The translations under genes and the position numbers were made by a program. A stretch of 42,707 nt of DNA, taken from NCBI GenBank assembly GCA_020536535.1, contig JAHLWZ010000933.1:1-42707 (forward strand), written 5' to 3'. Origin of the DNA: Pelomyxa schiedti. Taxonomy: Eukaryota; Protista; Evosea. Shown here in pieces: positions 1 through 42,707 of this stretch. The notes beneath the pieces are model-generated. The model was not told the origin of the DNA. It ran no database searches and saw only the letters and a program-made list of their open reading frames with translations. Every line of letters starts with the position of its first letter. Position 1 is the first letter of the stretch.

Positions 1-34
1 TGTTTTTTATCAAATACTACCTTTTTACCTTATT

Positions 35-211
35 TCCTCTCAAAAAGCTTCGCCCCAGGAAAAGCTTCGCCCCATGGGGCGAGGCTTTTTGAGAGGAAAA
101 ACCTTCGCCCTAGGGGCGAAGATTTCCAGAGGGAAGTGACAGCAAAAACCTTCGCCCCTTGGGTTTTTGGGCGAAGACTTCATAGAGGAAAACACTGACA
201 CCTTCGCCCCT
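35..211. repeat. Cluster of CTTCGCCC/GGGCGAAG palindromic motifs including a 22-bp inverted repeat
   Basis: TCCTCTCAAAAAGCTTCGCCCC (35-56) is the near-perfect reverse complement of GGGGCGAGGCTTTTTGAGAGGA (76-97). There are five CTTCGCCC copies and three inverted copies within about 180 bp. Confidence 0.75.
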
Positions 212-392
212 TCTCCCATGATCCAGTTATGCCCCATACGGGGAGCCTCACCTGTAGGGGAAAGGACAGTGGCAGGACTGTTGGGGGGGAGGTTACGGGC
301 ACACAAAGTGAGCGCGTTTATGTTGCGGGGTGTATGGGATCCCACAGTGGCAACGATTTCCACAACCATCTCCTGGGGGCAATGAACCAGCT

Positions 393-1300
393 TCAGATGG
401 GTGCCTGGATGGGTGTTGGCACCAGTGCGAGAGTAGTGCGGATTTCCTTCTTAAGGGAATCTACATTCAACGGCTGATTGGTGGTGCAGTGCATGAACAG
501 ATTCTCAGCCCTGAAGCCACTGGCTTCCCTCAACTTTTCAAGTATTCGGTTGCAGTTGGGCGACAGATAGAAGTGTAGACAATTTGCACACGTAACAGTC
601 ACTGAAGCTTTTTTCCTCCCAGCACCCCGACTTGTTATGTACCTATCTCGAGCGCGCTTGTCACAGAAATTCACCTCCCGATCCCAGTAAGCCCGCTCTA
701 CGGAGTCGACAATCTCATACATAGTCCTTGAAACACACTTCATTCGTACAAAATCCCAGGATTTAAGATGCATGAGAACCTGTTGAAGAAGTTAGGGCCT
801 TCAGGGAAAGGATGTAATTTGAAACAAAGCAAGCACAACAGAAGGGCACATACACATTTCCAGGCTGCCTGTAACTGCATAATGTCAGGCAATGGTTTAG
901 GACTTGCCTTCACTGTGGAAGTATTCTTTTCTGGAGAATACTGTGGAAGTATCCCTTCTGTGGAATTTTTTTTCTGTTGTGTTTGTGGGAATGGATGATA
1001 GGGCAAGAAAAAACAATAACAGTTACCGTGTAAGAAATGTTCTCTGGGGGAGTGGTCACCTTACTGGCCAGTTTTTCTGCCATTATTAATTTTTCCTAGA
1101 AAGCAGGGATGAGACATTATATGAACACCAAAATACTGAATTACTTCGAGCGTCCAGTCACCCTCATAGACTAGAGGAGCGTTTTGCGATTTGGCAAGAA
1201 TATCTTCATCAACCTCGAACTCCGGTTCCAAATCATAGTCTGAGTCAGTGTCATCATCATCCTCTTCTGCAGGTTCTACTTGGACAGTTTTCTGAGCTTC
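393..1300 (-). CDS. Putative F-box-like protein, spliced; boundaries uncertain and possibly degenerate
   Basis: Joining ORF 740-1006 (GTATGT donor) to ORF 393-773 (CTAAC...CAG acceptor) gives LQAAWKC|VLMHLKSWDFVRMKCVSRTMYEIV, which resembles an F-box. An acidic coding-like segment (EEDDDDTDSDYDLEPEF) lies upstream near 1200-1300. Confidence 0.35.
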
Positions 1301-1669
1301 TTCTAGAAATTAAGCTTCTTCTAGAATTTGTAGAAAATTAAATTCCTACAAGGAAAGGACTTGCACACCTCTCTGGTTTGCTTCTCTGGTGTACCCCAGG
1401 CAAAGTACTTAAGGAATAACCGGCGTGTCTTTGCCATTCGGCTCCACATTACATATGAACTCTCCCTATGAACTCCTGGACTTGAGAAGACTGGATGAGT
1501 GGGAAGAAACTTCCTGAAGTGAATTTATGACGAACCCTGAGGAAAAGCACACTCACTGAAGGAATTGATGACACAACTACGTCATCTACTATTGCCAGTC
1601 GGGAAGGGAAAGGAACTTTTGGGCAATACAATATGCGCAATTGATGGGGCTCTCTTTGTTTGGCTGCTT

Positions 1670-1846
1670 GACTTCCGCCTTTGGACCAACAACGGCCTGT
1701 GTTGCCTGGTGGGCTTGTTGTTGCCCTCGCAGAGCACCAAGATTTGGAGTTTCATCTTTTTGGATCCCATTTCTATGGTCTCTTCTCTATGGGGGGCAAC
1801 AAATTCTGCCCGCCGACTTCCGCCTTTGGACCAACAACGGCCTGTG
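1670..1846. repeat. 32-bp exact direct repeat, two copies
   Basis: GACTTCCGCCTTTGGACCAACAACGGCCTGTG at 1670-1701 and 1815-1846. Confidence 0.85.
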
Positions 1847-2663
1847 CTGCCTAAGCCGGCTGACTTTGAGAGCCTTGTTTTTTGGCCATCATCCCCATCA
1901 TCTCCCCTTGGCGTTTTTAGGGAAGTTCAATCAAGTTCCCTTCCCAGCAACGAGGAGGAGGAAGAAGAAAAGATTGCAGATGAAGATGAAGAACAGAAAC
2001 ACCCACAGCCAGAATCATGATGATCATCAAGTTCAACACCAACGAGTTCAAGTTCCACAGTTCCAGCAGGAGCAGCAAGCCAGCCAGTAATTCAATAAAT
2101 CCCAATCATAATCGTCATCAACAACCCACCAAACCCCAAACCACCAAACCCCAAATCACCAAACCAAACCACCGAACCACTCTGGGAACACTCTTCTTTC
2201 GCCACAGTCAACTGGCTCTCTCCATGTTTACTATTGTTATACTTGGGGCTACAACACAAGTGGGACTGGCTCAAACCAAAGAACCCCATCCCCAAACAAA
2301 CGGAAACTGCTCAGCACCCCACAGAACGGATACATTTCTATGATACAGGCACTCACACCAAAGCTACCTTCCTTGTACTGGCACCATCGAGGGGAACCTT
2401 TCAATATGGCAAATACTTTCTTGAATAAAGTACTTAGATATTAATAAGCTCTCTTACGACTCTCTTTTATTGATGGACGCCATTGGTACTCTTTCTTTAC
2501 TCTGCAATATATCTGACTTCGCGATAGTTTTTCTTTCCTTTTTGTACCCAAAAAATCACGTGAACGGTTTCCTCACAAGTAAAGAGCTTCCTTGCTGCTT
2601 CTTGTAAGTAACTTGGTTTTCTGCAGAGCTGTTTGCGTTCCTGACAAGTTTTGGGTTTTTTTG

Positions 2664-2947
2664 GCTCAATAGGAGTCCTCCCATTATTCGTTAACTAATA
2701 ACCTCTGTGGTGCTAAATTAAAGGAAAGATTCCCTTAGGATCAAATAGTACTTGATTCTGCCGAGTATACATAAGTACGCTTTCGAGAATGCTCCGCGGC
2801 TTATAGCCCGCCTCATGAGGTAATACACACTGACTTCGTTTCGCTTTTCTGGTTCGTTGCCAGACTCTCCCCGAATTTCTTGGATCCTCAGCACCGCTTA
2901 TGACACCTCACATTATTAAAGTGGGTGCGTCCCGGGACTTGTTGAGT
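2664..2947 (+). ncRNA. Candidate structured ncRNA (about 284 nt), class unassigned
   Basis: Nested 5'/3' helices: 2664-2671/2940-2947, 2674-2679/2934-2939, 2680-2685/2920-2925, 2696-2701/2913-2918 and 2707-2714/2890-2897, plus internal hairpins. G-U pairs favour the + strand. No ORF here. Confidence 0.45.
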
Positions 2948-3255
2948 ACACTTCAATCCTTACTTTTCGCTCTGCCACTCGGGTTGTAGAACAAGACCTC
3001 CGGCTACCATTCCACAATCACATACCCCAATCAACAGAAAACACAACCACACTGGACTGGGTACAGTAACCACTAAAGATTTCAAAGAAATTTGAACTCT
3101 TCCAAACAAAATACTCAGTGCAGCGTTTGAGATTTTTTTTTTGTACAAACGTTTTGTACATGGGTTATACATTCTGGAGTTTGTGTTCCGTATTCGTTGT
3201 TAGGATCGCTTTGTTCTGAACCACCTTCTCGTCTGTGGTTGCCTGTTTTTGTTTT

Positions 3256-6200
3256 TTAATGAGTTCTAACGGTGTTGTGTAAAGATACACACTTGGATTT
3301 GATATCCTCACTGTTTGCTGTACCGAGGGATGCATTGGAGCCGGTCAAGTTCTTGGGTGGTGGTGTGATTACAGGTGAGGGTGTGTGGGTGTAAACAAGT
3401 GGTGATGATTCTGCAATTCCCTTGGGAGGCCGAATCGCAAACGAGAGTGCTGATGGTTTGTTGTGGTTTGTGTTGTTGGAGTCTGCTTTGGTAATGGGAG
3501 TTGTGGTTTTGTGTGTGGTTGCAGAAGGAATGCTTGGGGTTGTGGATTTTGATGGATCCAATGATCCCGGTGATGATGAATTGGTGGTGTTTGGAGGTGA
3601 TGAATATACTGTTGTTGTGGTTGTTGTGGTTGTGGTGGGTGATTGGTAATGTGGATCAGGTGAGGGTGAGGAGTGTCTTGATGAAAAGTAGTCAGGGGAT
3701 GGACTTCTCAGTGCTGAGGAGGATGGGACAGAACTGGGAACCGGATTATCAAACATTGAGAAGTTCGGCGATACAGCAATGGAAGCAGCATGGTTGCGGT
3801 GGTCACGTTCGGTGCTAGGATTCTCATTGACACCGTTACCAACACACCCGGTACTCGCTCCGGTGTTCGCGGGATTTGTCACTGTGCTTCCCACAGTTGG
3901 TACTTGTGTAGAACTCGCATTTTCAATGGGCGAGGGACTGGCTGAGAAAGTAGTATTCCCGGGGCTTTTTTCGTGGGGAGGGATCGCTTTTGGTACCTTC
4001 AGCAGGAAAAAGTCCGGCTCTTTCCCAGAAAATATTGGTGACAGAAGAGTAGCTAGTTCAGTCCAAATACCTGTTCATTTGTTAGCGTTTCCTGTGTGGT
4101 AGTGCCTCCAAAAACCTGGATTAACTTCCTTGGAAGGAGGCTTCACTTTTAAATATGCCTTCTGGATTTTTTTCAGGTATTTCACATAGATCTTCCGTTG
4201 CTTTATCTCTTGCTCAATTTGTTGCCTCTTCAGAACGATATTGGAGTTGAGCACAGAGTTCTGGGTGTTGATGGCTTCGATTTGGCATTGCATATCTCTA
4301 TGAGTGTTGCACAGTGCTGGACAAGAAGTAAGTGAACTGAAATATATGGAACTAACGAACATGTTACGTCATTTTGATTTTGAGTAATTTCAGTTTCTCT
4401 AGCCGTTCTTTGATCCTGTAATAGACAATACTGCTTTTGTGCTCTCGCCAGTTTCCTGTCCAAAGTCTGAAAATAATGAGAAGAAAGAGATAAGAAAGCT
4501 GCTCAGACCCTAGAGTAACTATCAATACTGCCACATATTGCTTTCTTTGCGTCATCAACACAATACTCCGAAACGTCTGGTGTGTAAATGGCTTGCTGTG
4601 TAATTATGAAGACACTCTCTCCATTGATTTTCTTCAATTGATCAACAATACTCTAGTTTGTTGTAAAGAAAAATCTTCGAAAAAAGACAGCTCACTGGCC
4701 CACTTATTGGGTAGTGTTGGAGAATCCAATCACGAATTTCTGACATGCTCGCCTTAATTCTTGAATGTAGTCCAAGTAAACATTCTGTTACATCTGTAGG
4801 CTCGATGGGTTTGTCAAGATATTCCAAGTAGCCATCTTCTTCAATGCTCACATCCTGATGTGGAGCTCTTGTGAGATACGTCCTGAAGGCTTGGGGAAGC
4901 TTACAATTAAACTTCTGAAGAAGGCATTTACATCCCCCAGCTTTGATTGAATGTAGAGCCATAGTGCGCGAGAGTATGTATCAACACTACCTAAAGTGCC
5001 AATGCCACTTCCAGATGCCATACATTGAAATGCCTTGGTGACGATAAAAAGGATACGTTGAACTTCACTGGAAGGCGCAGCTTTTGAACAACGGTCATAG
5101 GAATGTAATGATTGTACAGAAGAGTACATGAGGCAAGCCCATAAGTGTGAGGGGCAACTAAAGCAGGTGCAATGAACCGGAGGAAAAAAAAACCTCCAAC
5201 AGTGACTGTCATGGAGATGTCAGGCCATTTGGTCTTTATTTCCATGTCAGCATATTTCAAAACTTTTCGTAGATTTCTGTGCCACATTAGTGTAAGTTGA
5301 ACAGGCATTACTACTCACAATGGGCACTCATCAATAGAATTTAAAAGATGCACAACAAGTTGTTGCATTAACTCTTGCAATTCTTTGCAGTTTTGTGCTG
5401 CCATTTCAGGACTCCCAGATTTTACGGGGTCAGGCTTTTATAGTTCCCAGTTAAAATGAGACTGTTGTTAAAGGTGTACCTTTACTGACCTCTAAATTTT
5501 TGAACCTCTCATATATTGTAGCGACAGTTGGTTGGAGGAGGCTAACCAGGTATTTATGTGCTTCTAAGTGATAAAAAGCAGATAGAACACGTGAAGCTGC
5601 ATTCAATCCCCTGAAAAGTGTCCCAGAGTCATCTAGACAAATCACTGAGAATATAAATGGGGATGATTGATGACAGACAAGTGAGAGAGACTTGCATGCG
5701 GATAGCATGTTGCAACAATCTTTGCAGTTGATGGAAACTTGAAAAAAACTTGAGTAGGTCAGAAGGGACACTGTAGAAAAAGTGGGTAGTAACCTTTAAT
5801 AAAAGAGTTCCTGTAATAGAATAGTCCACCATTTTCTCTTTGGCAATTACACAGTGACACAGGGCGGACACTACCTCCAATTTGGGAGCCAGTAGCAGCT
5901 AAAATTATATTAGCATATTCAAAAGAAGAAGGAAAATTGGCCAAAACTTGCCTCACTCAAATTTGGATTTCTTGCGTTACGCGGGGTTGGCTTGGGTGAT
6001 GGCGATGGCGATTGAGATGATGGTCTGGGTGTTTGCCGTGGTGGTGAGTGGCTTCCTCTCGAGGATGTAAGCTGTCGCAGTGGGAGACTTAGGGTTACAG
6101 GAGAATGTGAAACAGTGCTGGGTGTGTTGGCCACAGAAGTGTGGGATGGGGATGTGGTGATTGTTGTCAAAGGTGGAGGAATGAACATGGTGATGGGGAC

Positions 6201-7337
6201 AGTGGGTGAGGAAGACGGAGTCGTTTTCGTTGATGAAGGAGCAGAGTGCAATTGCAAAGTTGGAACAACTGGAATAGGGTAAGAAAAGGGAGTTTTTTGA
6301 GGGCTCAGCGACTGCTGTTTGGAACTCAAAGAAGGGGAAGGGATCACCGGCGATGAGTATAACAGGGGGGATTGAGTCAAGGGCGAAGTGGACATCACTC
6401 CAGGCAGAGAATAGCTATGCACGGAAGTAGCCAAAGGCTGTGTAGGCGACGGACTAGAAGCAGGTGCAACATAGGCATGTAAATTTTCACGGGACTTCGA
6501 GGCGATCAATTGAGGGTGGGCTGGTGGTGGTGGAATTAGAGGGACGAGAGGCGGATTCGCAGATAGAGCCGGCGAAAGGCTGGGTGGAATGTAGGGTATG
6601 GAATTAATTAGCGGCGATGTTGGAACGTGCCCCTGTTGCTGTTGCTGCTGTTGCAGCATAAGAACCTGCAATGAACTCATTTGTGAGGGTCCAGAACTGG
6701 CCACGCCACAATTATCCAGCTGAACCAGAACAGAGGAGTCCGTCGGCACCGGCGACGAAACAAGTCCTCCACCACTAACAGACTTACGGGACGTGATTCT
6801 AGTCCCATCCGCCGGCATTTTGTCATTCCTATCATTGCCTCCACTGGCACTGGCACTTGCATTAGCAATAGCACTGGCATAGGCATTAGCAATAGCACTG
6901 GCATTGGCGCTGGCGCTGGCGTTGGCATTAGCACTGGCCTTGCCGGCGTTGATAGCACTGACATTGACACTGAAGCTGGGGGCGGTGGCGGCGGCGGCGT
7001 CGGCGTTGGGGCTGCCGGTGGGCGGCGGGGAGTCGGAGGCGCGGCTGCGGTGCTTGGAGTGGTGGGGCCCGTGGGCGTGGGAGGGCCGGTGGCCGTGCGC
7101 GTGGCTGTGGCGGCCGCCGCTGCCGCCTCCGCCGCCACAGGCGTCCGCCGCGGCCCCCGTCGTTGTGCGGTTGCTGTTGCTGTTGTTGTTGCTGCTGCTG
7201 CTGCCGCTGGTGAGTCCGCCCGCCCCCTCGACGTCCGCGAGGCTGCTCCGTCGCGTGGCGGATGACGAGGACGGCGTGGGGGGTGTCAGGGATGCTGCCG
7301 AGGCGGCGGGCGCGAGTCGCCCGTAGCGCGACGACAT
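3256..7337 (-). CDS. RasGAP domain-containing protein, multi-exon, with low-complexity N- and C-termini
   Basis: RasGAP signature GFFFLRFIAPALVAPHTYGL (ORF 4991-5308) and arginine-finger-like TLFRGLNAASRVL (ORF 5451-5771). First exon is Ser/Pro/Ala-rich. Confidence 0.85.
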
Positions 7338-7526
7338 AAGACTGTTGGCGGGAGCGTTGCGGGGGGGGCGAAGGGGTAGCCGAAAGGCCGCGGCGCTCTT
7401 GGTTGAGATTCTTACTCTTACGTTAAATCGGTCTGTTGTTGGACCCGAAATCGCAGAAAACGAATGCCGCCGTCAACTGTGAGGAAAAGCAACGAGGAAG
7501 AAGAAGAGCCTCAGTAATCATAATCA

Positions 7527-8747
7527 TCAGAAATGCAAACGGTTCAGGGGACTGAGGGTCCTGGGGAGCGTGAGCCGGTTCGGGGGAGTCTGCCTGCCCC
7601 TGGAGGATGGTGTGTTGAGGGATAAACTGGACGAGGTGGATGAGGCAGAAGAAGGTGTGCCGGGGCATGGCGGAGGGGGGAGGGCGAGGCGCTGTTCGGT
7701 GCCGGTGCAGCGCGAAGCCGCTCGACCTCTGGGAAAGTCACAAACTAGACGGGGGACTGTGAGTTGTGGCGGGGCGGCGAACCGCATGGGATTTGGAGTT
7801 TTACTGTGAGCAGGTGGTGCATTCACTGTGGAGAATCCTGTATTGATAGTGACTAGTGGCATCCCACTCCGGGAAGATACTATCAATTGGCTCCAGGTTT
7901 GGCCTTTGTATTTCACTGGGAACTACATCCTTAACTGTATAGGAGCCCTTTAGATTTTCATACAGTTCTTCCAGTTTTTGTTTCTGCCTTTAGCAATTTT
8001 GTTAACCAACAAATTGTGCATAAGCGGAGGAATTACCTAGAGCACTCGAGAAATCGGGATTGTATTGAAGAAAGCTCTTGTTTTGTCGACTCGAGTTCTC
8101 GTAATGAATGATCCAGGTTCCGCTTCGCAGCTGATAACTGCATCATCAATATGAGGGATATTAGCATGCTTCGCACCTTATTCAAGGTATCTTGCAACTT
8201 TTCATTGTAAGTTTTTTCTTTACTTTCCATTTGAGAGGTTAGCTGATCAATATCTCGGGTCTTAGAAGCCTCAACTTGATAACTCCAGAAATCAAGTGCC
8301 TTTGAAGCTACAACAAGCACTGCATTATGTTATTGACACAAGAAATACTATTTATAGAGGTTGTACCTTGATTTGGTGATAAACCACAGAGTAACATCTA
8401 GGAAAGGTTATGTAATGGCGCAGAATTGTCAGTGTACGATTTTTTCTATGCTTGGAGCCAGTGTTGTTCCCACAATATCCCTAAGCGTTACTTTACTTTT
8501 TTTTAGTATTAATGAAGGTTACAACAACCTGGCCGAGAGAGTCGTGTCACACACTGGACATACATAAGAAGAAGCGGCATCTTTATTCCACACTTGCCTT
8601 CCACACTCCTCACCTATGTAAAACTCTGTGTAACAAGGAGTGGGAGCAGCACAGAGACTCACACAAGATATGACTGCACGTTGTTACGAAAGCCGCATTC
8701 CCGGCATCAAACACTCTCCAACACCGGTTACACGTGATATGCGACAT
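7527..8747 (-). CDS. HEI10: HEI10/CCNB1IP1-like RING E3 ligase (meiotic crossover factor)
   Basis: MSHITCNRCWR...VTTCSHILC...CPVCDTTLS RING, then DIVGTTLAPS and ASKALDFWSYQV followed by a coiled coil, matching the CCNB1IP1 pattern (VTACSHIFC...SRALAFWTYQV). 3' end approximate. Confidence 0.8.
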
Positions 8748-9064
8748 CGAAACCCCCAAGATCTCCTTGAAAAGATACCTGTTTTCCCTTGAAGTTTGTG
8801 CACCCAAGTAAAAAAAAAAGAAAGATCCTTGCAGGTGACCATCAAATTCCGAAACAACAGTTAATTTGTCGGTGACAGCTGCCAGCGAACCCCACTCCCC
8901 TGCGTTGCTTTATGGACCAATTTTTCTTTTATCCTTTCTATTGTCGAAGTACATCTCCGAACAGTGCATTTTCTCGCGCGCGGCACGGCGTCGGCGGCCC
9001 TGGGCCGTGGCCACTGTCTGTGCACGAGCACCACCTGCCACTTCCCAGCACCCAGCACACAGTT

Positions 9065-10728
9065 ATGGGTTGTGACCCTTCTCCAGCAACCCCATCACAC
9101 ACCATTAGGATCCCCATAAAATCAGGCCCTCCACCATCTTCTACTGGGACTCACTCAGTCTCCATCCCAGTTACCACTCCTCCTCCCACAATTCACTCGG
9201 AGCACGACCCTGCCGCGCAAACATCAAGCAGCGGCACCGGGTCTCGTCGCACATCTACGTCCTCTGCGTCCTCCCCACCTGAAATTGTGGGACAGCCCAA
9301 ATCGGATCACGTTCATTCTTCATCATTCGGGTCTAATTCTGATATAATGACTCCTGATAAGGGATTGACAAATCCCTCTGGCGAAAACAATTGTTTTGTG
9401 AATGTGGTCCTTCAGGCCTTATTGCACCTCAGACCGTTTGCTTCAGCTTTCCAATCTGTAACAAACCACACACATTCTGCCACAGGCTGTGTCTTTTGTG
9501 CACTGCAGGTTTGCAACCTTTCCAGCATCAACTCTTCTCTGTGATTTGACTTACTGTGGGATTAAAACCAAAAGAGTATATTCGTAGATTACAATTTCTC
9601 TGAAAGTGGTACTGTGCCTCCCAATCTACTGCGAAGTGCTCTTGCAGAACTGTTTAAGAAGGAGTCCCGGTTTCAGCTGGGACAATTAGTGCGTTTTCCG
9701 CATTTAATAAATAATATACTTCCCACTGTGCTGATTCCCTTGCTATCTTTTTTTTTGCTTTAGGATGATGCCTCAGAAGCCTATGTGGGTCTTCACATTT
9801 TTGTGCCTTTTTTTTTACCTTTGCAGGAAGAGATGATGCACTCCCTGCACGTCGCACTTGCCAGTGGAGAACAGCAGAATCAAACTTTCTGCAGTCCCCC
9901 ATGTCTCTCACACAAACTGTTTGGAGTGCAGATTCTGCAGCAAGTAAGAATGTTCGCTTTGTTTTGAAAATAACTGCATTCAGGTTGTATGTTCCGCATG
10001 CAGAGCAACATCAGATCCTTACACTTACGAAACTTTCATTCTGTATACCCCTGTTGCATCATTAATGTTCGCTACCTACTATCATTTTTTCCCTCCGTTT
10101 ATTTCCTTCAGAAACTATTCCCGTGATGAGCCGGTATTGGGTCGAATGATAGCCAGTACCCTTACAGAGGTCCAACACTCTTGTCCCCAGGTAATCACCT
10201 CTCCTCTCGTTGGGAAGACGGGGAAGAAAACCACTCCACAGAATTCATCCTGTGCTGGAAAAGGGCGAATTCAAGTGCACTTGATGAATACTCCAGAAAT
10301 TGTAGCAATAGGACTTGTCTGGGGAAGTGGCTCACCTCCATTACCTGGTAGGAGTGCTCTGTGGAAAAAGACATTTGACTAACAAGACCTACAGAAATTC
10401 AAAGTGTTGTGTCCCTGGTTGGGCAAAATACTGAATTGAGCTTGCATGATGTTTTTTCCATGCCAAACGACAGGCCCCGTAATGTGTACAAACTGAAGGG
10501 AATGATATGTTACTATCGCGGAAAGCACTATGTATACTTTGGGTACAATACAACTCTAGCTACTTGGCATGTATTCGATGATTCAATTGTCAATGAGGTA
10601 TACAACCTCAACTCCCTGGAGAAGAAATAGCTAAAGAAACCAAGGTTGGAAGAAACTGGCCATATGTAGAAGCCAAGTGCACGGCAGGCTACCTTCAGCC
10701 TTTTCTGCTCTTCTATCAAAGGACATAG
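9065..10728 (+). CDS. Ubiquitin-specific protease, USP53/USP54-like (peptidase C19)
   Basis: Cys box KGLTNPSGENNCFVNVVLQAL, H-x-H...CVFCALQ, His box GMICYYRGKHY...WHVFDD and C-terminal YLQPFLLFY; spliced. Confidence 0.85.
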
Positions 10729-10785
10729 GTGAAAGGTTCTTGAAAGTTTTTGAAAAAGAAAATTGTATTTTTTTCCTATCACGGT

Positions 10786-11963
10786 TCAAGCAAAGTCGGA
10801 ATATTTCCAGGTTGAAGGCCTAAGGCCAGAGTGTAGACAGAGGTGTTGCTGTGCCACTTGTGCAATGTGCGAAGCAACATCCCTTGTGCTTGGTTTTGTT
10901 GTATCTTGGTCCATTGTGCACCAAGCACTGTGAGGAATAGAGGGATGGAATCTCACTGTGGCAGAGTGAAACGGTTCGCACAGTGATATCAACAGGTACT
11001 TCATTGCCCACGAGAAGCGAGAGAAAACCTCACCCCTTGCCGAGAGAGAAGTATTGAAGAACCGGGACCTGGGGTATTGTATAGAAACAGTGTGTATAGA
11101 ATTCTTCACTGAGGAATCCCCAAGCGAGTGGTCGTGCGATTCTGACAATGCACGGAATGCTCCAGTGCGGAATCTAAGAACGCACGTACCATTAGTGGCA
11201 CCTCCCTCAGGAAACACAACCAAAAACCCATCATCATTCCTTTCTGCCGCGGTTGTTTCAGCAGTATTGCCGGAACCCCTAGAGTTAATATTAGCAGTAG
11301 GTGAGAAAACAGTGAGTGAGTAAGAGAGAAGAAGGATAAAAGACAACGAAACGGGCACATGAGAGCAGCAGCGATTCTGTCAGAGGCTCCCGTTGGCGTG
11401 AATGGGTTGACAAACACGCAGCCAAGAGAATGCAGCACCCGGCTGAACGGGAACAGGTTCCACAGCCCGCACTCGTTCACGACCAACGAGCAGGAGGACC
11501 CGAACAGGTACACCATCAGCAGGCCGTCCACCAGCCCGTTCACGTGGTTGCTCACAGCCAATGTCCTCCCCCTCCCGCTGCCGCTGCCGCCGCCCCCGTT
11601 TGCTAATCCATGAGCGGGAGGGGCCGCGGCTGGCGGGGGCATGGGACCCACAACGCGGATCCACGAGACCCCCAGGGAGAACAGGGCCACGCGGGCCAGC
11701 GCCGACACGGCCACGTCGCACAGGCGCCGCCGCAGCGCGGGTCTAAGTAGGCGGAGGGGAGCTGCCACTAGGAGGAGGAGGAGGGGGAGGAGCAGGAGGA
11801 GGAGGCAGGCCCCGCCGGCGGACAGAAGCAGGAGGAGGGCGAGGCGGGCGAGAGCCAACACGAGGCCCGCGCCGCAGGCGAGAATCGTGACGTGGGCGGG
11901 GCCAGGCAGCAGCGCCGACTCGTTGTCGAACGTGAACGCCGCTCTGCGCTCTTCCAATAGCAT
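10786..11963 (-). CDS. Lysophospholipid acyltransferase (PlsC/LPCAT-like)
   Basis: VSNHVNGLVD (NH...D motif), VFPEGGATNG..VLRFRTGAF, N-terminal hydrophobic segment; one intron near 11310-11360. Confidence 0.85.
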
Positions 11964-12036
11964 CCCCCTCGTACTTGTTCGTAAAAAAGAAAAACGCGTT
12001 TGTGTCTGGGCAGCATCTGCTCTGCGGAAGTGGGGG

Positions 12037-13033
12037 TTACAAAGACGTAGATTGTGAGAAGACTGCACCTGTCCACACTGATGGCACACTTCTGTTCCAA
12101 GTTGGTTCCTCAGTCCACAAGACTCTGGGAAGTCCCCAGGCAGAAAAAATTTCTAATTCTTTTTTTGCGCCTTGGAAAACAACATGGGAGATTAAAAAAA
12201 AAACCAATAAAAAACTCAGAGAGTACCACAAAAGCGATACCGGCACCAGCACCCAGATCTTACCACGCAACAAGCCAGGGAGCATTGGTGTTGTCACTAG
12301 TGCGTTGTTGCAATATTGGTCATTCCTCATCGGTGGTGACTTGGGAGTGTGTGTGGGTGAGGTCAGTGACTCTGAGGGATGGATGGGGAATATATTTGGG
12401 AAGCGGTGATTCAATTCAAGCACTCTCAATTCTACTACAGCAAAAGCAAAATCGGGGGGCAGCAGCAAAGCAGTCTCACACAGTAACCCTTCGCAGCACC
12501 GAGGAGTTCTTCCTGTACCACCGTTGTAGCCTTTCTTGCAATTTCACACCCCACACAGACCCATTTGCTAGAACTGCCTTACTAAATAGAACCTTTGCAC
12601 CACCACTTTGAGATCAATTTTAAGGCGCACCTGAAGCGATTAGTTGTAGACGTGCGAGAGAACGGACTTGGAACAATTCCACAACAACATGCCGGCTGTT
12701 ATTCGTTGTCCTTTTGACTGACACTTTAGAACGGGAATTTGTGTTAGAATGATTTTAGGTACCCGTTATGCGATAGTAGGTGTGGACGGGAACAAGGAAC
12801 TCAATAGTAATTCCGATATAAAGAGTGGGGCACCCAGACACTTCCCACGCGGACTGTGACGAAATGAGGTGAAGGGTGAAGGTCGATGATTTCGGCCAGA
12901 ATTGTACAACACTCCCAGCCCGCTCTTGTGGAGCCAGAAGTTCATCATCAGTCACGAAACACAACACACTCCCTCGATAATGAAGTTTACTAAGAGAAAC
13001 CTTCGTGCTTTCGGGGTATAAACCAGCTACCAT
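12037..13033 (-). CDS. Hypothetical spliced protein; structure unresolved
   Basis: Consecutive minus-strand ORF fragments separated by intron-like T-rich segments; no recognisable motif. Confidence 0.25.
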
Positions 13034-13183
13034 ACACGGTCACATCTCTTCACCGCCTAGCAGCCGAATTTCCCTGTGGTCGGTGATCACAGTTACACGA
13101 AAATGGCTTCAGGTGAGGTAAACGCAGGGATCCAACACCAACATTCATGTCTCAACGTCATTTTTGTTTCAAAAAGGCTGTAT

Positions 13184-14752
13184 TCACAACCACCTCTTGT
13201 GCTTGAAGAAAAGAAAACCCAGCAGCATGAAAGCAACCAAGCCTCCCACAATGCAGAAGAACGCGGTCGTCGAGCCACATCCCCCGGGCCCGGCCTGCCC
13301 CGGCACCCTCACGTTCATCCCAAACAGCCCCGTCACGCACGACAGCGGCACGAACAGCGTGGCCACTGCCCCGAACGCCTTCATCGTCGCGTTGGCCGCG
13401 TTGGACAGCTCCGCCACCGCGATCGACACCTTGGCCACGTACGTCTGCGACACCGAGTCCAGCAGGCTGTTGCATATCTTGAGCTTCTCCAGCATCCTCA
13501 CCACGTGGTCCAGCACGTCCCTCACGTACAGCTTCACATACGCCCCCACGAGCTCCCCGCCATCTCCTCCCCCCTCGTCGGAGCCAGAGCCGCTGCCCCC
13601 GCCGCCTCGCCCGCCGCCTCGCTGCTTGATGAGGAAGTGGAGGATGGCCCGCTTGGGGAGCAGGCGGCCGACCATGTTGGCGAGGCGCCTGCGGGCGACC
13701 GCGAGGCGGAGCAGCATGTCGTCCTGCTCGCTCTCGCCCAGGACCATGACGAGCTGGTCGAGCGCCTCGCCCTCGACGACTATCTGGTTCACAAACACGA
13801 TGTGCAGGTCGATGATGTGGTCCAGCATCGTGTACAGAACCCACGCCGCGCTGCGTATCCCGCTGGTTCGGTGTATTTGCATCATTGTGTTCTGCAGTGA
13901 CTGTATCTGATTCGATTCATTGATCCATTGATTGAGTGAATGAGTTTAGCATTGACATTTGGAATTGGTCATGGTCATCGTCGTATTATTGTCCCCGTGT
14001 TTCATGTTCAAAGTTAGTGTGAAGCACAACAGCCATTTTGTTATTTGATTATTCACCATAGCAACGAAATTAATATTACACAGGAGTTGTACATACGGGA
14101 GTGGCATGAAAACTCACAACCAAATCGGCAAACAGTACTATCACTACGTTGACCTGCGAAAAAAAAAGTGGAAAATAAGTTCTACTGCATGAGTTCAAGT
14201 TCAGAGTAGCACACATTCTCTAGTATGTTTGTCTGAGGACGATAATGGGCCTCACTCATCACCACAACCAGGTACCGGTCAAAGGATTCCGTTTTCTCAC
14301 GAGAGTCAGGATTTAAGCAATCCTCAATAGTTAGAGTGTGCATGTTGAGTGCATTGCCAATACTAGTGATCTCCTCCACATTGGCTCCTTGCACCTGTAT
14401 CAGTGAGTATAATATAAACAACTTTTCGGCATCGTTACTTACATCAACCCAAACAGCTTCTTCTGTCTGAGGTGAAACAAAAAATCCCTGAGCTAGCAAT
14501 TCCGGCACATTGAACACGTGAGACCCATTGTAGCGCCCACCACCACCCATAATTGTCACAAAGGGCCTCCCGGCATTGGCGTAGGTCTCTGCAAATCGGG
14601 ATGCGCGCATTAGCTCACGTCCAACAGCCAACTTCTTTCAACTGACCTGCCAAATCAGCATGTGCTTGCAATTCACTGCTGTTTGTGTACACCACCTTCT
14701 TAAACAGCCCTCCCACCCCGTTGCCGTCGTTGCTCTCTCCACCCTGAGACAT
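13184..14752 (-). CDS. CorA-family magnesium transporter (ALR/MNR2-like)
   Basis: HTLTIEDCL...REKTESFDRY, YTMLDHIID, TGLFGMNVRVPG (GMN motif) and two C-terminal TM helices; start approximate. Confidence 0.92.
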
Positions 14753-14897
14753 CACCTCCTCACATTCACTTTGGCACAGCACTAAACCACATAAACAAAA
14801 TAATACGCAAAGGGAAATGCCTTACTAAAGAACATCGGTAATTTGGCGCAGTTGCTTTGGCACAACGCCAAATTTGTATTCATTTGGCCATTTTACC

Positions 14898-17121
14898 TTA
14901 AAAGCGCACGTGGGCGGCATTGGCTTTAGTTGTTATTGCTGCTGTCTGGCGTGCTGGTGATGCAGAAGGGAATCGTTGGTGAGAGGGTGTATTTTGGGAG
15001 CCTGAGGGTGTCGTTGTTGTGGGTTTAATTGCTATTGTATTGGGAGAGAACCGTTGGTGACTTGGGGCTGTTCTTGTGGGTGCTGTATTGCGTTGGTTGG
15101 TTGTCATTGGCGATTTCGGTGATGCAGAGGGGGAGGATGAGGATGGGAAGCGGATGTGCGCTGATGGCTGGGATGCTGAGATTATGGCCCCGGTTTTGTA
15201 TCTCGAGGGTGGTGGAGGCATTCTTGGCCTCGGCGGTTGTGATGCTGAGTAGCGAGGCCGCGGTGCTGGTTTTGGTGTTTCTTCAAGTGCTGCCGCTGTT
15301 TCTGCTTCTGCTTCTGTTTGCGAGGGTGGCGGTGGCGGTGGTGGTTTTGGAGCCTTCTTCTTGGGTTCTCGGTGCACAACGATCTTCTTGAAGGTGGCAG
15401 GATTTCGTGACAGAATCACGTGGAGCTTCTTTGGGTTGCCGCTTGTCTTGGGTGTTTCCGCACCACCTCCAGACGTTGGATTTTTAGGTGCTGGCTTTAC
15501 TGGCGAGGGCCTTGTCGGTGACTTAGGAAGGGGTTTCTTTTTTGGTAGTTCCACCTTTCCTCCGGGGTTGTTCAATTTTGCTGCTTTTGCTGCATTCACC
15601 TCAGACTGAACTTTCCTGATTTTTTCCGATTGGTAACCGTGTGTTGGAGTGGTTAAAGTTACTTGGAAAACTCAGTAACACGTATTTGCCTTCCGTTTAT
15701 CTGAGACTCGTGTTTTGCCAAGGCAAGGGGGACAGAGTAACCATCCTGAGCTGATTTTTAGTAATTCAGTTACAATTCCCTTCTTACCTCGAAGTCCACA
15801 AATGCAACGCCAGTACAAAGACCAGAACTCTTGTCACGGATGACGTATACAGCTTTTATTTCCCCACAGTCTGCAAAGTGTTCCCTAATTTCGTCATCCT
15901 TGATTTCTTGCATTTTTCAATGAGTAGATGTCCAAGTGAGAAAAGACTCTTTTTACTCACTGTAGGGAATGTTGCCCACAACCACTGATGATTTGGGATC
16001 AGCACTTGGGGGTTCCTTAAAAAAGTGTTAGAAACGCCTTTCACAGCACTGAATTGCATACAGCTGCTGCTGTAACTCGAATAGTGTGCCCATGAAAAGA
16101 CGTGTTATTCAGAGTGATTGCTTTTGAAAGGCCTTCAGCTGTGTCAAATTTTATATATGCATTGATGCAATCACTTGAAAGAATTAAGCAGGTAAAGAGT
16201 ATTATCAAGTGAAGCATACCTTTCTTTATTAATCAGGTTGGAAATTATTGCCTGTTTTTTCGAGATATCCTTAGTAACAGGAACACTCCTGAATCGCACT
16301 GAAGATATAGAACCGCATTCAGCAAACAACTTTTTTAGTGCCTAAAAATAAAATAAAAAAAAAAGAGTCAGTACGAACTGAAACAAGAACCATCCAAATA
16401 AACCCTCCGAAAACAAAACCAACCACGTAACAACGACAGCAACAGCAACAACCTTCTTCTTTGTCTTCACAGGCAAGTTCCCCACAAATGCAGTGTTCTC
16501 GGTCATTTCCATCTCCGTTTCCTCCGGCGACCTCCTGGGCCTCTTCCTAGGCGGCCGGGTCCCGCGCGCCCCCTCGCTCTCCCCCTCCCCATCTCCCTCT
16601 CCCTCTCCCTCTCCCTGTGGCGCTGGGGGTGGTGCCCTTCGGTCCGCTGGCCGGCCGGCCCCCGCGCCCCTCGCCGTGCCTGGTTTCATGCGGGGCGGGG
16701 GCCTCCTTGGCCTCTCCTCGTCCTCGTCCTCGTCCTCTGCCCTGCCGCCCCTGGCATCCCCCTCCTCGTAGTCGTCGTAGTCCTCGTCCTCGGACGAGTC
16801 GGTCACGTCACCCTCGTTGGGCCTGGGCCTCTTTGTGCGCCACGCGTTCGGCGCCCCTCGGCCGCCCCGCTCGTCCCCGTCTTCCTCGTCGTCGTCGTCG
16901 CCCCGGTCCCCCTTGTGGTCCCTGTCTTGGCTCAGGAAGTGCTGCGTGCGCCGCTTCTGGCGCTCGATCTCGCGCTGTCGTTCCTTGTCAAGCAGCGCCT
17001 GCCTCTCCCGCTCGTTGCGGGGCGCCGACGGCGATGAAGCTGTGGCCGCGGCCCCGAATGCGCCCGATACTGCGGGAATGGAGTCGTTGCGCGACACACC
17101 CAGAAGCGCACTGATGGACAT
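14898..17121 (-). CDS. Two-RRM nucleolar RNA-binding protein (RBM34/Nop12-like)
   Basis: TAFVGNLP, SVRFRSVP, NAYIKF (RRM1); VVVGNIPY, VIRDKSSGLCTGVAFVDF (RRM2); acidic/basic N-terminus and Lys/Pro-rich C-terminus. Confidence 0.8.
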
Positions 17122-17239
17122 CGAATTAGCGTTAATTAAGCCGGTGTGCAACTGTGATTTTGATTTCGGAAAAAAAAAGGCGAGGGGCCCCTAGTAGTTT
17201 CCCAAGTCTTGTTACGAAGAGTCGGATGTGGTTGTTGTG

Positions 17240-18800
17240 GTTTTGGTGGTCTGCTGTATGAGTTTCAGTGTTACCTCCAGCGCTTTGGCTTTTGTTACGC
17301 TAGTGAAGTGGTTAGGTGTCAGACTGCAGGAGGTTGTTTGATACTCACTTGCACCAATGTGTCTGAGAGCATTGTGTTACTGCTGCAAGCAACTTCACGC
17401 GTTCAGCGCCTGGCATGTATTGTACAAAGTATTTGTTGCCAGAAAGTACTAGACCAGCTTTTACTATCTACGAGCATTGTGAGCGAAAAAAACCACCAAC
17501 CAAAGCGTAACCAAGACATTGCATGACTCTATTGCTGCAACTACAAGACTACAGATTCGAGAGATGAACTCTGGCAGCACGTCAGTACATAGGACAGAGA
17601 GAACAATGAAATCCAATTCAGCTAGTAGCCTGGCTTGTTGAATACCAGTATTTTGTGGCCAACGCTTTCCGAGAATCCCTGCAAAGAACTGAAATACGAC
17701 TTAGTGATGCACAAAAATTCTTTATCAAGTAAATACTGGCTGCGCAAGTGCTCGCTCTTTTTTCAATATATGAACTGTGCACCCAACCAAGGTACCACAA
17801 TACGAACTGTAACATCTCCTTATGTGTAGTGGGATGATAATATGCTGCACTACAGTTAACAACAACGAAAAAAGTTGTGTGGCCACATAATTAAAGGATG
17901 CAAGTTCTTCTTGTCCCATTCCGTCTATGAGCCTAAACAGTAACAGTATGCGGACTATTAACGTGAATGAGTTACCTTAGATCAGTTACCAGGAGAAGTT
18001 CTTTTGTGCCTTTTGCAGTTCCTCCAGATGCGGTGATATGCAACATGTTCAGAATGCCACTTTTGACACATTGTGTACTCCTTTTGCTTCCTTTAATAAG
18101 TATCTTTAGTCTTGAGTGAGAGGAAAGGTAATGGGAAAACTATGCAACCGCGTGCAAGAGCCTAACTACCTATTTTTATGTTACTCATAGATAGGGATAA
18201 AGAGTACAAGCTACCATAAGCTTTTCTTTGTCACTTGAGATCATCAACCGCATCAGCAGTTGTTCAATAAAAGAAGATGTAACCCAAGGTATTACAGCCT
18301 GTGGGACAGAGTGAACCCATTCCTCTTGTTATGTCAGTAATAATTGCAAAGGGAAATCTCACCAAGACGAAGAAAGCATGTCTATGGGGTTTTAACTAAA
18401 TAACATTTAGAACGAATTCACAATTCTGGCCGCTTCTGTGTCTACATCCCCAGTTGTCATCATCCCTTTTTTTGGTCCCTCGGTGACACTGTCCTCAACT
18501 GCATCACTTGGTTGTTGAGATCCACTGTATCCAGCACAAACAAATACTGTGGGCCAAAACTACTGACGAGGAAACACAGATAGATTCCCAAGGTTAGGCA
18601 AAGTTGCTAACAATGTGCACCTAAGATGCAACCCAAGTGAGTACCTTTGTTTCAATGAATGACTTCACTTCCCACAACGTATCCGTCATCTGAGATCTAG
18701 TCCTTGTTTATCGCCCGGTCTGAGATCTTGTGTGCCTCACACCACTGTAATATTTTTCCCCACATCTGTCACACTTGTTCCCCTGCCTGCCAATTGCGTT
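17240..18800 (-). pseudogene. Possible degenerate or highly fragmented gene of unknown function
   Basis: Short coding-like minus-strand segments (e.g. MGQEELASFNYVATQLF) interrupted by stops that I could not resolve as introns. Confidence 0.2.
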
Positions 18801-18960
18801 TTTTTTAAGTTTTGTTTTTTTAAATCGGTGACAGCACTCCCCTGCGTCCCTCAAAACAACACGAACTAGATCACAGTTACCATAAAATAAAAAAAATTCC
18901 GTTCGGTGGTGAGTTGTTTTTTCGGCAAATCCCCAAAGTGAAGTGGTTTGTATTCGTGTG

Positions 18961-20424
18961 ATGATGGCGACAAGTGGGACGCAACAGCCAACGACAGCGG
19001 CGTTTGACGCACCGCCGCCGATCTACAGGCAACCGCCGCCTGCAAACCAGCCGTCACTGGTAGACCAACTTCTTTGTGGCACGTCTCCGCCTGCGAACAA
19101 CGCTGTTTTGTCTGGGTCTGCGTCGTCCCCTCCACCCGGGGCTCCGCCGCCGCCCCCGGCTGCTCTTGACTCTTCCCCGCCATCTTACGGTGTTGTTTCA
19201 CAGCAGCGGCCCGGCAACCCTCCGCCGCCGCCTCCTCCGTTTGCTTCTGGTAATCCCATCACTCCTGCTACCAACCCCGCACCTCCGCCTGTCGTGCAAC
19301 AACCTTTGTCTATGTCGGCAATCGAGGTGTCCCATCAGCCCCTCGCGCCGCCGAACATGGTGATGGCGCAACAGCAGCCACTTTCGGCATCCGCTCTTGG
19401 CGTTGGGCAACCCCATCCACTGTCTGCAAGTATGTCTGGCCCCCCGCCGCAATACTTGCAGATGCAACGCAATCCCAGTCAATTTCCTCCAGCCACACAA
19501 CGTCAAACCTCCGTATCACCTCCTAGGGGAAATCCTTCACAATCTCAACCCTCTGGCCCATTTCAACTACTTCAGGCATTTCTTGGACCACCCCAACCAC
19601 AACAACGTGGAGCTCCACAACCAGTGCAGGCCCAACCCGCACAAAGGGGGATGCCCTGGGGTTCTGGCCCACCCCCAGTTACACAACAACAAATATCCCC
19701 ACAGATGCCAGTGGTTTTTCCGGGTATGCCTCCCCAAATGTATTCTACCACATATCCACCCCAAGTACTTTTCAACAGTCAACCCCCGCAAACCCAACAG
19801 CAGCTGCATCAGTTTCATCAATACCAACAACAGCAATTGATGCAACTCCAGCAGCAGCAGTTACATCAGGGCCCGCAATCCCAAGTTGCAAACAATTACC
19901 AACCACAAGTACTTCAAATTCCAGCGCAAACAAAATCCCAGCAGGTACCCATATCACAACTGCAGCAGTCCACACTAGGATATCAACAAATTTCTACAGG
20001 AGGAAACCAACCTGCACAGCCTTCCCAGATTCAACCACCGTCAGCTACCCCGCAGCAAGTACAAACACAGGTATCACAAGCAGCACCCACTAGCCAAAAT
20101 TGTGTACCTAGCAATACAGAGCCAATGACACAAGTCCCACTCAAACAGGTAAGCCAAACAAATCAATCACAATATCCCCCTCCACCACCCCAATCACAAT
20201 TGCAACCGCAGCCACAAGCACCGGCGCAGTCACAACCACAAGTACCGGCGCAGCTTCAGGCACCACCACAGCCACAGCCACAACAACAAATGCAGCTACA
20301 ACCGCAGTCCCAAATGCAGACCCAGCTGCAGTCACAGCCACAACCGCAGCTACAACCGCAAGTGCAACCGCAACCACCACTGTCACAACCACAACTGCAG
20401 ACACAACAAGACCAGGTACAGGCG

Positions 20425-20461
<37 letters not shown>

Positions 20462-23268
20462 AGGCGCAGGCGCAGGCGCAGGCGCAGGCGCAGGCGCAGG
20501 CGCAGGCACAAGCACAAGCACAAGCACAAGCACAAGCACAAGCACATGCCCAGGCGCAATTGCCACTGCAGCCTCAAGCCCAGCTCCAGTCACAAGTCCC
20601 ACCACAACCGCAATTGCAACCACAATTACCCCCACAATCACTAACACAGCCGCAATATCAGCTCCAACCTCCAGCTCCGCAAACCCAAGTCCAATTTACA
20701 CAGTCTCAGCAAACGCAACTACAGCAACAAGTTCGACAGCCAGGAATGCAGCAGGCACAACAACAGCAGGGGCAACCACTACCTCAAAACAGTCTTCCAA
20801 ACAACCAATCCTCGGTTCAAAATCAAGTATCAGTCACCCAGCCAAAAGTTCTCCCTCAAAAACAACAATCACAGCCTCAAATTAATACCGCACAGCAGGC
20901 CGTTCCTTCGACATCTTCTCCCATTAATCCGCTATTGACCCTTCCACAACCACCACAACAACCCCCTCAAGTCCTTCATCAACTCCCGCAGCTTCCTCAA
21001 CAACAGAAATTACCGCGGCAAAACGCTCCAAGTGATTTCAACCTTCAGTTGGGGCTTCTTAAATCCCAATTTGAAACTGTACCTATTGATACATTGCGGC
21101 AAACATTGAAGAAAAGTGGTTCATATACCTCAGCATTGGAAACTCTCCAAACGTTGTACCCTGTACAACAAATATCACAAACTCCGCCCGCAAAAACCCC
21201 TGTTGCCATCGGGACTCTACTACTCCCACCACAACCCCTACCAGCAACTCTACGTGGAAGTGCGATAACACAATGGAGAACTCTTCACGAATACGAAGAG
21301 CAACTGAGAACTTTCGCTGAAGATTTAGAAACCAAGCGGTTTTTGCTGCAGCAGAGAGAAACAGCTTTGCTCGCAAGAGAGAAGGTTTCTTCTTGAAGTT
21401 TTATGTTTCACTAACCTTGTCTCAAAACAGCAACTTGAAGAGTTTTTGAAACCCAGGACTAACGTACCGCAACCTGCGCCATACCCTCAACAACAGTTAT
21501 CTGCACCTCAACCGCCTCTGACTATACCACAGCAACTTACACCATCAAATATCGTCCAGCCTACCACCTCTCAACCAAATGTGCCACAATCTACACAACC
21601 TACTCCAAATCTACCGAAAGCGGTTCCACAGCAGGTCTCTGCTACCCCTGTTGTAGCACAACCTGCAATGCCAACCTCAGCGCGAACAACAAAGATTTTG
21701 ACTTCTTCAGTTGGTACTGTCCCTGCTAACAACATTCCAGAATTGCCATTCGATTTGAGTAAACTACCTGCTTTTTTCAAGTGAGTATTTATGACATAGT
21801 CAGATTGGACTGACCCTATTCTCTAGTTTTTCTGGATTATCAAAGCGGTTTAGTTGCGGGTATTCTATGTGCTCTAGGGTTGTTCTGTCAAGAGACGATC
21901 CCCTCACAACGTGCTCCAGGTTCATTTTGTACTGTCGTTAAATGCTAAACTCTTTCCTTTATTAGATGTAAGAAAATATTCTGTCCCGAACATTCTGGTG
22001 TATTAACTATAATTATTCCGACTACTTGTATTAAGGGACAAGTTGTTCAACCTTTTGCAATCTGTTTATTGTGCTCTGAAGTGTCCAAGCAACTGCCAGG
22101 TGGGAAAAATGGAACCCATAAAATACCTCTCACGTTGTGCAGGACAATCAAGAGATCTGAGTACCAAATTTAAGGAAGTAAGAGCAACAACCCGCCAAAA
22201 GCGGGAAGTGGAATGTGGCCAATGGTTGGAGAAAGTGACACCGTCATTATGCCTGGTTGGTTCCCGGATCCTTCATGTTTCAGTTAACATGTGATAGCTT
22301 TCTAACTTACAAGAAACCAGCATCCCTGGAAGTATAAGTAAACTCAATCCGTTCAAGAATGTAGTATTTAGGAAAGATGCAATTACCAATTGTGGCCAAT
22401 GTGGGTACGAGAAGTTTCAATCTAAGAAAAATTGCCTGAGGTTTTTGTAAAGGACACGCTTTGATCGCCTTGACGTCAAGCATCCATGCGTTTTATGTGG
22501 ATGTGTTCTATGCAATAAATGTGGGAGTAAGCAATACCCTCTGGATCCTTTATGGATTGCTTCCGCTTTTGTTTCAGAAAAAGGTTTGTTGACACTCGTG
22601 ACACCCCCTTAATTTCATAGACGGAGTGGGCATCCTCAAAGTTTCTCTCTGCCAAATCTGTGCTCAGAGGGTTACTTACTTTGAGCACAAAACGCAAGTA
22701 GAAAAGTGGAGTGTCGATGCTCCTAAACTTCCCATTCTTTCAAAATATTCGTGTGTTCTTTTTTCTTTTTTTTCTTTCTGACTGGCTGTACAGAGAATTT
22801 GTCCATATGAAACAAAATATAGAATCAGAACTTTGTATTTTAGTCGAGATGTGTCAGAGGCTGGAATCACCCTCTACAAAGGTGGATGATGAACAGCTTA
22901 AAGTACACATCCACCTCTTTTTTTGGATGATTTGGCCAGAACACTTACCACACTGTAGTCTATTGTGAATCTACAAACAAGCCTAAAAGAGTCATTTGTC
23001 AAATACTATGGGATGTTCACCTGGATTGCGGCCCAGCACAAAGAAGCCGGAGAAAACAGATCAGCGGTATCCATGTACTCACTTCTTAAAACTTGGGCTG
23101 CTAGTGACATCAATGAGAAAAAGGCAGTCTTTCTGAGGTGCCAAAATGTACGTGATGATCACCCCATAAAAACCCAATTTCGGCCAGCACTCACCTCTCA
23201 CACCACAGACTTTGCAACGTGTGGCTGCAGAGAATGCCAAAAGAAACCAGAGCACCACTGGTTCATAA
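18961..23268 (+). CDS. Gln/Pro-rich protein with CUE-like domain and rabenosyn-5/Vac1(Pep7)-like zinc-finger C-terminus
   Basis: First exon of about 810 aa, Q/P-rich, with LKSQFETVPIDTLRQTL (CUE-like). Later exons give TCSRCKKIFCPEH, RDLSTKFKEVRA and NCGQCG...HPCVLCGCVLCNKC...LCQIC (FYVE-like Cys pattern). Final exon inferred to end ...NQSTTGS*. Confidence 0.6.
20414..20545 (+). repeat. (CARGCR)n hexanucleotide coding repeat, poly-(Gln-Ala)
   Basis: About 20 tandem CAGGCA/CAGGCG/CAAGCA units in homogeneous sub-blocks. Confidence 0.95.
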
Positions 23269-23358
23269 TTTTCACTATTCCCCTTCAAATAAAGCCTTTT
23301 TTTTTTATTTCCTTCTTGTTGGCCAAACGAAGAAAACTATTGACGCACCACCTCGCAC

Positions 23359-23584
23359 GAGTCAGTAATGGTGCTCTTGCTTGGCTTCTGTGAGGGTACT
23401 CCTGGGGTGTTTGTAGGAGTGCGGACCTTCTCCCGCGTTGTTCCGTGAACAGAGACGTTCCGTGAAATCAGAGGATTACCCTAAGTCAGACTGTTGAGGG
23501 CTCTCTCAGAATTACACCCACCGTGCATCCTAGTCCCTCATGTATGAACCACGGGGCACGGAGTCTGGGGCCATCAGCTGACCC
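23359..23584 (-). ncRNA. Candidate structured, pseudoknotted ncRNA (about 226 nt), class unassigned
   Basis: 13-bp terminal helix 23571-23584/23359-23371 with G-U pairs only on the - strand; further helices 23562-67/23487-92, 23556-61/23521-26 and 23472-82/23393-403; crossing pair 23503-11/23386-94. Intergenic. Confidence 0.55.
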
Positions 23585-23715
23585 AGAATGGGAAAAGAGA
23601 AAAAAATGACAACGTGGGCACCTTCGTTGTTACGCCATCCCTCACTTTTAACAAGCAACAAAAAACACTACAACAATAAAAAGACAACAGACTACAAACA
23701 AGCAAAAGGAACTAA

Positions 23716-24394
<679 letters not shown>

Positions 24395-24645
24395 GTGTTC
24401 TATGTTCGTACTTCGAAGTGTCCTTCATCCATGAATAACTGTGAATGATGTAATATTTGTCTCCCAAAAAAAAAAAGAACTTTCACACCACTTGTTCGGT
24501 GCTTCCTTTGTTTTCAAATCCATTTCCACACCACTTGTTCTAATCCGACAAGCTGGTTACAATAATGACCATTGTAGGTAATAATAACCAGGCAGGACAA
24601 TCAGACCTTTTCATTCTTTGAAGGCGAAAACTGTTCGGAACACCG

Positions 24646-25927
24646 ATGGCTGCAGTTCTCCTTGTGTTGTGTTTTGTGGTTGCCACAGCGGCAGTCAACC
24701 AAAGGCCAATTGTGGGAGTGTTAAGTGCCCCGTATGACGAAGGCGTTCCTGTCGAGGGATCATTTTTTGTTCAAACCTATGTGCAGTGGCTGGAACAACT
24801 TGGAATAAGGTTTGTTTCCTCCTTTGGGAAGCTAACAACATAAATTTCTATCACAAAAGAGTTGCTCCAATATTTTATGACGCTCCTCAGAGTGAACTGA
24901 AGAGAATGTGGCAAAGCCTCAATGGTGCACACTTAATTTTCAATCATCGAAAATTGATTTGATGCTGTTTGACAAGGAATCCTATTCACTGGAGGAGAAC
25001 TGACTCTCTACCCAAATACCACATACTTCCAAACTGCACAATATTTGTACGATTTGACTGTTGATGCTAATTTGGAAGGGGACACTTTCCCTGTATGCTG
25101 AAGTTTGATACTTTGACTCCCATTCCCATTTTTGAAAGAGCTTTGTTCCAAACAAAAAATAGATATGGGGAATTTGTATGGGAATGCAGCTTCTCAGTAT
25201 TCTAGCTGCACAAAGTCAAGGTAAAAAAAATGAAACAACCCTTTACTGGCTAATGGTTTCCCAGACATTCTCGAGCGGAATGCCTTCGATTCAGAGAATC
25301 TTCCTCTTCCTTTGGAATTTACTGATGAGGCATACACAAGTTACCTCTTTGGGTCAGCGCCAGATAAGATAATGCAGATCTTCGCCACTGAGAATGTCAC
25401 AATGAACCTTCATCACGATGGTGTAACGCCAGATGGCTACAATGGTTAAAACGGCCTTAAAATTTTCATGCAACTCATTTTACTAGGAAATCCCAACATA
25501 CAGAATGTCTTTAATGTACTCTCCACAAACAAAGATAGACAAGGGAAGGAGTTTCTCAGCACACTAGAGGGCAAAGTGTGTTTCCACTCATAATTAAGGA
25601 CACCAAATCATTGAACACAGAACATGCCTCTCTTTGGTGTTCAATGGCACCCGGAACGAACGCAATTCTTTTGGGATACTGATGAGGACACAGTGCACTC
25701 GGCTCATGCAGTGATGGCAATTGCTTATGTAGCACAGCGGTGAGTTTCCATTCCGCTTTCAGATAGTGTGAACTAAGGTCCATTAACTCAGGTTTGCTGT
25801 CGAAGTGAGACTGAATGACCATCACTTTGCCACTGAGGAAGAGGAAACAGAGGCACTCATATACAACTATACACCAACTTATGATGGTGAGGAGAAGAAG
25901 ACCTATCGTTTCCCTCAATACCAGTAG
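24646..25927 (+). CDS. GGH: Gamma-glutamyl hydrolase (peptidase C26), with signal peptide
   Basis: Signal peptide, RPIVGVL, NGILFTGG, IWGICMGMQLL (catalytic Cys), GVQWHPE (His/Glu) and ALIYNYTP; multi-exon. Confidence 0.92.
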
Positions 25928-26010
25928 TCTACTGTACTGGAAAAAAGATTTTGTATTGAATGCTTTTATCTGTTTCTTTTTGCGTTGTGGCAAGAAGTAT
26001 CTTAAGGATC

Positions 26011-27437
26011 CTATGAGAAAGTTGTCCACTTTGTGTGCATGTGGGGCTCAAGGAGTGCAGCTTTTTCATACATTCCAGGAAGTCCACCAGTGTGGATGAA
26101 GAGTACTCTCCTGCCTTGAAAAGCCGGGTCTTTAGTAACAGAAAGGAGAGCTTTGCCTGTGTAGGCAGTGTCCAGTATAAAGCCATTGAGCCTCGCAATA
26201 TCAACTATCTGAATAATTGGGGTGAAAAGGTGGAAATTGGCAAGTAAGTGAGTATACAAATTGTAATTCCTCTGGTGTACTTTCACCGTAGCCAATGCCC
26301 TGGTACCCATCATGTAGAGTAACTAAATCTTCTGACCGCCATCCTACATGTAGACCCTGCAAAATTTCATTTATCTCCCTGTGGAAAAAAGCCTGTGTGG
26401 ATCAGAATTCATGTTGTGCAAAAGGAAAGCAAACCGCATTGTCACAGGCACAGATTCCGTGAATTTTTATACCTGGCTTGCACAGTTTCATTCCAACTCC
26501 AAGTCCTGCAACAGTACCAGATGATCCACAAGAAACAACGATGTCATCAATTTGCACTGAGTGGCGTTTCATGTTTTTGCCCTACAAGGATGGAATCTTA
26601 CAATTCATGTGATCAATTTGGTTAGCAATCTCACAAGAAGCCTCAATGTATCCCCATGCGCCCAGTGATGTGGAGCCACCCATTGGGATAACATAGGGCT
26701 TACGGCCCTCACTTCGAAGCTTCTCAGCAACCCGTTCTAGAAAAGGTGCAAAGGTAGACCCAGCAGCATTATACTAAGAAGTTATGAGACGAGAAACCGC
26801 CAGTAAGGGTTTATTTTAACCTGCTCCACTGAAATCATGGTCACATCAGAACCCATGAATTGAGAAACAAGAAGGTTCCCACCCATTTTATTTTCCACAG
26901 CAGCAGGGTCTTTGACACGCAGAACCAAGTGGCTGTCCAGACCAACTTCCCTTGATGCAGCCGAAGTGGCGCGGCAGTGGTTCGATTGTAACCCTGAATT
27001 ATTATAGTGGTTGTTACATCAAAGAAACATGAACGAGTCACATTGACGAAATGCAAGTACAAAGTGTACACGATTTATGTGTGTTCCTGACATAATACAT
27101 AATACAAGGGGCAATTACCGCCAGAAGTCACGATACAATCACATCCCTTGGCCAGGGCGTCGGCCAGAAAGAACTCCAACTTGCGGACTTTGTTTCCCGT
27201 GGTGTAAAGGCCGGTCTCGTCGTCCCTCTTCACGTACACAACAGGGGCAGTGCTGGTGCCGGAAGCAGTAGTAGCAGCGGCGCCTTTTGTGGGCGTCGGC
27301 TGGGCCCCTGGCAGGATTATGGGCGAGGGAGTGATTCTCGTCGGCAGCATGGCCACTCGGACCCTGGATGTTGGGATCGAGTCCCTTGGCATCCACGTCA
27401 CCACCTCACTACGTCCTGGTGTGTACTCGCTCCCCAT
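26011..27437 (-). CDS. D-cysteine desulfhydrase (ACC deaminase/DCD PLP family)
   Basis: VKRDD...GNKVRKLEF (PLP lysine), [16 protein letters not shown] and IHTGG. Thr at the positions where ACC deaminases have Glu/Leu favours D-Cys desulfhydrase. Confidence 0.88.
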
Positions 27438-27680
27438 GTTGTCCCTTCGGCCTGTTCTTTTTTTTTTTTTTCCCCACTGCTATGATTCCAGGAACATTCT
27501 TGACCCTTATGTCAGCCAGAACACGTAAACACCTATTCTCCTAGGCTGGTATGACTCGGCGAATTCCTTTTATGAATGCTAGAACGAGGCTCTGTTACTG
27601 TTTGAGAAATGGCCTTTTAGGGCTGACACACTGGGCACCTCTAAACGAAGAGCTGTAAGGCTGTTATATTTTTCAACCAT

Positions 27681-29176
27681 TTAAAGTGGGAGCTTTAGAT
27701 GGAAGGTTTCAGTGAGATACGCGTGGATTAAATCGTGCTGTGGTGTGTGTTCGGTGCAGCGGATTAAGGGAAAGATTCCGCACTCCACCTCCTCGGCACT
27801 GAGTTGGTTGTGCTCAACACACAATTTGATCGCGGAGAGAAGACCTTTCTGATATGCAAGTCTCGCCCAGTAGCTTCTGGTGGAATCCGTTACAGCCGAG
27901 CGGGAAAGTGTGAATCGCTGGAGAATGACACGCGCGGCTTCCTGGTTACCAGCCAGAAGAGCAGCGCGCATTGTAGAAGAAAGGCGCTGGTTTAATTCGT
28001 AAGTCCGTGAAGTTGTGTAATACTCGTCCAGTGCGAATCTATCTATCAGGAAGCTGATCACTTCTGGGCCTTGACCAGTGCACGCATCACTAAGGAGGTT
28101 ATTGCTGAGAATATCTTTTCTGGTGACGCCCGTGGCATCAATAAGAGCCGCAACCAGAGACATATTATCTCTTTTCATCAGTGTGGCCAGCAGACCAATG
28201 CCGGTACACAAGCCGTCAAGAGCAACCCAGATGGGCTCCAAAAGATCGTGGGATGTCACTGACAGACGCTCTCGCAGCCACAGTATGAAGCTGTTGACTT
28301 CCTCTTTCGGCCTGGTCCTCAGTGATTTCGGTACCCGCACTCCCACCACTGATTTCACCTCACTTGACTTCAAAGGGTGATTCGCCAGTAGAACAATCGG
28401 TGAACTTGTAGTGCAAACGACCCACTCTCGGGGGGTTCCACATATCATGAACTCTTGCTTGGTGGCTCCCAATGTCTCTGCTGCCCACTTTAATGTACGT
28501 ATACTGCCCGTAGCAGCTGCCGCCCTCAGAACAGCGTTATTATTGCTTCGGATATGATGCGGCTTTAGCATGTACTTGCGAATCATCCAGTGCGCAACGC
28601 GCTGTGAGTCGGCACTAAACACTACCGGCAGCACAGCTTTCAAGTGGTCGAGCTGACTGGTTGCGGACCGCGCTGCTGTGCCACCAGCCTTTGGCTTAGC
28701 CACAGCACTGGATGCTGGTGGTGGAAGAGGAGTGCCAATTGCTTGTCCAGCCAATGCAACTCTTTTGTGTAGGCACAGAATATAATATCCGCCATATTAT
28801 TTTCCAGGTTAGAGCTCAATGACAAGATTCATTCAGAAGAAAAGTACAGAGGGAAGAACGCCTCGCCCAGGCATGCCAGAATAAACGCACGCTCTTTCGA
28901 TTCCGCCGGCAACAAATCGCCAAAAACAAAAGCTCTCCAAACGTTGTACGACACCTCCAATGCTCTCCTGGCCTCGTTCACTGTAAAGTTGGTGGGAAAA
29001 AAAAGAAAAAAAAAAACCCACAAAGAAAGGAAGACGAAGGTGAGAGTGGATTTACGTTTTTCACTAGGTAATGGACATGATACGGTGGTTGTGAGTGGTC
29101 TTGGAAATACGAGCCCACACGCTGCTGCCAACGATGATGTTTTCGGCAACGGAGGTGCCTCGGGGGGTGTAGTCAT
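27681..29176 (-). CDS. Hypothetical protein with degenerate ankyrin-like repeats
   Basis: 357-aa final exon with NNAVLRAAAATGSIRTLKW, LLSDACTGQGPEVISFL and MRAALLAGNQEAARVIL; upstream exons begin MTTPPEAPP. Confidence 0.6.
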
Positions 29177-29364
29177 TTGCTGTGGATTTTCGTTTTTTGT
29201 GAAACCGAACGATTCACGAAAACTTGTCAGTAAGTGGGGAAAAACCGCAGAAATGCCCTCACAGTGGAAGGAAGGCCTTCCTCAAGAGGTGGTACCGGTT
29301 TCCTCTCACTGAATCATGACTTTGTTATTCATGGATTGAATAAATTCACTATTTTTCATGTTCA

Positions 29365-30617
29365 TTAGTACCAAAAAGACAAATAATAAATAGCAGCAGG
29401 TAGTGGCGCCAAGTTAACAAGCTTTTGGCAGGTGCTCACAATAACAGAGCTGAAATAGTAAGATGCCATATAGTTGACAACAATTTCAGAAGATAGAAAC
29501 ATCACTGTCCCGTTTGTATTTAGGGCAAATCCCCCTTGTTCGGGGTCCTCCCCAGTCCCAAAGTCGCATAGAGTTTCGAGATACCCTAATTGCATTAATA
29601 CATTCAGAATAACGGAAAGCGGCAAAACCTGTCTGGAAATTATTCCAGTAAAGCGTATCTGTCAGCATGCCAAGTTCTCGATTTGTTTTGTCATAGGCAT
29701 TACAGTCTGTATACATGCCCTCTACTGTTCCCCATGTCATCATTTTCTGGAGAGAAATTAGTTTAAGAATGGACGCATTCAACTAAAAGCCTACCTTCGA
29801 AACTACTTTCGCACTGGCTATGTCAATTGTATAATAGTAGTTGTTGTAACTGTCAGGCCAGCACACTATTGTGTACTGCCTTAGCACTTGGTTCCAGGCA
29901 GTTGTTTCCCCACTGCAAATGGTCATCTTTCCCAGTGAAACGAGGTTGTTGCAAAGCCCAGTTTTTAAGTCAACCTGACAAATATAGTACCCATCACTAC
30001 GTTGAGCAGTAGCATATCTGCCTAGCAGGTTAGCACAAAACAGCAGCAAATTTCCTCAATGTAACGGTATACAAGAACTCGAAAACAAAAACTCACAGGT
30101 TTCCGGTGGCGGAATCAAAAGCAAGTCCCACAAAGTAGTTGATGGCTGGATCGACATCAATCTTCCCCAGAAATTCCCCAGTATTCAAGTCAACTTGCAC
30201 CAGGAAGTTGCTCATCAAAATGGCTACATAAACCTTGGAAGGTTTAACTCAATTAAGTGGACAAGGTTTAACGGGATGTATGTTTATGATTAAAAGTGAG
30301 CCATCTCATCAATTATTATTATTTAGACACGTATCCGATGCGTATAGAAGTATTAAAGCCACTCAATCGTGTACCTCCCGAATGGTGTCAACCACGCCCG
30401 AGTAAGGAATGGCAGAGTAGTGAGGCAGCACACACAGGGTGTTCCAGTGGCCCGTGTCAGTGTCCACAGTCATTACCCACGACGCCAGTGGGTCGGATGT
30501 TTGGTTCCGTGTGGGCGGTGTGATACCCACCACCACACTACCCCCCACTCGTTCCACATTGAGAATTGTCGCAAACACAACGACCAGAGCGATACCTACA
30601 ACATAACCGGCACCCAT
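29365..30617 (-). CDS. Hypothetical secreted or surface protein, beta-rich, multi-exon
   Basis: N-terminal hydrophobic signal sequence; repeated (V/I)D-x-x-TG strand-turn motifs suggestive of a beta-propeller; 3' end uncertain. Confidence 0.5.
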
Positions 30618-30778
30618 GATAGAAACTTCAACTTATAAAAAAAAAACGGCCGTTGGTGCTTCACCGAATCTGATCGTGCAATTGGTTATGAGAGTTTGAA
30701 ACAACAGATCTCTTCTTTTTTCGATTATTTTCATACCTGAAAGGTATTTGTGACAAATGCGTACGACACAGGCACAAT

Positions 30779-33700
30779 TCAAAAGAGAGCAAAAGGTTGC
30801 CCCACACTCTTTGAGACCCAAGGTGATTGCTCTCCGCTCGAAAGTGTCTGAACCATCACAATGATGCTGTCAACAAGGTCGTTGAAGGGAGTGCCCGGCT
30901 TGGTCTGCTCCACCACTGTTTTTATTTGAGTCGTGGTTGGTTTGGTTGCTCTGAGTGTGAGTGGGGTGGATTTTGATATATTATCAACATTGGACTGACA
31001 GACCTTCCATGAGGCATCCAGTGAAGAACCCATGGTTTCTCCTGTTTGGCAATTTGCATTCGTCTCCGGTCAACTTTCCTTTTTGTGTTTTGTTTTGTTA
31101 TTTGTCTTTTGGTTGTTTTTATTTATTTGACTTGGTTTGTTTGGTTGGGGGAGGAACCAGGGCTTGTTGGATATAAAACAAAGCATCCATGTGGGAAATC
31201 TTCCTTTGCCAAGTCAACCTTTTTCTTTGTTCCAAAACCGCGTGTCTTGGCCAGGAGGACAAGAAAATATGATGAGTGAACATAAGGGTCAAAAAAGAGA
31301 AGAGCGATGGAAATGGCACACACATACCCTCTCTTCATCCCTGTCATCTGATTCACGGCAAGCATCCAAGATGCCAATCACGAGGTTGGAGTGTTTCTTC
31401 AGGCCATCCAAAATGTCACCAAGCATGGGTGCTCTGAACTTCACAATGTCAAAGTTTTTGTCTGTGAACGCTATTTCATCCCCGGTCATCATCAAGAAGT
31501 TGTGCCCCTTCATTTGCCTCCCATGACCGGCAAAGAAAAACAGACTTGCAACCTTTTAAATGTATGAATATTGAGTAGGAAAAAGTGTGACAGCACTTAC
31601 ATTGTTTCCTGCTTTCTTGCACTCTTTCAGAGTTGTCTTGAACTTTTCAATGTGAGACGAGAAGTCTTGAAGCGATGGGACATCACTGAGATGTGTCACT
31701 TGAAACTTGCACACTCTCTCAAGAAACTATCATTGTGCGTAGAGTGTGCACTGTTCGTCAGTGAAATTCAGAAGAGAGAGGGATCAAAGCAAAAAACCTG
31801 TGAAAACTGGGCAGCATCATGGAGTGTGTTCTGCAGTGGCAACTGACAATAAGCTCCGTTTCCAACAACAAACGCAAAACACTTGAAATTCAAGTCAACC
31901 AGGCTCCTCATGACCCTTTCTGCAGGTTGAATTTGTTGCTGTTGTTGAAGTGATGTTGAATGCGTTGGTGGTTTGTTGTTGTTGTTATCAGAGAGGAGGG
32001 CTTTAATCTCTTCGATGATAAACTCTGCATCCCCAACAACAATGCCAAGAGCACACAGCTGCCCAACTGTGTAATTAGCAAGGGTTCTCCCCCGCAGTTT
32101 GTTGAGCCTGAGGATGTCGAGGCACGGTTCTTCAACGCCTTTGGATGCCAGCCACTCGCACACTTGTGTCACACTGGCTGTGTGAATCTCGAAAGGAGAT
32201 CCAAGTCTGTTCCCAACAGAGGGTGTGGTGGATGGCGGCGCCGCTGCGGAAGGAACCGGTGGTGTGGGTTCAGAAGGGGCAACTGACAGCTCACTTCTTG
32301 TGGACGGAAGTGGCGGGTCCCCACTTGTTGCTGTTGGTGTCGGCTGTGTTGAAACAGCGCAAGTTGAGTGTATTTCTGTTTGCTGCTGATTGGAAGGAAT
32401 ACCGCTCAGTGCGGAAGAATGTGCCTCGGTAATTGCAGAAATAACTGCCGCCTTCGTGGTATCTTTTTGAAAAGTTGAGTGTGACAAAATGAGTTGGAAG
32501 GGATTGTTTATCACCATTTGTCGCTGGATGATCATCCCTGAGAATATCCAGGGGCCGAGGCGGTGGTGCCTTTGGTTTTGGAACGCAGCTTATTTTGGTT
32601 TCTTGTGGGGGTGCCATCGCTGATGACGCAGGACTTGGATTTTGTTTTGTATCGTTCCACTCCTCCTTGGAGACCAAAACACCATCCTCATACTGAACTA
32701 CGAATTGTTGTCCAGTGAGGGGAGCGACCATGAAACCTCCCCCATGAAGAACAGGGAAGAAGGAACTCACTTTTATCTTGACGACCTTCCACGTGCACGC
32801 TGTGATTGACTCGACTGTAGCAGCGGAGATGAGGTCTTTCGGTGTGGGGGTCTCGCTTGAAGGGTTCGCCGACACAGGGGATACATGATATTGAGTTAAC
32901 CCCGCAGCTGGGTGGTTGGCGATATCAGGTTCATCGTTGACCCAAAAACACTTGAGAATTCGACTGCCATCAGCCCAAGTGTATGTCATCTCTCCCTCTC
33001 TGTGGTCATGCAGGAAATTTCCTGTCATGGTGAATGCAGTGACACCCTCAGAAGGAGGGTATGAAAACACTACGGGACCCTCCAATGAATCGTTTGTCCA
33101 TTCCCCAGAACACACAAGACCATCTAGCCATTTCTCTGTACCCTTTCCCTCCTTGTAGTCGTCCTTCCAGTAACCAGACCACACAGTCCCATTGGACGCA
33201 TCTGTAAAGACACCGAATCCATTCCTATTGCCATCGCTCAACTCCCCATCATACATAGACCCATCATTGTACCGATACACACCTCTTCCCTCCATCCGAC
33301 CCTCCTTCCACTCCCCAGCATAGCCTCCCTTGCCAGAGGAGAAAACCCCCTTTCCATGCATCAGCCCATCCTTGAAATCTCCCTCATACTTCATGCCGTT
33401 ATACTTCAGTGCGCCCCTTCCGTTCCGCTCGTCGTCGGCCCACTCCCCGGAGTAGCGGGTGCCGTCCTTTTCGGTGCTGGTGCCAAACCCGTGCTTCATC
33501 CCTTTCCTCCACTGCCCGGAGTAGCAGCTCCCATCCGGGCAATGCGACATCCTTCCGTCGCCGTCCCGCTCGTCGTCGCACCACTCCCCCTCGTAGACGG
33601 ACCCGTCGGGGAACTTGTACTTCCCTTGGCCGTGCCTCTTGCCGGACCTCCATTGGCCCGTGTACACGCCAGAGTGCGAGTACTTCAATGTGCCGGTGCC

Positions 33701-33844
33701 GTGCCTTTGTCCGTCCACTATGTCGCCGTTGTAGGTTCCTTCCGAGTCTTTGATCTTCCCCTTGGTGATTACTGAACCATCCGGTGTCGTGCGTGGTGCT
33801 TCGCTGCCTGCACCTCGACTGTTTGGCAGCAACTTCCTCAGCAT
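30779..33844 (-). CDS. MORN-repeat - SAM - caspase-fold (peptidase C14) protein
   Basis: About 10 YxGxWxxGxxxGxG repeats; a 52-nt GT-AG intron (32463-32514) joins in frame to a Pro/Thr linker; SAM (QVCEWLASKGV...NKLRGRTL...LCALGI); FVVGNGAY..LQNTLHDA, FFAGHG, ILDACR, YPTSPG, HGFFTGCL and QSPWVS. Confidence 0.85.
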
Positions 33845-33903
33845 CGTTTCGTTTTTTGATGATGATCGTCGAAAAGGTTAAAAAAAAATCTGTGGGATTC
33901 TCA

Positions 33904-35445
33904 TCAGTCCTTCCTTATCCTCTTTTCAAGGAAAAGGCGCTGGTGGTGCTGAGTGCAAGGTGCCCTCTTGGCACCTGCTTCGGTTGTTTGTTCATTTCCT
34001 TGTTGTGGTTGTGGTTGTGGTTGTGAAGTGGGATATGGTTGTTGGGGCTCCTCCCTGAACTTGGTCTCTTTGAATGCAAGAAACGTGGCTCCACAGCTGG
34101 GATCAACAAATGAGAACTCTTTCTCATCCACGTCACTGTGATAGATGAGCCCACAGCAATCTCCCCAATGCCCGGCAGTTGCACTCAGGGTGAACTCTGG
34201 TTCAGGGGGGTGGCCAGATTGATACTGGGAAAGGAGGCTGTTGACGTCGTACACGTCCACTGATCGTGTGGCAGCACACGTATGTGATCGCTCTGCCGAA
34301 CAGGCATAGAAGTGGCTGTTGTCAATCCTCTCAACCGTGGATATTCCCCCAATGTCTACGTCGCAGTCTTGTCCAGGGAGGGTGTCGGCAGAGTACCTGG
34401 CCCTCCACACTGTGTCGTTCTCCCTCAGCTTTCCAATTGTCACTCTGCGGCCTTCGTTGGTCCACAACTTACAATCCTGGGGTGCCCGGAAGAAATCGGC
34501 ACCGGCGTCTGGAATGAAGCGAACCTTGACGAGAGTCTCGGCTTTGTAAGACCCTTCGAGGTCAACAACTGTGACACCACCTTTGCCCCTGACGAGCAAC
34601 TCGTCAGAGTGGCAACGGAAGTCAATCGCAGGAATTTCCGATTCGTGCTTGATAGTCACATACGGTATGCACGGGAAATAGGGCGCACCAGGTGGAATTT
34701 GGTCCTTTACAAGCTCCAGGATTTCTCGCTCCTTCCGTCGCTCTGCTGCTGGATTGGGTGGGCACTGCCAACCCTCTTCATCACCCTCATCGCAGCTGCG
34801 GCTATTGCTGTCACTTTGACTGCCCTGGCTTGTCAGGAACTCGTCAGGAATCCTCCATACCTTGATAGAGGTCTCTGACTTCCACAGCACTGCCCACTTG
34901 GGAGGCCAGCTCCACCTTGGCGGATCGTGCCTCATTTTTGATTTCTCCAGCATGGCCACTGCCCGATTCCTCACCATGTCCTCGATGATGTAGTACTTGT
35001 AATTGAACCTCACAGCGGCATACGTGCTGCTCAGGAAGCACTCCACCTCTCTAACACCGCCTTCAGCGCCAACTTCGCCAACGAACCTCATCCTCAGCGG
35101 GGCCGTGAGTGCAAGGGTGGCAGGTGACACTTCAAACCAGGCAACGTATTTTCTGCCGGGGTCATACTTCACACGCCTTCTTTTCGGTTTTTTTCCACCT
35201 CCACGGCCGGCGGTTGTGATTGTTGTTGTGTCTATTTCTATGTCGGGCTTCGCCCTTCCGATGCGCCACACAAGTAGGTTACGCGTGGCTGCTTTGAGCA
35301 GGTACTCCTTGACTATTAGCCGGATCAGTGGAGGTGTCAGAAATGATGCGTAGCTTGATGCTCCACACCTGACCACCATGCAACAACACAGTGACATGGC
35401 CTGCTGCCTGCCGTCAATCCACCTCGTCATGCTCATTCGGTACAT
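33904..35445 (-). CDS. Single-exon hypothetical protein of a probable lineage-specific family
   Basis: 513-aa ORF. N-terminal RQQAMSLCCCMVVRCGASSYASFLTPPLIRLI resembles a motif I associate with expanded Pelomyxa hypothetical proteins; beta-rich body. Confidence 0.7.
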   Translation of the reverse strand: MYRMSMTRWIDGRQQAMSLCCCMVVRCGASSYASFLTPPLIRLIVKEYLLKAATRNLLVWRIGRAKPDIEIDTTTITTAGRGGGKKPKRRRVKYDPGRKYVAWFEVSPATLALTAPLRMRFVGEVGAEGGVREVECFLSSTYAAVRFNYKYYIIEDMVRNRAVAMLEKSKMRHDPPRWSWPPKWAVLWKSETSIKVWRIPDEFLTSQGSQSDSNSRSCDEGDEEGWQCPPNPAAERRKEREILELVKDQIPPGAPYFPCIPYVTIKHESEIPAIDFRCHSDELLVRGKGGVTVVDLEGSYKAETLVKVRFIPDAGADFFRAPQDCKLWTNEGRRVTIGKLRENDTVWRARYSADTLPGQDCDVDIGGISTVERIDNSHFYACSAERSHTCAATRSVDVYDVNSLLSQYQSGHPPEPEFTLSATAGHWGDCCGLIYHSDVDEKEFSFVDPSCGATFLAFKETKFREEPQQPYPTSQPQPQPQQGNEQTTEAGAKRAPCTQHHQRLFLEKRIRKD

Positions 35446-35552
35446 CTCGCCTTTAGATAAAGATCAAACAAACTCTCACGTTTGAGCGAAAGGTCGTTTT
35501 TCGCAATCACTTGGCGGTTGCTGTAGCTTATTTAAACGTCGCCTTGGCCAAG

Positions 35553-36900
35553 ATGGTGAAGGTGTGCCGCGTTGGGTTTGTGTCCAACTCTTCGTCGGTG
35601 TCGTACTACGTGCTGTGGACTGACAAGCCAGTTGACGAAGTGCGTCAAGCGACGCTGTCGTGCGCCGACGCCTCACAGCTCGCCGACGAAGTTGCTGGCC
35701 TGGATCCCGAGTGCCTCACAGTTGTGTAAGATGCCTTCTGAGGGACAACAACAAAAACAAGCAGCCAACTTACAATTAATGTTGACTTGGTATTCACAGG
35801 TCGCGGTATGCTGCCTCCACCACCGCACTTCGTTGCCACCGTCGTGGTATCAGGAAGATATAGTGTCACCTGGTACGCAAAGTGCCTCTTATCCTCCACG
35901 CCCCTCACCCTCACCATATCCACCAGCTCCTCCACCTTCATATTCACCCTCATCCTCTGCATTACCGCCTCCACCATTGCCACCACCTACCCCACTTCCA
36001 CTTTCACCACAATATCAGCCCTTGTCATCTGAATCATCATTTCCACCCACACTATACCAATATTCACCTTCACCCTCTTCATTCCCACCTCCTCCATCCC
36101 AGTATCCTCCTGGGTTTTCTCAATTTCCTCCTGTCCCGTCCCAATATCCACAATACTCATCTTCATCTCCACCATACCCATATCCACCGTACCCATATCC
36201 ATCACCACAACTACCATATCCACCCTGCCCTTATCCACCCTCTCCGTATCCACTGTACCCATATGCATATCCACCATCCCCATATCCACCGTCCCCTTAT
36301 CCGCCTCCTTCCTTCCCTGGAAACTTTGAGTGCGAGATTTTTGTATGCCACGATTGTATGTTGTCAGTGCAGTCTTGGATGGACAAAATAGCAGGCTGGG
36401 TGCGGCGAAGAACTCTCGCTATTTCTAAAACCACTCCTGAAAAAAAGGCATCCCTCTCACTCAAATCAGGATAACACGTGCTTAGAACTGTCAAGCTACA
36501 AACAAGGATGCATCCACCAGTGGTGATTCAAATTTACCAAAACCACTTGATAAGGTGTCTCTTACACAAATTTTCAAATGGGTTGTCTTCCGGGAGCCCG
36601 GGCCACCCAAGTCACTTGTAGCACTCTGTCGAGCAACCAAAGCGATACTAAGATTGAGTCTAGTGTGCCGGAGGTGTGCACTTTCTTTACAGAACAACGA
36701 ATCACTTTTAAACAACAACAACAAAAGCTGGAGGGAAGCAGCTCTTGATGACCAAGTTTGGATTGATATTGTGAGGAACAGCCCCGCCAAGAATTTCATG
36801 CCTGGATGGTGAGTGACATGTATCTTTCTTAATTTATCTCACAAATGAAACAAAACAAGGTGGACTGATCCAACTGTGGGTTGCAAACCACACCTTGATC
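35553..36900 (+). CDS. Hypothetical protein(s): N-terminal GFVSNSSS motif, Pro/Tyr-rich tract and F-box-like segment; exon connectivity uncertain
   Basis: MVKVCRVGFVSNSSSVSYYVLW; PPYPYPP repeats at 35880-36315; LTQIFKWV...LRLSLVCRR|WREAALDDQVW (F-box-like) at 36555-36790. Confidence 0.45.
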
Positions 36901-36980
36901 GTGTGGAGACCTGTAGAGAACTCACGATGAGGGTGTGGAAGATTTCCTAAGCGTTGGAGGCACAACCAATACCCAGGCTC

Positions 36981-37197
36981 GCACCAAACTTCTGGAGATT
37001 GATGCACAGGAGGCCAATGTCCACCCAGAAGCATGTCATACAACACCTTGCAACATGCAGAACCGGCACAGTTGCTTACGCAAGCCTCAGCCCTCTGTAT
37101 GGCAATTTAGGTGGCACAGCACTCTCAAACGTGCTCAGCAGCCCAGCAACAAAGACCTTTAGTTAAAAAACACAAAACCGACCAAGTTGGTTCGATT
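36981..37197 (+). repeat. Diverged direct repeat, copy 1 (partner at 42081-42196)
   Basis: GCACCAAACTTCTGGAGATTGATGCACAGGAGGCC...AGGTGGCACAGCACTCTCAAACGTGCTCAGCAGC...ACCAAGTTGG matches the copy at 42081. Confidence 0.8.
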
Positions 37198-37391
37198 ACT
37201 TGGGAGGGTTGTTCTTCAGTGGTGGATGGAAAATCTGCTCTTTTTGATTTATCTGGCCCAGAAAATGTGCTTGTCCTGCAGCAGTCCCTGTGCATGGAAG
37301 GGAGAAAGGATTTTTGTTTGTGAGATTCTCTTTCAGTGAAATAAAAACACAGGACAAACTTGTGCTTGTATGTTTCTGCGATGGTGGTGCC

Positions 37392-40300
37392 TCAGAAGAG
37401 AGAAAAGCGAAGTCCTGAACTCTTTGAGACCCATGGCGTCTGTTCATCATGAGATTCCGTCTGCACAGTCTGGATGATGGCCGACTCGATATCGTTCCAC
37501 GATGTTCCGGGTTCTGCCTTCTCAACAACTGGGGCATGTGTGATGTCAGAAAGTGGTTAAGGGGTGGGGGGGTGGAAATGGAGGCAAAGCAACCTTCGAG
37601 GAAGCAACCAGTGAAGAATCCATGGTTCTGCCTGTTTGGGAGAGTGCAAACATCCAGTGTTGTCCTCCCTGTGTGTTACATGCAGATGCGAAGAAGAAGC
37701 GAGGCAGGGTGATTCAGGTGAAAACCCAGAGGGAAAAAAAAAGAAACCTGGGCTTGTCGGATAAATCAAAACGCACCCAGCTCGGAAATCTTCTTTCGTC
37801 AATTGGAGCTGGGTGGTGGCGTCTGACCCGCGTGTCTGCCAATTTCAGAAGATCAGTGTGGCTGATTATAAATGAAAGAACGTGGCTTATCGCGTCACCT
37901 TGAAGGCACTCTTCTCACTGGATTGGCGGCAAGCATCAAGAATGCCGATTGTCAGATCGGAGTATCTCTTCATTACATCAATCACAGCGCCAAGCATCGG
38001 TGCTTTGACCTCCATGATGTCATAACTGGTCTCCGTGAAAGCACTCGCGTCTTCTGTCATCAGCAGGAAGTTGTGTCCGTCCACCTGCCTTCCGTGTCCG
38101 GCAAAATAAAAGATGCTCGCAACCTGATGATGTCTGTCATTCTCAAAATTCGACACAACAAGAGAAAGAGAGACCACCAAACCTTGTTTCCTGCCCTCTT
38201 TTCCTTGATCAGTGCTTCTTTGAATTTTCGCAAGTTGCTATTAAACACGTCGAGATTTGGGATATTCTTGTAGCAGGCCACTTCAAATTGACATTTGTTC
38301 TTCAGGAACTGCATTGTCATCAATTTAAAAACAAAGTTTGTTTGGGAAATGGAAGAGACCTCACAAATAGAGTCTGCATCATTGATGGCGTTTTTGAGTG
38401 AACGGGGCTCCCCATAAGATTGATTTCCAACAACAAATGCAAAGCACTTGTACCTCATATCAACACCGAAAAGAGGTACAAGTGCTCCCACTGAAAAAAA
38501 AATTGTGAGAAAAAGCATAGAGAGGGCGGAGGATCTTGTCTCTGCCAGTTGCCAACCTGTCGTCGACTTGAGGGAACTGTGGGACGATTGCTCGTGACCT
38601 CTTGCCAAATGCATTTTGACTTCCTCGACAATGAATTCTGCATCACCAAAAACGAGGCCAAGGTCACACAATTTCTGCACGGAGCAATTGACAAGTCTTC
38701 TTCCTCTCACTTTATTCGCTCTGATGATTTTCAGGCAGTCGTCATCCACACCAACAGATTCAAGCCACCGACACGTTTGGTCTGTGTTGGCTGTTTGAAT
38801 TTGAAAGGGTGTCGCTGTTTCAGCACTCGTGAGTGTTCCAGGTATTTGTGCGGGAATGTCTAGTTTACATGCTGTTGATGGTGAGTCAAATGTGAGTGAT
38901 AAATTTGGAGAATTCAAAGATGTGCTGGCTGTTTGTGTGTTCAGTACAGGTGCCAAATCCATTGAGGAGTTTGGCAACGGCAACGGTTGTTGGTTGTATT
39001 GAGGAATTAGAATGGTTTCAGGCTTTGATGCAATTGTTGGAGGCTTGCTTGGGAGTGACAGTATCAAAGGAGATGTGGGGGCTGCAGGTGGTGTGTTTGT
39101 TGTAGGAGTTGGAATTTCTGAGGGACTTGTCTTTAATTGGTTATGAAGTGAATGAATGAAGTTATTCTCAAAGTATTCTTTGCCTGTGGCAAGAGCCATG
39201 GCATTCGGGTGTGACCCTTTTTGAGAGGGATGGAGGGAAGATTCAGTAGATGGTGGAATATGGATATATCAAACTGAGAGGGCGATTCTGTGAATCAAGA
39301 ATCTCAATGGGAATTTCAAAAAGGGCATCAGGGAGAGTGTTTTCAGGGCCTCCTGAGACAAGCCAAATGTGTGCGTTCAGGGGGTATTTTGGGCCACCAA
39401 CAGTGGAGCATGAAAATGCAGATGTTTGAGGTGGTTGCAGAAAGATCAGAAGAGAAGCACCCAAAGTAGGATGGATCACCCAAGTAAACCAAAAGAGCTG
39501 TATCTCTATCGATGAAGGGTCACCGCACAATGGAGCAATGGCACATACCTCCGAGACCCAGATACGCGAGTGACTTGTTCGATTCGAGTGCCCTCGCAAT
39601 GTTTGTTGCTCCCTCACTCCCAATTTTGTTGCCTGAGTGATGTTTGATTTGGAGAGTCAACCACCATCCGAGAGTTGAGAGAGAACAATGGAACGATGGT
39701 AACACACATGATATATTCAGAGACACAAGTGACTTGTTCGATTCGAGTGCCCTCGCAATGCTTGTTGCTCCCTCAATCCCGATTGTGTTGTCTGAGTGAT
39801 GTTTGATTTGGAGAGAACGGAATGATGGGAACACACCTGATATATTCAGAGACACGAGTGACTTGTTCGATTCGAGTGCCCTCACAATGCTTGTTGCTCC
39901 CTCACTCCCAATTGTGTTGCCTGAGTGATGTTTGATTTGGAGAGTCAACCACGATACGAGAATTGAGAGAGAGAACAACGGAATGATGGTAACACACATG
40001 ATATATTCAGAGACACGAGTGACTTGTTCGATTCGAGTGCCTTCGCAATGTTTGTTGCTCCCTCACTCCCAATTGTGTTGCCTGAGTGGTGATGTTTGAT
40101 TTGGAGAGAACGGAGTGATGGGAACACACCTGATATATTCAGAGACACGAGTGACTGGTTCGATTCGAGGGCCCTCGCAATGCTTGTTGCTCCCTCACTT
40201 CCAATTTCGTTGTCTGAGTGATGTTTGATTTGGAGAGTCAACCATGATACGAGAATTGAGAGAGAGCACAATGGAACGATGGTAACACACATGATATATT

Positions 40301-41535
40301 CAGAGACACGAGTGACTTGTTCGATTCGAGTGCCCTCGCAATGTTCGTTGCTCCCTCACTCCCAATTGTGTTGCCTGAGTGGTGATGTTTGATTTGGAGA
40401 GTCAACCATGATACGAGAATTGAGAGAGAGCACAACGGAATGATGGGAACACACATGATATCTTCAGATACACGAGTGACTTGGTCGATTCGAGTGCCCT
40501 CGCAATGCTTGTTGCTCCCTCACTTCCAATTGTGTTGTCTGAGTGATGTTTGATTTGGAGAGTCAACCACCATCCGAGAATTGAGAGAGAGCACAATGGA
40601 ACGATGGTAACACACATGATATCTTCAGAGACACGAGTGACTTGTTCGATTCGAGTGCCCTCGCAATGCTTGTTGCTCCCTCGATCCCAATTGTGTTATC
40701 TGAGTGATGATGTTTGATTTGGAGAGTCAACCACCATCCAAGAATTGAGAGAGAGCACAAGGGGAACACACTTGATATATCCAGAGACACGAGTGACTTG
40801 TTCGATTCGAGTGCCCTCGCAATGCTTGTTGCTCCCTCACTCCCAATTTTGTTGCCTGAGTGATGTTTGATTTGGAGAGTCGACCATGATACGAGAATTG
40901 AGAGAGAGCACAATGGAATGATGGTAACACACATGATATATTCAGAGACACGAGTGACTGGTTCGATTCGAGTGCCCTCGCAATGTTTGTTGCTCCCTCA
41001 ATCCCAATTTTGTTGTCTGAGTGATTATGTTTGATTTGGAGAGGCAACCACCATCCGAGAATTGAGAGAGAGCACAATGGAACGATGGTAACACACATGA
41101 TATCTTCAGAGACACGAGTGACTTGTTCGATTCGAGTGCCCTCGCAATGTTTGTTGCTCCCTCACTCCCAATTTTGTTGTCTGAGTGATTATGTTTGATT
41201 TGGAGAGGCAACCACCATCCGAGAATTGAGAGAGAGCACAAGGGGAACACACCTGATATATTCAGAGACACGAGTGACTGGTTCGATTCGAGTGCTCTCG
41301 CAATGTTTGTTGCTCCCTCACTTCCAATTTTGAGGTAGAGCTTCAGGTACCTACAAGTACAGTATGGACTCGCAAGTTCCGCACACACCCTCCCAAGTTT
41401 AACTTGGGAATCTTTGGTGATAACTTGGTGACTTTGTAAGAGACTGGTGCCCCGAGAGGATGATTGTTCGGCCCCCTTCGAGTCCGTTGGTGGAAAAAAA
41501 AAGGGGGGACCTAAGTCCTCAGGGTACCATGGCAC
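37392..41535 (-). CDS. LRR (12 RI/NLRC3-like repeats) - SAM - caspase-fold (peptidase C14) protein; 5' end unresolved, possibly extending to about 42018
   Basis: 28-aa LRR exons splice in frame through exon GGPENTLPD...RPL into R-SHPNAMALATGK, then a Pro/Thr linker, SAM (QTCRWLESVGV...NKVRGRRL...LCDLGL), FVVGNQSY, YFAGHG, ILDACR, YPTSPG, HGFFTGCF and QTPWVSKS...SLF*. Confidence 0.8.
39549..41333 (-). repeat. Tandem array of 12 exon+intron units (84-nt LRR exon plus 45-80-nt intron)
   Basis: Anchor GATTCGAG at 39581, 39740, 39869, 40030, 40162, 40323, 40487, 40648, 40804, 40965, 41129 and 41285; periods 129-164 nt; GTGTGT donors and ACTCAG acceptors. Confidence 0.95.
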
Positions 41536-42080
41536 TTGGCCACGAAATGGACGTTAAAATTTGATGAAAGAGGCCGGAATTGGCTGAAATTCTTCCTCTT
41601 CTTCCTGGCGTCTGCTTTCACTGACACAGCATCTTTTAGAGAGTGTCTCTTCTGCTTTCTCAGACATACTGCTGATTCCATCCAACCTTTGAGAAGTTCT
41701 GAAAATACTGTGTTTCTCCACTCTGCGAGCTGGAGAAAGATGCAGACACAGGGCTTGCCGGATCTGAGTGACAACCGCGGCGAATTCACGTTTGGTTGTT
41801 TCACAACAACCTGTTTCATTGAATGCCGCCGTTGGGTCTCTAAGTTTGTGAATAACGAAGAAGGAGGATAATAATAAATAACTTTGAATCATTCGGTTGG
41901 TATTATGAGTACACCCGTTAATGAAGGTCAGGAGGACGAGAACCTCTTGAGGGGGGATTCTGCAAAGATATGCCATCACCCCATGTTCCAGATATGCACT
42001 CCAAGAATCACACAACATCGGATGACGAGAATTAAGAGAATCCCTTTCGGTTTGTAGTTATGAAGGGACTCATCCCAACA

Positions 42081-42196
42081 GCACCACACTTCTGGAGATT
42101 GATGCAAAGTAGGCCAGGTGGCACATCACTCTCAAATGTGCTCAGCAGCGCAACAAACACCGGCTGAGTGTCTCACACCAAGTTGGAATTCGATTT
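42081..42196 (+). repeat. Diverged direct repeat, copy 2, lacking about 93 bp present in copy 1
   Basis: Aligns to 36981-37015 and then directly to 37109-37197. Confidence 0.8.
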
Positions 42197-42229
42197 TGGT
42201 CGACTACGTGGACGTTGAAGGAGGAGGTG

Positions 42230-42707
42230 ATGGCAACCACCACGGGCGCGCCGCAGTTGGTCACCGAAGTGACGGACCACATCGTCGGGGGGTTTTTCTC
42301 TGGCGTGGAGAAATACACCGGGCGGCTGGTCGGCGGCCTGCGGGACTGCGCCTTCGGCACCTGCGTGTCGGGGCAGGCCACGTACAAGGGGCAGTGGGCG
42401 AACGGGCGGCCCCACGGCCGCGGGAGCTTCTCCCGGGGCCCGTGGTTCTGCCACGACGGCGTGTGGGACCACGGCCACCTGGTGTGGGGCGTGGTGGGGG
42501 AGACCGACGGCGCCGCCCAGTACACGCAGTACACGGGCGACTTCGCGGCGCCGGGCCCCAGCGACGCCCCCGGGGACTGGCGGGAGACCCACCGCGCGCA
42601 GAGGCACGGCTGGGGCGTGCTGCGCAAGGGGACCGTCGCCGAAAGGGACGCGGAGGGGGTGCTGACCGTCGCGGCCATCGCGTACTGCGGGGAGTGGCAG
42701 CAGGGCA
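42230..42707 (+). CDS. MORN-repeat protein, 5' part; runs off the window end
   Basis: Open frame MATTTGAPQ...YKGQWANGRPHGRG...YTGDF...RHGWG...YCGEWQQG with no stop before the end; GC-rich third positions. Confidence 0.8.
   Translation, partial: MATTTGAPQLVTEVTDHIVGGFFSGVEKYTGRLVGGLRDCAFGTCVSGQATYKGQWANGRPHGRGSFSRGPWFCHDGVWDHGHLVWGVVGETDGAAQYTQYTGDFAAPGPSDAPGDWRETHRAQRHGWGVLRKGTVAERDAEGVLTVAAIAYCGEWQQG

Follow-up and report, generated by a model that had tools for sequence, protein, structure and literature searches.

What are the two genes on the minus strand of this contig from the anaerobic amoeba Pelomyxa schiedti, each of which seems to join a repeat domain to a SAM domain and a caspase-like (C14) peptidase? 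An initial annotation of the window (the whole 42,707-nt stretch of DNA that we analyzed) described them as receptors with interchangeable sensors. We found that both genes, A and B, are intact and belong to a P. schiedti gene family, and we propose how the encoded proteins might work.

Structure of genes A and B

The order of domains in gene A is MORN, linker, SAM, and C14 peptidase. In gene B, it is a myristoylation motif, 12 LRRs (one-exon units), linker, SAM, and C14. Some 3.5 kb with unrelated ORFs separate the two genes. We analyzed gene B exon by exon and used public models as full-length stand-ins: P0010 for gene A, and P0007 for the closest paralog of gene B. The features of gene A are:

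32515..33844, minus strand: exon 1, with its own ATG at 33844; MORN repeats (six stretches matching Pfam PF02493, E = 1e-43) and then a conserved beta-rich region; exon end set by the donor G/GTGATA and P0010
32463..32514, minus strand: 52-nt GT-AG intron between the MORN frame and the linker/SAM frame, read from the sequence; same junction (..PATN/DTTK..) in P0010
31798..32462, minus strand: exon 2, with Pro/Thr linker, SAM (~32202-31981), and p20 start (KCFAFVVGN); Pfam SAM_2, E = 2e-4 (22.0 bits, cut-off 20.5); family SAM profile at 31981-32202, E = 1.6e-34; PHC3 SAM fold, Z = 11.3
30779..31726, minus strand: five protease exons, ending with the stop TGA (30781-30779); exon-by-exon match to P0010, in which Peptidase_C14 (PF00656) has E = 3.9e-21 (76.2 bits, cut-off 21.4); MALT1 fold, Z = 21.8
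31726-31601, minus strand: protease exon, matches P0010
31552-31328, minus strand: protease exon with FFAGHG..ILDACR, matches P0010
31245-31158, minus strand: protease exon with YPTSPG, matches P0010
31078-31004, minus strand: protease exon with HGFFTGC, matches P0010
30915-30779, minus strand: last protease exon, with QSPWVS and TGA, matches P0010

The 5' end of gene A is ambiguous: P0010 fuses an upstream 513-aa ORF (33904-35445) and enters exon 1 from it at about 33807. We found no Pfam match and no close paralog for this ORF, and the MORN paralog has no homolog of it upstream; it is probably a separate gene. We also considered an in-frame intron at 32770-32693 (GTGAGT..CAG) and rejected it: P0010 treats the stretch as coding, and it is conserved in the paralog P0005.

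The features of gene B are:

41476..41530, minus strand: ATG (41530-41528), followed directly by a 52-nt intron (41527-41476); same ATG/GT..AG/GGGGCC structure in the paralog on contig C1297
41475-41253, minus strand: N-terminal exon, including LRR 1; unspliced RNA contig over 41300-41429; RNA joint 41181-41252
39549..41180, minus strand: eleven 84-nt LRR exons of the RI/NLR type; regular GT-AG units, all phase 1; RNA joints 41181-41252 and 39792-39836
41180-41097, 41016-40933, 40855-40772, 40699-40616, 40538-40455, 40374-40291, minus strand: LRR exons 1-6 of the eleven
40213-40130, 40081-39998, 39920-39837, 39791-39708, 39632-39549, minus strand: LRR exons 7-11 of the eleven
39275..39505, minus strand: connecting exon with the conserved hydrophobic stretch LFWFTWVIHPTLGASLLIF, between the RNA-supported introns 39506-39548 and 39217-39274
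38360..39216, minus strand: exon with Pro/Thr linker, SAM (~38821-38600), and p20 start YKCFAFVVGN; open frame; family SAM profile, E = 1.5e-37; Pfam SAM_2, E = 0.01 (16.5 bits, below the cut-off of 20.5)
37392..38308, minus strand: five protease exons; open frames; RNA joints with 0 mismatches; Peptidase_C14, E = 3.7e-5 on the p20 exon alone (23.9 bits, cut-off 21.4)
38308-38183, minus strand: protease exon, RNA-joined
38123-37899, minus strand: protease exon with YFAGHG..ILDACR, RNA-joined
37835-37748, minus strand: protease exon with YPTSPG, RNA-joined
37668-37594, minus strand: protease exon with HGFFTGC, RNA-joined
37528-37392, minus strand: last protease exon, with QTPWVS and stop, RNA-joined

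Read from the sequence, the mature N terminus of gene B is MGAEQSS, an N-myristoylation-type motif; the model of the C1297 paralog, P0007, starts with MGAEQSSS. The LRR array has exactly 12 units, the first fused to the N-terminal exon, and is split by 11 GT-AG introns of 45-80 nt. Each unit has 28 residues in the pattern LxxLxLxxNxIGxxGAxxIAxAL, and P0007 matches both LRR_6 (E = 2e-49) and C14 (E = 1e-19, 71.3 bits). The LFWFTWVIHPTLGASLLIF stretch is kept in LRR-type paralogs; a Pfam scan of the connecting exon gave no match. Within the SAM exon, 38556-38491 is probably a 66-nt in-frame intron, and the equivalent stretch is removed in P0007.

Are the repeats and the protease really joined? 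RNA contigs confirm ten introns of gene B (RNA and DNA runs are from one study). As evidence of expression, spliced contigs with 0 mismatches lie over the N-terminal exon and the protease exons; the four introns between the protease exons and the upstream intron (38309-38359) appear as CT..AC joints, also with 0 mismatches. The link from the LRRs to the SAM domain is thin. A single RNA contig bridges the array to the downstream exons and reaches 24 nt into the SAM exon, and no RNA contig covers 38376-39160 of that exon. Because the bridging contig is only 95% identical, it represents a paralog or allele. So we considered that the repeat arrays and the SAM-C14 exons might be separate neighboring genes, as public models in P. 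schiedti do merge neighbors (P0010 with the upstream ORF, and P0008 with TRAPPC13). This seems highly improbable. The MORN frame of gene A continues into the SAM frame via one phase-matched intron, and gene B has consistent phases and no stop across 20 exons. Furthermore, contig C423 encodes Sel1, SAM, and p20 in one unbroken 863-aa ORF, the uncharacterized head domain that we call NX lies with SAM and p20 in single ORFs on C2001 and C100, and the head-SAM-C14 order is found again at about 25 loci. We conclude that the single-chain architectures (repeat head, linker, SAM, and caspase-fold peptidase) are real.

In both genes, a Pro/Thr-rich linker precedes the SAM domain and the caspase-fold peptidase, and the AGHG/LDACR dyad is intact. 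YPTSPG, HGFFTGC, and Q(S/T)PWVS are also found in both. Matching introns in the protease part had been noted before, and the correspondence is stronger than that: the last five exons have equal lengths (126, 225, 88, 75, and 137 nt) and boundaries at homologous residues. Chance can be excluded as the origin of these features, in view of the scores from Pfam, PDB, and fold comparisons and of some 27 paralogs that share the cassette.

The genes had also been called a pair, which reflects their proximity only. The cassettes share about 50% identity and belong to different clades, so a functional pair is not supported, and we rejected a recent tandem duplication. We looked for an LRR gene beside the other MORN paralog and found none at that locus; the A/B pairing recurs nowhere else.

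A MALT1-like fold with a bacterial-type sequence

The peptidase belongs to clan CD (caspase-haemoglobinase fold), with a MALT1-like fold and a bacterial-type sequence. An AF2 model of the cassette (moderate overall, with a mean pLDDT of 68.6) has a five-helix SAM domain (pLDDT 83-90), a disordered linker, and a caspase fold. When we searched with this model using Foldseek, the top 30 matches were all MALT1 (E = 1.6e-11). With VIA-align, the C14 part matched MALT1 with Z = 21.8 and an rmsd of 2.6 over 208 aa; caspase-9 (Z = 19.3) and metacaspase 4 (Z = 17.0) scored below it. The SAM part matched the SAM domain of PHC3 (rmsd 1.5 over 69 aa); the modeled fold resembles polymer-type SAM domains, with Z of about 11. 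c-FLIP and CNK/HYP were also among the fold matches. A profile of the family's SAM domains, compared to PDB, hit SAM domains only: liprin-beta1 (E = 9e-9), then Shank2, CNK2, DGK-delta, and SARM1. A predicted complex of two copies of the SAM domain of gene A, run without controls, scored 0.00, which counts neither way on binding. An Atlas search with the SAM-C14 cassette gave plain C14 clusters only (0.89-0.90), which is a lead at most.

The catalytic motif is D-A-C-R-(E/Q)-S, not the D-x-C-H-S-G of metacaspases. The suggestion that DACR is paracaspase-like or bacterial-like fits our results: within PDB, MALT1 matches best in both sequence and fold, and the nearest sequences are bacterial. AGHG and LDACR align with H415 and C464 of MALT1. 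MALT1 has an acidic S1 pocket of three residues (D365, D462, and E500) that implies specificity for Arg. Two of these, D365 and D462 by our count from H415 and C464, line up with Asp residues of the family: the invariant one in N-x-x-x-D-A and the one in LDAC. The family also has a near-invariant R-G within a low-confidence loop (model residues 253-280).

Are these proteins active proteases? If C14 were instead a dimerization or docking platform, as in the scaffold function of MALT1 or in c-FLIP, and SAM were a hub, then proteolysis would be secondary or absent. In favor of this, some copies (on C2001 and C100) have lost the catalytic Cys (LLDSFFQ), and c-FLIP is one of the fold matches. However, both genes of this contig and 10 of the 11 models P0001-P0011 retain the His, the Cys, and the aligned S1 Asp residues (P0011 has GHG without DACR), and the whole p10-like half is strongly conserved. 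We consider mainly non-catalytic scaffolds to be quite unlikely.

A family with many heads

Searching the genome, we found 29 matches to the p20 exon and 29 family-type SAM domains, nearly all adjoining, which correspond to at least 27 (about 27) members with a fixed SAM-C14 cassette and differing heads. By tblastn and Pfam, the heads are LRR (10 members), NX (8), MORN (2-3), Sel1, Ank-PARP_reg, and Ras. These six types bear out the earlier idea of interchangeable heads, of which MORN in gene A and LRRs in gene B were the examples. Many members begin with MG.., an N-myristoylation-type motif. The NX head could not be modeled usefully (mean pLDDT of 42), and its nearest neighbors in an Atlas feature search were bacterial caspase/TIR clusters at 0.78, below the meaningful level.

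In trees, the family is monophyletic and is subdivided into clades by head type. Cassettes are 50-77% identical between head types. Between gene A and its MORN paralog, the MORN region is 47% identical and the cassette is about 75% identical, so the heads diverge faster. Heads were grafted onto the cassette a few times, and each head type multiplied afterwards. In public annotations, family members are mislabeled as NLRC3, NOD3, protein kinase, or caspase 8; 'NLRC3' and 'NOD3' are NCBI's names for LRR paralogs.

The family is restricted to P. schiedti in current data. We searched 1.84 billion representative proteins with a profile: all of the matches listed that covered the SAM part were from P. 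schiedti, and no SAM-C14 relative from elsewhere was among them. The nearest non-Pelomyxa relatives among the matches listed were bacterial caspase-like proteins without SAM (profile E of about 1e-40 to 1e-21; 27-33% identity by BLAST over the whole C14 domain), as well as metagenomic proteins. A scan of metagenomes found no close relative, just bacterial-type C14 without SAM (24-38% identity). In a tree, the Pelomyxa genes form one clade apart from the bacterial proteins. A literature search for fusions of SAM with caspases, paracaspases, or metacaspases, or for caspases from Pelomyxa, found nothing relevant. The SAM-C14 layout is a lineage-specific expansion for which we found no prior description; the initial annotation, too, knew of none for this architecture.

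Proposed role of the family

Caspase-fold proteases are usually activated by being brought together, and known devices for clustering them are death-fold filaments and the rings of STAND NTPases. In line with the initial annotation, in which SAM takes the place of NACHT or death domains, Pfam detected no death-fold or Ig family in P0010, P0005, P0007, P0006, or P0009, and no NACHT or NB-ARC NTPase in the LRR-type models or the exons of gene B. The family suggests a third solution, with SAM directly before the protease and at least six kinds of heads, in one free-living protist.

We infer SAM oligomerization, activation by induced proximity, Arg-specific proteolysis, and an immune role, as follows. 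The head would position the protein, via the myristoylation-type start or via MORN repeats, which bind membranes, and it may also bind a ligand. Ligand or local crowding would then lead to head-to-tail association of SAM domains. The clustered C14 domains would dimerize and may cut themselves in the loop that connects the p20-like half to the p10-like half, which has a conserved R-T-R-G. The active enzyme would cut substrates after Arg or Lys. The least secure step is the use: a conflict, immune-like, or cell-fate pathway, possibly the control of intracellular prokaryotes. We give this explanation as a whole (a head-varied family whose SAM domains cluster to activate the peptidase, likely for conflict, immune-like, or cell-fate purposes) an even chance of being correct, and a role in defense or cell death is a guess. 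As for the host, P. schiedti harbors several prokaryotic endosymbionts (PMC10579272).

A bolder version, which is possible but somewhat doubtful, is that the amoeba has its own innate-immune-like receptors, with swappable heads acting in cis, through a polymerizing SAM, on an Arg-specific paracaspase-like executioner. SAM filaments would replace NACHT rings and death-fold filaments. Since the paralogs have such similar SAM domains, one mixed platform could assemble from different sensors, perhaps policing resident bacteria and archaea.

We also considered that these might be localized housekeeping proteases. The heads would target a constitutively active or scaffolded protease (to phagosomes, symbiont vacuoles, or the cytoskeleton, for example), SAM would be a docking or heterotypic adaptor, and there would be no immune or death function. 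MORN repeats and myristoylation-type starts do point to membrane targeting; SAM domains also serve as heterotypic adaptors (recall CNK/HYP); and nothing ties the family to infection or death. Furthermore, the LRR units of gene B hardly differ from one another, so gene B by itself does not point to a broad ligand repertoire. However, variation inside the array falls at positions expected to face a ligand. Also, a family of about 27 copies, with repeated head swaps and catalytically dead members and confined to one lineage, looks more like a conflict system than like housekeeping. Housekeeping proteases thus seem rather unlikely.

If SAM clustering does activate the peptidase, then the family would be a compact system in which to study proximity-activated proteolysis experimentally. 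The immune grammar of "sensor-oligomerizer-effector" would reach into Amoebozoa, built from new parts, and the family would offer candidates for how an endosymbiont-filled amoeba controls its endosymbionts. If not, it is still an undescribed lineage-specific expansion that is mislabeled in public annotation.

Comparison with known systems

The type-1 paracaspase MALT1 is the best match by sequence among solved structures (E = 0.03, with the dyad aligned). Besides the GHG and D-x-C-R motifs and the S1 residues, it shares an N-terminal self-associating domain before the protease, if the family's SAM does self-associate; activation by clustering is known for MALT1 and would be analogous here. MALT1 is arranged as death domain-Ig-Ig-C14-Ig, while the Pelomyxa proteins lack death and Ig domains and have SAM in that place. 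They also carry sensor-like repeats in the same chain, are just 18-22% identical to MALT1, and have bacterial rather than metazoan proteins as their nearest relatives. Metacaspases differ in the catalytic motif, and their structures score below those of MALT1 and caspases.

Bacterial caspase-like proteins or orthocaspases (such as from Microcystis aeruginosa) have the same GHG..DACR and are often fused to repeat or other modules (TPR, GUN4, PG_binding, or FGE-sulfatase). However, those that we examined lack SAM, and their C14 domain is usually N-terminal or duplicated. Also, bacterial caspase genes are intronless, while the Pelomyxa genes are nuclear and multi-exon, with spliceosomal introns confirmed by RNA.

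SARM1 (ARM repeats-SAM-SAM-TIR) follows the same logic, from a repeat head to SAM to a C-terminal effector enzyme in one chain. Comparisons of the family's SAM by sequence and by fold both found the SAM of SARM1, with no homology outside of SAM. The effector of SARM1 is a TIR NADase and its tandem SAMs form an octamer ring, while the Pelomyxa effector is a protease-fold domain.

NLR inflammasomes and the apoptosome (LRR/WD40-NACHT/NB-ARC-CARD/PYD) recruit caspases; what the family shares with them is RI/NLR-type LRRs (LRR_6) and a caspase-fold protease as the output. In the Pelomyxa family, no STAND NTPase or death-fold adaptor was detected, and the protease is in cis. Finally, the Pelomyxa proteases are likely to prefer a basic residue at P1, not Asp.

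Two genes joining a repeat head, a SAM domain and a caspase-fold protease

The contig is part of a 52-Mb assembly of the anaerobic amoeba Pelomyxa schiedti, in whose genome short GT-AG introns (about 45–80 nt) are abundant. NCBI lists the public proteins that match this locus under the same species. We read two genes that share a cassette of linker, SAM domain and C14 peptidase: gene A, with a head of MORN repeats, and gene B, with leucine-rich repeats (LRRs).

Features of genes A and B
33844 to 30779, minus strand: gene A, whole (sequence and public model P0010)
from 33844, minus strand: gene A exon 1, long, MORN repeats (Pfam MORN, 1e-43)
32514-32463, minus strand: gene A intron, 52 nt, switching to the frame of linker, SAM and protease start
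31726-31601, 31552-31328, 31245-31158, 31078-31004, 30915-30779, minus strand: five protease exons of gene A (P0010 junctions)
41530 to 37392, minus strand: gene B, whole (sequence and paralog)
41476-41530, minus strand: end of gene B's ATG exon and 52-nt intron, ATG/GT..AG/GGGGCC (same in the C1297 paralog, L005 about 4050-4105)
39275-39505, minus strand: gene B connecting exon, 231 nt, between LRR array and SAM exon
next exon after the connecting exon, minus strand: gene B exon of 857 nt, Pro/Thr linker, SAM and start of p20 (open frame)
38308-38183, 38123-37899, 37835-37748, 37668-37594, 37528-37392, minus strand: five protease exons of gene B (open frames)

In gene A, the frame after the 52-nt intron encodes a Pro/Thr-rich linker, the SAM domain (SAM_2, 22.0 bits versus a Pfam cut-off of 20.5) and the first protease strand, KCFAFVVGN. 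The protease exons contain FFAGHG and ILDACR, and then YPTSPG, HGFFTGC and QSPWVS, so the AGHG/LDACR dyad and the caspase motifs are intact, as the initial annotation had it. The public spliced model P0010 has junctions identical to ours and matches Peptidase_C14 across the entire domain (Pfam, 3.9e-21). P0010 reaches 1359 aa by also joining to the MORN exon a 513-aa ORF that lies directly upstream (33904-35445, minus strand). Neither a Pfam family nor a close paralog was found for this ORF, and no homolog of it lies upstream of gene A's MORN paralog; we regard the ORF as a probable separate gene.

The ATG of gene B directly precedes a 52-nt intron, so the protein starts with MGAEQSS; its nearest paralog (model P0007 on contig C1297) is arranged likewise. 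In searches and folds, the public models P0010 and P0007 represent the full-length proteins. The initial annotation was right in counting 12 LRRs. They are of the RI/NLR type, and 11 of the 12 are separate 84-nt phase-1 exons. (The exon-plus-intron units at 39549-41336, minus strand, are near-identical copies, introns included.) Amino-acid variation in the LRRs is concentrated at three sites: the splice-split codon (D/Y/C/N/G), repeat position 3 (K/T/E) and position 26 (N/K/D/G). Part of what the connecting exon encodes is hydrophobic: LFWFTWVIHPTLGASLLIF, with a Kyte-Doolittle value of 1.55 across 19 aa. LRR-type paralogs conserve it and Pfam gives no match; possible identities are an LRR cap, a segment dipping into the membrane and a transmembrane helix. 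A membrane segment here, together with a myristoylated N-terminus, would give an odd topology.

Phases are consistent at all junctions of gene B, with no internal stop. The last five exons have the same lengths in both genes (126, 225, 88, 75 and 137 nt), which is stronger than the earlier claim of introns at matching positions.

Expression of gene B and linkage of head to protease

Gene B is expressed and spliced: contigs from three single-cell RNA runs and one DNA run, all from the genome study, contain ten minus-strand GT..AG joints within it. Every one of the five protease-part introns is among them, on contigs that match the window with 0 mismatches, as are two introns of the LRR array. 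RNA support is thin between LRRs and SAM. The bridge there is a 304-nt RNA contig with 48 nt of the last LRR exon, then the connecting exon and only 24 nt of the SAM exon; its identity to the window is 95%, which makes it the product of a paralog or an allele. No RNA contig from the three single-cell runs covers 38376-39160. In gene B, the physical link from LRRs to SAM-C14 rests mainly on frame continuity and on paralogs.

Paralogs that lack introns at the critical place are the strongest argument that head and protease belong to one gene. On contig C423, a single uninterrupted ORF of 863 aa encodes seven Sel1 repeats (2e-54) together with linker, SAM and p20 half. Furthermore, contigs C2001 and C100 have SAM and p20 within single ORFs together with NX, an N-terminal head without a Pfam match, and the order head, SAM, C14 is repeated at about 25 loci. 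That the architecture is an artefact of gene models, which the 95% identity of the bridging contig might suggest, seems extremely improbable given these ORFs.

Past the gene B stop (36800-37390), an RNA contig extends through a GT-AG intron (37287-37358) to 36859 and beyond, and overlaps a plus-strand ORF (36555-36812) whose product weakly matches an F-box. Either the 3'UTR contains an intron or overlapping transcripts have been merged. At 37677-37893, one DNA contig of run X4 (depth 4) skips 215 bases with non-intron ends (AC..CG); it may reflect a paralog, an allele or an assembly artefact.

Folds and catalytic site

The AF2 model of the gene A cassette (mean pLDDT 68.6) has a five-helix SAM (pLDDT 83–90), a disordered linker and a caspase fold, with a low-confidence loop between the two protease halves. 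Against the PDB, the top 30 Foldseek matches are MALT1 (E 1.6e-11, TM 0.72 on target), followed by caspases 1, 9, 3 and 8. VIA-align also ranks MALT1 (Z 21.8, rmsd 2.6, 208 aa) above caspase-9 (Z 19.3) and metacaspases (Z about 17). In a single-protein sequence search of the PDB, MALT1 was the sole family matched (E 0.03), in an alignment that pairs both His and Cys. Residues 13-81 align with the SAMs of PHC3, DGK-delta, Scm, L3MBTL3, CNK, SARM1 and tankyrase (Z 10–11.3, rmsd 1.4–2), and the family SAM profile matches only SAM domains in the PDB (best 9e-9).

Two Asp residues, one invariant in the family (N-x-x-x-D-A) and the other in LDAC, align with D365 and D462 of MALT1, respectively. These are two of MALT1's three acidic S1 residues (numbering counted from H415/C464). 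This makes a preference for basic P1 residues likely. A near-invariant R-x-R-G inside the disordered loop between the halves is a natural candidate for a self-cleavage site.

A family with different heads

With the p20 exon of gene B as the query, we found 29 matching places in the genome; the family SAM profile also matches 29 places, nearly all adjoining a p20 match. Four SAM matches of the family type have no p20-exon match (C1366:180-404, C630:1720-1929, C141:1689-1898 and C2141:143-289); these may be contig-end truncations or SAMs joined to other effectors. Heads were typed from the sequence upstream of SAM at 25 fetched loci, and interchangeable heads, as proposed in the initial annotation, were borne out.

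Heads typed among 25 loci
LRR: about 10 loci
NX, often starting MGN..: about 8 loci
MORN: 2-3 loci
Sel1: one locus
Ank + PARP_reg + SAM + C14: one locus (L013 5658-7158, plus strand)
(LRR-like) + Ras/Roc + SAM + C14: one locus (L015 2872-5369, minus strand)

Two larger family proteins have an additional C14:
L024 2435-7230, minus strand: dynamin-like + kinase + C14 + C14, 2008 aa, annotated 'caspase 8'
L020 4638-7451, plus strand: C14 + canonical SAM (SAM_1, 2e-16) + C14

A core of about 100 aa is conserved among the NX heads (alignment of P0021, P0002, P0011, P0019, P0026, P0003 and L003) with the pattern ..Y.TPT..LP..G..G.PVPRDSV.L.SL.LGWL..FLDI.EAFY... The AF2 model of this head has a pLDDT of 42, and its nearest neighbours in an Atlas feature search are bacterial caspase/TIR clusters, with a score of only 0.78.

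Across ten members with different heads, cassette identity is 50–77%, with strong conservation of SAM, of the catalytic dyad and of the p10-like half. Two NX-SAM-C14 copies, on contigs C2001 and C100 (L002 331-2247 and L003 773-2590, both plus strand), keep GHG and have LLDSFFQ in place of LDACR, without the catalytic Cys; they are likely pseudo-proteases inside the family. So we also considered that the family might function mainly as a scaffold. Such copies would suit this, and the conserved dyad would not; we think it quite improbable.

In a tree of C14 domains, the family forms one clade (support 100), separate from its nearest bacterial relatives. Within it, one clade (support 99) unites the members with LRR heads and another (support 100) those with MORN heads. 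The tree thus indicates a few exchanges of heads, with each type multiplying afterwards. Genes A and B fall in different clades, and beside the MORN paralog on contig C448 there is no LRR gene. So the description of A and B as paired does not hold: they are two family members that lie 3.5 kb apart by chance, not a conserved two-gene unit.

Proposed role

What is established here is the architecture with its folds and catalytic residues, the structure of the family, and expression of gene B. Beyond that, we propose that the head positions its protein or acts as a sensor; the MORN repeats and the starts of myristoylation type point to membranes. SAM would then self-associate, and the clustered protease would dimerise, perhaps cleave itself, and cut after Arg or Lys.

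P. schiedti hosts many endosymbionts (PMC10579272). These, the copy number, the head swapping, the dead copies and the LRR variation at three positions are consistent with a conflict or immune-like role, and none of them proves it. In localised housekeeping proteolysis, the heads would serve for positioning only; the dead copies and variable repeats fit this less well, and we consider it rather unlikely. We give about an even chance to a protease that is positioned or triggered by its head, clustered by SAM, and active in conflict or an immune-like response.

Distribution and comparison with known systems

We compared the cassette profile to 1.84 billion representative proteins (22,242 matches, best 150 listed). 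Among these best 150, all matches that reach the SAM part are P. schiedti proteins. The next matches among them cover C14 only and are bacterial or metagenomic caspase-like proteins, including a Microcystis cluster, a Geobacteraceae MAG, and forms fused to TPR, GUN4 or PG_binding. A scan of JGI metagenomes also gave C14 only, at 24–38% identity. Weaker, independent SAM-C14 fusions could lie below the best 150 matches, and sampling of Archamoebae is poor. Our literature search found no description of a SAM-caspase-type fusion, in agreement with the suggestion that the architecture is undescribed, and no mention of caspases in Pelomyxa papers.

Pfam match, dyad and fold place the protease in family C14. 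The absence of death and Ig domains sets it apart from type-1 paracaspases, and the DACR motif from metacaspases; nor are the proteins NLRs, since they have no NTPase. The likeness of DACR to paracaspases and bacterial enzymes was confirmed, with MALT1 best by fold and by PDB sequence and bacterial caspase-like proteins nearest in sequence; the P. schiedti genes are instead spliced and nuclear. The new element appears to be a SAM adaptor in cis on a repeat-headed caspase-fold protease, which would be activated by clustering. Animal platforms use NACHT and death-fold parts, neither of which was detected in the models scanned. The family's layout of repeat head, SAM and effector parallels that of SARM1, and also that of MALT1, in which a self-associating domain is joined to a paracaspase.
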